In this document: positions 1 through 64,000 of the stretch, piece after piece
Position numbering within the stretch: the stretch's first letter is position 1
Layout of the letters: every line of letters starts with the position of its first letter
Origin: a virus
Strand: one strand, 5' to 3'
IMG/VR virus record: IMGVR_UViG_3300030329_003696
Span: 102,834-166,833 of that record
Length of the DNA: 64,000 bases
Notes under the pieces: model-generated
The model's input: the letters and a program-made list of their open reading frames with translations, nothing else
The model's database searches: none
What the model was told of the DNA's origin: nothing
Translations under genes and position numbers: made by a program

Positions 1-190
1 AGCCGCCCACAACACGAATCAAGTCGCCCTTATTAAGAGTCATATGATCCTCTACCTTCTTCTTTTTATTTCCTTTCCTATATTTCTTCATCTTAAAAGG
101 ATAATCACATTTTTTACATTCATATGCACGAACACCATTTACTTCCCCGCAGTTCTCGCATATTTTTTGCCCACGTTTTCTTTCCGTCAT
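1..190 (-). CDS. Partial zinc-ribbon protein (runs off window start)
   Basis: Hand translation MTERKRGQKICENCGEVNGVRAYECKKCDYPF...; two CxxC pairs; AGGAG RBS and promoter at ~262-287. Confidence 0.7.
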   Translation of the reverse strand, partial: MTERKRGQKICENCGEVNGVRAYECKKCDYPFKMKKYRKGNKKKKVEDHMTLNKGDLIRVVGG

Positions 191-651
191 ATAAAATTGC
201 TCCTAAATGGCTGACTATACGTTATCGTGCGACCTTCCTAGTTTGGATAGTACATATCATTATATACTATAGATCGGCATATGTCAAGTGGTTCTTTAAT
301 AAAAAATTGAAAAATACGAATCTTTATTTATATATCATATATATTTAGCCCGAAACCGCTGACTATGGCTATCTTGGCGATATGATAAGTTAGAGTAATA
401 CATACTAAAAAATATTAGCATTTAAAAATAAGTGTCAACAAAATGTAACCAAATCTCGCTGGCTATAGGCATCTTGGCGAAACGTTAGCTTCGAGTGAGA
501 CAGAACGGGTCAGATCGAGCGAGTGACCAAACGTGTCACACCTATATACAGACATACATACTATACATTATAACACATATATCGTCAATTACAAGGGGTC
601 ATCTTTATTTTTATTTTTATGTTGAATGGTATGAATTTTGCTGTATGAGTT

Positions 652-668
652 TTGGCATGGTATTTGCA
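652..668 (+). promoter_or_regulatory. sigma54-type (-24/-12) site
   Basis: TTGGCATGGTATTTGCA, GG to GC offset of 12. Confidence 0.55.
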
Positions 669-849
669 CAAATCCGGGGGGGCCCGGCCGCAGCCGGTGT
701 CAACCCCTATTCTTCAAAAAAACAGGAAATAGACCAGAAAAAAATCACCATCAAAATTAGCTGTATCATACCCTACCATCCCACTGAAGTTATAAAAACC
801 CCAAGCGGCCAAATGGCCGCAAGGGGTAACACAACAGAAAGGGGTAAGG

Positions 850-1767
850 TTAGGCCGCAAGTTCCAAAGCGAGCTTCTCAGCCGCCTTGACCTCTTGCGA
901 GTTGGATGCACGCAGGATTCGATCAAAGTCACCCTTGAAACCCTCCTTCGCCTGTGCGTCGTGTTGGACGTAGCCCTGAATAGCGTTGTATGCTTCCCAA
1001 GCGGAAACCACATTGGTCATCGCTGGACGACCTGTCAGGTTACGCTCACGATTAAGACGCTTCCAGATTGCCTCAGTACGATTTTGGTGAGTAGTCACCG
1101 CACGCACTCGCTCGCCACGGGCTGCACGATCCAGTTGATCCTGATCAGGACGACCATAGATAGAATCGAGAAACTCAGTCATGCGAACCTCAGTAGATTC
1201 GAGACGGTCAATAACATCGGTCAGGGTAGACCAGCTATTTTTGAGGGTCTCAAATGTTGAGATCAATTCGTCCATGTTGGCACGCAATCCGGAAGTGTGA
1301 CGAATGGAAACGGTTGTACCGTTCACCATACGCATCATCGCCAGATTACTACACGCATCACGGAAATAACCCATAGTGGCGGTAAACGCTTTACCGTCAT
1401 AACCAGCGTTAATCATCACGCGAGGCCATACGTTATCCGTATCACGATCCTTGAAAATCGAACGACGATCTTCAGCGGTTGGTTGAATGGACACATAGTG
1501 ACCACTACGGAAGTGAGTATTGCAAGCAATCTCACCATCGAACGCCTCACCAGCGGCATCGACCAACGCACAAACGTCATCAGTCGTATGGGGAACGTAG
1601 CGAGGGGAAACGGACTTCACGCCCTTGAGATAACCCGTATCAGAACGGAACAAGCCGTACTGGTCAGTCGGCATATGATCCGGGCCAAACAGTGGAAACT
1701 TGTCAACGGTGAAATCGAAAGCGGAACGAACGGAAGCTGAAACGTCAGCAGATTGAATGTTAGTCAT
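850..1767 (-). CDS. DUF932-family (phage/plasmid-like) protein
   Basis: Motifs FRSDTG..L..VSPRY, NAGYDG, FRDACSNL, IRHT, SAWEAYNAIQGYVQH. Confidence 0.75.
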   Translation of the reverse strand: MTNIQSADVSASVRSAFDFTVDKFPLFGPDHMPTDQYGLFRSDTGYLKGVKSVSPRYVPHTTDDVCALVDAAGEAFDGEIACNTHFRSGHYVSIQPTAEDRRSIFKDRDTDNVWPRVMINAGYDGKAFTATMGYFRDACSNLAMMRMVNGTTVSIRHTSGLRANMDELISTFETLKNSWSTLTDVIDRLESTEVRMTEFLDSIYGRPDQDQLDRAARGERVRAVTTHQNRTEAIWKRLNRERNLTGRPAMTNVVSAWEAYNAIQGYVQHDAQAKEGFKGDFDRILRASNSQEVKAAEKLALELAA

Positions 1768-1953
1768 AGTAAAACCTTTCTGAAATGTGTGAAACTAACT
1801 TACTCTCTCATTATAATATATATCGGCTAGATGTCAATGGGGACTTGAGCTTTTTTTGGATTTTTTTTATTCCGGACTTTTTTGGCTTTTTTAGCATTTT
1901 CCCTCTTGACAAACGACCCGGCCGGGGGGGCCCGGATTCCAAGGTCAACCGGC

Positions 1954-2070
1954 GACCCTCATGTTGGCGATGAGAGATCTATTTGAATCCTGTTACCCCG
2001 TCGCCCTCTTCTCATCTTACAGTTACCGTTGTTAGCGTAAGACGGCGGGCAGGCAACCAACATAAAGGTC
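1954..2070 (-). ncRNA. Candidate structured RNA (~120 nt)
   Basis: 14-bp closing stem with G.U pairs only on the minus strand, plus internal helices; no credible ORF. Confidence 0.45.
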
Positions 2071-2094
2071 AACCGGCATCTCTTGAAAGGAATA

Positions 2095-2325
2095 CTAATC
2101 CTCGTGAGGCATTGTACAATATACTTCGTAAGGTGTAGCGGCATAGGTCATCTGTGAATGGTCATCTTCCCACCATCCTACAAACCCCTTCACCCCACCA
2201 CCAGAAGCAACTTCAAAGCAAGCGATGCGGTCGTTCGTTTGCTCCGCCAGTTTGCAAGTGCCTTCTTCACGAATAATTTTTCTTACAAAGTTGTTAAATC
2301 TAACAACGCTTCCTACTTTGTCCAC
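2095..2325 (-). CDS. Hypothetical protein (probable GTG start)
   Basis: In-frame part of ORF 2095..2397 directly after the upstream stop. Confidence 0.5.
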   Translation of the reverse strand: MDKVGSVVRFNNFVRKIIREEGTCKLAEQTNDRIACFEVASGGGVKGFVGWWEDDHSQMTYAATPYEVYCTMPHED

Positions 2326-2326
2326 G

Positions 2327-2698
2327 TTACCACCAGCTACTATACACAACGGTATAGCCTTTCTTAATTGCCGCACGAGCCTCACGGATGAACTCACGGT
2401 CTTGCTCTGCGTAATATTCTTCAGAGTTTTCCCCGAAGAAGAAACCTACTGTCTCTGGTAGGGCGTTTTCGTCCAGAGCTTCTTCCATGCTGTCCAAGTC
2501 CCCAAGTGTCAATTCGACATCGACACAATTAAACTCACCATCTCCACCCTTTTCACGGTAGAGTTCTTCCATCCACCCCTGCAAACTAGGGTGCTTTCGC
2601 CAGTAGGCCAGTTCCATACTGTCCTCGTAGTAAGTGTAGCCATCTTCGTCCTTCTTAGCTTCGCCACGTCGTGCGGATGCGTATTGGTCAAGTCCCAT
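2327..2698 (-). CDS. Conserved phage hypothetical protein (MGLDQY...YWRKH type)
   Basis: GAAAGG RBS; recognisable phage motif ending YSSWW. Confidence 0.75.
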   Translation of the reverse strand: MGLDQYASARRGEAKKDEDGYTYYEDSMELAYWRKHPSLQGWMEELYREKGGDGEFNCVDVELTLGDLDSMEEALDENALPETVGFFFGENSEEYYAEQDREFIREARAAIKKGYTVVYSSWW

Positions 2699-2770
2699 AA
2701 TTTTACCTTTCAAAAAGTAGTGTTGGTTATACTGTATATTCTAACATACAATTATTGTATGTCAAGTGGT

Positions 2771-3238
2771 CTAATGAAAAAATGGTGGTTTATGACTGAA
2801 GGCCATTACTGCATTGTCGAGGATTGACAAGTCAGCATAGTCAGCGTTTTCTATTGGGCTTGCGTCGTACTGCTTGATGAACGTGTCACAGGTGTATGGG
2901 TTGTAGTAAACTTTTTCCCATCGTGTTTCGCCGTTGTCGATCTGCTCATCAGTGAGATGACCGTCAACTTTTTGGTCGGTCGTACGAGTATCAACCACAT
3001 AGCCCTCAATAAACGCATGTACGTTTTTCTTCTGTTCATCCCTGACTCTCCTTTGTCCTGCCTTGGACACAATGAATTGACAACTTCTCAACGTAACATT
3101 TTCTGCATGACAGCGAACGATGCCGCCTTGCTTAACGCTGTAGCAATCTCGATGCAGGTTGCGATAGACTCGCACCTTCTTGGTTGGGTCGATATGCTCC
3201 GCAATCTGGAAGCTTTTTTGTGTTCGTGGTTTCTTCAT
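2771..3238 (-). CDS. Conserved phage hypothetical protein
   Basis: VRVYRNLH, KNVHAF and YNPY motifs; own promoter and RBS. Confidence 0.75.
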   Translation of the reverse strand: MKKPRTQKSFQIAEHIDPTKKVRVYRNLHRDCYSVKQGGIVRCHAENVTLRSCQFIVSKAGQRRVRDEQKKNVHAFIEGYVVDTRTTDQKVDGHLTDEQIDNGETRWEKVYYNPYTCDTFIKQYDASPIENADYADLSILDNAVMAFSHKPPFFH

Positions 3239-3412
3239 AACTTATCCTTTCGTGTTACCCTTCCATTATATTATATATATCGTCATAGTCAAGGGGTCGG
3301 CATTAACTTTTTCTGGCTTTTTTCTAATCTTTTTTTACTGAGAACCAGTCTCAACAACCAAACCGGGGCCGCCCGGATTTGCCCGCCGCGTCAATCCGGC
3401 TGGAATGAGTAA

Positions 3413-3453
3413 GACACCGCCACCGGCTGAGACTACCCCAACCGGCAGCGGCG
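3413..3453 (-). terminator. GC-rich hairpin downstream of 3536..3820
   Basis: CGCCGCTGCCGGTTGG...TCAGCCGGTGGCGGTG inverted repeat. Confidence 0.45.
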
Positions 3454-3535
3454 TATATAAAAAAAATAAAAAATAGCGGTTACCTTTTATCCTCACCACC
3501 TATACCGCAAGGTCAGTGGTGCGGGTCATAGCGTC

Positions 3536-3820
3536 CTACGACTTTAGGAACGGTGCGACTAGGGAACCAACGAAAGGAATTTTAATTCCCCAATTCTGAC
3601 GCTCTTTATAGAACGCCTTTACACCGTCACGGGTTTGCACCGTGTCAAGGTCTCGCGACCGTTTGAATTCAGGATCGTATTTACGATACGCTCCCGTGAT
3701 TGTCTCCCAACTAAGCGGGTGCTTGTTGGTGTTGCGTCGTTCCTTAAGAACTCCCCAACGAAACTTAGAACCTTCAACCGGTTGCTTGTAACTGAACATA
3801 ACTAGACTTTTCATAATCAA
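3536..3820 (-). CDS. Hypothetical protein
   Basis: ORF with AAAGGA RBS on the coding strand of the region. Confidence 0.65.
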   Translation of the reverse strand: MIMKSLVMFSYKQPVEGSKFRWGVLKERRNTNKHPLSWETITGAYRKYDPEFKRSRDLDTVQTRDGVKAFYKERQNWGIKIPFVGSLVAPFLKS

Positions 3821-3890
3821 TATCCTTTTGTGTAGTGGTCTGAAATACCATGAGCTGCTGAAAAAAATAAAAGTAACAATACAAGTTGAA

Positions 3891-4673
3891 TCACACTGTT
3901 GCCACCTTTCTGCTATAGCTATGCCGCACCTTGTCCCGTTTCAGCACCTTTAAGGCATCGGCGGCTTCGCTACCTTTGGGCTGTGTTCCGTGTAGCATCA
4001 ATGCAAATGATTGATTGCGTAGGCTTGGCTTTGCTGCGTGTGTGTCGTCGTGGTCGATAGCTAGTCCGAGATCGTGAGCCTCTTGTTCACTGTATACCAC
4101 TTTGGCGAATCGCATATCGTACTCGTCGATACGCCAATCATCACGACCGCCATATGATGCGGTCAAAACGAAATTGTGTAGAATTGGAAACTCGTTGATA
4201 GAGTGCCAGAACCTGAGCGACTTGGTATAAGCGTAGAATAGCTTGTCGGGGTTTGCCACTGCTACAGAATACCACGCTTCCATATATTGCTGATTGAAGA
4301 AATCGCCTGCAACGTGGATGCGAACGATACCGGCATTGGTGGGTAATGAGTTATTGATTAAGTCAATCATCTCGCCGGTTGATAGTTTACGCAACGAATC
4401 AAAATTGTGTTTGCGTAGATTGTACACGTTGGTGTACTGTACTTCCTGAGAAGCTGAGAAGCAACGGAACTGCGTTTTGTGTCCGTCTTGTATTTTGCGT
4501 TTGCCGTTTGGCTGAACTACGGCTTTGGATAGGCACGACTCTGCGAACGGGCATGAGTAGCCACTGAGAAGGTCAAGGGAATAAACCTTGCGTTTATCTG
4601 TCAGATACTCTGACAACTCGTCGTCGTTTTTGAGTGCTTCGATTTTAGCGTTTGCGTTTGAGAACTTTAACAT
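3891..4673 (-). CDS. Gene product 88 (GP88)-like protein
   Basis: SGYSCPFAESC, RIHVAGDFF, FYAYTKS, LTASYGG and HGTQP motifs. Confidence 0.7.
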   Translation of the reverse strand: MLKFSNANAKIEALKNDDELSEYLTDKRKVYSLDLLSGYSCPFAESCLSKAVVQPNGKRKIQDGHKTQFRCFSASQEVQYTNVYNLRKHNFDSLRKLSTGEMIDLINNSLPTNAGIVRIHVAGDFFNQQYMEAWYSVAVANPDKLFYAYTKSLRFWHSINEFPILHNFVLTASYGGRDDWRIDEYDMRFAKVVYSEQEAHDLGLAIDHDDTHAAKPSLRNQSFALMLHGTQPKGSEAADALKVLKRDKVRHSYSRKVATV

Positions 4674-4766
4674 CTGTTTACCTTTCGTTGTGTTGCTTAC
4701 AGTCTTATTCTACTATATATTATCGGAATGTCAAGGGGTCAAACTTGAATAATTCCGGTTATTTTT

Positions 4767-4921
4767 TGGCGACGGGAACGGGGACTCGAACCCCGCACTC
4801 GTAGGCACCAACTCGATAAGGCCTGAGATAGCCCCGTCGATTCCCTCCCAATCCGTCGATTAGGCCAGTTGTCGAACTATCATGTCGTCGGTGTCTCATC
4901 CTACGAGACCATTTTCCCGCC
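4767..4921 (-). ncRNA. 155-nt tRNA/tmRNA-like RNA ending in CCA
   Basis: 8-bp acceptor GGCGGGAA/TTCCCGTC + G-CCA; T arm CGGGG-TTCGAGT-CCCCG; long interior helix; own promoter at 4936-4963. Confidence 0.65.
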
Positions 4922-5109
4922 ATGTTGTTTACTCTATTATATATTATATCGGCTATTTGTCAAGGGGAACTTTAGCATTTTTCCAAAGTTTTTTTTCATT
5001 GTTTTTTTCCTGTTTTTTGCCGATTGGACTTGACTTTTGACCCGGCCGGGGGGGCCCGGCTCGCCGGTTTGTCAACCCCTATTTTTATTTTTTTCGTGGG
5101 GAAAGAGAA

Positions 5110-5132
5110 GCCGCCTGAACGTCACAGGCGGC
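5110..5132 (-). terminator. Hairpin after 5164..5367
   Basis: GCCGCCTG-N7-CAGGCGGC perfect 8-bp stem. Confidence 0.5.
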
Positions 5133-5163
5133 ATTCTCCCCACAACACGAAAGGTCGGCGGTT

Positions 5164-5367
5164 TTAGAGTGACGCCACGCACTTTTTCAGTGAGAACGAC
5201 TTGTGCAAGCCGTTGTCCTCTCGGACGGTAATCCCACGGCCATTTGGCCCGGTGAAGCTCGCAACCTTTACGCCGGTTACTGAGCGGAGGATATTCTTAC
5301 TCCCGTTTTTGGGATACAGGAAAGAAACTTTGCGTTCGTTACGCTTGTGATAAAGATCGTTGTTCAT
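5164..5367 (-). CDS. Small hypothetical protein (possible WYL/SH3-like fold)
   Basis: GAAAGG RBS before MNNDLY; F.Y...R.V...KSFSL pattern. Confidence 0.55.
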   Translation of the reverse strand: MNNDLYHKRNERKVSFLYPKNGSKNILRSVTGVKVASFTGPNGRGITVREDNGLHKSFSLKKCVASL

Positions 5368-5527
5368 GGATGAACCTTTCAACTTGTGAAAAAGAAAATT
5401 GTTTGACACCATCCGCAGTGTCGATTAAAACGTGATCGTTCTTAATGGCTACGACCGTGCCAGCAGGGAATTTGGTGCCGATCCTGCATAACGGCGTTTG
5501 TGAGTTACTCACTCTCTGATTCTCCAT
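5339..5527 (-). CDS. Hypothetical protein
   Basis: Overlapping operon gene. Confidence 0.55.
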   Translation of the reverse strand: MENQRVSNSQTPLCRIGTKFPAGTVVAIKNDHVLIDTADGVKQFSFSQVERFIHEQRSLSQA

Positions 5528-5738
5528 CTGCGAGTTGCTTGGCTTCCTCTAGACGCTCGGAAGCGATTTGCGTGAGCTTGTCGCCTAGCTTTTTGTGAAG
5601 CTGTGCCATGACTTCCTCAGTCATCGTGAACAATACAACGTCATCTCCGTTGTGTAGTTCGACCTCATTGTCAGACTTCCAGCTAGACAGGTAGGTGTGG
5701 TCAATCTGACCGAACTCTACTTTTTGTGAAATCTTCAT
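5505..5738 (-). CDS. Hypothetical protein
   Basis: GAAAGGAG RBS. Confidence 0.7.
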   Translation of the reverse strand: MKISQKVEFGQIDHTYLSSWKSDNEVELHNGDDVVLFTMTEEVMAQLHKKLGDKLTQIASERLEEAKQLADGESESE

Positions 5739-6062
5739 AAGACTTCTCCTTTCAAAAAAAAATGTGTTGCGGATGCAGTGGCTCTTAACCCTAACTCACT
5801 AGCTTGATATTATTCGCCTCAAGACAGGCAGGTGAGTTCCAGTTCCGTGCTGTGTTATACTACCATTATACTATATTTATCGGCAATGTCAAGCGGTTAC
5901 TTGAGGAATTTCCAAAATAATTTCGGAATCTTTTGCGAGTTCTGAATCCTTCTCGATATAGATCGAGCCTGACACGTCGCCGGTTGCTGTAAAGCGTACT
6001 TTCGTCTTTGTCTCTTTGTCTTTGATAAATTTGATTGTCATCTTAAAAACCTTTCGCTAAAA

Positions 6063-6215
6063 TTAAAACTCACTAATGGCCGCACGACGTTGTGCCGACC
6101 GTGTACGTTGCCGCTTCGGGCGATTATCATGAACCTGATGAGTGTTGGCTTGATGGCCGACTGAGGGTTTCCCCAGCTTGATCTTCAGGGTTATCGTTTG
6201 CTTTCGTCTTTTCAT
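6063..6215 (-). CDS. 50-aa basic peptide (not in ORF track)
   Basis: MKRRKQTITLKIKLGKPSVGHQANTHQVHDNRPKRQRTRSAQRRAAISEF. Confidence 0.5.
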   Translation of the reverse strand: MKRRKQTITLKIKLGKPSVGHQANTHQVHDNRPKRQRTRSAQRRAAISEF

Positions 6216-6309
6216 TTTTCACTCTTTCAATGTCGTCTTGCAAGGCTAACCAACGTCGCTTCTGTGCCATGCTTGTGAATGTTCTGTGTTTTGCTCGTTC
6301 GTCTTTCAT
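6127..6309 (-). CDS. Hypothetical protein, possibly leaderless
   Basis: ATG lies ~7 nt from the -10 box of promoter 6316-6343. Confidence 0.45.
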   Translation of the reverse strand: MKDERAKHRTFTSMAQKRRWLALQDDIERVKNEKTKANDNPEDQAGETLSRPSSQHSSGS

Positions 6310-6374
6310 GTCTTTATTATACTTTATTTATCGGCGTTGTCAAGGGGTAAACTTTAATTTATTTTGACTTTTTT

Positions 6375-6668
6375 CGCTGACTCGCTGGCTACCACATTTA
6401 CACTTTATCCGTTAGGATAAGATGAGACACATCACGATGGCAGGCCTATCCATCTGCACCGTAGTCTGCTGCGTCCTTTTTTAAGTTCACAAAGGAACCG
6501 GATTTGACTTACGCCTCGATGCACCCCTAAATCGTCTTACCGATCCTGTCCTTACGTAATGGCTACAAAGGCCTTAAAGGGGTTGTGATGTTGTCTCGTT
6601 GTAAGATGCCCCTTTCGGGGAACCAAGTCCAGCGGCGTAGTTCCAACTGGGTTGTAGCTAACTTACTC
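6375..6668 (-). ncRNA. Candidate ~300-nt structured ncRNA
   Basis: Own promoter (6673-6700), no ORF of 60 aa or more on that strand, many helices and a GAAA tetraloop. Confidence 0.55.
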
Positions 6669-6819
6669 CTCCATTATAATATACATCGACCAAATGTCAA
6701 GGGGATCTTGAATAAAATTCCAGAAAAAACCAGAAAACTTTTTTCACCTTTTTTCCGTTTTTCCTATTGACAAAAACCCGGCCGGGCGGCCCCGGCTCGC
6801 CGGTTTGTCAACCCCTATT

Positions 6820-7032
6820 CTAGCAAAAAGCACATGCGTCGAGCGTGGGCGTGTACTCTCCTCCTTGCTTGCCGCACTTGGGGCAGATGTCGCTACCGTC
6901 TAGGACGGTGGGGCAGGTGTTGGATTGCTCCTCTAGTTCCATCTGCTCCTCGCACCACATCCAAAACTCAAGTGAGCCATCACTTTCTGGCTCTTGGTAA
7001 TCTCTTGGATCGCTCATAACTCCACTCATCAT
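6820..7032 (-). CDS. Small acidic zinc-ribbon protein
   Basis: CPKCG...CAFC. Confidence 0.55.
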   Translation of the reverse strand: MMSGVMSDPRDYQEPESDGSLEFWMWCEEQMELEEQSNTCPTVLDGSDICPKCGKQGGEYTPTLDACAFC

Positions 7033-7108
7033 AAAGACCTAACAAAACAGGAAATGTAACAGCGGCGACAATCGCCCAATTCCAAAATACAACCATCTCA
7101 CTACTCAT
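6980..7108 (-). CDS. Single-TM micropeptide
   Basis: MSSEMVVFWNWAIVAAVTFPVLLGLY... overlapping the upstream stop. Confidence 0.45.
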   Translation of the reverse strand: MSSEMVVFWNWAIVAAVTFPVLLGLYDEWSYERSKRLPRARK

Positions 7109-7490
7109 AATCGCAGTACGCCTCCCATGCGTCGTAATCGTTGTAAGTATCCTCGAACGGCTCGCCGTTGTACGGATCGTCATATAGTTCATTGTCGCCA
7201 ACGCAGGCGAAATCCTCATCGTCGTAGAGGTTATCGGATCGCATACCTTCTTCCCACGCGATGGCTTCCTCCGTCCACTCGTACTCGTCGGTGGTGTCGA
7301 GTTCACCGATAGAATCATCGGTGTCATCTTCCCACCCTTCGGGTGCGGACAGTTGGAAATCCTCCGGCTCCGGCAGAGGCTCTGATGCCTCTTGTGAGTC
7401 GAGCCACTCGTGGTACTCAGCCCAATCAGCCGCAGTCGGCTCGTAAGAGGTGATTTCTTCGCAGTGGATTTGTGTGTCGAACTTGGTCAT
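7101..7490 (-). CDS. Highly acidic protein (DNA-mimic candidate)
   Basis: About 45 D/E versus 2 K/R in 129 aa; promoter and RBS present. Confidence 0.75.
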   Translation of the reverse strand: MTKFDTQIHCEEITSYEPTAADWAEYHEWLDSQEASEPLPEPEDFQLSAPEGWEDDTDDSIGELDTTDEYEWTEEAIAWEEGMRSDNLYDDEDFACVGDNELYDDPYNGEPFEDTYNDYDAWEAYCDYE

Positions 7491-7652
7491 GTTGAAAACC
7501 TTTCAAAGAGTGATGTGTTGTATGCCTCTATTATAACTAATATCGGCCAGTTGTCAAGGGGTTCTTGAGAAAAAAAAGAAACTTTTTGGTAATTGAGTGA
7601 TTGCGACAGAGCTTACCAAACTCCACACCCCGAAGGGGACGGTCAAGCGGTT

Positions 7653-7865
7653 CTACTCCTCGTCGGAGCCGAACAACTCATTCCAGCACTTGTCACAAGT
7701 GCCAGAGATGAGAAGCTCGCGTTGATCCGCTGAAAGCTCGGGGAGAGCATCTTGGATCAACTTGCCGCCTTGCCAAGCAACGAATCCCTCGATGTTAACC
7801 GTGAGATCCGTCACCTCTTTACAAAGGCGACAGGGAACCGCAACGACTGATGTCATTGCTAACAT
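7653..7865 (-). CDS. Small Zn-binding phage protein
   Basis: CRLC...IQDALPELSADQRELLISGTCDKCW. Confidence 0.75.
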   Translation of the reverse strand: MLAMTSVVAVPCRLCKEVTDLTVNIEGFVAWQGGKLIQDALPELSADQRELLISGTCDKCWNELFGSDEE

Positions 7866-7916
7866 GATTTAATTATATCATAAAGAGTTGATCTTGTCAA
7901 GGGGTATTTGGAAATT

Positions 7917-7985
7917 TTACGATAAAACTTCTGCACCCAGAAGACCAACGAGACACGCACAAACCAGTAAAATAAAAAACGTCAT
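7917..7985 (-). CDS. 22-aa hydrophobic micropeptide
   Basis: MTFFILLVCACLVGLLGAEVLS; AAGGAGG RBS; own promoter. Confidence 0.55.
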   Translation of the reverse strand: MTFFILLVCACLVGLLGAEVLS

Positions 7986-8197
7986 ATCAACTTCCTCCTT
8001 TATACTATATATATCGGCAGGAGTCAATAGCAAACTTAACAAAAAACCAAAAAAAAGCAAAAAAACCCGGCCGGGCGGCCCCGGATCGTCCCGGTGTCAA
8101 CCCCTTTGGTTTGGATAATACATAGATGGCGGGTACGGCTGGAGGCGTCTCGTCTCACCCTCACACGCTTTACCGACGAGTTGACCTTACCATCTAT

Positions 8198-8365
8198 TTA
8201 TAGTGAGACATCACGAACACCGCGAAGGATACCCAACCGGCGGAACATGCGAACCACAAAATTGACTTTAGCCTGTCGTTCATTTTCCAATCTCCTTTTT
8301 TCAATATTTTCTAATCGTTGACAATAACGTGCCAACTCATTGGCGTGTGTCCTTCTCATTCTCAT
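8198..8365 (-). CDS. Small basic hypothetical protein
   Basis: In-frame ATG within ORF 8198..8413. Confidence 0.45.
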   Translation of the reverse strand: MRMRRTHANELARYCQRLENIEKRRLENERQAKVNFVVRMFRRLGILRGVRDVSL

Positions 8366-8441
8366 AGTATCAACCCCGATATAATACAACCGGCAATAAA
8401 TGCAATCGTGCAAAATATAATTGCTTGCTTCTGTTCTTCGT

Positions 8442-8741
8442 TCATAGTTCTGTACTCCATTCGTGATATTGTTCGGTACTCATAAAACTCATATCTTCAC
8501 CGTGAGCAAGTACCCACGGAAAACCAAATTCATCTTCTACCCATAGTTCAAGCAAATCTAAATTGCCAGCGGCTACAGCTTCGTCAAGTACCTCAGTAGG
8601 TACAGCGACCTTCATAGAACTAATCGCTCCACCTTCAGGGGTTTCTCCAAACCACTCGCACTGTTGCCAGTTCGACGGTTTCAATATCCTGCAAAGTGTA
8701 ACCATACAAACGCCCATCGGGGGCAAAATTCCATCATTCAT
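8442..8741 (-). CDS. Acidic hypothetical protein
   Basis: Coupled to the upstream gene (TAATG overlap). Confidence 0.65.
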   Translation of the reverse strand: MNDGILPPMGVCMVTLCRILKPSNWQQCEWFGETPEGGAISSMKVAVPTEVLDEAVAAGNLDLLELWVEDEFGFPWVLAHGEDMSFMSTEQYHEWSTEL

Positions 8742-9175
8742 TATTCGGTCTCCAAGTCATCCCATTCAATCAGTCCACCGTTAACCATACCACGAACAAA
8801 AGCGTATTCGTTTTTGGCAAGCTGAATTTCATCGGCTTCGTTTTCGCCATAGTCAAAACCACTTTCCATATCGACGAAATCCGTACCGCCTTTATGCGTG
8901 GTGTAAATTGCTTTTTCCTCGAATTGCTTTCTCAGCTTTTCGATGTTGCGAGCTTTTGCCGCTTTCGCTTTTTGGTGTGCGGTTTCGGTTTCTTCTTCTT
9001 CCGCAATCAATTCATTCAAGCGTGCAAGCGTACGACCACCACGAATCTTGTCGTGATACTTTTCAGGCAGCAAATCGTTAGGAACTTCGATGCACTCAGC
9101 GAACACGCCTTCAACGTGTGCATTGAGTTCGTCGATGTTGTTGAATCCGCAGTAAGGTTTAGTTGAGTCTAGCAT
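8741..9175 (-). CDS. Hypothetical protein
   Basis: GAAAGGA RBS and promoter. Confidence 0.7.
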   Translation of the reverse strand: MLDSTKPYCGFNNIDELNAHVEGVFAECIEVPNDLLPEKYHDKIRGGRTLARLNELIAEEEETETAHQKAKAAKARNIEKLRKQFEEKAIYTTHKGGTDFVDMESGFDYGENEADEIQLAKNEYAFVRGMVNGGLIEWDDLETE

Positions 9176-9233
9176 AGTTTTCCTTTCGAGTGTGTTTTGT
9201 ATATCTAAATTTTACTTTATGAAATTGTATTTG

Positions 9234-9389
9234 TCAAGGGGTTTCAGAAACTTTTTCCGACTTTTTTGCTTCTTTGTCTATGACAACCATAGCGTCAATA
9301 ATAGCGTTTGTGGCTGCCCTTGATGCTCCGGCTTCCTTAGCCTTGTGCCATACTTCCCACAACAGTGATTTTAGTTCTTTCGTTTTCAT
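9234..9389 (-). CDS. Small hypothetical protein
   Basis: MKTKELK... with GAAAGG RBS and promoter. Confidence 0.6.
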   Translation of the reverse strand: MKTKELKSLLWEVWHKAKEAGASRAATNAIIDAMVVIDKEAKKSEKVSETP

Positions 9390-9455
9390 TTTCTTTCCTT
9401 TCGTTATGTTTATCATTATACCATAATTATCGGCACTTGTCAATAGCAATCTTAA

Positions 9456-9572
9456 CTAATTCTCATAATAATTTAATATTTTTGTGACAACCCAGCCGAC
9501 TGGAATCAACAACGCCGGAACAATTACGAACATCATCAATTCTTCGTTTTCAATCATCCACTCAAAACTCAT
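9456..9572 (-). CDS. 38-aa single-TM micropeptide
   Basis: MSFEWMIENEELMMFVIVPALLIPVGWVVTKILNYYEN; RBS and promoter. Confidence 0.6.
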   Translation of the reverse strand: MSFEWMIENEELMMFVIVPALLIPVGWVVTKILNYYEN

Positions 9573-9738
9573 AGCTTTCCTTTCGTGTTAACTTCTTAAG
9601 TCTATCATATATATCGGCCACTGTCAAGGGCAATCTTTAGAAAATCTCAAAAAAAAGGCAAAAAATCCCGGCCGGGGCCGCCCGGATCGACTCACTGTCA
9701 ATAGGGAAAGTTTGAAAAAGACAAGTTTTTCCCAGTTT

Positions 9739-9951
9739 TTAGAACCCGCCTAATCCGTGCATGTCGTGCAACACATCCCAAGCCGATTGGGAAGCGTTCC
9801 ATTCATCGACAGTCATTCCGAATTGTTCATGAATTGGGATCTCTTTGACTTCCGATTCTTTCCAGCTATTGCCGTTTGCAATGCTTGGCTTGTCAGAGCC
9901 ACCGATTAACAAATACTGTTTTCCCTGTTCGGGCTTATCTTTTTTAGTCAT
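9739..9951 (-). CDS. Hypothetical protein
   Basis: GAAAGGAAAG RBS. Confidence 0.65.
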   Translation of the reverse strand: MTKKDKPEQGKQYLLIGGSDKPSIANGNSWKESEVKEIPIHEQFGMTVDEWNASQSAWDVLHDMHGLGGF

Positions 9952-10007
9952 AATCTTTCCTTTCGTTGATTTCTTATATTATTATTATCGTCTATGGGCG
10001 TGACACG

Positions 10008-10220
10008 TTAGGTCATCCGAACGTATTTTCCTACAAGTTTATGCCACTTTTTCATGACATATTCGTATTTGCCCTGACACTCAGGATTGCCTATTGCAGC
10101 TCCGGTTGAACCTACCCAACTACAGATTGCCCACTTGTTTGTATGATTGCATCGCACTAGGTAACGCATGCCGGTTGGCGTATCTTTGGTCATTCTGATT
10201 GTATAAGGTTGGTAGTTCAT
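10008..10220 (-). CDS. Hypothetical protein preceded by a sigma54-type site
   Basis: MNYQPY... with GAAAGGAAAG RBS. Confidence 0.65.
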   Translation of the reverse strand: MNYQPYTIRMTKDTPTGMRYLVRCNHTNKWAICSWVGSTGAAIGNPECQGKYEYVMKKWHKLVGKYVRMT

Positions 10221-10257
10221 AATCTTTCCTTTCGATTGCTTTCTATAGTATATATAG

Positions 10258-10274
10258 TGCATTACCCGTGCCAA
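10258..10274 (-). promoter_or_regulatory. sigma54-type site
   Basis: TTGGCACGGGTAATGCA, ~40 nt upstream of the ATG at 10220. Confidence 0.5.
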
Positions 10275-10491
10275 ACGTGCCGATTGAGCCAATAAAATAA
10301 AATAATCTTTTATTAGCCTGTAAAACAAGGGGTTTCAGAACATAAATAAATTTTTGTGTTTTGGCATGGGTTTTGGCATGGCTTGAAAAGTGTTATCAAA
10401 TTGATACAACCTGTTATCAAATTGTCCTAATGCTACTATACAAGTATAATACGAGGTAACCAAAAATCAAAATGATGACACATTAACATAG

Positions 10492-10508
10492 AGCAAATAC
10501 CGTGCCAA
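10492..10508 (-). promoter_or_regulatory. sigma54-type site
   Basis: TTGGCACGGTATTTGCT, near-perfect -24/-12 consensus. Confidence 0.6.
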
Positions 10509-10587
10509 AAATTGCCGACCGGGCGGCCCCGGAGCTGGTGGCTGTCAATAGGGAAAGTTTGAAAAAGACAAACTTTTTCCTAGTTTT

Positions 10588-11112
10588 TTATAGCTCATCT
10601 GGGAAGTCTTCCATGTCAAACAGCTCAACGTGTTTGTGTACCAAGTCCAGAGGGACGGGAAGATTGTACCCTTTGCGGCTTTCCTTTCGTTTAGAAGCCC
10701 ACTGATCCCAGAACCTTTCGCTAGTTGTCCATTTCAATATGATTCCCTCGGTCGGATGAACAAAAGCGAAAACAATATACTCAAACGATTCCGGACATAT
10801 TCCCATAAAGAAAAACCGTTTATTAGTCTGATTGCTATTGGTCACCAAAGCCGATTTTACCTCAACTCTCACAGGGCGGTCTGTAAGCTCAACCGTAATA
10901 TCCCACTCGCCCGTATGAACGGTTTGAGTTGCTTCAAAGCCCATATTTTTAATGTGTGAGAAGACTACGCTTTCAATGCGTGTTCCTCGGTTTGTGGAAG
11001 TCATCTTTGACGCAGCGAAAGAGGATGGGCAATGATCCCCATAAAGCGACTTGTTTCCTTCTTGTCCTTCTGCGTCGATTAACTGATCAAGTGTGATTTC
11101 GTTGTAGCTCAT
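10588..11112 (-). CDS. PD-(D/E)XK restriction-endonuclease-like protein
   Basis: G..IE...WDITV...RVEVKS catalytic pattern. Confidence 0.6.
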   Translation of the reverse strand: MSYNEITLDQLIDAEGQEGNKSLYGDHCPSSFAASKMTSTNRGTRIESVVFSHIKNMGFEATQTVHTGEWDITVELTDRPVRVEVKSALVTNSNQTNKRFFFMGICPESFEYIVFAFVHPTEGIILKWTTSERFWDQWASKRKESRKGYNLPVPLDLVHKHVELFDMEDFPDEL

Positions 11113-11213
11113 TTTTTTACCTTTGCTTGTGTTGTGCTTAATTGCTTATGTCTTAATTATAATATACTTATCGGATTTGTCAAGGGGAATCTTTAATAAT
11201 TCCCAAAGTTTTT

Positions 11214-11522
11214 TTATCCTGCTACCCATGCGTGCAACGATGCTTCATCCCATTTACGGGGAAAGCCCGAAGCATCGCAATCGCTAGGGCAACCGCACTG
11301 AATCCAAACCTTGGCCGAATTCAGAAGCTCGCTCAATGGAGCGTATGGCGAATAATTGAAAACCATAGCGTTGCCGATTGGATCAACGACGTAAGCAATC
11401 AGCTTGGTAACCATTACGTTACCATCTGGATCGAGTTCGCTAATCTTATCAACCCATAGGGTATGATCTTCAAGGCCGTAGTTTTCAGAATTAAAGATAT
11501 TTTTAACAGCTTCAGTTTTCAT
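11214..11522 (-). CDS. Hypothetical protein
   Basis: RBS and promoter. Confidence 0.7.
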   Translation of the reverse strand: MKTEAVKNIFNSENYGLEDHTLWVDKISELDPDGNVMVTKLIAYVVDPIGNAMVFNYSPYAPLSELLNSAKVWIQCGCPSDCDASGFPRKWDEASLHAWVAG

Positions 11523-11599
11523 TTTAACTTTCCTTTGTGTTGTTTTGTTATGTTCTTATTATACTATAACTATCGGCAAAAGTCAAGGGGTATCTTGAA

Positions 11600-11713
11600 C
11601 TATTTTTCAAAAATATTGAAATAAATAATGTGTGCCCCAAGCGTTGCGATTGATACAATAATGCCGGTTGAAACGATAATCTTCGAGAGAATTTCTAATT
11701 GTGCCATTTTCAT
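11600..11713 (-). CDS. 37-aa single-TM micropeptide
   Basis: MKMAQLEILSKIIVSTGIIVSIATLGAHIIYFNIFEK; RBS and promoter. Confidence 0.6.
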   Translation of the reverse strand: MKMAQLEILSKIIVSTGIIVSIATLGAHIIYFNIFEK

Positions 11714-11899
11714 TTTCCTTTGTGTTGTGTTTTTGTTATGCTTCTATTATACATAGATCGGCAGAAATGTCAATAGGCTTTAGCTAAAAATCCAGAAAAA
11801 AAGCAAAGTTTTTCCGGGGCCGCCCGGATCGCCCAGGTGTCAACAGTAAATCTGGTCTTTTTGTCGAAGTACTGTGACGCCCCTAGGCGATTGGTTAGG

Positions 11900-12181
11900 C
11901 TAAGACGGCAAGCATCCGTCAACTATACCACCGTGAGCGTCAAGCTCTGCCTGTACTACCTCAATCGGCACGAAACCATAAACGGTCTCGGTGTAGTCGC
12001 TAGTACCGCACAGCTCTGCATAGTTGCGTAGCTCTGCTGTCTTTGGTGTAGTGGTAGGAAATCCACACTCTACAGTAAGCAGGTTGCCTGCTGTGTTACG
12101 TTGGCAGTAGCTACCATCGTGAGCCTGTACGCTGATATTAAAGCCATCGTTGCAAGTGATTCTAGGATTGTGATTGTACAT
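11900..12181 (-). CDS. Conserved phage hypothetical protein
   Basis: ITCNDGFNISVQA...YC...TVYGFVP...HGGI motif. Confidence 0.75.
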   Translation of the reverse strand: MYNHNPRITCNDGFNISVQAHDGSYCQRNTAGNLLTVECGFPTTTPKTAELRNYAELCGTSDYTETVYGFVPIEVVQAELDAHGGIVDGCLPS

Positions 12182-12297
12182 AAGATAAACCTTTTCTAGT
12201 ATAGTGTAGTTGTGTTGGCCATTGTTATTCTCTTAGGCTTGAGTGGTTATTGTTATAGTGTTAAACCTTCACTCAGGAATAGCTACACGCTACCCAT

Positions 12298-12531
12298 CTA
12301 CTCGTTGGCGGTTCCGTACTTCTCGAAGTATCGACGCATAGCGTCCATCTTGGATTGCGGTACTTCCGTAACGCTGATAGTCTCAACGTCATTATGATAA
12401 TGATTGTAACGGAAGCGGGTTTCACCGTGTTCGTTGGTGAATAGCGAATCCTGCCCAACAGTGCAGAATGTAGTTTCTCGACCTGTTACTGGGTGTATAG
12501 CCAGAACGTCAAAGTTTTTTTTGTTAGTCAT
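12298..12531 (-). CDS. Hypothetical protein
   Basis: RBS and promoter. Confidence 0.65.
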   Translation of the reverse strand: MTNKKNFDVLAIHPVTGRETTFCTVGQDSLFTNEHGETRFRYNHYHNDVETISVTEVPQSKMDAMRRYFEKYGTANE

Positions 12532-12610
12532 ATTGTTACCTTTCGTGAATGACTGTTGTGTGTTATGCTTTAAGTATACCATACTTATCGGCGTTTGTCA
12601 AGTGGTTTCT

Positions 12611-12781
12611 TTAACTATTCATGATATTTTTTAGAATATCTTTTCTAGCCCAAAGCACTTCCAATTCGTTCATTATCTCAGTTTTCTTATAGCGTGAACG
12701 TGCGTTGGCGTGTTCGTTGACTTTCGCTTCAATTTGTCGGTTAGTCGTGAACAGTTTCAGTTTAGCTTCGTTGCGAGTCAT
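12611..12781 (-). CDS. 56-aa helical hypothetical protein (not in ORF track)
   Basis: MTRNEAKLKLF...ILKNIMNS; GAAAGGA RBS and promoter. Confidence 0.6.
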   Translation of the reverse strand: MTRNEAKLKLFTTNRQIEAKVNEHANARSRYKKTEIMNELEVLWARKDILKNIMNS

Positions 12782-12865
12782 GTTGTGTTCCTTTCGAGAA
12801 CGTTGTTTAATTGTTATGTCTTAAGTATATTATATATATCGGCAAAAGTCAATAGCAATCTTTAA

Positions 12866-12964
12866 TTATTTTCCAAGAATATTAAAATAAATTATGTGTC
12901 CGATTAAACCTGCGAAAGCTGTTACTGTGCCGATTGTTACGATTGTTGTTGCGATGATTGTCAT
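12866..12964 (-). CDS. 32-aa single-TM micropeptide, paralog of 11600..11713
   Basis: MTIIATTIVTIGTVTAFAGLIGHIIYFNILGK. Confidence 0.6.
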   Translation of the reverse strand: MTIIATTIVTIGTVTAFAGLIGHIIYFNILGK

Positions 12965-13218
12965 AGTTAACCTTTCGTTGTTGTTTGTTATGCTTTAAGT
13001 ATATCATAAAGATCGGCACTTGTCAATAGTAAACTGAAATAATTCTGAAAAAAAACAGAAAAAATCTGATCCGGGCCCCCCCAGCTTATGTGGTGGGTGT
13101 TTTATCTTCGATGTCAATCTACTTTTCAATAAGAAAAAAGCCCTAGGTGGTTCAGTCACAATTCGGAGCACTCTCTAGGGTTGTCTTACCTAAACCACAC
13201 CATTAAAGTAAATAGGTA

Positions 13219-14085
13219 TTAGTCCGTAGAATCGACTTGTGCCCCATAGATACGCTTCCAGTCTTGATCTTCCCTAACAGAGAGGTTGTAGCTCCACGCT
13301 GCTTCTAATAAAGGACAATCGACGCCCTGTTCTGCAAAAAGAGTAATCATACCATTTAAATCTTTTGGAAAACACTTGCCCCCAAACCCCAATTGACCGT
13401 CAGGTCCCGGTACATTCCAGTGTGACCCTCCCAATCTAGAGTCTGTTTGGTTCGCTGCCCCTATAAATTTATTGTAATCAATACCTAAAGATTCACTAAG
13501 TTGATACATATGATTCGCAAAGGTCACCCTAACCGAAAGATAACTGTTGATTGTATACTTTATTAGCTCTGCCTCTGTGTTTGATACAAATATACATTCA
13601 CACCCCACCCACAATGACTCATGATATCTTTGGAATATGCCCCTTAAGGACTCTGAGTCGCCCTCTGGAAGCCCTAAAACATGATACTTGGCATTGCGTA
13701 GGTCTTCGTAAGCATTTCGCTCTGTGAGGAACTCAGGGTTTGTTACAATCACAATATTACTAAATTCTTTTTTGAGTCGCTCTGAAGTTCCCGGTGACAT
13801 AGTTGATTTTATTAAAACGATGGGCTTGTCTACCCTATTTTCTGACAAATCGCTGATCAATCCTAAACTTTGCTCTAATATTCCCGTATGACACTTACCA
13901 TTTTTATCCATAGGCGTCGGAACTGCCACATAAATTAACTCTGAGCGTGTTACAACGCGATTATAACCCTCTGAAATGTCGCCGTCTCTTGCATCAAACG
14001 CTTCTATTGAATGATGAGAGTTTTCGATGAGGAACTTTTCCATAGAACCACCAACAAAACCTCTACCAATAATACCGATTCTCAT
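13219..14085 (-). CDS. UDP-glucose/GDP-mannose dehydrogenase family protein (short form)
   Basis: GIIGRGFVG Rossmann, VAVPTP, IKSTMSPG, NPEFL and GFGGKCFPKD motifs. Confidence 0.9.
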   Translation of the reverse strand: MRIGIIGRGFVGGSMEKFLIENSHHSIEAFDARDGDISEGYNRVVTRSELIYVAVPTPMDKNGKCHTGILEQSLGLISDLSENRVDKPIVLIKSTMSPGTSERLKKEFSNIVIVTNPEFLTERNAYEDLRNAKYHVLGLPEGDSESLRGIFQRYHESLWVGCECIFVSNTEAELIKYTINSYLSVRVTFANHMYQLSESLGIDYNKFIGAANQTDSRLGGSHWNVPGPDGQLGFGGKCFPKDLNGMITLFAEQGVDCPLLEAAWSYNLSVREDQDWKRIYGAQVDSTD

Positions 14086-14505
14086 AACTTCTCCCTATTT
14101 TGTTATTACATACCAAGACCATTTATACCTGTAAAGATATTACAAGCACTTTAGTTGAGATAGGAAGCAGTTAGGTCTTCAACACTAATTTCTTTACACT
14201 CACTCAATAAATTTGCCTTGAGGCCTTTACAGGTCTAGGTTGGTTGGTCACACAGAGCCTAGATTTCAATTTTGCCTAACCTTGGAGTCCTTGGAAACTC
14301 GCCGGTAACTTCCTAATTCAGCTGGACTTAGGTGAGGCTACAGCCCAATTATTCACTTTATACAAATATTTGCTGAATCTGATCACTTTTCAACCATTGA
14401 TCTACTATATTCTAGCTCTTTTTACAAGTTTTAGCAAAACGTTTTTTGGAATTTTGCCCTCTTCTGTGTATAATAGGATGGAGAGACAGTAACAAGCACT
14501 AAGAT

Positions 14506-14706
14506 ATGGAACAAAAAATGACTGAAAAAATTAATGGTGACAAAAAAAATCCAACGAAATGTGAATCTGTGACTTGCTGCAAGGCGACAGCATCGCTACA
14601 GAAGTCTGTGGCCGAAGATTTGAAGAAGGAAGACAAGAACTTACAGGATATTTTAAATGACGACTCTGAAAACACTGCCGCTGGGGATCAGCCCTGCGAA
14701 GATTAA
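14506..14706 (+). CDS. Hypothetical protein
   Basis: First ORF after the late-type promoter. Confidence 0.55.
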   Translation: MEQKMTEKINGDKKNPTKCESVTCCKATASLQKSVAEDLKKEDKNLQDILNDDSENTAAGDQPCED

Positions 14707-15361
14707 GCAAGAAAAAGTTATAATAGACGCTTGCTGCTTTGATGACCTAAAGCACCCCTATTATTCTGAAGACACAGAGTGTATAAAAGACCACTGCCTA
14801 CAGGATATTGTGGGTTTAGACACTGAATTTATGTATTCAGCCTTTTGTTTTGGCAAAGAAATCGAAACAGATAGTGGTACTCACGGGGAAGTGGGGTTAG
14901 GTAGACTAACCAAAGAGGACGATCAAGTAATTTTACTTAGAGAGTCCGCTATTTTCTACCAAAATCAAGATTCTGGAAGAGTTCCACCCCAAAATGACAA
15001 CGAAATAAACCAAGGCTTCTTTGAAGAAGACTCAAACCTGCTTATATCAGTCTTCCAAACAGACCCTTTAGACTCTCATCTCATACAAAACACACTTTTC
15101 TACAATGGTGGGTATGTAAAACTCACCGATGAGGGTATATTATGCTCCCTAGATGGTCACTTAATTAAATTTAGCCCTCAAGACTTGGTTAAATTTATAT
15201 CTAGAAGTAGTGCTAACATATCAACTGGCCCTATTTCTATTAAACCATTAAAAACTCGGCCCTCTAGAGTCAAAAAAGGAACAGTTATCTTCAACGAAAT
15301 CAAAAGCAAGCTTGAAGTATACGATGGAACAGAGTGGAAAACTCTAAAATGGGAGGACTAA
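14657..15361 (+). CDS. Hypothetical protein with fibre-like C-terminal motif
   Basis: GTVIFNEIKSKLEVYDGTEWK. Confidence 0.55.
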   Translation: MTTLKTLPLGISPAKIKQEKVIIDACCFDDLKHPYYSEDTECIKDHCLQDIVGLDTEFMYSAFCFGKEIETDSGTHGEVGLGRLTKEDDQVILLRESAIFYQNQDSGRVPPQNDNEINQGFFEEDSNLLISVFQTDPLDSHLIQNTLFYNGGYVKLTDEGILCSLDGHLIKFSPQDLVKFISRSSANISTGPISIKPLKTRPSRVKKGTVIFNEIKSKLEVYDGTEWKTLKWED

Positions 15362-15362
15362 C

Positions 15363-15878
15363 ATGAAATTACCCAAAGGAATGACTGAACAACAGGTTAT
15401 AGATCAAATAAATATTGTCTGTAATAGAATATCACCTAGATATACCTTTTATGGATATACAGTTGATGACATAAAACAGGAATCTTTCATTATTTGTATG
15501 GAAGCCCTAAACAGATATGATGGAATTCGCCCTTTGGAAAACTTCCTGAGTGTAAATCTATCTAATCGACTTAAAAATTTCGTGAGAGACAATCACTTTT
15601 TAGGTTCTGAGAACACAGAGAGACAAAAAGTTTACCAACCGGCTCAGTTGGAATACGAGGACTACATAGTAGACGAAGAAAATAAACTTTCTATATCATA
15701 CGATCATATACAAAAGGAAGAAATGGTTGATGCTATTAATAAATACCTACCAGCCAACATGAGAATGGATTATCTCAAGATGATTAATGATGTTTATATT
15801 ACGAAACAACGAAGAGAAGAGATCACAAATATAATTATAGATATTTTACAGGAACACGGTTACCATGAAGAAGGGTAG
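15363..15878 (+). CDS. Phage sigma-factor-like protein
   Basis: Region-2-like DDIKQESFIICMEALNRYD...FL...NRLKNFVR. Confidence 0.65.
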   Translation: MKLPKGMTEQQVIDQINIVCNRISPRYTFYGYTVDDIKQESFIICMEALNRYDGIRPLENFLSVNLSNRLKNFVRDNHFLGSENTERQKVYQPAQLEYEDYIVDEENKLSISYDHIQKEEMVDAINKYLPANMRMDYLKMINDVYITKQRREEITNIIIDILQEHGYHEEG

Positions 15879-16677
15879 ATTCTCTAAAGACGAGATAAAA
15901 TTCATAAAAGAGAATATTGATACCGGTGCAAACCGAATAGCAACCGAACTAAACCGAGATCCTGACAGTGTTTTGGATTTAATCAAGAGAAATGTTGCCA
16001 AGGGCGAGTTTGAGCGTCCAATTTGGATGGAAGATCAGGGCGATGTAGAAAAAGCCAAGTACGATTTAACCTTTAGACCGTATTGGACAGAGCTAAAACA
16101 GCAATTTACCGACGACGAGCTTGAATTATTCCAATACCACTGGGCAAGAATCATCTCACAGTTTAAAGATGATGTGATTCCCACCGAAGAACTACAAGTT
16201 GTTGACCTAATTAAGCTAGAATTGCTAATGAATAGGGCACTCAAGCACAACAAAGAGAACATCGAGCAGATATCAGCCCTAGAAGCCCTCATATTAAGCG
16301 AGAGACAGCGTGATCCAGATCAGGTAGACAAAGACGCCTTGTTTAATATGGAGCGTCAGGTGGCCTCTCTGAAGGCCTCACAGGAGTCTTTGAATCGTGA
16401 CTACAGAGATTTACAAACAAAGAAGAACTCGATGTTAAAGGAAATGAAGGCGACCCGTGAGCAACGAGTTAAAAGATTAGAAGATAGTAAACAGAACTTT
16501 ACTAGTTGGATGTCGTATCTTGTAGCTAATCCGGAAGTAACAAATGCTTATGGTCTTGAGATGGAAAAAATGAGATTAGCAATGAACAAGGAAAAAGAAA
16601 GACTAGCACAATACCACAAATATACGGATGAGATGGTAGATCAACCATTTCTAACACCCGAAACAGTTAAAGACTAA
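15865..16677 (+). CDS. HTH + coiled-coil protein (terminase small subunit candidate)
   Basis: N-terminal GRFSKDEIKFI...IATELNR, long helical C-terminus, upstream of terminase. Confidence 0.4.
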   Translation: MKKGRFSKDEIKFIKENIDTGANRIATELNRDPDSVLDLIKRNVAKGEFERPIWMEDQGDVEKAKYDLTFRPYWTELKQQFTDDELELFQYHWARIISQFKDDVIPTEELQVVDLIKLELLMNRALKHNKENIEQISALEALILSERQRDPDQVDKDALFNMERQVASLKASQESLNRDYRDLQTKKNSMLKEMKATREQRVKRLEDSKQNFTSWMSYLVANPEVTNAYGLEMEKMRLAMNKEKERLAQYHKYTDEMVDQPFLTPETVKD

Positions 16678-16693
16678 AAGGAACAGGACTAAA

Positions 16694-17689
16694 ATGAAAA
16701 CAGCTATTATTTTTGGCGTTACCGGACAGGACGGAAGCCACCTTGCAGATTTACTACTAGAAAAAAACTACAAGGTCGTAGGAGTGTCTAGGCGTTCCAG
16801 TACAGACAACACAGATAGAATTAGACATATCCTCAATAATGAAAACTTTATTTTGGTTCAAGGAGACATAACGGACGCATTTAGCGTTTCAAGAATACTT
16901 AAAGAATACGTTCATGTAGATGAAATCTACAACCTAGCAGCTCAGTCTCACGTCGCCGTGTCATTTAAGCAACCAGCACTGACTTGGGATATAACGGGAA
17001 AGGGTTGTCTCAATATTCTACAAAGCATGATTGATCTCGATATGTTACAGACTAGATTTTACCAAGCTAGTAGCAGTGAGATGTATGGTAAAAACTACGA
17101 CGAATTATCATCGGGAAGCAAATATCAAGATGAAGAAACAAAATTTTTACCTCAGTCGCCATATGCGATTGCAAAATGTGCCGCTCACTACATGACAAGA
17201 CTAGTAAGAGAAGGTCACGGAATACATGCGAGTGCCGGAATTTTATTTAATCACGAAGGTCCGAGAAGGGGTGAGACTTTTGTAACTAGAAAGATTACAA
17301 AATGGATCGGAGACTTTATTAAAAGTGGACGCGATCCAGAATTTCCAAAGCTGCGTCTAGGCAACTTGGAAGCATTTCGAGATTGGGGGTATGCGGGAGA
17401 TTACGTGGAAGCCATGTGGATGATGCTCCAGCAGGAAAGTCCAGATGATTATGTCATCTGCACTGGTAAAACTCATACGATTCGCGAGTTCCTAGACGTA
17501 GCGTTTTTACATGTGGGTATTGATGACTGGTCTGAATATGTAGTACAAGACCCAGAGTTTTACAGACCAGCAGAGGTAGACTATCTCAGGGGATGCAACG
17601 ACAAGGCTATGGAAAAATTAGGCTGGAAGCCAAATCATTCTTTTGAAGATCTTGTTAAAATGATGGTTAAGCACGATGTAGAGAATTAA
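16694..17689 (+). CDS. gmd: GDP-mannose 4,6-dehydratase
   Basis: GVTGQDGSHL, YNLAAQSHV, FYQASSSE, SPYAIAK, GILFNHE, FVTRKIT and RDWG motifs. Confidence 0.95.
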   Translation: MKTAIIFGVTGQDGSHLADLLLEKNYKVVGVSRRSSTDNTDRIRHILNNENFILVQGDITDAFSVSRILKEYVHVDEIYNLAAQSHVAVSFKQPALTWDITGKGCLNILQSMIDLDMLQTRFYQASSSEMYGKNYDELSSGSKYQDEETKFLPQSPYAIAKCAAHYMTRLVREGHGIHASAGILFNHEGPRRGETFVTRKITKWIGDFIKSGRDPEFPKLRLGNLEAFRDWGYAGDYVEAMWMMLQQESPDDYVICTGKTHTIREFLDVAFLHVGIDDWSEYVVQDPEFYRPAEVDYLRGCNDKAMEKLGWKPNHSFEDLVKMMVKHDVEN

Positions 17690-17943
17690 TGATAATTTAT
17701 AACGTGACATTAGATCTAACATTAGTAATTGCTAGACTGAAAGAATTTAGACTTGGAGAATTTAATTCCCTTTGCCCCACTGTTTTTACGGAGGCAGGAA
17801 ATCCAGATGACGCCTGTTACTTCACTATGTGCAGATTTTCAGATATAATATTAAAACAAAAGGAAACAGCGACTACCGCTCTTTTATTAAAAGACGTGTT
17901 ACATGATATACGCATAACAAAAGTGAGACCTAAAGATGCCTAG
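17689..17943 (+). CDS. Hypothetical protein
   Basis: Coupled operon gene. Confidence 0.6.
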   Translation: MIIYNVTLDLTLVIARLKEFRLGEFNSLCPTVFTEAGNPDDACYFTMCRFSDIILKQKETATTALLLKDVLHDIRITKVRPKDA

Positions 17944-18202
17944 AAACTATAACGACCCAGTCTACGCAGAGTGGAGAAAGAGAGTTCTGGCTAGAGATAA
18001 ATATAAATGCCAGATGCCAAACTGTAAAAGGAAAAAGAGCTTACAAGTACACCACATCCAAAAATGGTCTTCTGCCTCTACACTTAGATTTGAAGTAGAC
18101 AATGGGATTACCCTTTGTTACGGTTGCCATAAAGAGGTTACTAACAACGAAACTTTTTATGAGTCCTTATTTCATCAAATAGTGAGAGAGAAAAATGTCT
18201 AA
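17936..18202 (+). CDS. HNH endonuclease
   Basis: RDKYKCQ..C...VHHI...NGITLCYGCH. Confidence 0.9.
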   Translation: MPRNYNDPVYAEWRKRVLARDKYKCQMPNCKRKKSLQVHHIQKWSSASTLRFEVDNGITLCYGCHKEVTNNETFYESLFHQIVREKNV

Positions 18203-18701
18203 AGCACCAGCATATACAGTCATCAAAGACAGTAGAGAACAAGATGGGTATACGTTTGAAAAATTTAATAGTAGGTACCACGCTTGTGCTGGTATGGTTG
18301 TTAGAAAATTAGATACAGGAGATTATTCTCTAGAAGGCCTAGAAGATAAAGTCTGTATAGAAAGAAAAGGTAGAATATCAGAACTCGCAATTAATCTAGG
18401 TAAGGACAAACACCGGTTTATGCGTGAGATAGAAAGGATGAAAGAGTTTCCTTTCAAATTTTTAGTTTTAGAATTTTCTCTAGAGGATGTAATGGACTTT
18501 CCAGAAAGGTCAGACATACCGGAAGAAAACTGGAACTCTCTTAAGATAACTAATAAATACATACTAAAAATGCTGATAGAATTTCAAATGTACGACGATA
18601 TACACGTTATATTTTGCGGAAGTAAGAAAAACGCAAAACTTGTAGTTAGCAGTATATTAAAACGTGTAAACGAATACTACTCTATCGGGAGAAAAAAGTG
18701 A
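18195..18701 (+). CDS. ERCC4-domain nuclease
   Basis: DSREQ, GDYSL, IERK and RF.REIERM motifs. Confidence 0.85.
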   Translation: MSKAPAYTVIKDSREQDGYTFEKFNSRYHACAGMVVRKLDTGDYSLEGLEDKVCIERKGRISELAINLGKDKHRFMREIERMKEFPFKFLVLEFSLEDVMDFPERSDIPEENWNSLKITNKYILKMLIEFQMYDDIHVIFCGSKKNAKLVVSSILKRVNEYYSIGRKK

Positions 18702-19351
18702 CAGTAAACGTAGATATGATTTCAGATATAAATTCTTACGGCATAGATATAAAAAATAGAGAACTGTTTCTTCACAGCTATATAGCTAATAACGATGAAG
18801 ATCCTGGAGTAGACCATAAAATGGCTGCTTCATTCTACAAAAACATAAGAATGTTAGATAATCTATCCAAAGACCCCATAATAATTCACATGCACAGCGT
18901 AGGTGGAAACTGGAATGATGGAATGACTATCTATGATTCCATATTATTATGTGATTCATACGTCACGATAATCGCTTACGGCCAAGCCGAGTCAATGAGT
19001 AGTATCATACTGCAAGCTGCCGATAAGAGAGTTATGACACCAAACTCGTATTTTATGTGTCACTTTGGTTCTAGCGGGTATTCTGGGAATTACTTGGATG
19101 TTCAGAAGGGTGCAGCTTTTGAGAAAAGACAAACCGAAAAGATGTTAGATATATATTCAGAAGTTTGCTCTGAAGGGAAATACTTCAAGGATCAGTATAC
19201 AGATATAACGGAAGATAAAGTTAAAAATTATCTAAAAAGAAAGTTGAAAGATGGCGACTGGTACTTAGATCCTAATGAAGCAGTCTTCTACGGATTTGCA
19301 GACTGTGTATTAAAAACAAGAAAATGTCAAACAATCAATAGTTTAAAATAG
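18698..19351 (+). CDS. ClpP-like serine protease
   Basis: HSVGG, AESMSS (Ser), FMCH (His), DWYLDPNEAVFYGFAD. Confidence 0.85.
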   Translation: MTVNVDMISDINSYGIDIKNRELFLHSYIANNDEDPGVDHKMAASFYKNIRMLDNLSKDPIIIHMHSVGGNWNDGMTIYDSILLCDSYVTIIAYGQAESMSSIILQAADKRVMTPNSYFMCHFGSSGYSGNYLDVQKGAAFEKRQTEKMLDIYSEVCSEGKYFKDQYTDITEDKVKNYLKRKLKDGDWYLDPNEAVFYGFADCVLKTRKCQTINSLK

Positions 19352-19352
19352 T

Positions 19353-21329
19353 ATGACTGATTTGAAAAATATCGATGAAGCTTGGTTGAACCTAGATATA
19401 AAAGAAAAAAATCTTTTTAATCCGTTCAAGCTTGTTAATTTTAACGACGACGACTTTCACCTTAAGATGCTTTGGCTCATGACTAGGCCAGAGTATTTTT
19501 CCTTTTTATGTAAACATGTTTTTAATATAAACATTCTACCATCTCAAGCACTTTTCTTATGCGAGATGTGGAACAGAAGATTCCCCATGCTCATCGCTAG
19601 TCGTGGTTTTGGTAAATCATTTATATTATCACTGTACGCCATGATCAGAGCCTTGCTTTTGCCCGAAAGAAAAGTCGTTGTAGTTGGTGCTGCATTCCGA
19701 CAGTCGAAGGTGCTTTTTGAATATATGGAAACAATTTGGAACAATTCTCCAATTCTGAGAAGTATGTGTGACTCTAACAGTGGTCCCAGAAGAGATGTTG
19801 ATCGTTGTGTTATGAGGATAAATAACTCTAGAGTAACATGTTTACCTTTAGGTGATGGACAAAAAATTAGAGGTCAAAGAGCCAATGATATTATTAGTGA
19901 CGAGTTTGCTTCGATCCCCAGAGATATCTTTGAAACTGTTGTTGCTGGCTTTGCTGCTGTTAGTTCTGATCCCATAGAGAACGTAAAGAAGATAGCAGCA
20001 AGAAAAAAAGCCCAAGAGTTGGGGGTTGAGCTAGAGGAAGAGAGTGACTCTGTACTAGAAAAGAAAGACAACCAAATTATATTAAGCGGTACAGCCTATT
20101 ATGATTTTAACCATTTTGCAGTATACTGGAAGAAGTGGAAATCAATAATTAAAAGTCAGGGAAGATTAAACAGGTTGAGAGAAATATTTGGAGAAGACCC
20201 ACCTAAAGATTTTGACTGGAGGGACTACTCCATAATCAGAGTTCCTTACGAGCTTTTACCAGAAGGCTTCATGGATGCCTCACAGGTTGCTAGATCAAAG
20301 GCGACGGTTCATGCTGGAATATATCAAATGGAGTTCGGAGCGTGCTTTACACGTGATTCTCAGGGCTTCTTTAAGCGTACTCTAATAGAAAGTTGTGTTA
20401 CGAATGATACAGACTCCGTAAAAGACTCAAAAGGTGAACAAATATGTTTTCAGGCACAGCTAAGGGGGGACATAAATAAAAAGTATATATTTGGTGTTGA
20501 CCCCGCATCAGAAGTTGATAATTTTAGCATAGTAGTTTTAGAGGTTAATGGCGACCACAGAAGAATTGTTCACTGCTGGACTACAAACAGGTCGGAACAC
20601 AAAGAAAAGGTGAAGAGCGGTTTTTCCTCAGAGAGCGATTTCTACGCCTACTGTGCTAGAAAAATCAGAGATCTAATGAAGATATTCCCATGTATACACA
20701 TCGCTATGGATGCTGGTGGTGGAGGAATTGCTGTCATGGAATCCCTACACGATCAAGACAAGATCCAAGATGGAGAGTTACCCATCTGGCCAGTTATAGA
20801 TGATGATAAGCCAAAAGATACAGATGACCACAGAGGGCTACACATACTTGAGATGTGTCAATTTTCCAAGTATGACTGGTTAGCTGAAGCAAATCATGGA
20901 ATGAGAAAAGATTTTGAGGACAAGGTTCTTTTATTCCCAATGTTTGACTCCGTAAGCTTAGGAATAGCAAATGTCGAGGATGGACTAAAAGGTAGAAACT
21001 ATGATACGTTAGAGCAGTGTGTTATGGAAATTGAGGATCTTAAAGACGAATTGACTATGATTCAAATCACTCAGACGGCCACAGGTAGAGATAAGTGGGA
21101 CACACCAGAAACAGTTATAGGAACCGGTAAAAAGGGTAAGCTAAGAAAAGACCGTTACTCTTCTTTACTTATGGCTAATATGGCCGCTAGAACCTTATCA
21201 AGAATGCCGGAGGCAACAATCTACAATTTCTACGGTGGTTTCGCAACGCTAGAAAAATCTAAAGACAAAACCGGAGAAGACTACTCTGGCCCAAACTGGT
21301 TCACAGATGGTATGAATGGCATTTATTAA
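19353..21329 (+). CDS. Terminase large subunit
   Basis: Walker A ASRGFGKS, IISDEF Walker B, GVDPA nuclease start, KDRYS. Confidence 0.9.
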   Translation: MTDLKNIDEAWLNLDIKEKNLFNPFKLVNFNDDDFHLKMLWLMTRPEYFSFLCKHVFNINILPSQALFLCEMWNRRFPMLIASRGFGKSFILSLYAMIRALLLPERKVVVVGAAFRQSKVLFEYMETIWNNSPILRSMCDSNSGPRRDVDRCVMRINNSRVTCLPLGDGQKIRGQRANDIISDEFASIPRDIFETVVAGFAAVSSDPIENVKKIAARKKAQELGVELEEESDSVLEKKDNQIILSGTAYYDFNHFAVYWKKWKSIIKSQGRLNRLREIFGEDPPKDFDWRDYSIIRVPYELLPEGFMDASQVARSKATVHAGIYQMEFGACFTRDSQGFFKRTLIESCVTNDTDSVKDSKGEQICFQAQLRGDINKKYIFGVDPASEVDNFSIVVLEVNGDHRRIVHCWTTNRSEHKEKVKSGFSSESDFYAYCARKIRDLMKIFPCIHIAMDAGGGGIAVMESLHDQDKIQDGELPIWPVIDDDKPKDTDDHRGLHILEMCQFSKYDWLAEANHGMRKDFEDKVLLFPMFDSVSLGIANVEDGLKGRNYDTLEQCVMEIEDLKDELTMIQITQTATGRDKWDTPETVIGTGKKGKLRKDRYSSLLMANMAARTLSRMPEATIYNFYGGFATLEKSKDKTGEDYSGPNWFTDGMNGIY

Positions 21330-21391
21330 TCTTTTTTGTGTATAATCTATTAACAATCCAATTACAATCCAACTGTTGATAGGAACACTAA

Positions 21392-23404
21392 ATGTCAGAC
21401 GATTCTTTTATAACATGGAACGAAAACGATAGTAGCGATAAAGCTAAAGCTTTTGAGCAATTCTCTGACTCAATAGAGTCGTACGACGGCATATCGCGTG
21501 CTTACCATAGAGACTTTTTAGATATAGAACCAAACAGGTCTGTCCGACCCGGTTTTACTTCTCAAGACTACTATGCCTTTAGAACTGAAGAGCAGGTTCC
21601 CAAGCGTCAAAAACGCATTATTAAAATGTGCATGGACGCCTACGATAAGGTTGGTATTGTAAGAAACATTATTGATCTCATGGGCGACTTTGGTAGCCAA
21701 GGTATTAATATAGTACACGAAAACAAAAGCGTAGAAAAATTCTTTCAGCAGTGGTTTAGAAAAATAGATGGTAAAGAGCGATCAGAGAGATTCCTTAACA
21801 ATCTTTATAGAACTGGGCAGGTTTTTCTCTACAAGAGCTATGCCAACATCACGCCCGAGATTAACAAATATATTAAATCTCTGGGTAGTGATATAACTCT
21901 AGAGCTTCCAAACATAGAAAAATCAGTTGTGCCTTGGAGATACAACTTCTTTAACCCACTAACCGTCGATATGAAAAACGGCGAAGTTAACTTATTCTTA
22001 GGTAGGAAAAATTTTCAATTAACCGCCAACAGCTTCTTCGACAATTTTAAAGATGGTGCGATCCCCGCAAAGGTTCTAGAAACACTACCAACAAACGTAA
22101 AAGACGCCATCAAACGAGGCGACAGAAAAATAACCCTAGATCCAGAACGCTTATCCGTATTTTACTACAAGAAAGACGACTGGCAACAATGGGCACACCC
22201 GCTAGTATACGCAATTCTTGATGACATTATAATGTTAGAGAAAATGCGTTTAGCGGACTTATCCGCATTAGATGGTGCAATATCTAATATCAGACTTTGG
22301 ACTTTAGGTAGCTTAGACCATAAAATATTACCAAATAAAAACGCAATCAATAAACTTAGAAACATATTAGCTAGTAATGTTGGTGGCGGAACTATGGAGT
22401 TGGTTTGGGGTCCAGAGCTTACATACACAGAATCTAATAGTCAGGTTTATAAGTTCCTAGGCTCTGAAAAGTATCAATCTGTATTAAACAGTATCTATGC
22501 CGGTTTGGGCGTTCCCCCAACCCTTACGGGTATGGCTGGAAACGGCGGAGGGTTTACAAATAATTTTATATCCCTTAAAACTATGGTTGAGAGACTTCAA
22601 TACGGAAGAGATCAGCTAACAAAGTTCTGGCAAAAGGAAGTAGAATTTATCAGAAAAGCTATGGGCTTTAGAAAACCAGCACATGTTGTTTTTGATCAGA
22701 TGAGCTTGTCAGACGAAGCAGCCGAGAAGAACCTGCTTATTCAGTTGGCTGACAGGGATATCATTAGCCATGAGACCATCCTAGAAAGATTTAAAGAAAT
22801 ACCATCTGTTGAAAAGATGCGTTTGCAAAGAGAATCTAAGGATAGGAATAAGGAAAAGCTTCCCGACAAAGCAAGCCCATTCCATAATGCTAACCATAAG
22901 AAGGATCTCGAAAAGATGGACAAACAGGCTAAAGTAGATGAGGACAAAGAAAACAGAAAACCGCAAAAAGAGGGAGTGGTACCTAAAATTCAAGAAAACG
23001 GCAGACCTCCCTTTAAAAAAGACGAGGAACCTAGAAAGAAAAGGGTTGAGACTCCAAAGTCAACACCCGGTTTAGCAGATATGATTGTTTGGGCTTCCTC
23101 AACATTCGATTCACTATCCGTGCTTTCAAAGGCCTACTTGGGCACAAAAGAAAAGTCGAACATGAGACAGCTAACGAAAGCTGAAGCCTCTGAATTAGAA
23201 GATCTTAAGATAGATGTGCTCACAAAACTAGAGCCTCTCTCGTCGGTAGATAACGACTCTATCTTTAAGGCACTTAGCCAAAAATCTTACAATAAACAAT
23301 TTAAATCTCACTTAAAAAACAAAAGTATTACTCTTGACTCTATGACTATGGATAGTTACAAAAAGGCGGTTGTCGGTGCTTTTGTAGAGTTTTTCTATCA
23401 CTAA
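21392..23404 (+). CDS. Portal protein
   Basis: Position after terminase, size, GIVRNIIDLM and GLGVPPTL patterns. Confidence 0.75.
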   Translation: MSDDSFITWNENDSSDKAKAFEQFSDSIESYDGISRAYHRDFLDIEPNRSVRPGFTSQDYYAFRTEEQVPKRQKRIIKMCMDAYDKVGIVRNIIDLMGDFGSQGINIVHENKSVEKFFQQWFRKIDGKERSERFLNNLYRTGQVFLYKSYANITPEINKYIKSLGSDITLELPNIEKSVVPWRYNFFNPLTVDMKNGEVNLFLGRKNFQLTANSFFDNFKDGAIPAKVLETLPTNVKDAIKRGDRKITLDPERLSVFYYKKDDWQQWAHPLVYAILDDIIMLEKMRLADLSALDGAISNIRLWTLGSLDHKILPNKNAINKLRNILASNVGGGTMELVWGPELTYTESNSQVYKFLGSEKYQSVLNSIYAGLGVPPTLTGMAGNGGGFTNNFISLKTMVERLQYGRDQLTKFWQKEVEFIRKAMGFRKPAHVVFDQMSLSDEAAEKNLLIQLADRDIISHETILERFKEIPSVEKMRLQRESKDRNKEKLPDKASPFHNANHKKDLEKMDKQAKVDEDKENRKPQKEGVVPKIQENGRPPFKKDEEPRKKRVETPKSTPGLADMIVWASSTFDSLSVLSKAYLGTKEKSNMRQLTKAEASELEDLKIDVLTKLEPLSSVDNDSIFKALSQKSYNKQFKSHLKNKSITLDSMTMDSYKKAVVGAFVEFFYH

Positions 23405-23461
23405 TTCAGGGTTTTTTGCAAAAAATAATAATTTTTGTGTATAATTCTGTGAGGTTCAAAT

Positions 23462-24946
23462 ATGACTATAAAAATTTATAAAAAAGAAATAGAAGACGGT
23501 ATTGGTGAGCTTGTAAAAAGTACCGCCAGCGTTGCGTATTGTTCTGAAGCTACAGTTAACACGTATGCTCCAGACTCTCTCCCTAAACCTAATTCTAAAA
23601 TCATAGATAAGGTAATAGCAGAGAATAAAGATCAGATAGATCTTCATTACATTGAGTCTGTATTAGTTTCATGTGGCTGGAATAAGAACGATGACGTTTT
23701 TCTCACCAGAGCTACTTGGGAGGCTAGAAATACTCCTGAAGATAAGCAGTTTAATTTTATGCACGATGAAAATGATATCATTGGACATATTACTGGAAGT
23801 TATGTTTTAACTAAGGATGGAAAAGCTGTTGCAGATAACGAAGAAATGCCTGAAGATTTTGATATCATAACACAGGCGGTCCTATACAACAGCTGGACAA
23901 ACGAAGAAAACAAAGACAGGATGCAGAAAATCATTTCCGAAATTCAGGAAGGCAAATGGTTTGTTTCTATGGAATGTCTTTTTTCTGGATTCGATTATGC
24001 CTTACAGGGGCCAGACGGTGATTCAAAATTATTAGCCAGAAGTGAAGAATCTGCTTTTTTGACAAAACACCTAAGAGTTTATGGAGGCACAGGTGAGTAT
24101 GAAGGATATAAAATCGGGCGGGCATTATCTAATATAGCCTTTTCTGGCAAAGGACTGGTTGCAAAACCGGCCAACCCAAGAAGCGTTATATTGAATAGTA
24201 AGAGTACCGCACAATTTAATGTACAAGAGATGAATTCTAACCTTTCTATAGGAGATTTTAACATGTCCGATGTTTTGACAAATCAGGTTGCTGAACTTAA
24301 AACGCAACTTGAAGCTGCAAAGGCTGAAAACGAAGCTATTAAAGCAAAGATTGAAGAAGCAAAAGATAAAGAGCTTGCTTCGACGGTTGAGGCTTTTCAA
24401 ACACAAGCTGAAGAAAGTCAAGCAACTATTGATGAGCTTAACGAGACTATCAAGTCTACTCAAGCTCGTGTTGCCGAACTCGAAGATCAGCTTAACACTT
24501 CCACAACCGAATTGGCTGAGGCCATGAAGGAAGTGGCTTTAATGAAGAAAAAAGAAGCTATGATGAAACGCAAAGCTTCCTTGGAAGAAGCTGGCTTTGA
24601 AGCAGAAGAGATCGAAGAATCTCTTGCTACTTTTGAGTCTTTGGAAGACGAAGCTTTTGAAGCCGTCGTTGCTCTCATGAAAAAGAAAGCAAAGAAGGAC
24701 GCAAAAGACGAAGACGCTGAAGCCGGTATGCCTCCAGAAATGAAGGAAGCTATCGAGAAGAAGAAAAAGGAAAAAGAAGCTAAAGCTGAAGAAGAAGCTG
24801 AAGCGGAAGAAGTGACAGAAGAAGTTTTTGAAGATCTCGAATCGTCAGAAGCTACTTTGGTGGAGTCCGAAGAAGTGGACGAAATCGAACAGACGAGAGC
24901 CAGTATTGCTGACTGGTTTGAAACTAACGTCCTCAATACCAAATAA
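23462..24946 (+). CDS. Prohead protease fused to acidic coiled-coil scaffold
   Basis: NKNDDVF, FMH, VSMEC, GLVAKPANP, then an E/K/A-rich coiled coil. Confidence 0.75.
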   Translation: MTIKIYKKEIEDGIGELVKSTASVAYCSEATVNTYAPDSLPKPNSKIIDKVIAENKDQIDLHYIESVLVSCGWNKNDDVFLTRATWEARNTPEDKQFNFMHDENDIIGHITGSYVLTKDGKAVADNEEMPEDFDIITQAVLYNSWTNEENKDRMQKIISEIQEGKWFVSMECLFSGFDYALQGPDGDSKLLARSEESAFLTKHLRVYGGTGEYEGYKIGRALSNIAFSGKGLVAKPANPRSVILNSKSTAQFNVQEMNSNLSIGDFNMSDVLTNQVAELKTQLEAAKAENEAIKAKIEEAKDKELASTVEAFQTQAEESQATIDELNETIKSTQARVAELEDQLNTSTTELAEAMKEVALMKKKEAMMKRKASLEEAGFEAEEIEESLATFESLEDEAFEAVVALMKKKAKKDAKDEDAEAGMPPEMKEAIEKKKKEKEAKAEEEAEAEEVTEEVFEDLESSEATLVESEEVDEIEQTRASIADWFETNVLNTK

Positions 24947-24971
24947 CTTTTATACTAAAAGGAGATTTACA

Positions 24972-25472
24972 ATGGCTCTTAAAGCAGATAGATATGAAGA
25001 ATCAACAGATATCAGTCACTTTTCGTCATCAACTGGCGTTAGAGGACAGGTAGTCTGTTTGGATGCAGCAGCTCTTGCTGGAGCATCTGGTGCAGCTTTG
25101 GATCAAGGTGAAAACACTGTTTCACCAATCTCAGCTGTAGGCGGGACTACTCCTAGTGTTCCCGTTGGTATCATTCTTAACGACGTTGTTAATAAAGACC
25201 TTACCCGAACCCACCTTAACCAATATAAGGATGAAGTTCAAAAGGGTGGCAAGGTAACAATCTTGACTCGTGGTTGGGTTGTTACAGACCAAGTCACTGA
25301 TGACCCTAAAGCTGGCGATACGGCTTATGCGGGTGCGAATGGTAAGATCAGCCCAGCAGCTGGTTTGGATGTAGCATCTGGAGAACTTGCTATCGGACGA
25401 TTCATGTCCCGCACAGACTCTGATGGTTACGCAAAAGTTTATGTTAACCTTCCACAGGCTTGGGGTGCTTAA
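24972..25472 (+). CDS. Head decoration/minor capsid protein
   Basis: AAGGAG RBS; between scaffold and MCP. Confidence 0.6.
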   Translation: MALKADRYEESTDISHFSSSTGVRGQVVCLDAAALAGASGAALDQGENTVSPISAVGGTTPSVPVGIILNDVVNKDLTRTHLNQYKDEVQKGGKVTILTRGWVVTDQVTDDPKAGDTAYAGANGKISPAAGLDVASGELAIGRFMSRTDSDGYAKVYVNLPQAWGA

Positions 25473-25501
25473 GCCTCTATAATTTAAAGGAGAATTTAAC
25501 A

Positions 25502-26509
25502 ATGTCATATACAGAAAGACCAAGTGAAGAATTTATTTCACTTTTAAAGCAGACTGGTAATAACGACCAGAATGTGGCTTATGCTGCTCAACGCGAATTT
25601 GCTAAGGCACTTGAGTTACCTTTGCGAAAAGGCGTTCTGGTTGGAAATATCCTTGGTGATATTTTTGAAACTATTAATGTCGAACCCGGTGCTTCCACGG
25701 AGTATCCTCTCGACTTAATCTCTCCTGGGCTTGAGGGCGAACATGTTGCCTATACCAACCCAGGACACGGTCGTATTCCTGAACGAGCAGTGGAAAGCGA
25801 CTACGTCATGATTCCAACCTATAGCATCACAAGCTCAGTTGATTATCTTCTGCGTTTTGCTCGTGAAGCTCGTTGGGATGTTGCTGCTCGTGCAATGCAG
25901 GTGATGGAAGCTGGATTCGTCAAGAAAATGAACGATGATGGCTGGCACACCATTCTGGCCGCAGGCGTTGACCGTAACATTTTGGTTTACGATGGTGACG
26001 CCACTGCTGGTTTATTCAGCAAGAGACTCGTTTCTCTGATGCAGACTACCATGCGTCGTAACGCTGGTGGTAATACGGGTTCTGCAAATCGCGGTCGTCT
26101 GACCGACCTCTACGTTTCTCCAGAAGCTCTGGAAGATGTACGTAACTGGGGTCTTGATCAGGTTGACGAAGTGACTCGTCGTGAGATCTACACTGCCGCT
26201 GAAGGTGGTGCCCCAATCACACGCATTTTTGGTGTGAACCTTCACGATCTCGACGAACTTGGAGAAGGTCAAGAGTACCAAACGTTCTTTACGAGCGGTT
26301 TGAGTGGTGCTGTTGAAGCTAACGACGTAGAGTTGGTAGTTGGACTTGACCAGTCATCCAATGATAGCTTTGTTATGCCAATGAAGCAGCAGTTGGAAGT
26401 ATTTGAAGATCCTACCCTCCATAGACAGCAACGTGCTGGTTACTATGGTTTCGCTGAACTTGGATTCGGCGTACTGGATAACCGTAGAGTTATCTTGGGA
26501 TCATTCTAA
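25502..26509 (+). CDS. Major capsid protein
   Basis: Position, 335 aa, strong RBS, followed by terminator. Confidence 0.8.
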   Translation: MSYTERPSEEFISLLKQTGNNDQNVAYAAQREFAKALELPLRKGVLVGNILGDIFETINVEPGASTEYPLDLISPGLEGEHVAYTNPGHGRIPERAVESDYVMIPTYSITSSVDYLLRFAREARWDVAARAMQVMEAGFVKKMNDDGWHTILAAGVDRNILVYDGDATAGLFSKRLVSLMQTTMRRNAGGNTGSANRGRLTDLYVSPEALEDVRNWGLDQVDEVTRREIYTAAEGGAPITRIFGVNLHDLDELGEGQEYQTFFTSGLSGAVEANDVELVVGLDQSSNDSFVMPMKQQLEVFEDPTLHRQQRAGYYGFAELGFGVLDNRRVILGSF

Positions 26510-26530
26510 TTCCCGTTGCTTTCTTATCAA

Positions 26531-26572
26531 GAAAAGAGTCACTCTCATATTGTTGGGGGTGGCTCTTTTTTT
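26531..26572 (+). terminator. Intrinsic terminator after MCP
   Basis: AAAAGAGTCACTCTC...GGGGGTGGCTCTTTTTTT. Confidence 0.8.
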
Positions 26573-26631
26573 GTGTATAATACATTGTAATTCGCGTTTT
26601 ACAGTAGGATTTAACTAAAGGGGAATTCCTT

Positions 26632-27120
26632 ATGACAGCCTTATCAGATTATTTGGAGTCCGGCTTACTCCACCACATTTTTAGGGGTCAAACGTTTAAT
26701 AAACCTAGTGGTATATCCATAGCATTATGTAGCGGTGTTCCTAGAGAATCAGACACCGGGGCTACAATTCCTGAGTTACCAGTTAAAAAAGATGGTAATA
26801 ATACTGGATATGGTAGATATTTCTTAGGTGACCCAAAATCAGACGATTCAGTACCCGGAACGCAGAGCGGAAATTATTTCTGGTCTCATTCAGCAAATGA
26901 CTATGCAGCTGGCAGTGGTGTTATTAAAAATGCAAATCTCATCATGTTTGATAACGCCCTACAGGATTGGGGGTGGGTATCAGGTATTGCTATCTGTGAT
27001 TCAGGGACCGTTGGCTCTGGAAACTTACTAATGTATGCCCAACTTAATAATCCAAGAATAATTTATCAGGGAGATACCGTCAAGTTTGACCAGTCTTCTT
27101 TGCAAATCAGCTTTAAATAG
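26632..27120 (+). CDS. Virion structural protein (tail/fibre-associated)
   Basis: MTALSDYLE, WG.VSG.AI.D and GNLL.YA motifs. Confidence 0.65.
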   Translation: MTALSDYLESGLLHHIFRGQTFNKPSGISIALCSGVPRESDTGATIPELPVKKDGNNTGYGRYFLGDPKSDDSVPGTQSGNYFWSHSANDYAAGSGVIKNANLIMFDNALQDWGWVSGIAICDSGTVGSGNLLMYAQLNNPRIIYQGDTVKFDQSSLQISFK

Positions 27121-27129
27121 GGTTAAACA

Positions 27130-29862
<2,733 letters not shown>

Positions 29863-29876
29863 TCTAGGAACAAAAA

Positions 29877-32546
29877 ATGAAAGATAGATTATCAATACAT
29901 TTAGAAAACGGCCAATCTGAAATTTTTGAGGCTGTAACAGTACTGAGAAATGGTGGTACCGTTAGTCAGTCCGGACTAGTTGGTATAACAAACAAGAAAC
30001 GCACCAATTCAGGTTCTGACCCACACCTACCAGAGACCATCTTTAACGTTCAGTCTACTGGAGATTCAAACATAAGATTTTCAAGCGGCCCCTCTAAAGA
30101 CTATAGGAGTAGTATAGAGCTTATGGGTATGGGAAATACTAGAGCTTCAGGCTTGCATATTTCTTATGACCCCCAAAACGACGACGCTTTTATAGCGAGA
30201 GATGGATATTACGACTATACTGATCTGTGTGTCGAAGCCAATGGTTCCGACAATGTTGTAGCTGATTTTTCTTTAATCAGATCTAGTGGGTGTTGTGGAA
30301 TGGAGTTTTCCCATATATCTATGTCTGAACGCGGATATGTAGGTATTGGGGTCACCAGAAGACACAAAGAAAGATTATGGTCTCCAAACTCACCATTAAC
30401 GGTGGCGTACTGGTGTGACGATATGTGTGATAGCGGCACTATATCCATGCATGAACAAGCCTGTAAGCCAATGATCAATGATGACTACGGTAAAATATAT
30501 GTAAAGCCTTGGACAGAGGTTCCCGGTCATACACAAGCATTGTTTTTTGTAGACGACGAAGGTAAAGAAACAAACCTTATAAAGAAACAAGATATATCAC
30601 AATTGGATTCAAAAGACGGATTAATCTTTGGTGATAACTGTAATACCTATGGCGGCTGGACGACCCCCAAAGAAAGAGCTTACGATAGCGATAAACATGC
30701 AAACACTTATTACGGTTGGGGGGCTGGATTTAATCTTTCCGATGATGGAACCGTTGAGTGTAACACCTTAGTTGGTTGTAGTACAGGTAGTGGGCTAACA
30801 CCATCAAACTCAAACGACAATACGGTTGTTGGCTGTAAAAGTCTTACTGGCTGGACATCTGCTGAAAGAAATACTATAATTGGGTCTAGAATTGCTACCG
30901 GTGGCAACGGTAATTTTGGAGGGATGGATGACTGTATTCTTTTAGGTAGAAGCTTATTTCAAAACAATTTACCCCAAGATGGCACTTTAGCAATAGGTAT
31001 TGGCTCAACCCCAATAATATCCGGAAGTTTAATAAACGATAGGCAGTTTTCATTATCCAATGCTCGCCTATCCATATTCAATGGCGATGTTAACTTCTCA
31101 GTTAAAAACGTTGTGTCGGCAGGCTCTGACGATTCTGTTATTGATATAATTGACTCTACAAGAGAAGGTAGTTTTTATTCTAGAAGTAACTTATCTTTTG
31201 ATTTTTCAAACGCGGACTCCCTAACTAATAAATTATTTGTATTAGACCCTAATGGCTGTGTACTAACAAATATACCTAATTATGCCACCCCAACTGATTG
31301 TGCTCCGTTTGCAGAGCTTAACGGGGATCTCAAACTTAGGGGTGCTGTTAGATTTCAAGATGGCACTTCCTTGTCTGGGTTGGCAGAATTTGAACTAGTT
31401 CCATCTTTCGGTACATCTGGGGTTAGCAAGAATTTTATCACCGACATAAACAAAAATGCATATGTGCTAGATTACTCAGAACTAGAACTTGCTGGTAATG
31501 TTTCTAGCAATATTAGAACGGATAACACATTTGTTGCGGTACAGCTAGACGGCACCAATTCTTCCAACGTCGGTAAAATGTCACTACAGGGACTTGCAGA
31601 TTACGTTAGCAGCGGCACAAGCTCTATTGCGGAAAACTGTAATATCCTCATAGCAAATCCAGAAGCTGAATTAAATGTAAATACTGGCGGAATTTCAAGG
31701 TCGGTTATGATAGGCTGCGATGTTGCACAGTTTGCGTCTGGGTGGAAGAACGCAGTGATACTCGGTGCCGATGCTGGAAGCAATGCAACGACAACCAATA
31801 ATAGTCTTAATATAGACAAGCCGGTTATCTTCATAGGGCATAGAGCTGGAAACAACGCTGATGATATAACGCACGCTGTATTTATAGGTGAGGACGCCGG
31901 TAGAAACTCTGAAGCTAACGAGTCTGTTTTCATAGGATTAAATGCTGGCGAAGATTCACACTCAGAAAAATCTATAGGTATAGGAACTTTTGCTCTAGCA
32001 GGAATGGCTGGAACGCAATGTAAAAATAATATAGAAATAATTACCGGATTATCAGATAGCGAGAGGCTTCTGCATAAATCTAGAATAACAGACAACACGA
32101 GCAATAAACTAGTTATACAGAAAATGATTGCCGGTGATCACGGCAAGAGGAATGTATCGGTTGGTGATGCAATATTAGATCCGGACGCACCCCTTTCTGT
32201 TAGAAGGGATAGTATTGTTCATGTTGGGAATGGAAATAATTATATACAGACTTGGTACTGTGATGACACCCTAGTCGCCTCTATTGATTGCGACGGGAAT
32301 TTTGACACCGCTGGTAATAGTAATATTGTTGAGGGTCTTCTAAAATCCCCCGGTATGTCTTCCCCCTCAAACTCTGCGACTGGGGTTGAAGAAGCTATAA
32401 TAGAGGTCTATAAAGACGGAGCCTTTACGGGAGAGGAACTTACTATACACAATAGAGACGCGAGCCTTACCGCCGCAGGTGGCGTGTTTATTGTAGTTCA
32501 AAAAATAGGTTCCGAATACAGACCCATCTGGGTTGGTTGTTCATAG
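29877..32546 (+). CDS. Fibre/spike-like protein
   Basis: Repeated (V)FIG..AG beta-helix-type repeats. Confidence 0.6.
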   Translation: MKDRLSIHLENGQSEIFEAVTVLRNGGTVSQSGLVGITNKKRTNSGSDPHLPETIFNVQSTGDSNIRFSSGPSKDYRSSIELMGMGNTRASGLHISYDPQNDDAFIARDGYYDYTDLCVEANGSDNVVADFSLIRSSGCCGMEFSHISMSERGYVGIGVTRRHKERLWSPNSPLTVAYWCDDMCDSGTISMHEQACKPMINDDYGKIYVKPWTEVPGHTQALFFVDDEGKETNLIKKQDISQLDSKDGLIFGDNCNTYGGWTTPKERAYDSDKHANTYYGWGAGFNLSDDGTVECNTLVGCSTGSGLTPSNSNDNTVVGCKSLTGWTSAERNTIIGSRIATGGNGNFGGMDDCILLGRSLFQNNLPQDGTLAIGIGSTPIISGSLINDRQFSLSNARLSIFNGDVNFSVKNVVSAGSDDSVIDIIDSTREGSFYSRSNLSFDFSNADSLTNKLFVLDPNGCVLTNIPNYATPTDCAPFAELNGDLKLRGAVRFQDGTSLSGLAEFELVPSFGTSGVSKNFITDINKNAYVLDYSELELAGNVSSNIRTDNTFVAVQLDGTNSSNVGKMSLQGLADYVSSGTSSIAENCNILIANPEAELNVNTGGISRSVMIGCDVAQFASGWKNAVILGADAGSNATTTNNSLNIDKPVIFIGHRAGNNADDITHAVFIGEDAGRNSEANESVFIGLNAGEDSHSEKSIGIGTFALAGMAGTQCKNNIEIITGLSDSERLLHKSRITDNTSNKLVIQKMIAGDHGKRNVSVGDAILDPDAPLSVRRDSIVHVGNGNNYIQTWYCDDTLVASIDCDGNFDTAGNSNIVEGLLKSPGMSSPSNSATGVEEAIIEVYKDGAFTGEELTIHNRDASLTAAGGVFIVVQKIGSEYRPIWVGCS

Positions 32547-32556
32547 GGAGGGCAAA

Positions 32557-35500
32557 ATGGGAAGACCTATAGTTTGCAACACCTGTTGCCCATCTGACGA
32601 TCCCCCACCACCAACAGACTGTTTTGGTGCGATAGGTGTCGTGTTTATGGACGAGTCTGACATGGCCAGCCGCCAAGCAGAACATGTTGCCGCTTTGCAG
32701 GAAAAAATAGATAAATATTTGAGAGCATTTCCTGATAGACTAATCTTTTTTATGGATGTTGAACCGGGCAGATGGGGAAGTATGGACTATAATGAGTGGC
32801 CCCAATTTGTAAGCTCAGATAGATGCTATTCACTAAGACTAGAGTATGAAGCTGGTCTTTCCGTACCCCAGTATATCAAGAGGGATAGTACTGGCTTTGT
32901 TTCTGACGTTTATGACTATATCGTAGAAATAGTTACCAACAGCTCCAAAAGTACAGACGAAGTTAGAGAAATTTGGAACACATCTACAGAAGTTAGCGTG
33001 TTTAGAGACAACTCTGGTAGTATGTTCGCCTCTCACGTCCAAAAAACCCATGACAAATTTGACACAGACTTACAATCCAATGGTAAGCACATAGTATCCA
33101 GTGAATCCAATGGTAATGAAGACTTTATCTGCCCTTTTGTTTTTGAGCAATGCTGTATCAATCAAGATGCGGCAGATCTATTGAAAATATGTTTGGATGT
33201 GGAATGTACACCAGCAGAACTTCGCTTTTTAAAAGACCCCAATAACATCTTTGTTATAGATGACCCTTGCGACTCTTTACTGCTCGATAATACAGCTGAA
33301 GCGTGTGATAATTGTCCAGAGGTGCGACCCGATAACCACGAGGTTAAGTATACAGCCGCTGCTGTACAATCGGACGGAGCTACATTAAACCACATTGATG
33401 TAGATTACTATCTTCAATACAGAGATTCCGAAGACGATAACTTTGTAGACTTATACGATCTTCCTAACGATAAAGGGGGTGTCGAACAAACTCTTGATGT
33501 ACTTCTTAGAAAATTCATATGCAAGGATGATGGCGGCGGTGCTAGCAGTACCGTGGGTGGTACTACCGGCTGGAAGCTTGTTGATACTAAAGTGGGCGAT
33601 GATTATGGGGGCACTAGTTACAATCCAGAGGGCTTTGGATTTTGTATAGATATATCCGCAGACGGTGAATATATTGTTGTTGGTCCTTCTCGCAATCCGC
33701 AATCCGTTCTACCTGATGGAAAACAGGGCAAGATTGTTACCTTTAGAAGAGAAGTGTTTTATGGTCCGGATATCGGCTTCGGTGATTCTTTACCCCAAGT
33801 TCGCTACAATCTCCTAAACACACTCGATATTGAAGATATGGAGTTAGTAAATACAATAACTAAGCACCATAGTCGGAATGATATAACCATAACACCGGAT
33901 GGACGGACAATGGTATTTTCTTGTCACGGTCTCGGTCCCGCTCATTCAGACTCCTTTTTCAATGGTGAGTTTTTCACTAAAGCTGTTGGTAAGACTTTTG
34001 TTTATGACCTACTTATAAATAAGAATGTTGAACCGCACACTGGAACTTGGGTTCAAAGAGGTTCTGCTATCACTTGGGATGATATAGGTATAGGAGGATC
34101 TGGTGGATCAGTAGAAATCTCTGTAATCAGAGAGGACGGTAAAATCAAGTCCATCGGTGACACTGTATTAGTTTGCCCATCAAATGATGGCAACCGGAGC
34201 CACAATAACATTGCGGCTAGGGTTTTTAGCTGGAACGGCACAGCTTGGATTCAGAAAGGTCAGGATCTCGTAATACCAGGCCTTCCATCTGAACCCTTAA
34301 TTAACGGTACACAGAAATTTGTGTTTGACAGTGCGATGTCTGACGATGGCTCAGTAATAGCTTTATCAGAGATAGTTCACAACACTAGGGGTATTGTTCG
34401 CGTTTATGAATATAACACTTCGACATCCCAGTGGGATATTAGACATGATTTTGTCGGTGAAAAAGGACAGCATATTGGTTCCGCTATCGGTATGTCTACG
34501 GATGGTACTAGGGTCGCGTTTTTTGGATACGAGGGCAATCCAAGTGTAACTTCAGCAAATCTGTCCGATATTTCAATTGGAGATTTCACATTTACTGCAT
34601 ATGACTGGAATGGTTCTTCTTACACACAGGTTGGCAATACTATTAAATTTGCTAGAAGCAATGCCAATTTACTGCATAGCGGTCAGCAACCACAAATAGA
34701 TTTTGCTGATAAAGATATCGTCGCCCTTAATGTGCAACTCGATAAAGACATGTCTCCTTCAAGTACAAGCAAAACGATTGTTTTTAAGTTGATTGGAAAC
34801 ACTTGGGTACAGCAGGGGGGTGACTTTCTAGCCGGTACCGATAATAATATAAGTTCGTTTGGAACGGGCACATCAATATCTAGGACTGGATTTATTTTTG
34901 ACGGGGAACACTTTGGGCACACCTTAGTCTTCGGAGACCACCAGCATGATGGGAACAATGGAAAAATTTACATTTACATGGGAAAGGGTAATTTTATTCC
35001 CCCTGATGACGATAATGAATGTGAAAAAGTGTCCTGTCATCCGCTTATTTCTGAGATGGGAAATCCACCATCTTCTTGCGATGCCTTTACAGATCAAAAC
35101 ATTGGTAATGGGTGTGCAATAAGGTTATTTAACAGAGAATTTAGAATAAGAGCTAGTAATGATAGCCTAACAACAGTGTTCTCAAAGACGTTTAAATTAT
35201 ACCGATATTTAGGCACTGAGGATAAACCGCCAAATCCGCCTTCAGGTTCCGGAAAATGGATTGAATTGGGACCACTGGGCAGTTCCTATCCAGCCCAACC
35301 ATACGAGACCGGTAAAGATTGGAACTATACGGGTGGAGCAACAAGGCTTGATCCTTTTGGAGTTAAAATGATATCAGGTCTTCCTACCGACCCAACCGTT
35401 AACAAGGGTCACATCGAGGTTTATACTTCAATGTCACCTGAAGACCCTGTTCTTAGTCTTGCTTTTTCAAACCAGGGTTCGGAAAACGAATTCAATGCGG

Positions 35501-36759
35501 CTAAGTATGTGGCATTTGCTTCGTCAGAGTCAGCTCCATTTGGTTTACATAGAAACCAATTTAAACACTGGATAGGCAGCACAACCTTTGCATATACATA
35601 CCCGGGGGTGCTTGGAGGTACATCGAGAAGAGATTCTGATGACCCAGTTGTGATAATTGTTCAGCACGCAACCAGAACACTCAATGAGCATCAATTACCT
35701 CTTGAGATTCCCGCTTTCTTACTTAGTTTTATAGGTCAACCGTTTAACACTATTGCAAATAGGCCCGATGGACTAACCCCTTCATTCATAGCATCTAACA
35801 ATCTTGAGGGAACTCTTCCAATACGGTGGGGTGCTGAGTTTGCCCTAGATGGTGATGGCGACACAATGATTGTTAGTGACCCTTATGGTCAAACTGGCGA
35901 GGAAGATTGTGGAAGAGTTTGGATCTATAGGTTTAGGTATGATTATATAATAGATGGAAGACCGCCTAAAGTTGAAGCAATAGCAACCTTTGCTGGGGAA
36001 AATGAGCTTGGTCTTATTGTTTCACCCCAGATAAGCGAGGATGGTTCTATTATTGGTTGGGTTGAACCAGGTGGGGGCGACACTGGGGCCATAACTGGTA
36101 ATGTCAGGATATACAAAGATACTACAGGTTCTCCACTCTGGAAAGGCACTCAGCGTCCAGTCCTTCCTAATTATGTTGAAAGACCAATATTTAACCTTGA
36201 TACTCCAGCAGTCTCATCAACAAATAAAAGCATATATAAAATGAGACTTAGTAACGACGGTGATACTTTTATTATTTCCGGTGGAACTCTTTCTGAATCT
36301 TGGGTTAAAGTGTTTACTTGGGATGGTACCAAGTATATGCAGAAGGGTCAAACATTCACTGGTTGCGGTGCGGGCTGGGATATATCAATCAGTGCTGACG
36401 GCCAAACGATTGCATACTCTACACATGAGGCAAATCCAGAATTACCACCTAGAGGAGCTGGATGTTCAAATGATGACCACGGATCTGTTTACGTTTACAG
36501 CTGGAATGGCAGTGCTTGGAATCAAGTTGGACAAACTATCACTTCAACCAATACAGAGGGGACAGATCGCGTTGGCAATATAACAAACTTCTACCGTTTT
36601 GGCAATCGAATTCAACTAGTCAAAACGCAGTTTGGACGATCAGACATGGGAATCCCAAAAGATAGAATGAGGCTTTTAGTGTGGGCCTTTACTAATCCTC
36701 ACCACAGCCCGTCAAGCCACGACAGCCGCTACTTCTTGCATGAGTTTATACCAGAATAG
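32557..36759 (+). CDS. Large adhesin-like virion protein with beta-propeller repeats and possible vWA-like N-terminus
   Basis: Repeated W.Q.G..I and S.DG..IA; FRDNSGSM. Confidence 0.6.
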   Translation: MGRPIVCNTCCPSDDPPPPTDCFGAIGVVFMDESDMASRQAEHVAALQEKIDKYLRAFPDRLIFFMDVEPGRWGSMDYNEWPQFVSSDRCYSLRLEYEAGLSVPQYIKRDSTGFVSDVYDYIVEIVTNSSKSTDEVREIWNTSTEVSVFRDNSGSMFASHVQKTHDKFDTDLQSNGKHIVSSESNGNEDFICPFVFEQCCINQDAADLLKICLDVECTPAELRFLKDPNNIFVIDDPCDSLLLDNTAEACDNCPEVRPDNHEVKYTAAAVQSDGATLNHIDVDYYLQYRDSEDDNFVDLYDLPNDKGGVEQTLDVLLRKFICKDDGGGASSTVGGTTGWKLVDTKVGDDYGGTSYNPEGFGFCIDISADGEYIVVGPSRNPQSVLPDGKQGKIVTFRREVFYGPDIGFGDSLPQVRYNLLNTLDIEDMELVNTITKHHSRNDITITPDGRTMVFSCHGLGPAHSDSFFNGEFFTKAVGKTFVYDLLINKNVEPHTGTWVQRGSAITWDDIGIGGSGGSVEISVIREDGKIKSIGDTVLVCPSNDGNRSHNNIAARVFSWNGTAWIQKGQDLVIPGLPSEPLINGTQKFVFDSAMSDDGSVIALSEIVHNTRGIVRVYEYNTSTSQWDIRHDFVGEKGQHIGSAIGMSTDGTRVAFFGYEGNPSVTSANLSDISIGDFTFTAYDWNGSSYTQVGNTIKFARSNANLLHSGQQPQIDFADKDIVALNVQLDKDMSPSSTSKTIVFKLIGNTWVQQGGDFLAGTDNNISSFGTGTSISRTGFIFDGEHFGHTLVFGDHQHDGNNGKIYIYMGKGNFIPPDDDNECEKVSCHPLISEMGNPPSSCDAFTDQNIGNGCAIRLFNREFRIRASNDSLTTVFSKTFKLYRYLGTEDKPPNPPSGSGKWIELGPLGSSYPAQPYETGKDWNYTGGATRLDPFGVKMISGLPTDPTVNKGHIEVYTSMSPEDPVLSLAFSNQGSENEFNAAKYVAFASSESAPFGLHRNQFKHWIGSTTFAYTYPGVLGGTSRRDSDDPVVIIVQHATRTLNEHQLPLEIPAFLLSFIGQPFNTIANRPDGLTPSFIASNNLEGTLPIRWGAEFALDGDGDTMIVSDPYGQTGEEDCGRVWIYRFRYDYIIDGRPPKVEAIATFAGENELGLIVSPQISEDGSIIGWVEPGGGDTGAITGNVRIYKDTTGSPLWKGTQRPVLPNYVERPIFNLDTPAVSSTNKSIYKMRLSNDGDTFIISGGTLSESWVKVFTWDGTKYMQKGQTFTGCGAGWDISISADGQTIAYSTHEANPELPPRGAGCSNDDHGSVYVYSWNGSAWNQVGQTITSTNTEGTDRVGNITNFYRFGNRIQLVKTQFGRSDMGIPKDRMRLLVWAFTNPHHSPSSHDSRYFLHEFIPE

Positions 36760-36767
36760 GAATAGAT

Positions 36768-38462
36768 ATGTTTAAAATAGCAGACAGAGTGAAAGAATCT
36801 ACATTATCAACCGGTACCGGTTCGGTTGTATTGGCCGGTGCGTATGCCGGTTTTGACTCTTTTGCTAACGGTATCGGAGATGGAAACACTACCTATTACA
36901 CTATAGAAAACTTTAACAGGTGGGAAGTTGGTATAGGTACATACACAGCATCAACAAGCTCTCTTTCTAGAGACGTTGTGTTAAAAAGCTCTTCCGGTGC
37001 GGGGATTAAGATAAACCTAGAGGGATCTTCTATCGTATTTTGTACCCTCCCAGCAGACAGAGCTTTTATCAAAAATCCAGACAACGACATTGAATCCTTG
37101 AGTGGTGTGTTATCCGAAAGCGGTATCTTCAATAAGCTTATAGTAAAGGATGACCTAACCGTAAATGATTCTATTGATGTAAATTCCTTATCAGCCACTG
37201 GTATCTCAACAGAGTCTATAAATATAAGTGCTCACACCGAGACAGAAAGCCTTGCGGTAAAAAATGACACGTTGGTTTCTGGTCTTCTAACACTAGCCCC
37301 ACCAGATGACTCCGGTTGTTTTATACATGCTTACCGTAGTACACTAAATGACAAAACGGTAGCGTTACATATGAATAACGCTTCTTCCCCACTTTGGAAG
37401 CTTGGGTTAAAATCTAATAATAACCACAAATCGGACGCCCCAGATCATGGATATGTTTATGGTATAGATGGTTCTGCTGGTGTTGCCGTAAATAATAACA
37501 ATTATACAGAGATGTCTTCGTCTGCTGGGCTTTTTACCTATCATGACTCACATGTATTATTAAGGGCCAGTTCTGCAACCGGTGTCTATATAGATGGAAA
37601 AACCGCAGCTTATCCTGTCCTTACGGTTCAGGGTGCTGCCGGTCAATCTGAAGACCTCCAAAGATGGGAAACTAGTGCAGGCATAATTTGTGCCCAGATA
37701 ACTAATAACGGAGATTTCTTAACCAGTGGAGATATTACTTCTGCTAGTGGTCAAATATTTCTTCAGGGTGGAGGTAGTCCGGTTAGTGGACCCACTTTAT
37801 GTTTCACTGGAAGTAGCAACAGACGCTTGGGTTTTTATGAAAAGCAGTCTGATGAACAACTATCATTTTGTGCTGCTGGTCGTAATAAAATTATATTTGG
37901 AACTGATCGTCTTCACGTGAATAATGAGGCTTATATTGGGTGGTCTAGCAGTCTTGTTGGCGAAGCTGAAGATTCTTCAGATTTGAACCTAAGAAAATAC
38001 GCCTCCGGTGTAATGTCTGTCCACATCACTAAAGGTTCTACTAATAACTTAGGAGAAATACTCGCTAGTGGATTAACTGCCAGCGGCGTGGAATTAGTAA
38101 ATCATGTACCTGTTTCAATTACAAACAGGCTTTATAACGATGGGGGCACACTTAAGTTTAATGGCTCTGCTGTAAGCAGTTCCAATAGAACACACAACAG
38201 CGTAACGTCTAACTTTTCTATGTCAGATAATTCTGACGTAGTATTTATGGATACATCCTCTTCACCCCTTAATGTTTACTTACCCACAGCCGTTGATCAG
38301 GGCGGTAAAGAACTTATAGTAAAGATGAAGGCGGGGTCAAACTCTGGCGTTTTGGTTGCTAGTGGATCTCAGACTATAGATGGAGAGTCACAATTTGCCC
38401 TAAAGTATGTCAACCAAAGCATTACACTAATCTCAGATAATTCAAATTGGTTCATTACTTAG
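36768..38462 (+). CDS. Tail fibre-like protein
   Basis: N-terminal ADRVKES...WEVGIGTY anchor; C-terminal LPTA...GSQTIDG...SDNSNWFI. Confidence 0.7.
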   Translation: MFKIADRVKESTLSTGTGSVVLAGAYAGFDSFANGIGDGNTTYYTIENFNRWEVGIGTYTASTSSLSRDVVLKSSSGAGIKINLEGSSIVFCTLPADRAFIKNPDNDIESLSGVLSESGIFNKLIVKDDLTVNDSIDVNSLSATGISTESINISAHTETESLAVKNDTLVSGLLTLAPPDDSGCFIHAYRSTLNDKTVALHMNNASSPLWKLGLKSNNNHKSDAPDHGYVYGIDGSAGVAVNNNNYTEMSSSAGLFTYHDSHVLLRASSATGVYIDGKTAAYPVLTVQGAAGQSEDLQRWETSAGIICAQITNNGDFLTSGDITSASGQIFLQGGGSPVSGPTLCFTGSSNRRLGFYEKQSDEQLSFCAAGRNKIIFGTDRLHVNNEAYIGWSSSLVGEAEDSSDLNLRKYASGVMSVHITKGSTNNLGEILASGLTASGVELVNHVPVSITNRLYNDGGTLKFNGSAVSSSNRTHNSVTSNFSMSDNSDVVFMDTSSSPLNVYLPTAVDQGGKELIVKMKAGSNSGVLVASGSQTIDGESQFALKYVNQSITLISDNSNWFIT

Positions 38463-38504
38463 TGTATAATACATTGATAAAACACTTTTCACGGGAGATA
38501 GAAA

Positions 38505-39965
38505 ATGTCATACCAACCATACGATAGAAATCCAAGCGGGATTGTATTTTTTGGAACCGACGAAACAGACCAAGTTTACGAATCCAATTCCGCCTTTACC
38601 ATAGGTGACGATACCCTCTCAGCGACCAATATTAAGGTTTCCGATGGCGGAAACATTGGTAGTGCAACGACAGCTAACGCTATAACTATCGCATCTAACG
38701 GAAAGATAACCCTAGCTGGAGATTTACAGGTTAATGGCACTACGACCACTGTTAGTACCACCAACACTGTAGTGTCTGACCTCTTGCTTGAGCTTGGAAA
38801 CGGTACAACAGGTTCAGCCTCCAATGATGCTGGTATTGTTATCGAAAGAGGTGATGACGCCAATGTGTTCATGGGGTTTGATGAATCTGCAAATAAGTTT
38901 ATTATGGGTAGTGGTGCATTTACCGGTGCTAGTACGGGAGACCTAACAATCAATACTGGTACCCTTGTCGCCAACCTTGAGGGCGACGTAACCGGTAATG
39001 CTGATACCGCCACACAGCTTGCAAGTGCAAGAAACTTTAGCATCATAGGCGGCGTTATGGCTGCTAGCGACGTTTCTTTTAATGGCAGTGCCGATGTTGA
39101 CTTGACAGTTACCGCTGCTAGTGGTCTGGTTATGAATCAGTCTACAGAAACATCAATTGCTGACGGCGACTTCTTGGTATTTTCAGATATTAACGATTCC
39201 CACAACCTTAAAAAGATCACTAAGGCAAATCTTGTTTCTGGGCTTGGTGGCGGCGGAGGCATGTCTAATTTTAATATCACTGACGGATCTACAAGTCAGC
39301 AAATTGATGACGGTGAAAATATCACTTTTACAGATGGTACTGGTGCTGAATTTGTTGTTAGTGCCACCAATACCGTTACGGTCAACAGCGTAGACAGCGA
39401 AATCGATCATGATGCATTATCTAATCATGAACCTAATGAACACATTGATCACACTTCGGTCACGATGACTGCTGGTAATGGTTTAACTGGTGGTGGTACA
39501 ATTGCTTCTACCAGAACTTTTGCTGTAGGTGCTGGCACTGGTATCACTGTTAATGCCGACGACGTTCAGATTTCCGATGGAGGTGTTGATACTCTTCAAC
39601 TTGCTGCCGACGCAGTAGATGGAACTAAAATCGAAGACGACGCAGTTGATAGCGAACATATCACAGACGGTGCCGTCGATGAAGTTCACAGAAATAGAAC
39701 TGTAGAAACGGACGCCACTACCACCCATAGTATAACTACAGACATTGTTTTGTGTAATGGCGGAGGAACCCCATTTACCGCCACACTACCTACGGCAGCG
39801 TCAGTAGCTGGGAAAATAGTCACGGTAAAAAATGTGGGCAACGACGCAATAACCGTTGTTGGTGATGGTTCTCAAACCATAGACGGTGCGGCAAGTTATA
39901 TACTCTACCATAGATACGAATCCGTAACAGTTGCTTCTGACGGATCTAATTGGATTATTATCTAA
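38505..39965 (+). CDS. Tail fibre-like protein
   Basis: DLQVNGTTTTV, DAGIVIERG, AGNGLTGGG; C-terminal domain shared with 36768. Confidence 0.7.
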   Translation: MSYQPYDRNPSGIVFFGTDETDQVYESNSAFTIGDDTLSATNIKVSDGGNIGSATTANAITIASNGKITLAGDLQVNGTTTTVSTTNTVVSDLLLELGNGTTGSASNDAGIVIERGDDANVFMGFDESANKFIMGSGAFTGASTGDLTINTGTLVANLEGDVTGNADTATQLASARNFSIIGGVMAASDVSFNGSADVDLTVTAASGLVMNQSTETSIADGDFLVFSDINDSHNLKKITKANLVSGLGGGGGMSNFNITDGSTSQQIDDGENITFTDGTGAEFVVSATNTVTVNSVDSEIDHDALSNHEPNEHIDHTSVTMTAGNGLTGGGTIASTRTFAVGAGTGITVNADDVQISDGGVDTLQLAADAVDGTKIEDDAVDSEHITDGAVDEVHRNRTVETDATTTHSITTDIVLCNGGGTPFTATLPTAASVAGKIVTVKNVGNDAITVVGDGSQTIDGAASYILYHRYESVTVASDGSNWIII

Positions 39966-39987
39966 CTAATTATTAGGAAACAAAGAT

Positions 39988-41325
39988 ATGGATTCTATTA
40001 CACTACAAACGCGAGACAATGCAATAGCCAGTGGTGACGTTATAGGTCGCCTCGGCTTTGCTGCGTCATCGGAATCAGACGGGACTAATGCTACACTCGT
40101 TGCAGCTAAAATAGAGACTAAGGCAGAAAAAACTTTCAGTGCTAGCGACAACGCCGCGAGCATGGTTTTTTATCTGGCCAACGATGGTGCAGCGGCTTCT
40201 AAGATGACTCTATCTCCTGCCGGTAATCTGACTGTGGCCGGTGACTTGCAGGCCGCTAACGGAACCCTGAGTGGACTTACGGTTGATTCAACCGGTGGTA
40301 TTAAAGTAAAAAATGGCGATACAAGTGCGGGCTTTATTGAGTTTTACGAAGACTCAGATAATGGTACTAATAAGGTGACCTTGATTGGACGAACGTCCAC
40401 AGGTAGCGACCTTACCGTTAGCTTGCCAGCTTACACCGGCACTTTAGTTTGTTCCGCTGGGACACATACAATAACAGCTTCTGCGGCTTCTGATACACCC
40501 CTTATAAACAAGGGGGAAAGTGGACAATCCGCTTCGCTGCAAGAGTGGCAGAACAACATTGCTACCAAACTCTTGGCAGTCGGACCCGATGGGGGATTAG
40601 AGCTTCCAGACAATACTCCGGATACCACCACTAACAAGCTATACAACGATGGCGGCACCCTTAAATTCAATGGCTCTGCTGTTGGTGGGGGGGGCGGCGT
40701 CGATGCTGCAAATGGTGTTGACAATAGGATTGCCACCTTCACAGATTCAGACAGCTTAAATGGTGAAGCCAACTTAACATTCGACGGATCGGCATTAACC
40801 TGCATAGGCACAATGACAGTTGGCGTTGACGACACGGGGCATGATGTAAAATTCTTTGGTGCTAGATCTGGTTCTTATGTAGAGTGGGATGAAAGCGAAA
40901 ACAGACTGCACTTAGTACAAGGAGCATATGTTAATCAGCCAGTTCCAGCTACCGGAAGCACGACAGAAAATGCTACACTAGAGATAGATCTAAGTAAGGG
41001 TAATTATTTCAATATACTGCTGGGTGACGACATAACAGCCGTCGAGTTTCAAAACGCAACAGTAGGGCAAAAGTTTATTATTCGATTTATTCAAGCCACC
41101 AGTGGGACTGGATGGGGAATAAGTTGGTCAACAGTGAGAATAGATGGAAGTACCGACGCTGAGTTAAAATGGGCTGGAAATATTGCACCAACGATGACTG
41201 GAAACGACGGAACTTCCCATGAGGGACATAAAGATGTCTATGGATTTTTATGCACGGCTACCGGAGGTAGTGACAATGATACTAAATTTGATGGCTTTAT
41301 CATAGGTCAGGACATACCAAACTAA
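39988..41325 (+). CDS. Tail fibre-like protein
   Basis: NGEANLTFDG, TVGVDDTGHDVKFFG and IDLSKGNYF modules. Confidence 0.7.
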   Translation: MDSITLQTRDNAIASGDVIGRLGFAASSESDGTNATLVAAKIETKAEKTFSASDNAASMVFYLANDGAAASKMTLSPAGNLTVAGDLQAANGTLSGLTVDSTGGIKVKNGDTSAGFIEFYEDSDNGTNKVTLIGRTSTGSDLTVSLPAYTGTLVCSAGTHTITASAASDTPLINKGESGQSASLQEWQNNIATKLLAVGPDGGLELPDNTPDTTTNKLYNDGGTLKFNGSAVGGGGGVDAANGVDNRIATFTDSDSLNGEANLTFDGSALTCIGTMTVGVDDTGHDVKFFGARSGSYVEWDESENRLHLVQGAYVNQPVPATGSTTENATLEIDLSKGNYFNILLGDDITAVEFQNATVGQKFIIRFIQATSGTGWGISWSTVRIDGSTDAELKWAGNIAPTMTGNDGTSHEGHKDVYGFLCTATGGSDNDTKFDGFIIGQDIPN

Positions 41326-41747
41326 TGGCTAGAAATTTAAGAGATCACGTTGTAGTCATAAGCTCGCTACAATGCCATAATGACGGCTCGGTCAGTGGTT
41401 CTGGCCCTAGCTATACAGTTACATATGACACCGGTGAGGATGTTAGTGATGCACAAATAGGTCACTATGTTTATATAGAAAAAAGAGAAGCTGGAGCCGG
41501 AGCTAGTAGTACAGTATTATCTACATATGTTTATGTTATAACGGGCAAGAATACTGGCGGCGGAGAAGAAATGGAACTGGGCGGGCAGCACGAGCTAACA
41601 CTTAAATACGTATATGATACAGCCGAAACTGGCGACGATTCCCCCGCTGACCTACCCAATGGTAGTGGGAGTTCTGGTTCTCCGGATAGAGCTGACCATA
41701 AAGTAGTTATGATATTAGGACCGGGTTTTGAGATGTTTATGGAGTAA
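41325..41747 (+). CDS. Hypothetical virion-associated protein
   Basis: Coupled ORF. Confidence 0.5.
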   Translation: MARNLRDHVVVISSLQCHNDGSVSGSGPSYTVTYDTGEDVSDAQIGHYVYIEKREAGAGASSTVLSTYVYVITGKNTGGGEEMELGGQHELTLKYVYDTAETGDDSPADLPNGSGSSGSPDRADHKVVMILGPGFEMFME

Positions 41748-41750
41748 AAA

Positions 41751-42785
41751 ATGGGACCAGAGGAATGTAAATGCCCCCAAGCTGGGTATTGTGAATATTT
41801 TAAACAGGAAATGACATACGACCCACCGAACTGGCAGTGGTGTCAAAACGCTAGCCAACAAGAGAGGGCTAGGTACAAGGTTGATTGCGACAAAAAACAC
41901 AAAAGAAGAGAAGAAGAAAAACGAAAATTCTTAGCTGGTGAATATATAACTAACGCACAGCTAATAAGAGACTGTAAAAATTTATTGCTACCACAAGTTG
42001 CGAATTTAGACATAAAAGGTATCGTTGGCATACCAAGATCTGGGATGTTACCGGCTAGTATGATCTCTATATGGCTAAACCTTCCGTTGTATTTTTTAGA
42101 TCCACAAAATAATTTGCTACCGATGTCGGCAGCGAGTAAATTTGGTGGGGTTAGAATGCTCAAACACAGGTCGTCACTCGGCAGACTACTCGTCGTTGAC
42201 GATACCGTATACTCCGGAACCGCAATGAAAAATTTCAAAAAGAAATTGCTTGAAGATGCTTATTTTTGTTCGGTATATTGCAGGCCAGCATCAAAATTTA
42301 AACCAGATTTCTACGGAAGGGAATTAAATCCCCCACACCTTTTAGAGTGGAACCTTTTTAATTGTACATATATCCAAAGTGCCCTGCTTGACTTTGACGG
42401 AATACTCTGCCCAAACGTACCCTTTGATATATTAGACGATGAGGATAAACACAGGGACTGGTTAGCCAACGTGACGCCCTTTTACCATAGAATACCAAGG
42501 GTTCCCTGTAAAGGAATAGTAACAGCTAGATTTGAAAGGTACAGGAGTATAACAGAGGAGTGGCTACATAAACATGGTATTCAATACGGTTCACTAACGA
42601 TGCTTCCAGACGAGATGGAAGAACAAAGACTCAAAGACCACGTAGAAGTTTCTTCTAGTTATAAAGCTAAACATTTCATTGAATCAGATGCAAATTTTTT
42701 CATTGAAAGCGAGGTAGCTGAAGCTGTGAGAATAAGAAAAAAAAGTGGTAAGTTTGTTATTTGCCCGGAGGAAAAAGATGGATAA
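41751..42785 (+). CDS. Phosphoribosyltransferase-like + HAD-like fusion with Cys-rich N-terminus
   Basis: GIPRSG, LLVVDDTVYSGT (PRPP loop), LLDFDG, IVTAR. Confidence 0.75.
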   Translation: MGPEECKCPQAGYCEYFKQEMTYDPPNWQWCQNASQQERARYKVDCDKKHKRREEEKRKFLAGEYITNAQLIRDCKNLLLPQVANLDIKGIVGIPRSGMLPASMISIWLNLPLYFLDPQNNLLPMSAASKFGGVRMLKHRSSLGRLLVVDDTVYSGTAMKNFKKKLLEDAYFCSVYCRPASKFKPDFYGRELNPPHLLEWNLFNCTYIQSALLDFDGILCPNVPFDILDDEDKHRDWLANVTPFYHRIPRVPCKGIVTARFERYRSITEEWLHKHGIQYGSLTMLPDEMEEQRLKDHVEVSSSYKAKHFIESDANFFIESEVAEAVRIRKKSGKFVICPEEKDG

Positions 42786-43338
42786 AATAAAAGAATATGA
42801 AACAGCATTTGAGATGTACTTAGATATCCCCAAAGATGCGGTAGGGGCGGAGATTGGTGTTTGCAAGGGGTGGAATGCTATCCAGTTGTTTCATATCACT
42901 AAACCTACAAAGTTATATTTATGCGATGTGTGGAGAGAAAGACACCCGAACGCCTGCCTCATAGAAGCTCCCCACCTATGGGAAGATGATCACAGGGTTT
43001 TGGTAGGTAAGTTATTTGAAAGAGAAATAGCTTCTAACACAGTAGAACTACACAGGGAATACGGAGGTAATTTTCTTTACGGATTAGAGAACGATTCCCT
43101 CGATTGGGTTTATATTGACGCTTGCCATGATTACAAATCTGTAAAAGTAGAACTAGAGAATGCTCTATATAAGGTTAAGAAGGGCGGCTTAATAATGGGC
43201 CATGACTATGTAACAAACTGTCAGGTGTGGAAGGCTGGTGTTATTAGGGCAGTTAATGAGTTTATTCAGGCTGGTAAAATAAAGATGATTGGAATTAGCT
43301 TGGAGAAATTCCCAAGTTATATGTGCGAGGTACTATGA
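42778..43338 (+). CDS. Class I SAM methyltransferase (Methyltransf_24-like)
   Basis: GAEIGV.KG, DWVYIDACHDY, GGLIMGHDY. Confidence 0.85.
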   Translation: MDKIKEYETAFEMYLDIPKDAVGAEIGVCKGWNAIQLFHITKPTKLYLCDVWRERHPNACLIEAPHLWEDDHRVLVGKLFEREIASNTVELHREYGGNFLYGLENDSLDWVYIDACHDYKSVKVELENALYKVKKGGLIMGHDYVTNCQVWKAGVIRAVNEFIQAGKIKMIGISLEKFPSYMCEVL

Positions 43339-43856
43339 TATATCTACCAGAACGAGCAGTTTTCATACATATACCAAGAACTGGAGGTAATTCCATAAAG
43401 AACGCTATCGCATCCGTCTGTATTGGAAAAGACATACCTGCGGTTGTGAGTACGATGCCCACATATATCAAGGAGTTTGATAGAGTTCAAGGCCACCAAA
43501 CCGCGTCAGTACTCAAGGGTTATATAAGAGAGTGGAATGACATTTATAGGTTTGCTGTCCACAGGCCAATTGAAGATAGATTTGAGAGCATGAATAATTT
43601 TATAAAAATGATAAAGGCTAGGCCCAACCACCAAGTTCCTGAGCAGCTTAAAGATTTTATGGCGATAGAGGATCATTTATCTTACTTCAAAAAGGAGTGG
43701 TCTGGCCACACGACCCAGTTCTTTACGCAAGGTCTTTATGGCGAAGATCTAGGCGTAGAAGTGTATAATTATGAGGATTTACCAGATAGATGGCATGAGA
43801 TATGTGATAAGTGTAAGATCCCTAGGTGCGACCTGCCCCACTTAAATAAATCATAA
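43335..43856 (+). CDS. Sulfotransferase-family protein
   Basis: FIHIPRTGGNSI, R P.DRFES, YEDL and LPHLN motifs. Confidence 0.75.
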   Translation: MIYLPERAVFIHIPRTGGNSIKNAIASVCIGKDIPAVVSTMPTYIKEFDRVQGHQTASVLKGYIREWNDIYRFAVHRPIEDRFESMNNFIKMIKARPNHQVPEQLKDFMAIEDHLSYFKKEWSGHTTQFFTQGLYGEDLGVEVYNYEDLPDRWHEICDKCKIPRCDLPHLNKS

Positions 43857-43867
43857 AGGAGAATAAA

Positions 43868-44167
43868 ATGGCAATTTTTGAACTCGCAATCGCTGACGAA
43901 GATGTCCAACGTGTCTTTGATGCTGTTTGCGGAAATTACAATCGACCAGAAAAAGTCGATAACCCCGATTTTGACCCCAACCTACCAGAACATGAAGCTT
44001 CAAACCCAAGGCAAATTGATAATCCAGAAACTCAAGGAAGTTTTGTGCATAGGATGGTGAGACAATTTTTGTCTGATCATGTGGCTGCATACGAAATAAA
44101 CTTAGCAAAACAGCAGGCGGTAGAGAACACCTCAGTAGATGTGGACATAACTGATCCGCAACCGTAG
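43868..44167 (+). CDS. Hypothetical phage protein
   Basis: AAGGAG RBS; DNPDFDP...IDNPET. Confidence 0.7.
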   Translation: MAIFELAIADEDVQRVFDAVCGNYNRPEKVDNPDFDPNLPEHEASNPRQIDNPETQGSFVHRMVRQFLSDHVAAYEINLAKQQAVENTSVDVDITDPQP

Positions 44168-44200
44168 TTTGATTTTTTCAGTAATTTAGGGTATAATATA

Positions 44201-44446
44201 ATGTTATTTGGCGGCTCAACTTGGTCTGAATTACCAATATCCTCACTGACTGTGCCGCTATTTAATGGCGAAGAGTTTAATTTTACTTCCGCTATTGATA
44301 CAGAGTTGGCAGTGATTAGTACAATAGATCAAGTTTTAGAACCTACAGGAAAAATAGATACAACACTTACGGTTACTGGAACTATTGATCAGGTAGATAA
44401 CTTCACGCTTACTATAGACAGTTCAAAAGAAAAAACGTTAATTTAA
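44201..44446 (+). CDS. Small virion protein with 10-aa repeats
   Basis: Five xxxxIDxxxx decamers. Confidence 0.6.
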   Translation: MLFGGSTWSELPISSLTVPLFNGEEFNFTSAIDTELAVISTIDQVLEPTGKIDTTLTVTGTIDQVDNFTLTIDSSKEKTLI

Positions 44447-44455
44447 GGTATAAAG

Positions 44456-44761
44456 ATGGCTAGCCAAATTCATCAAAATGACGTTGGAACAAAGTTACTG
44501 GTAACTGTGACGGATGACGGTTCTGCTGTTGACATATCCGCAGCATCGTCCTTGACAATTTTCCTAAAGCAGCCAGATGGTGACGTTTTAGAAAAATCTG
44601 CCACTTTAAACACAAGCGGTGAAGACGGAAAAATGTACTATTTAACCGTACTTGGAGACCTAGATAAGGCTGGCACCTACAAGATACAGGGCAAGGTGGT
44701 GATATCTACCGGAACTTTTTATACTAGTATTTCCACTTTTAAAGTTCATTGTAATTTATAA
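44456..44761 (+). CDS. BppU N-terminal-like (Ig-fold) virion protein
   Basis: DVGT, AVDIS, KQPDG, DGKMYY, GDLD.AG.Y. Confidence 0.6.
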   Translation: MASQIHQNDVGTKLLVTVTDDGSAVDISAASSLTIFLKQPDGDVLEKSATLNTSGEDGKMYYLTVLGDLDKAGTYKIQGKVVISTGTFYTSISTFKVHCNL

Positions 44762-44771
44762 GGTAATTATT

Positions 44772-45290
44772 ATGTCTTGGCAAGGTCAAATGGGTCTCAT
44801 AGTTAGACATCTGATAAACGATGTAGATCCCGATAGCTATAAATTTTCAGATCATAGAATAGAAACCACTTTGTTGGTTGCCGCCCAATTATGTCAGATG
44901 AATATAGATTTCACTAATACCTACACAGTCAATGTAGAAAGCTGCGAGCTATCGCCAGATCCCACAGAGGCAGATAGTAAAGATGACGCCTTTATAACAT
45001 TGATTTGTTTGCGTGCTGCGTGTATAATTATAGGTAGTGAAATAAGAAGTGAGTCTGGAAACGCTATCTCCATTAAGGATGGCCCATCAGCCATCGACCT
45101 TCGGGGAGTTACACAAACACTCGCTGTTTTATACAAAGATTTATGTGAAAAATACGAACACTTATCGTTAGAATACAGGGCTGGAAACAGCGTTGCTGGA
45201 CAGTCAATTCTTGGTCCTTATAGCCCCGCCTCAGACAATGTCACTAGGGGGCATATGGGCCATAGGGCTGGTGGATACTTTGATTATTAA
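44772..45290 (+). CDS. Probable head-tail connector/adaptor
   Basis: VRHLIND...Y.FSD start; helical; context. Confidence 0.5.
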   Translation: MSWQGQMGLIVRHLINDVDPDSYKFSDHRIETTLLVAAQLCQMNIDFTNTYTVNVESCELSPDPTEADSKDDAFITLICLRAACIIIGSEIRSESGNAISIKDGPSAIDLRGVTQTLAVLYKDLCEKYEHLSLEYRAGNSVAGQSILGPYSPASDNVTRGHMGHRAGGYFDY

Positions 45291-45303
45291 AGGAGAACTT
45301 TAA

Positions 45304-46353
45304 ATGCCTAACCAATTAAATTCAGGTGAGTTGATAGCTAGTATTTCAGCCGACCTAGCTGACAACAACGCTGGTCTAATTTCAGCAGAAGATGTCAGAC
45401 ACAACATGGAGGACACGGCGTACTCCATTAGAAGAATTGTCGCCAGTGGTGACGCAAACGAGACAAATTTTGTCTTTTACAATACTCTTAGGGTCAGTAA
45501 GTTATCTGCACCTACAGCCGATCTACCTACCGCAACTAGTGGTGACATTCAGGTTGAATCTGGAATATTTTTTCCAAACGCTCCAGAAAACGATGCCAAA
45601 CGTCAGGTGCGACCTTTCCTAGGTAGTAGGAGTATAGATCATAGTCAACTTCTAAACTTAGATGAAGACGATCACCTACAGTACTATAAGTTGGACGGGC
45701 TTCGACCTCTTGAGGGTAACATGAAGACCAATGGGGTATGGATAAATGCTTCTGGCCAAAACTATACAGGTCTTAAATTTAGACCAGATCACACCTCTGA
45801 TGCCACCCAGCAAACCATCTTAGTTTCTGGTTATTCACCATCAGCTAGAAGAACTGAGGCCGGATTTTCCAATCAAGGCGGTTTTGAGTTCATGGATAAG
45901 TCGATCATTCCAAATGGAAAAGGAATGGCGAAAGCTTGGTTATCTTTAGCTACTAGCGGAATCCATAATGGTCAAGATGACAGACCTCAATTATTTGCTT
46001 ATCACAACATCAGTGGTGTGCATCGTATTGCTGAGGGGCAGCTTGCCGTTACCTTTACTTCTGGCACCTTCCACGACAACTCCTATGTTGCGATAGGTAC
46101 GGCTAGTGCTAGAAATACATCCACACCAAAAGACTATGGCCTTGGTGGAACTGCGAATAATCCGGCGAACTTCGAGGTAAACACGGTTGGTATAGCTGGT
46201 AGATCTGGAGTTAGAAACGGCCTAAGAGAGTGTAGGGTCTACATTATAGACGATGACGGCTCCTATCAGGACTCTGATCGACTAGACCTTGTATTCTTTG
46301 GGTATAGCCCGTCAGAAACTTCTGGAACTCACCCAACAATTAGTAGGGCTTAG
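45304..46353 (+). CDS. Fibre-like protein
   Basis: LADN...ISAEDVR N-terminus shared with 27130; DHSQL..LDEDDHLQY; AKAW. Confidence 0.6.
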   Translation: MPNQLNSGELIASISADLADNNAGLISAEDVRHNMEDTAYSIRRIVASGDANETNFVFYNTLRVSKLSAPTADLPTATSGDIQVESGIFFPNAPENDAKRQVRPFLGSRSIDHSQLLNLDEDDHLQYYKLDGLRPLEGNMKTNGVWINASGQNYTGLKFRPDHTSDATQQTILVSGYSPSARRTEAGFSNQGGFEFMDKSIIPNGKGMAKAWLSLATSGIHNGQDDRPQLFAYHNISGVHRIAEGQLAVTFTSGTFHDNSYVAIGTASARNTSTPKDYGLGGTANNPANFEVNTVGIAGRSGVRNGLRECRVYIIDDDGSYQDSDRLDLVFFGYSPSETSGTHPTISRA

Positions 46354-46395
46354 TAATTAATACAGTCAACTTCAGTTTAAAAGGATGCGTGATTA

Positions 46396-49300
46396 ATGTC
46401 CAATAATTTTTTCTTAGCAGACAGAGTAAAAGAGCTTTCTCGCGTTGAAGGGCGAGGGAGCATCAGTTTAGACGGTGCTGTCGATGGATTTAGTTCGTTT
46501 GGAGATTTCTATGCATCCGGCGACGTTGTATTCTATGCGATTACAGATAACGTCAAGTATGAAGTTGGATCTGGTGTTTATACACCGGATGGTTCTACTG
46601 GCCGATCAATAACTAGACAGCCCATGCGAAGCTCAGACATAAACTCTGGGCCTTACTTTATATATGGTAGTGGTGCTGGATCACACGCTGGTCAAGAAGG
46701 ATATTTTTATCCGCTTTGGCTAACGAAGTCTGCGGCAATCAGTGGCGTTGGAATTACTGGTGCCTCAAAGGGGCCGTATTCTAATGCTCATGAACACGTA
46801 TTCTCTGGGGTTCCGGGTGTAACTTTTTATATGCCCTCTGACCATATGGCTCACGGCCTAACAACTAGTGCTGCTAAAACTACTGCGGCAACTAGCGGCT
46901 CAGATTACACGTCTGCATCTCGACCGGTAGACTTTAACGTTGGCACAAAGGAGGTATTTGTAACCTATCCTGGTGCTAGAGCTGTTTACAATGCTTATGG
47001 AATTGATTCAGATACAGCTGAACCAAAACAAAGTGGTTTAGCATTCTGGCAAAATAACCAAATCCTTAGCTATTCCTCTAACTTAGTTTGGAGCGACAGC
47101 GAAAGTTTTCTTGGTATAGATAAGCATAACCCAGAATTTGCTATAGATATTGGTGGATTAAAAAGCTTTTCACAGGTTAGAGCTTCTGGCTTTATGGATG
47201 GTGGTTCTGGTGTTTTATTTTCCGGTATTCCCGGTAGCCGCTCTGGTGGTAGACAGCTAGAACCGTTTTTACGAAATCAGGTGGCTAGTACCGCTAATGG
47301 TGTTATTAAAGTTAGTGGGCTAGTAGATCAGTTTATTGGATTTGAAAACCAAGCCCCAACCCTAGTGTTTGCTGGGCCAGCGAGTGACTGTGGTTGTGAC
47401 GACGCTGTTCCTACTTTCAGGGCTTTAACAGCTGCTGACTTCCCATTGGCTGGTGACGACGGCTTAGATAACAGGTATGTTCAACAGTATAACCCAGGAA
47501 TTGTTTCCAGCGATCCATTCACATTCCAGCTTGGACAGGTTGCCTTATATCAAGCCAGCGGTAAAATAAGTTATTCAAGTGGAATTATTTATGACCCAAC
47601 AAACGATAGACTTGGTCTAGGCGGGGGCAATGTTGGCATTATTGATCCGGCTTACACGCTTGACGTTAGCGGTACAGTAGCTGCCAGCTCTGGTTACTTT
47701 AGCCGAATTACCTTTCCTAATGACAGTATTCATATTGGTAGAAACACTACCCCCAATGACGATAATTATAAGTCATCCGCTGTCGGCTCAACAGTTTCAA
47801 ACTATGTAGCTGTAGGCTTATCCGCCTTCCAAAACTCTAGCGGTATATCTAGCAGTGTTGCGATTGGTCATCGAGCTGGCCACTCGTCTAAAACATTCGA
47901 TCAGAGTGTAGCTATAGGTAGTGGTGCAGCAATAAATTCTGTTTCGGGTATCCAGACTGTCTTTATAGGCGTTCGTGCTGGAGATGTTTCATCTAAAATT
48001 GACCAAACGGTTGCTATCGGTGAAACCGCTCTTTTAGAAGCGAAGAGCTGGGACACTTCGGTAGTAATCGGGTACGGTGCTGCTAGTGGTTCGAGTAAGA
48101 TTGAAAACAGCTTGGCTCTTGGTCAATCTTCTATGACCTCTGCCGCACAATCTTCTGGCATTGTGTCTTTGGGCTATAAGTCTATGTATGATGCAAGCGG
48201 AATTGTTAGAACTGTGTCTGCTGGATTTAGAGCCACTAGGGGCGTTGACGAGGGCAACGATATAGTTTCTATTGGTACAGACAATCTTGAAGACGCTAGC
48301 GGAGTAGATAACGTAATTTCCATCGGTAGAGAGACACTGGTTAGATCTAGCGGTGGACTAGAAGAAGTTACCGCCATTGGTTACCAAGCTGGATACCAAG
48401 CGGTACGAGTAAAAGACAGCACATTTTTAGGTACGTCTGCCGGTCAAACCGCCAGTGGTACCTTCAATATTTATGTTGGCCACAATGCAGGTATTGCTGT
48501 TTCTGGTCATGAAAATATAGAGATTATAGCTTCGGGCGGTAATACTAGTATACTTACTAGCTCTTCTGTTGGCAAAATCAACATAGGTAACACAATAGTC
48601 GGAGACATTAATGCTGGTTCTGTGGGTGTTGGCCATATGACCAATGCAACCCCTCCGGCGACACTATTTGTACAAACGAGTGGTGCAAACGACCACGCCA
48701 TGATTATTCGTCAGCAAGGTTCTGGCTCTAAAGCACCTTATTTTGCCTTACAAAGCGGCGATGCGACTACGTTCTTCCAGATCACAAATAGCGGAAACGT
48801 TATGACTAGTGGCTGGATGTCGCCAAGCGGTGGTTTACATTTAGGCGATAGAGATCCGACTAGGAGTTCTGGTGTTGGCGGCTACACACTATGGAACAAC
48901 GGTGGAACATTAGTTTGGAACGGTAAAACTGTTGATACAGCTGGCGGAACAACATTTAAAGTTTCCCCCTATACCACGAGTGCGGCTTCACCAAAAGCCG
49001 TCGCAATTAATGACGGCCAGTTAGTTACCATCAGTGGTGTTAGCGGCGTTGAAGTACAACAAAACACTGATAGATTCTTAAGAATATCAGCTAGTGGATT
49101 ATCCGGAGTTTTACAGAATCAAATAGATGCATTGAGTGCAGGTAGTTATAATTTCTTTATGACCGCTTCTGGAAACGGCAATAAAAATAACCAGCGACAC
49201 GATGTAGCAGACAACAGTTCTATAGCTCTATCGGGTGTTAGCGGTATTAAGATTGATTTCACTAATCTGACCGGTGGTGGAGACACTACCGGTATTTATA

Positions 49301-51378
49301 CTATAGGATGGGATGCCAATTCGGTCTTTACTGGAAACCTGATTGCTAGTGGCGACAATAAAACCAACGGACGCAACAAATCTAGACAGTTATTACTTAA
49401 TGGTAGCGGTTTAGCATTTAAGGGTATAAAAGGTGTTGACTTCGGGTTTAGTCAGGAAGCTGGCAATGGCTCCTTGTTTACTTTAGATCCAAGCACACTA
49501 TCCGGTGTTCTCTATGAAACCACACAAAGTAGCGGCAATTACATATGGGAAGATCATATTGACTGGAGAGCAAGCGGTATCGCAGTTAGTGGCCAAGTGG
49601 TCGCTAACACGACAGCCATAAAAGCTGTAACCTCTAAGAGTGCTACAAGCGGAATAAAGATACAACTTGACAAGTACGTACTTGACTCCGGTAATGGTGG
49701 TTTATTGTCGTTCCTTCAGCTTACAGATATCAACCCAGACGCTACAACACAAGGACTTCAGTCGGGTAGCGGGAACATACTTATTAATGATAACTCTGGA
49801 ATCTTTAACAGACCTAGAGTGGGAGATACAGTAGACACGGTAGCCATCGGCCATGATGTTGGAGTGCGGGCTTCAGGTTTAAGAAGCTCAGTGTTAATTG
49901 GTGACGAGGCCGGTGCCCACTACACGCCCCATCGAGATTCTAGCAATGATCCAACCAGTCAAGAAATATTTATTGGTTATCGTGCTGGATCTCATCTTAA
50001 CAATAGCGGCACTACTGGTACGGATAATTGGCGTGGTAATAATATTGCTTTAGGGGCCGAGGCTATTTATGACTCTAATAAGATATTTAATTCAGTTGGT
50101 ATCGGTTGGTACTCTACAAAACAAGCACGTAATATCAGCAATTCAGTTGCGATAGGCGGTTTTTCTTCAAATCAATCGCATGACATGATGCAGATGAGTG
50201 TCGTTGGGTATAACGCTGGGGGCGACGCTCGCGAGTCTGTTAGATCAAATTGGTACGGTGCCTATGCTGGGGATTCTTCTAGTGGTGTATCTTATGATAC
50301 TTCAATCGGATACCTATCCAGTGCAAGAGCTTCTGGGCACTATGGGATTACGCACGCTGATTTATATGGCGGGGCCAGTCTATCTGATCAGGATTCCTAC
50401 ATAATCTCACTCACGTCAGCACCAACGTCCACGCACGCTTACAACATATCCATAGGTTACTCCGCGAGCTATGAAGCCTATAATAACCAACACTCAATAT
50501 TTATTGGTAGGGATGCTGGCTACGCTAGTTCTGGGGTTACTAACTCAGTATTTATCGGTCATAACGCCGGACAACGAACGAGCCATCAAAACTCGATCAT
50601 ACTGAGTAACAAAGCCTTGAGTTTGTCTGCCGACGATACGTACCCAATAAACTATGGAAACGGTCAAACAGACTTCATACTGGATATTTCACATGGTATT
50701 CAGGGCATTGTCAAGACTGGACCGATTGCTTGGGAAGAAGACAAGGACTCAAACATACACGACGTTAGGCTTCATATCGGGCCGATGATTTCTAGTGGGG
50801 ACTTCGCGGCGGGTGCCTACCTAAATTCGACCACCGAGATACAACCCACCCAAAGCGATAGCCCAGTCTTTTCTTTAGACCAGTTTGGCAAAAGAACAGA
50901 ACGCACATCTACGGGCACAAGCGACAACCCAGGAGTCGATGGGCAGACGGTGGGAGACACTCGAACCTCTATGTTTGTAACAACTACAAACACATTGTTT
51001 GAAGTCAGTAATCTCACCGCAGGTCGAGACTATCAAGACCCAATTGGTAATGATGATTATAGCATGAAGCTTGAAATTATCAACAAGCATGGATTCCCAG
51101 TTATTCCGCTTTTTACAAGGGTTACCGGCGGAGGCGATTCACCTTACGTATTACTCACCGCAACGGTACCTCAAAACCAAGTCCTTCCAGACGATAGAGG
51201 AATGAGATACAGCGTCATACCAATGTATCCAGGTGCTTTTGCTTACGGGTATGGTGTGTCCGACGATTTCTCGCCTGGATACTATTTAGCTATTTGCTTC
51301 CAAGATTATGATAATTCCCCCGAAGCTGTAGTAGTTAATGGTGTACGATTAGCATGGAAATTTGTAAAACTTGACTAG
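46396..51378 (+). CDS. Large tail fibre/spike (1660 aa), Ser-Gly rich
   Basis: ADRVKE anchor; many AIG..AG repeats. Confidence 0.7.
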   Translation: MSNNFFLADRVKELSRVEGRGSISLDGAVDGFSSFGDFYASGDVVFYAITDNVKYEVGSGVYTPDGSTGRSITRQPMRSSDINSGPYFIYGSGAGSHAGQEGYFYPLWLTKSAAISGVGITGASKGPYSNAHEHVFSGVPGVTFYMPSDHMAHGLTTSAAKTTAATSGSDYTSASRPVDFNVGTKEVFVTYPGARAVYNAYGIDSDTAEPKQSGLAFWQNNQILSYSSNLVWSDSESFLGIDKHNPEFAIDIGGLKSFSQVRASGFMDGGSGVLFSGIPGSRSGGRQLEPFLRNQVASTANGVIKVSGLVDQFIGFENQAPTLVFAGPASDCGCDDAVPTFRALTAADFPLAGDDGLDNRYVQQYNPGIVSSDPFTFQLGQVALYQASGKISYSSGIIYDPTNDRLGLGGGNVGIIDPAYTLDVSGTVAASSGYFSRITFPNDSIHIGRNTTPNDDNYKSSAVGSTVSNYVAVGLSAFQNSSGISSSVAIGHRAGHSSKTFDQSVAIGSGAAINSVSGIQTVFIGVRAGDVSSKIDQTVAIGETALLEAKSWDTSVVIGYGAASGSSKIENSLALGQSSMTSAAQSSGIVSLGYKSMYDASGIVRTVSAGFRATRGVDEGNDIVSIGTDNLEDASGVDNVISIGRETLVRSSGGLEEVTAIGYQAGYQAVRVKDSTFLGTSAGQTASGTFNIYVGHNAGIAVSGHENIEIIASGGNTSILTSSSVGKINIGNTIVGDINAGSVGVGHMTNATPPATLFVQTSGANDHAMIIRQQGSGSKAPYFALQSGDATTFFQITNSGNVMTSGWMSPSGGLHLGDRDPTRSSGVGGYTLWNNGGTLVWNGKTVDTAGGTTFKVSPYTTSAASPKAVAINDGQLVTISGVSGVEVQQNTDRFLRISASGLSGVLQNQIDALSAGSYNFFMTASGNGNKNNQRHDVADNSSIALSGVSGIKIDFTNLTGGGDTTGIYTIGWDANSVFTGNLIASGDNKTNGRNKSRQLLLNGSGLAFKGIKGVDFGFSQEAGNGSLFTLDPSTLSGVLYETTQSSGNYIWEDHIDWRASGIAVSGQVVANTTAIKAVTSKSATSGIKIQLDKYVLDSGNGGLLSFLQLTDINPDATTQGLQSGSGNILINDNSGIFNRPRVGDTVDTVAIGHDVGVRASGLRSSVLIGDEAGAHYTPHRDSSNDPTSQEIFIGYRAGSHLNNSGTTGTDNWRGNNIALGAEAIYDSNKIFNSVGIGWYSTKQARNISNSVAIGGFSSNQSHDMMQMSVVGYNAGGDARESVRSNWYGAYAGDSSSGVSYDTSIGYLSSARASGHYGITHADLYGGASLSDQDSYIISLTSAPTSTHAYNISIGYSASYEAYNNQHSIFIGRDAGYASSGVTNSVFIGHNAGQRTSHQNSIILSNKALSLSADDTYPINYGNGQTDFILDISHGIQGIVKTGPIAWEEDKDSNIHDVRLHIGPMISSGDFAAGAYLNSTTEIQPTQSDSPVFSLDQFGKRTERTSTGTSDNPGVDGQTVGDTRTSMFVTTTNTLFEVSNLTAGRDYQDPIGNDDYSMKLEIINKHGFPVIPLFTRVTGGGDSPYVLLTATVPQNQVLPDDRGMRYSVIPMYPGAFAYGYGVSDDFSPGYYLAICFQDYDNSPEAVVVNGVRLAWKFVKLD

Positions 51379-51442
51379 TATAATAGGATAAGTAACCTTA
51401 AACCTGTAATTAATGTAACTTTATAATTTTGGAGAGTATATA

Positions 51443-51643
51443 ATGCCAGACCACATAGTAATGAAAGCAAATAATAGCAACCCAGTGAAGAACGGGGGTT
51501 TAATAACTCTCGTTTTTGAGACTGGGGTTGCTGCTAGTGGTGAGCCTCTAGTTAATCAGTTTGTGCCGTCAGGAACTATGCAAGATAGGCTAAAAGATAG
51601 ATTTGATGATGTCAGATATTACACTGGCGACAGCCCTAGCTAA
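51443..51643 (+). CDS. Small hypothetical protein
   Basis: GGAG RBS. Confidence 0.6.
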   Translation: MPDHIVMKANNSNPVKNGGLITLVFETGVAASGEPLVNQFVPSGTMQDRLKDRFDDVRYYTGDSPS

Positions 51644-51653
51644 AGGTGATTAA

Positions 51654-52457
51654 GTGACAGTCTTTAAAAAAATCATCCTATCAAACGATATTAAACACGG
51701 TTCCGCCGTTACGTTTACAAATCAGCTCGGAGCGTCAGAGATCATAGATTCAAACGTCTCACTTAATGGTATTCATCATTCAGGTGTCATTGAGGATCGC
51801 ATGAAGCTTTATAGGTTTTATAGCGGTGATGAAAATGGGCTTACTCCTTCAGAAACTACGACTACCTACACGATAGCCACTGGTGCAGACGATGGAATGG
51901 CCTCTACGTCTTACAAAACCAGTACCAACAACAGTACTTATACCACCGGTTTCACCAATAGTAATACAACTTCCTATCTTGGGGTAAACTATGACGACGA
52001 GGAAATTGAATACAGGTACTATGTGGGATATTTTAGATTCACTAACATTGCTGCCGCACAAGGGGCAACAATTAAAAGTGCGTACCTCTCGCTATACAAA
52101 ACGGGTTATTCAGGCTGGACAGGAAATCATTCCTTTTATGTTGCCGCCTTAGATGCTGACAACCAAGCTGCCCCAACAGCCCCATGGCACCTTAATCACA
52201 GTATCTATACTACAGCAGAAGTTGTTTGGAATGACGACGGAGCCATTAGAACGGCAAGTAATGACTCATTTGTAAAATCCCCTGACATCAAAACTGTAAT
52301 TCAGGAGATTGTGGATAGGCCCGGATGGTCTACAGGGAATAGCATAGTGTTAACGTTTTTCCAGAAAACTGCCCCGCCAGACTATTGGGCTTTGCCAAGA
52401 TTTGAGTTTTATGACGATTCAGACTCAAATACACCAAAACTAGAAATAACAGTATAG
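51654..52457 (+). CDS. Virion protein with DNRLRE-like beta-sandwich domain
   Basis: FRF...GATIKSAYLSL, IQEIVDRPGW and PKLEIT motifs. Confidence 0.55.
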   Translation: MTVFKKIILSNDIKHGSAVTFTNQLGASEIIDSNVSLNGIHHSGVIEDRMKLYRFYSGDENGLTPSETTTTYTIATGADDGMASTSYKTSTNNSTYTTGFTNSNTTSYLGVNYDDEEIEYRYYVGYFRFTNIAAAQGATIKSAYLSLYKTGYSGWTGNHSFYVAALDADNQAAPTAPWHLNHSIYTTAEVVWNDDGAIRTASNDSFVKSPDIKTVIQEIVDRPGWSTGNSIVLTFFQKTAPPDYWALPRFEFYDDSDSNTPKLEITV

Positions 52458-52466
52458 GTAATAAAA

Positions 52467-52946
52467 ATGCCAGTAAACATTCCAGAAAGCGTTTTTACAA
52501 AATATTACGATGTAGTTGATTCCACATTTGATATATTTGGAGTCACCTGTCAATTAGTATATATAGAAAAGGTAGAGGAGATATCCAACACCTTTGACAA
52601 TATACCTAGTAATAGATCAATCAATTCGCACAGGAGAGATACGAATATATATAAAAGAGAAAATAAAGTCATTAAAGAAGTTGAGAAACTCGAAGACATT
52701 AAAATTAAGGTTTATTGGGATAGCAAGAGTTGGGTTAAAGTTGGTGGGGACATAGTTATACCAGATAATAGTATACAAACCATTTTCTTTGCTACAGATT
52801 TAGACAAAATCATGAGGGCAAAACAGCTAATAGTTCACAAAGGCATAAAAGATAAAAAAGAGATGAGGTTCAAAAAATTTGGCGAGCCTTTTCCAATGGG
52901 GTTGCGGCAAGATAGGTACTTTGGTTGCTTTTGGGAGAGAGACTAA
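52467..52946 (+). CDS. Probable head-closure protein
   Basis: Context in neck gene block. Confidence 0.45.
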   Translation: MPVNIPESVFTKYYDVVDSTFDIFGVTCQLVYIEKVEEISNTFDNIPSNRSINSHRRDTNIYKRENKVIKEVEKLEDIKIKVYWDSKSWVKVGGDIVIPDNSIQTIFFATDLDKIMRAKQLIVHKGIKDKKEMRFKKFGEPFPMGLRQDRYFGCFWERD

Positions 52947-53587
52947 TGTCCATCTCACTAAAAATTTTAGAATCTAATACACGAATTTCTGGAATGATAT
53001 CTAAGTCGATATCACAAGAATTAAATATAAGGGTTGCGAAAAACAGGAGTAAGGTCGAGAAAAGTATAAAAAGTATGATTCCCGCTTGGCTACACGAACA
53101 AGATGAAATTACAAGTCTTTTATCTGACGGTGTAGTAAATTCGCTTAACGCACAGTTTGGCATCCCAAAAGGGACTTCATCTGGAGTTGTATCAGCGATA
53201 GTGTCTGCTGTTTCAGAAAGTGTTATCGTGGAAGTTGGTAAAATAGACAACACTTTAAGGGGTTTAATAACATTTAAGATTCAACCAGAAGATTTCAGTA
53301 ATCTCTTGGTGCTTCCGCAAGGATTTGTACAGACAGTAACAATTAGTGGCGGTAAAAGCTTACATTGGTTAAATTGGTTACTAACTATGGGGTCGGCGGC
53401 AATTGTAGGCGGCTACGAATATCAACCAGGAAATGACGGAAGATCCGGAGGCGGAACTATGGTTGGCGGTGTGGCTTGGAGGGTTCCCTCAGATTACTCC
53501 GGAACAATAGACAATAACTTTGTGACAAGAGCATTAGAGAACAGAGAAAAACAAATAATTAACGCACTAAAGGGTTTATTTTTATAA
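52946..53587 (+). CDS. Probable neck/tail-completion protein
   Basis: Context; WLNWLL...GT.DNNFVTRA. Confidence 0.45.
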   Translation: MSISLKILESNTRISGMISKSISQELNIRVAKNRSKVEKSIKSMIPAWLHEQDEITSLLSDGVVNSLNAQFGIPKGTSSGVVSAIVSAVSESVIVEVGKIDNTLRGLITFKIQPEDFSNLLVLPQGFVQTVTISGGKSLHWLNWLLTMGSAAIVGGYEYQPGNDGRSGGGTMVGGVAWRVPSDYSGTIDNNFVTRALENREKQIINALKGLFL

Positions 53588-54567
53588 TGTCTTTTTTTAG
53601 CCCACTCAAAGGTTTTAAAAACATAAATTCATCCACCCTTTCCAATGATATACAGGACGGGTTGGTTGAGTTTTTTGATTGGGCGTTATTAGACAAAGGT
53701 AACTACTTTAACGTAACACTTAATGAACAATCCCCTAACGGTGAGGATTATAGCAAATTAAGGTTATCATCAAACGATTCTTATACTTTAGGACAAGTCT
53801 GGGAAGGGTTTAGAAAAAACTGGGTTTGGCAAACTGGCATATCCGTGGACGGCATGGACTCTCCTTTTGTTAGCTCAGACGCCAATCACTTGGGAGTTTC
53901 GGGGGTTTACGTAAATGACGTATTTCAACCATCCTCTGGGGTAGGACAATATGCACACAGTATAGACCACTTTAACGGTAGAGTGATATTTGACTCTGCC
54001 ATACCAAGTGGTTCTAAAGTACAAGCGGAACACAGTTACAAGTACATCAACGTTGTTTATGCAAATAACGTTCCTTGGCTTAGAGAAATACAAACCAGCA
54101 CTTTGCAGCCCACTAGTAATTTCAATGAAGTTAGCAACGGAGCTTGGGACATACCAACAGAGACGCGATTACAGCTACCAGCTATTGCTATCGAAGTTGT
54201 CCCGACTAGGAGGTTCAAAGGATATCAGCTAGGCGGAGGTCAATTCGTCTACTCAGATGTAATATTTCACTGCATAGCAGAAGACGAATACACCAGAAAT
54301 CAGATGGTAGATATAATCTCATTACAGAACGATAAAACAATACATTTATTTGACAGTAATTCTATAAATCAAGACTCTGATTTTCCGTTAGATTACAAAG
54401 GGTCTGTGGTACCCAGTGCCTTGAGATACCCAGACTTAGTAGAAACACACCCCGGAGGTAGGCTCAGGCTTACAAATGCCAGAATAGAACAGATGATAAT
54501 GGCTAAATCTGACGTTTTTGGGGGCGTAGTAAGGATGACAACTGAAGGAATAAAGGCAAATATCTAG
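53587..54567 (+). CDS. Probable tail terminator protein
   Basis: LPAIAIE...DVIFH pattern; directly before tail tube. Confidence 0.5.
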   Translation: MSFFSPLKGFKNINSSTLSNDIQDGLVEFFDWALLDKGNYFNVTLNEQSPNGEDYSKLRLSSNDSYTLGQVWEGFRKNWVWQTGISVDGMDSPFVSSDANHLGVSGVYVNDVFQPSSGVGQYAHSIDHFNGRVIFDSAIPSGSKVQAEHSYKYINVVYANNVPWLREIQTSTLQPTSNFNEVSNGAWDIPTETRLQLPAIAIEVVPTRRFKGYQLGGGQFVYSDVIFHCIAEDEYTRNQMVDIISLQNDKTIHLFDSNSINQDSDFPLDYKGSVVPSALRYPDLVETHPGGRLRLTNARIEQMIMAKSDVFGGVVRMTTEGIKANI

Positions 54568-54627
54568 TTTTTGTGTATAATTTATTAGAAAAATAATCTT
54601 TTTCATCACGTAAAGGAGAGATCCCTC

Positions 54628-55830
54628 ATGAGTAGTAATGACAGAATATTCTACGCCTGCCAAGCCGTAGCCATAACCAATCATGGCGATAATAGTGTCG
54701 AAAGTACAAACGGTACTGACATGGTCTATGGTCTACAGAGCGTAGGAATGACGACCAACTTCAATCTTGAGCAGGCGTTTGAGCTTGGCCAGATTGAAAT
54801 TTATGAAAACATCGAAGGTACACCAGATATCGAAGTAACCTTAGAGAAGGTACTCGATGGTAGACCCCTTATATATCACATGGCGAGCACGGGCATTGTA
54901 GATGGCTCACAAAGCGGCTTGGTTGCACGTTCAAAAGAGCGATGTGACCTCAGACTGGGCATTTATGATGAGTCTGCAAACTCTGTCTCTAAAGCTTCGG
55001 CCAATGGCGGCAAACCCGAAGTTGAGGTTTATTGTTCCGGATTGTATATCAGCAGTATCTCTTATACGATCCCCGTAGACGGTAATGCTACAGAGTCTGT
55101 TACACTGGTTGGTAATAACAAGCAGTGGTTGACTGGCTCTGACGTTAAGATTCAAGACGGCTCAGTTGTTAATTTCGACGGTAACGATGAGCCACTCATG
55201 GGTGTTGATTCATCGGCCAGTGGCGGTGTTGTAAGGCGTGAAGACGTACTTATTAGTGGAAGTATTCTTCCAAAATCCATCAAGGGCGTTGCGGGAAGTG
55301 GATACGGTAACGCACTTAATGACGATGGCAGTAATAGGGTTCACGTACAAAGCTTTAGTGTTAGTACTGACTTTGGTCGTGAAGACATTCTGGAACTTGG
55401 TAGAAAAACTCCTTACGCTCGTCCTGCTAACTTCCCAATTGAAGTTTCTTGCGAAATCGAAGCTATCACTAGTTCCGGCGACTTTGTTCAGGCTTATGAG
55501 TTTGGTGATCCAAGTCTTTATACCACCACTGCTTCCGGCAACAATACCTCAAATGAAAATATTTTCCTTTGCGTGAGACAGGGGTATGGTTTTGACTTAG
55601 GCACTAAAAACCGTCTTGCCAGCGTAAGTTATGGTGGTGGAGATGCTGGTGGTGGAAATGCAACCTGTACGTATAGTTATACCAACTTTAATGACTTAGA
55701 CGTTCAAAGTATCAGACACAACGCTGCCCCGTTTGGTTTTGGTGGCTTGAAGAACGGCGGAACAGGCACACCTAGTTACGCTAATAATGTTGGTCAGGGT
55801 GCATTCCCAGACGACCTATACTTTAGCTAA
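54628..55830 (+). CDS. Major tail tube protein
   Basis: Own promoter and strong RBS; two-fold GLQSVG...FELG / VQSFSV...ILELG repeat. Confidence 0.7.
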   Translation: MSSNDRIFYACQAVAITNHGDNSVESTNGTDMVYGLQSVGMTTNFNLEQAFELGQIEIYENIEGTPDIEVTLEKVLDGRPLIYHMASTGIVDGSQSGLVARSKERCDLRLGIYDESANSVSKASANGGKPEVEVYCSGLYISSISYTIPVDGNATESVTLVGNNKQWLTGSDVKIQDGSVVNFDGNDEPLMGVDSSASGGVVRREDVLISGSILPKSIKGVAGSGYGNALNDDGSNRVHVQSFSVSTDFGREDILELGRKTPYARPANFPIEVSCEIEAITSSGDFVQAYEFGDPSLYTTTASGNNTSNENIFLCVRQGYGFDLGTKNRLASVSYGGGDAGGGNATCTYSYTNFNDLDVQSIRHNAAPFGFGGLKNGGTGTPSYANNVGQGAFPDDLYFS

Positions 55831-55954
55831 TAGCCAATAAGTTTTTGTTATTGGTGGACGTTCCCCCCTATTTGCGATAGCGACTTAGGATAGCGAGTAA
55901 AGAAGGGGGGAGAGGAAAGGAAATTAATTATGAACATCTATACTCCCGTTTACT

Positions 55955-57004
55955 ATGAGGTTCTCCATGACTCCATATGAACGGGAGTATTTTGTATCTA
56001 GGATTAGGGCGGGGTTTTATATTGTCAAACTACGAGACTTTGACGTAAAAATATTAACGCCCACCGCAGAGGACGAATTCTTTGCAAATCAAGTATTTAT
56101 GGAGTCGTTTGATAGATCCAGAGGCGACGACTTCATGACTGAAGATGAGATGATTGATTGGCTCAAGGAAAAGGGTCTATGGTCTGACGAAGAAGATCAA
56201 AAAATAGAAGATATAGGAAAGGAGATAGAAAAGCTAAAGATAGAAATTTTTAATGCTAGGAGCAATGTAAAACTAAGAGAGCAGATTAGAAGATATATTA
56301 GGGCCGCTGAAAAAGCCCTAGTGAAGCTTAGAGAAAAGAAACAAGACTATTTTACTAATACTTGTGAAGGAATTGCGTTACAGGACAAAGCTGCCGAGAT
56401 CTTTAAGAGGTGTTGTTTTGTTGAGGGAAAACCACTAGATTTTGATCTTGTTGATCAGTACGACCTGTTCCACCAATATAATGTGCAGATATTAGCAGAT
56501 AAACAAACAAGAGAGCTAGCTAGGAACGAACCTTGGCGTTCACTGTTTATCTTAAAAGATGAGTTAAAACTGTTTTCAAATCCAGACGGAAGACTCTTGT
56601 CTTTAGACCAGAAAGGCTTACTTATTTGGTCTAGGATGTATGACAATGTTCAGGAGTCTATGGAGTGCCCAACTGAAGAAGTCATAAACGACGACGACAT
56701 GCTGGACGGCTGGTTTATTGTACAGAGGAAAAAGGCGGAATCAGAAAAAGCAAAATCAGAGCTAGAACAAAGAACTCAAAATGAGAAGATTTCTAACTCT
56801 GACGAAATTTATGTTTTTACCGACTCCAAAAAAGAGGCTCAAACAATAGAGAGTATGAATTCAGTTAACGCGTCGATGATAAAGAAAGAGAGATTGGCTA
56901 CCATAAAAGCCAAAGGTGGTGCCGAAGACAAGGACTTCAGGGACCAGAAGATTAAGTTATCAAATATGCAACATCAACAATTTAAGGAAAATTTTAGGAG
57001 GTAG
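55955..57004 (+). CDS. Tail assembly chaperone-like protein
   Basis: Between tube and TMP; similar to 57374..58270. Confidence 0.5.
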   Translation: MRFSMTPYEREYFVSRIRAGFYIVKLRDFDVKILTPTAEDEFFANQVFMESFDRSRGDDFMTEDEMIDWLKEKGLWSDEEDQKIEDIGKEIEKLKIEIFNARSNVKLREQIRRYIRAAEKALVKLREKKQDYFTNTCEGIALQDKAAEIFKRCCFVEGKPLDFDLVDQYDLFHQYNVQILADKQTRELARNEPWRSLFILKDELKLFSNPDGRLLSLDQKGLLIWSRMYDNVQESMECPTEEVINDDDMLDGWFIVQRKKAESEKAKSELEQRTQNEKISNSDEIYVFTDSKKEAQTIESMNSVNASMIKKERLATIKAKGGAEDKDFRDQKIKLSNMQHQQFKENFRR

Positions 57005-57006
57005 AG

Positions 57007-57381
57007 ATGAATAACTACGATGACCTCATCCGGAAGCAATCAGAGTACAAAAGTGTAAGAGAGGATAAATATAGAGTTGACTCTAAAGACAGGCTTTCAA
57101 AAATATTAAAGAAAAAAGTACAGACCACCATGATTGGATCGCTTAGTTCTATAGAAGAACACTTTTCATTCCTCTGGTCTACAGATAGTTCGGAAATGAC
57201 CCCAGAACAAAAAATGATGTATGAAATTTTTCAAAAGGTCAGATCTGAGATTTTAGATAAAGGAAACACCCAAGCACGAAATATAGATGCTGAGTTAGCT
57301 CAATATGACGTAAAATGGTTAAGATACCAAAATAACATTCCAGTTAGAAACCAAGACTTAGGAGAAGGACAAGATGGCTAA
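57007..57381 (+). CDS. Hypothetical protein
   Basis: AGGAGG RBS. Confidence 0.65.
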   Translation: MNNYDDLIRKQSEYKSVREDKYRVDSKDRLSKILKKKVQTTMIGSLSSIEEHFSFLWSTDSSEMTPEQKMMYEIFQKVRSEILDKGNTQARNIDAELAQYDVKWLRYQNNIPVRNQDLGEGQDG

Positions 57382-58270
57382 ACTAAAGAACAAAGTAGAA
57401 AAAACAGTAACATTTGAAGATGGCAAAGAAGTAAAAATTTACGTACAAAGACCAAATAACCAGACTGTAAAGTTGGCAGATAGGCATAAATCAAAAGCTT
57501 GGAACCAAGCAATACAAGATGATGTGCTTACCAAAAAAGAGCTTGGCGTTTTAATGAAGAAGCGTGGTATCTGGGATGAAGCTAAGGCCAAAGAGGAAGA
57601 TGACATTACTAGAGATATAGTAAAATTAGAGCGTGAGTTATATACGGGTAAAGACGGTAAAAGCAAGCCAAAAGTCTCTGAGGGGCGAGACATCGCTGTT
57701 GAGATTAGAAAGGCCAGAATGGAGCTGAGGGAGTTGATCGCAGAACGTATCTCCCTTGAAGAAAATACGGCAGAATCTTTAGCTGATAATGCTAGGTTTG
57801 ATTTTTTGGTGGCCAACTGTACTTTCTATGAAAACGGCTCTCGCGTGTATAATTCTTTTGAGGAGTACAATAATCAAAGTGCTGACGAAATTGCCTTTGC
57901 AGCTGCAACAGCCTTGGGGGAAATACTTTATAATTTAGACTCCTCTTTTGAGCAAAACTTACCAGAAAACAAGTTCCTCAGTAAATTCGGGCTTGTAGAC
58001 GATAATTTAAGCTTGATTGATCCCAATACTGGGGATACAATTGACACCAAGGGAAATAGAATAGACGAAGAAGGCTACCTTTTAGATGAAGATGGCAATA
58101 GAGTAGACAGAGAAGGTAACACTATTAATTCAGAGGGGTTTTATGATCTTAATGAAAATTATATCAATGACTTAATAGTTAAACCTAAGCGTACCAGAAG
58201 AAAAACAACTAAAAAAGAGGCACCAAAGGAGACTTTGGAAGAAGCGAAAGAACCGGCAACGGAAAGCTAA
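57374..58270 (+). CDS. Tail assembly chaperone-like protein
   Basis: Immediately before TMP. Confidence 0.55.
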   Translation: MAKLKNKVEKTVTFEDGKEVKIYVQRPNNQTVKLADRHKSKAWNQAIQDDVLTKKELGVLMKKRGIWDEAKAKEEDDITRDIVKLERELYTGKDGKSKPKVSEGRDIAVEIRKARMELRELIAERISLEENTAESLADNARFDFLVANCTFYENGSRVYNSFEEYNNQSADEIAFAAATALGEILYNLDSSFEQNLPENKFLSKFGLVDDNLSLIDPNTGDTIDTKGNRIDEEGYLLDEDGNRVDREGNTINSEGFYDLNENYINDLIVKPKRTRRKTTKKEAPKETLEEAKEPATES

Positions 58271-58305
58271 CTGGATAGTGTAGTCTTACATAACAAAGGT
58301 AAACA

Positions 58306-61300
58306 ATGTCAAAATTTGTACTGACTGCACAGTTACAACTACAAGCACCTAGAAACACTAATCAAGTACTAACCCAAATGAGGCAACAGCTCTCAAGTGG
58401 TGTTACTGTACCTGTTAGTGCTAAGGGTGCTGCACAGGCACAGAAGCAGATAACGCAAGTAGCTAATGCTACCCAGAAAGCGGCGACAGCAGCTGAATCT
58501 ATGGGGAAAAGCTTTGGATTGGCTACAAAGCGTTTTGCTGCATTTACTGTGGCTAGTAGGGCCGTCAGTCTGCTGACCAATTCGCTAGCAAACTCTATAT
58601 CAGAAGCCATCGATTTTCAGAGAGAGATGGTGAAGATTGCCCAAGTTTCTGGAAAGACTATGGGTCAGCTAAAGGGTCTACAAAACACCATCACAGGTCT
58701 AGCCTCTTCACTTGGTACATCTAGCACTGAATTATTAAAGGTTACTAGAATTCTGGCTCAGGCTGGTGTTCAAGCTAATGATTTAGAGGTTGCGTTAGCC
58801 GCTCTTGCCAAGACCACACTAGCCGCTACATTCGATAATATTGAAAACACGGCTGAGGGTGCCGTTGCTATTTTGCGTCAGTTTGGAGAGGGCGTAGGTG
58901 CCTTAGAACGGCAATTAGGTGCCATCAATGCTGTTGCTGGACAGTTTGCTGTTGAATCTGGTGACCTCATTGGTGCTGTTCGTAGATTTGGTGGTGTCTT
59001 TAAGTCTGCCGGTGGTTCTCTAGAAGAACTCCTCGCCATCTTTACAAGTGTTCGTGCTACGACTCGTGAAAGTGCTGAATCAATTAGTACTGGTTTACGT
59101 ACTATCTTTACACGTATTCAGCGTCCAAAAACTATATCATACCTTAGACAACTAGGTATTGAGCTTACTGATGCTGAAGGTAAGTTTGTTGGCCCAATGA
59201 AAGCGGCACAGCTACTCTCTGAAGCTTTATCTGGCTTGGCAGAGGGGGATTTACGATTTGTTAAAATCGCTGAAGAACTTGGTGGTTTCCGTCAGATTGG
59301 TAAAGTCATTCCTCTTTTACAACAGTTTGAAACAGCACAGCTTGCATATAACGCCGCTGTAGACGGTGGAAACTCTCTCAACAAAGACGCCGCTACCGCT
59401 CAACAGGCATTGGCTGTTCAAATAGAAAAAGTCAGAGAAGAATTTCAAGGCCTCGTTCGTACCATTACAGATAGTTCTAGTTTTCAAATATTTGTTAGAA
59501 CTTCTTTAGAGCTTGCGAGTGCTCTTATAAAAGTTGGCGAAGCGTTGGCACCACTATTACCCCTTTTAGCCACAATGGGGGGCATAAAGTTAATGAGTGG
59601 TTTGGGCGGCTTCATGGGTGGCATAGGTTCTGCGATCCGTGGTAAAAATCATGGGGGTAGAGTACTTGGTTTCAATAGGGGCGGTTTGGTTCCGGGTACG
59701 GGTAATAGAGACACTGTGCCAGCTATGCTTTCCCCCGGCGAGTTTGTTATCCGCCAGAGTAGTGTTAAGAAGCTGGGTGCTTCTAGACTTCAGGCTATGA
59801 ATAATAATAGATTTGCTGAAGGTGGCGAAGTTGGAATATTAGCTGTCAGTAGTAGTTCTGGTAGTGGTAGAAAAGAAATGATAGAGAAGGGGAAGGTAGA
59901 AGCTGCTGCAATCTCCAAAGCCATAGGTAGCATAAACTGGAAGGGCACGAGCGGTAACTTCAGCGATGACCCAGGAGCTGGAACCCCATTCTTAAAAGGC
60001 GGCAGGTGGAATCCGAATCTGCCAGCGGCAAATAAAAACAGTATGCAGAGGCTGTTCAATAAAAATGCAGAAACCACTACTGCGTATGGATTCCCGCTAA
60101 AAGCCGTCGATGGAGACACAGCCACGATTGAAGACGATATTTTATCAGATGTCAGCGATGGTATTAAAAGGGGTATAAACAATATTGGCTCTAGGGTGGG
60201 TGGATTGATTGGTATAACTAAGATATCGCCAGCTACCAACGATACAATCGCAGAGGTCGGTGCCGCCAGCATGATAGGTAAAATGTTTGAAGCTGGAATG
60301 ACACTATTAGACTCCTCCAAGTTAAGCGGAACTAAAAAATCTAAAGATGAGGGAGCTAATCCAAATGCCGCTTTTGATTACGCTAATGGTATTGGTAGCA
60401 AAATAGCTGGTAAGTTAGGAGATTCTCAAGTAGCTAAAAAGCTTGCTGATATACCGACAGACGCTAAGAAGATGTTATACAAAGGAAAAGATGGCCTTAA
60501 AGATTCTATTACAAAGAAAAGAAAAAATGTTATAGCCGAAGAAGTAGCTAGAAGTGAGCAGTGGGCAGCAGAAAAAAGATCTGCTCTTCAAGCTATGACA
60601 AAGACGAGAAAAAATGCGGGTGGCGGCATTGGTGGAACCGACACCGTTCCTGCCCTTCTAACTCCCGGTGAGTTTGTTATCAATAAGAGTGCTGCCCAGA
60701 GCATTGGTTATGCCAATCTTAACAGAATGAACACCAAGGGTGTTACCGGATTCGCTCAGGGTGGACCCGTTGGCGTCCAAAAATTCGCGATGGGCGGGGC
60801 GGTTGGCTTCGCTGCTGTTGCTGGTATTTTCCAACAAGCAGTTGCGAATTTCGGAGATAAGAGTGAAGAAGCTTCGGATAAGATGTTCAGGAACACGGTT
60901 ATATTTGAATCATCTATTAAAGCGTTAACAAGAGTTATTGTTGGCTTTTTCGTCTTTAAAGAAGTCGCAAAACAGATGAAGAACTTTGGCGAATCTATCC
61001 AGAATTGGGCTTCGGGGCCAGATGGAAAGTTTGAATCAGACGCAACGGCACAGTCAAAAGCAGACGCCGAACAACAGAGACAGGCCAACGCAGTTATCAC
61101 TGGCGAAGCGGAGTCAAAGGCGGTGGGTGGCGAATCTGCAATGGGTGATATATCTCAAGCCACCTTCAGTGTTGGTTCTGCTATAATCAATATTCAGTCA
61201 CAACAGGCTGCTGGGGGTGCAGCTGGAGATCCTGGTCGCCCAGAGGTTGACCTAGCCGGAGAATACGATCTCAGCACAGGCAGAGGTATGGTTGATAAAA

Positions 61301-64000
61301 AGTCTTCCATCTCGGATATAAATGCAGCTTCACAAGAGCGTGCATCAATGGCGGCAGACGCTGAGGACTTACGAGCACGAGCAAAAAGCAGAATGATGTC
61401 GGATTCAGGTGGCGGATCAATTGAGGCAAGACTAGAAAGAGCACAAACACGAGAAGCAGAAGTAACCAGCCCCGAAGCAAAAAAACGAATAAAGAAGAAG
61501 AGAGAAGAACTGTCCCTCGCTGAAGGTATCAATCCAAAAACTGGTAAACGCAAAAATGACAAAGGTGGTAATATAACAGCAGACCCAAAGAAGGCTGCTA
61601 AGTTAAGGGCAGAGCTAGAGGCCATAGACAGAGTTATGGCAGACGTGGCCCAAGAAACTAGGGACGCTCAAGCTAGCTTTGATCTAGCCGAAAAAGAAAT
61701 GCGGGAAATGGAAGCGGCGGCAGATCAGCTTGACCAACAGATAGAAGCAAGTACGAAGTCCTCTAAAGATGCAATAAGAGTCAGAAAAGCTGAACTAGCA
61801 GCAAGAAAAGCCAATGCAGCTAGGCAAGCAGAATCTAAAAGGGGATTAAAGATCTTAGGCAAACAGTTTGGCTCTTTCAACAGAGGTCTGAGAGAACTTG
61901 GTGCAAAAATGAATAACGCTGGACGCAAGACAGATGCGTACAGGACCAAGTTGATAAAAGCCAACAATATGACGATAAAAAATACCAAAGGGTGGTCACT
62001 CAACGCTATAAAGACGAGAAATGCAGCAAGGGCGAGCAAGGGTCTGAACGTAAGCCTTAAGATGATGGGTAGAGGCCTCAAGGGTGCTGGTAGATTTGTT
62101 AACCTTCTTGGTAGAGACGCAAGAAAATCCATCAAACCACTACAAGCTCTCGGTAGGAGAATCAAAGACCTAGGCCGTTCAGCTGCACGTGGTGTCGGAA
62201 GGGGAATCGCTAAGGGTGCTAACGTTATTGGTGGCGTTGGAATGGGCATGAATGCGATAGCTGGTGTTGGTTCTGCAATTACGGGTGCTATGAGCCAGTT
62301 TGCCGAAAGAGAAAAACAACAAGCGATCAAAAGTGGTGACACCGCAGGTGCCGCAAAAGCTGCTGGACAGGCGGCTCTTTCAGAGGGGATGGGAGAAGTG
62401 TTTACTGCGGGCGGGTTCTTTGAGGCGGTTTTTGACCCATCTGGTTTCGTAGAGAGAAGGCAAAAAAGAAAAGAATCCGCAGAAGCTGAGACCGCCACAC
62501 AGGTAGCCGTGTCAAATACTCAAGCGACAATGGAAGAGATAGGTAAACAGGGAAGCACCGCGTTTAGAACCGCTGAAGGCGATTTAGACGTTGCGTCTCT
62601 CAGTAGCAACATAAGCAAAGATGCTCAAGAAGCTAGAAGCCAAATAAGCGATCTGGACCCCAAAGAACAGAAAAAGTTAAGGGCGGAATTAGACGCTTCT
62701 ATGAGGGCAAGCATACAAACTATAGCCTCAAGAAATGTTTCCGAGGCGGAAGCTGTTGCAATGGCTGAGGAGTTGGCTGGAGGCAACGCAGAACTTAGAG
62801 ACCAATATGTTGCCCTAGCTAAGTCAACCGTAGCCTTGAGGGTTGCTCAACAAGCACTTGCTAAAGCCAATTTTGATTCGCTGAAAATGACATCTGCATT
62901 CAGTGGTGCTAACGCGGCTGTAGACAATCTAATAAATGGTCTTCAAACTGGTTCTTCTGAGCTTGGAGGCTTCATTAATAGCATAAAGACCGCACAAAGT
63001 ACGATTGGTGTTGATGCTTCTTCTGCAATTGATCAGGGCGAGGAAGCGTTGCTAGCAGCTGCCGGTGGCAATAAAGCACTTTCATCTTCTATTAAGGGGC
63101 AAGCCAATGTAGCAAGAGCTGCCAATCAATTCTCTCAAAACATTGGTGGGTCTATAACAGAGGGCGACTTTAGCAGGAGTGATTCGGAAAAAGCAAAGAC
63201 TCAACTTAGAGAAAGATTACTAGCCGCCATTCCTGACGATGCAGATGACGCTACAAGAAAATCGATGGAGGCTGCAATAGAAGGTAGATTAGCAGGAATT
63301 ACAGATGAGAATGTTGCTACCATAGACATCTCTGAGTTATTGGGGGGTATTTCTGAAGACGCCAACAAACAGGCGGCTGGGTTCACCGAATCTTTAGAGT
63401 TGTTAAACAAGCACAACTCCACAATGACGAAGCTGTATCAGCAGCGTGAGCAACTAGAGCTTAAAGCTGCACAGGCTATGAATAAGGCCATTGATATACA
63501 ATTAGAAGCAGCTAAAATCTTTGAATCCTTTGGCGGAGCAGCATTAACCACAGACCAGAGAACCGAGGCTAGAACCGCACAGTTTAATAATATTGGTGCT
63601 ATGGCTGGTGTTCAACTTGGGGGTAGTGGTGCCGCTGATATTAGAAGGGCGGGAGAGCAACTAAGTAACATAGTTACGTCACAAAACCAAATGCAGTTTA
63701 CAGACACTATGGTGAGGGGTGCCGTAGGAGATAAGGCTGGACCCGGTGTATTCGCTGGTGCTCAAGGCGTACAACAAGACAAGCGTGAGGAAGCAAAACG
63801 TGCCAACGAAGCATTAATACAATTTACTAAACAAAGAGTATCTTTACTCAAAGAAGAATTAGCAATAGTTCAGAAAAAGAACGCAGCAGAAAAAAGCTCT
63901 CTTGAAAAATTATTGGCGGGTGATGTAGAAGGGTTTATTTCCGGTCAAGCCGCCGCTGGTGCTGGTGCAGCCTTGGCCACTGGGGATGCCGGATTAGCAG
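58306..64000 (+). CDS. Tape measure protein (TP901-like), partial, about 1900 aa or more
   Basis: Missing from ORF track, consistent with no stop in the window. Hand translation of the start: MSKFVLTAQLQLQAP...RESAESISTGLRTIFTRI; two DTVPA.L.PGEFVI motifs. Confidence 0.9.
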   Translation, partial: MSKFVLTAQLQLQAPRNTNQVLTQMRQQLSSGVTVPVSAKGAAQAQKQITQVANATQKAATAAESMGKSFGLATKRFAAFTVASRAVSLLTNSLANSISEAIDFQREMVKIAQVSGKTMGQLKGLQNTITGLASSLGTSSTELLKVTRILAQAGVQANDLEVALAALAKTTLAATFDNIENTAEGAVAILRQFGEGVGALERQLGAINAVAGQFAVESGDLIGAVRRFGGVFKSAGGSLEELLAIFTSVRATTRESAESISTGLRTIFTRIQRPKTISYLRQLGIELTDAEGKFVGPMKAAQLLSEALSGLAEGDLRFVKIAEELGGFRQIGKVIPLLQQFETAQLAYNAAVDGGNSLNKDAATAQQALAVQIEKVREEFQGLVRTITDSSSFQIFVRTSLELASALIKVGEALAPLLPLLATMGGIKLMSGLGGFMGGIGSAIRGKNHGGRVLGFNRGGLVPGTGNRDTVPAMLSPGEFVIRQSSVKKLGASRLQAMNNNRFAEGGEVGILAVSSSSGSGRKEMIEKGKVEAAAISKAIGSINWKGTSGNFSDDPGAGTPFLKGGRWNPNLPAANKNSMQRLFNKNAETTTAYGFPLKAVDGDTATIEDDILSDVSDGIKRGINNIGSRVGGLIGITKISPATNDTIAEVGAASMIGKMFEAGMTLLDSSKLSGTKKSKDEGANPNAAFDYANGIGSKIAGKLGDSQVAKKLADIPTDAKKMLYKGKDGLKDSITKKRKNVIAEEVARSEQWAAEKRSALQAMTKTRKNAGGGIGGTDTVPALLTPGEFVINKSAAQSIGYANLNRMNTKGVTGFAQGGPVGVQKFAMGGAVGFAAVAGIFQQAVANFGDKSEEASDKMFRNTVIFESSIKALTRVIVGFFVFKEVAKQMKNFGESIQNWASGPDGKFESDATAQSKADAEQQRQANAVITGEAESKAVGGESAMGDISQATFSVGSAIINIQSQQAAGGAAGDPGRPEVDLAGEYDLSTGRGMVDKKSSISDINAASQERASMAADAEDLRARAKSRMMSDSGGGSIEARLERAQTREAEVTSPEAKKRIKKKREELSLAEGINPKTGKRKNDKGGNITADPKKAAKLRAELEAIDRVMADVAQETRDAQASFDLAEKEMREMEAAADQLDQQIEASTKSSKDAIRVRKAELAARKANAARQAESKRGLKILGKQFGSFNRGLRELGAKMNNAGRKTDAYRTKLIKANNMTIKNTKGWSLNAIKTRNAARASKGLNVSLKMMGRGLKGAGRFVNLLGRDARKSIKPLQALGRRIKDLGRSAARGVGRGIAKGANVIGGVGMGMNAIAGVGSAITGAMSQFAEREKQQAIKSGDTAGAAKAAGQAALSEGMGEVFTAGGFFEAVFDPSGFVERRQKRKESAEAETATQVAVSNTQATMEEIGKQGSTAFRTAEGDLDVASLSSNISKDAQEARSQISDLDPKEQKKLRAELDASMRASIQTIASRNVSEAEAVAMAEELAGGNAELRDQYVALAKSTVALRVAQQALAKANFDSLKMTSAFSGANAAVDNLINGLQTGSSELGGFINSIKTAQSTIGVDASSAIDQGEEALLAAAGGNKALSSSIKGQANVARAANQFSQNIGGSITEGDFSRSDSEKAKTQLRERLLAAIPDDADDATRKSMEAAIEGRLAGITDENVATIDISELLGGISEDANKQAAGFTESLELLNKHNSTMTKLYQQREQLELKAAQAMNKAIDIQLEAAKIFESFGGAALTTDQRTEARTAQFNNIGAMAGVQLGGSGAADIRRAGEQLSNIVTSQNQMQFTDTMVRGAVGDKAGPGVFAGAQGVQQDKREEAKRANEALIQFTKQRVSLLKEELAIVQKKNAAEKSSLEKLLAGDVEGFISGQAAAGAGAALATGDAGLA

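What the first reader, a model, noticed from the sequence alone, without database searches (positions are those of the whole stretch)
6375..6668. ORF-free ~300-nt transcription unit that folds into a multi-helix RNA
Seen: a full early promoter (6673-6700) drives a segment with no ORF of 60 aa or more on that strand. There is a long-range helix GAGACAACATCAC (6585-6597)/GTGATGTGTCTC (6424-6435), hairpins CCCC-GAAA-GGGG (6609-6620) and TTATCC-TAAC-GGATAA (6405-6420), plus ACCCCT/AGGGGT, GATGG/CCATC and a possible pseudoknot TACGCC/GGCGTA. I do not recognise RNase P, tmRNA or complete group I signatures. Inference: an uncharacterised large phage ncRNA.
Basis: partly seen in the sequence, partly recalled or inferred. 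Interest (0 to 1): 0.72.

Follow-up and report, generated by a model that had tools for sequence, protein, structure and literature searches.

The report
Modular knotted RNA of marine phages
This gap is the gene for an uncatalogued folded RNA kept by a group of large uncultured marine phages: a small knotted core, laid out like the part of the signal recognition particle that grips the ribosome, into which different phages plug different extra RNA pieces; its job is untested.

Summary
Real, but it is two RNA modules behind one promoter, not one 300-nt fold. Module B (6424-6597, minus strand) belongs to a family absent from Rfam 15 with at least 85 distinct variants in marine phage and metagenome contigs, one copy per genome where found. 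Two sites accept swappable domains of 3-79 nt. Module A (6601-6666) is missing from most homologues and leads protein genes elsewhere; the proposed TACGCC/GGCGTA pseudoknot is not supported. The core has the topology of the SRP Alu 5' domain but fails its defining features (no invariant UGU, no helix 5 or S domain). Best guess, inferred only: a trans-acting early RNA whose knot is a docking or decoy surface for host translation or RNA-defence machinery (about 30%). Transcription evidence is weak. The scan holds no look-alike sequence in other genomes; one note likens a different lake-phage RNA to the Alu domain.

The parts
6673..6700 (-). sigma-70-type early promoter, TTGACA-16-TATAAT; start of transcription inferred near 6667
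   Evidence: one of 13 such promoters in the early region; kept in front of most homologues
6601..6666 (-). Module A: optional 5' module; closing helix 6666-6662 with 6605-6601, hairpin 6650-6647 with 6632-6629 and a conserved 14-nt loop, GAAA hairpin 6620-6609
   Evidence: in about 10 core-bearing loci only; alone as leader of protein genes in L153 and L343; closing helix and GAAA stem covary
6424..6597 (-). Module B: the conserved family member (core plus two accessory domains)
   Evidence: 85 distinct variants parsed; CM matches; covariation
6585..6597 (-). P1 5' strand (pairs with 6435-6424); sequence free, pairing kept
   Evidence: over 30 strand-pair types, 79 of 82 with 5-6 of 6 pairs
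6579..6583 (-). P2 5' strand (pairs with 6527-6523); CCC/GGG constant, so no covariation support of its own
6570..6574 (-). Pseudoknot 5' strand AGGCC (pairs with GGCCT at 6446-6442 in the P3 loop)
   Evidence: all 5 pairs formed in all 82 parsed variants; second pair A-U, G-C, G-U or C-G
6528..6569 (-). Variable site 1, inside the P2 loop: here hairpins P2b (6562-6550) and P2c (6545-6530)
   Evidence: 3 to 79 nt across the family; P2b covaries
6456..6522 (-). Variable site 2, between P2 and P3: here a 67-nt domain (P4 6522-6518 with 6460-6456, P5, P6, inner hairpin) in place of a 4-nt linker
   Evidence: P4, P6 and inner hairpin covary; 4-nt linker or other inserts in relatives
6436..6454 (-). 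P3 hairpin (6454-6450 with 6440-6436) whose loop carries the pseudoknot 3' strand
   Evidence: double changes at three positions
6400..6423 (-). 3' trailer with hairpin 6420-6405; not conserved in sequence
   Evidence: some trailer hairpin below -4 kcal/mol in 70 of 85 variants (no shuffle control)
6316..6343 (-). next promoter, separating the RNA from the following genes
   Evidence: a promoter 84-130 nt downstream in most homologues

Best explanation
Shown: module B is a conserved, non-coding, structured phage RNA with a three-helix core closed by a 5-bp loop-loop pseudoknot and two insertion sites; module A is a separate passenger. Inferred: it is made early from its own promoter, P1 clamps its ends so that it is a stable free RNA, P2 and P3 lie side by side joined by a 4-nt turn (or a helix put in its place) with their loops paired, giving a compact elbow like the SRP Alu 5' domain or tRNA. 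The constant P2/pseudoknot/P3 face docks on, or acts as decoy for, a conserved host partner that reads such elbows (ribosome factor-binding site, or tRNA-directed nucleases and sensors), helping host takeover; the inserts add or tune contacts. Confidence that the RNA and fold are real about 0.93; the number given is for the mechanism.
For: Own promoter 15-29 nt before the core and a new promoter before the next gene in most loci: not tied to any mRNA. Sequence constancy sits in P2, pseudoknot and P3, while P1 keeps pairing only. Same strand order as Alu helices 2-3-4 with a 5-bp loop-loop pseudoknot (PMC4231752). The P2-P3 linker is U-R-Y-R in 32 of 36 short forms (TACA 18, TATA 9, TGTA 2, TGCG 2, TGCA 1), against UGUA in B. 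subtilis; that paper says this loop short-cuts the tRNA acceptor stem, and here it is the very place where whole helices are inserted flush against P2. One copy abuts a tRNA-Asp gene, another lies 214 nt before tmRNA; the genome also has a tRNA-framed RNA, a tmRNA and tRNAs. Phage tRNAs are known counters to anti-tRNA defences (PMC11464382, PMC11555353; abstracts and titles).
Against: No binding partner is identified and no experiment exists. A three-way junction with kissing loops is a common topology (purine riboswitches, phi29 pRNA; own knowledge). UGU is not kept, P2 is only 3-5 bp, there is no helix 5 or S domain, and SRP models give no match. Stalling ribosomes would also harm the phage. 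Inserts of up to 79 nt right beside the knot may not fit a ribosome site. Not found in G027, which holds 14 early promoter cassettes, so it may be accessory.
Confidence: 0.3

Rival explanations
1. The core is an aptamer that binds a small molecule (for example an immune or stress nucleotide) and acts as an RNA sponge.
For: Compact three-way junction with kissing loops and a few constant unpaired bases (U and A before the pseudoknot, A before GGG) is typical aptamer anatomy; early free-standing expression fits a sponge.
Against: No expression platform, no fixed downstream gene, junctions of 0-2 nt leave little pocket; no RNA sponge of this kind is known to me.
Confidence: 0.15
2. The core is a new small self-cleaving or processing ribozyme that cuts early or tRNA-cluster transcripts.
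For: About 60-nt pseudoknotted core with variable peripheral helices; found behind ORFs, before a tRNA and before tmRNA.
Against: One copy per genome; usually alone in its transcription unit, with nothing to process; no invariant unpaired G or C as a general acid-base candidate; no Rfam ribozyme match even on the minimal form.
Confidence: 0.12
3. The core is a nuclease-resistant chassis that displays passenger RNA modules, which carry the function.
For: At least five unrelated inserts at two sites; one insert (module C) also stands alone in L151, L211, L280, L284.
Against: Passenger-free minimal copies with their own promoter exist (L171, L377) and keep the same core bases.
Confidence: 0.12
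4. The loop pairing is between molecules, giving rings or cages as for phi29 pRNA, ROOL or GOLLD.
For: Covariation cannot tell intra- from intermolecular pairing; ROOL and GOLLD of phages form such assemblies (PMC12286853).
Against: Only one conserved loop pair; the RNA is far smaller than ROOL or GOLLD; it sits among early genes, not packaging genes.
Confidence: 0.08
5. A cis-acting leader (riboswitch or stabiliser) for the next gene.
For: L360, L241 and L238 have an ORF within about 65 nt downstream. Module A, unlike module B, does behave as a leader.
Against: In most loci, and in this window, a separate promoter lies between the RNA and the next ORF, and the downstream genes differ.
Confidence: 0.07
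6. A shrunken RNase P-like catalytic core (P1, P2, P4).
For: Strand order and the AAAGCC/GGCTT pairing recall RNase P P4 (own knowledge); one copy precedes a tRNA.
Against: The universally bulged U and the rest of CR-I and P4 are missing, an extra helix encloses the 3' strand, no Rfam RNase P match.
Confidence: 0.03
7. Chance folding, a DNA element or a small-peptide gene.
For: Folding z-score of the whole stretch is only about -2; expression is not shown firmly.
Against: Compensatory and G-U-preserving changes on the minus strand; lengths of all three phases and a stop-free sense frame in only 13 of 85 variants.
Confidence: 0.02

Closest known systems
SRP Alu 5' domain (B. subtilis; PMC4231752)
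   Same: Closing helix, two hairpins joined by a short 4-nt loop, and a 5-bp Watson-Crick loop-loop pseudoknot; protein-free size range.
   Different: Free-standing phage gene, no helix 5 or S domain, UGU not constant, P2 only 3-5 bp, whole domains inserted in the P2 loop and in place of the linker; no sequence or model match.
raiA motif RNA (PMC12968392)
   Same: Stand-alone RNA with closing P1, compact pseudoknotted core, dispensable peripheral stems and a natural minimal form; unknown function.
   Different: raiA has two pseudoknots, conserved P1b/P1c sequence, and is bacterial; different strand order; no Rfam match.
GOLLD, ROOL and manA phage RNAs (PMC12286853; RF01745)
   Same: Phage-encoded structured RNAs of unknown function, sometimes beside tRNA genes.
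   Different: Much larger or differently built; no model match; here one knot and a 60-65-nt core.
RNase P catalytic core (own knowledge)
   Same: P1-P2 frame with an AAAG..CC / GGCUU long-range helix.
   Different: No bulged U, only 5 bp, extra P3 helix, no other conserved regions.

Membership tests
SRP Alu domain | three-way junction of helices 2, 3, 4 | tested here: met
   predicted P1/P2/P3 junction, P1 and P3 supported by covariation, P2 constant; 3D family not testable
SRP Alu domain | loop-loop pseudoknot, 5 Watson-Crick pairs in prokaryotes | tested here: met
   82 of 82 variants pair, one position covaries (definition)
SRP Alu domain | conserved UGU between helices 3 and 4 | tested here: not met
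   TGTA in 2 of 36 short linkers; mostly TACA or TATA; replaced by a helix in this window
SRP Alu domain | helix 5 with minor-saddle motif and attached S domain | tested here: not met
   nothing equivalent flanks P1; RF01854 finds nothing in the genome while ringing in controls; no SRP match
SRP Alu domain | binds the ribosome factor site and slows elongation | not testable with these tools
   needs experiment
RNase P RNA | CR-I with bulged U in an 8-bp P4, CR-IV, CR-V | tested here: not met
   5-bp helix without bulge in all variants (definition from own knowledge); no Rfam match
raiA motif | P1, P3-P6 with PK1 and PK2, conserved P1b/P1c sequence | tested here: not met
   one conserved pseudoknot, P1 sequence free against PMC12968392; no Rfam match
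Known small self-cleaving ribozymes (hammerhead, twister, twister-sister, pistol, hatchet, HDV-like) | family-specific catalytic core sequence and topology | tested here: not met
   no Rfam match at E up to 10 on long or minimal forms; comparison of cores by eye from own knowledge also fails
Known small self-cleaving ribozymes (hammerhead, twister, twister-sister, pistol, hatchet, HDV-like) | site-specific self-cleavage | not testable with these tools
   needs assay
tRNA / tmRNA / group I intron | acceptor and T arms, tag frame, or P3-P7 core | tested here: not met
   ARAGORN and Rfam find none at this place
Riboswitch | fixed position in the leader of functionally related genes with an expression platform | tested here: not met
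   module B is mostly separated from the next ORF by a new promoter; module A inconclusive (two leader cases, unlike genes)
Candidate viral structured RNAs of Fremin et al. 2023 (PMC10690425) | presence in their list of about 10,000 IMG/VR-type motifs | not testable with these tools
   no supplementary files held

The most novel reading that the evidence does not exclude
A phage-made, free-standing Alu-like RNA that binds the host ribosome's factor site (or decoys tRNA-reading defence enzymes), with natural plug-in sites through which phages swap RNA modules.
Probability: 0.15. Interest if true: 0.85.

Novelty: new variant of a known kind. Interest (0 to 1): 0.58.

Why it matters
It adds an uncatalogued, well-supported RNA fold with a natural deletion series from about 63 to 175 nt, so structure, self-cleavage, ligand and ribosome-binding tests can be run on a tiny RNA at once. 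It shows phage RNAs evolving by plugging whole modules into a constant core, which could serve as a natural display scaffold. If the Alu-like reading holds, it would be a viral RNA that works directly on the translation machinery, a mode of host takeover or counter-defence known so far mainly from proteins and tRNAs.

Tried and rejected
Rfam on the window, region and minimal forms: nothing relevant. blastn against 50,697 cultured phages: only a 38-nt chance match; nearest cultured terminases 24% identical. Pattern scan of GTDB genomes: 11 hits, none with P1, judged chance. Model R2 in 151 genomes of the phylum of a Lacipirellula MAG: not found in those searched; filters were strict and no positive control was included, and the host is not established. 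Weak second hit in the own genome (G000:42414-42518, E 0.07) lacks the core motifs. First-reader pseudoknot rejected. A second pseudoknot inside the insert (6509-6507 with 6465-6463) pairs in only 90% of cells with no double change: unsupported. RNA runs: in X1, whose contigs match this phage at 99% or more, neighbouring cassettes are covered but 6209-6864 is not; a hole proves nothing. Paper searches with motif strings gave only unrelated primers. Most hits are chance matches in coding DNA and were discarded. P2c constancy is partly an ascertainment effect, though members found by other patterns share it.

Full report
Setting. The window is the last 64 kb of a 166,833-base virus record rated complete. 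Its first 14 kb are minus-strand cassettes, each behind a near-perfect sigma-70 promoter; a large terminase lies at 19353-21329. No cultured relative is close (24% terminase identity). The host is unknown.

Observation. Folding energy is only mildly unusual (z -2.09; -2.75 for 6424-6597 and -0.73 for the 5' 67 nt). Rfam 15 has no match.

Homologues. Pattern scans of viral and metagenome contigs and searches of related phage records gave 85 distinct variants by a structural parser, plus L360 and L377. Complete or nearly complete relatives G005, G044, G045 and G046 each hold one copy; their terminase or capsid proteins are 64-84% identical to this phage's. A more distant phage (L156 group, 38-43% identity on a few proteins) has a minimal copy. 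G027, with 14 early cassettes in a 67% complete record, gave no match, so the RNA may be accessory. No convincing bacterial copy was found.

Anatomy of module B. Reading 5' to 3': P1 strand, 0-2 nt, CCC (P2), a 5-nt link with constant U and A, the pseudoknot strand, variable site 1, A-GGG (P2), variable site 2, P3 strand, 3-4 nt, the partner strand, one base, P3 strand, P1 strand. On an unfitted alignment of 34 long copies, 94.6% of cells pair; 15 of 55 pairs and 40 cells show changes on both sides, against 5.4 and 6.9 in shuffles and 3-7 pairs in slid controls (relatedness inflates such counts, but the slid control keeps it). The pseudoknot pairs in all 82 parsed variants, its second pair being A-U, G-C, G-U or C-G (the parser demanded at least 4 of 5). 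P3 changes on both sides at three positions. P2 is constant and so rests on topology, not covariation. Site 1 ranges from 3 to 79 nt and site 2 from 4 to 69 nt; the smallest member is about 63 nt (L377). In this window site 1 holds two hairpins and site 2 a 67-nt domain whose P4, P6 and inner hairpin covary. One site-1 insert of relatives also stands alone in other loci. No reading frame is conserved.

Module A. The first 66 nt occur before the core in only about ten loci and occur without it as the leader of protein genes in L153 and L343. Its closing helix and GAAA stem covary and its unpaired parts are constant. An RNA-library contig of a relative joins 6596 to 6668, i.e. lacks it. It is a separate candidate motif.

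Context. Most copies start 15-29 nt after their own -10 box and are followed 84-130 nt later by another promoter. Others follow ORFs, one abuts tRNA-Asp, one lies 214 nt before tmRNA. No fixed downstream gene exists, which argues for action in trans.

Expression. Contigs from RNA libraries of three studies cover parts of module B (X3 6515-6591, X4 6318-6535, X6 6315-6596, mostly from relatives). Some run through promoter DNA, and contigs cannot show strand, ends or level, so this is presence in RNA libraries, not proof of transcription.

Mechanism. Shown: conserved non-coding fold, modularity, independent promoter. Inferred: a stable early RNA whose constant knot contacts a host partner. [quoted passage not shown] Here the equivalent linker is U-R-Y-R in 32 of 36 short forms and is where helices are inserted flush on P2, as an acceptor stem would stack on a T stem. 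This makes an elbow-like mimic or decoy my best guess (0.30). It is not a member of the Alu family: UGU is not kept, helix 5 and S domain are absent, and SRP models do not match. Rivals are a ligand sponge (0.15), a new ribozyme (0.12), a chassis for passengers (0.12), an oligomer (0.08), a cis leader (0.07), an RNase P remnant (0.03) and artefact (0.02); the remainder is unforeseen.

Novelty. Not in Rfam 15 and not found in the papers searched; the list of about 10,000 viral candidates in PMC10690425 could not be checked. The scan's own notes hold only this same stretch by sequence. I class it as a new family within a known kind, stand-alone structured phage RNAs of unknown function such as GOLLD, ROOL and manA, with an unusual plug-in design. 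Interest 0.58.

Noticed in passing
window 4767-4921 (-): tRNA-framed RNA: acceptor stem, T arm and CCA end with a long insert in place of the anticodon arm; ARAGORN calls it only with introns allowed. Similar framed RNAs in L153 and L321.
   Followed up: partly
window 5770-5862 (-): Another structured leader module with a candidate H-type pseudoknot, conserved in L106, L147, L150, L212, absent from a relative in run X3 (joint 5793-5864), and with a shorter look-alike in L153.
   Followed up: partly
window 6601-6666 (-); L153:3738-3811, L343:635-705: Module A as a stand-alone leader of unrelated small acidic-protein genes: a possible riboswitch, 5' stabiliser or ribozyme worth its own study.
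   Followed up: partly
L122:1463-1497, L151:3446-3480, L211:9470-9504: Module C, a 45-nt motif found both inserted in site 1 of the core and standing alone; absent from this window's genome.
   Followed up: partly
L321:19-216 (-): Weak manA RNA match (E 0.007, below the gathering score) in a related phage.
   Followed up: no
G000:C1:95084-95400 (-): Permuted tmRNA with tag GVENYAMAA beside four tRNA genes, outside the window.
   Followed up: no
window 287-11773 (-): Thirteen early promoters share a GCCGAT or GACGAT box in the spacer, also in relatives, and GC-rich palindromes recur between cassettes (e.g. 6781-6796).
   Followed up: no
L321:1501-1830 (-): Cluster of several unannotated structured RNAs in a row before the core and tRNA-Asp.
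   Followed up: no
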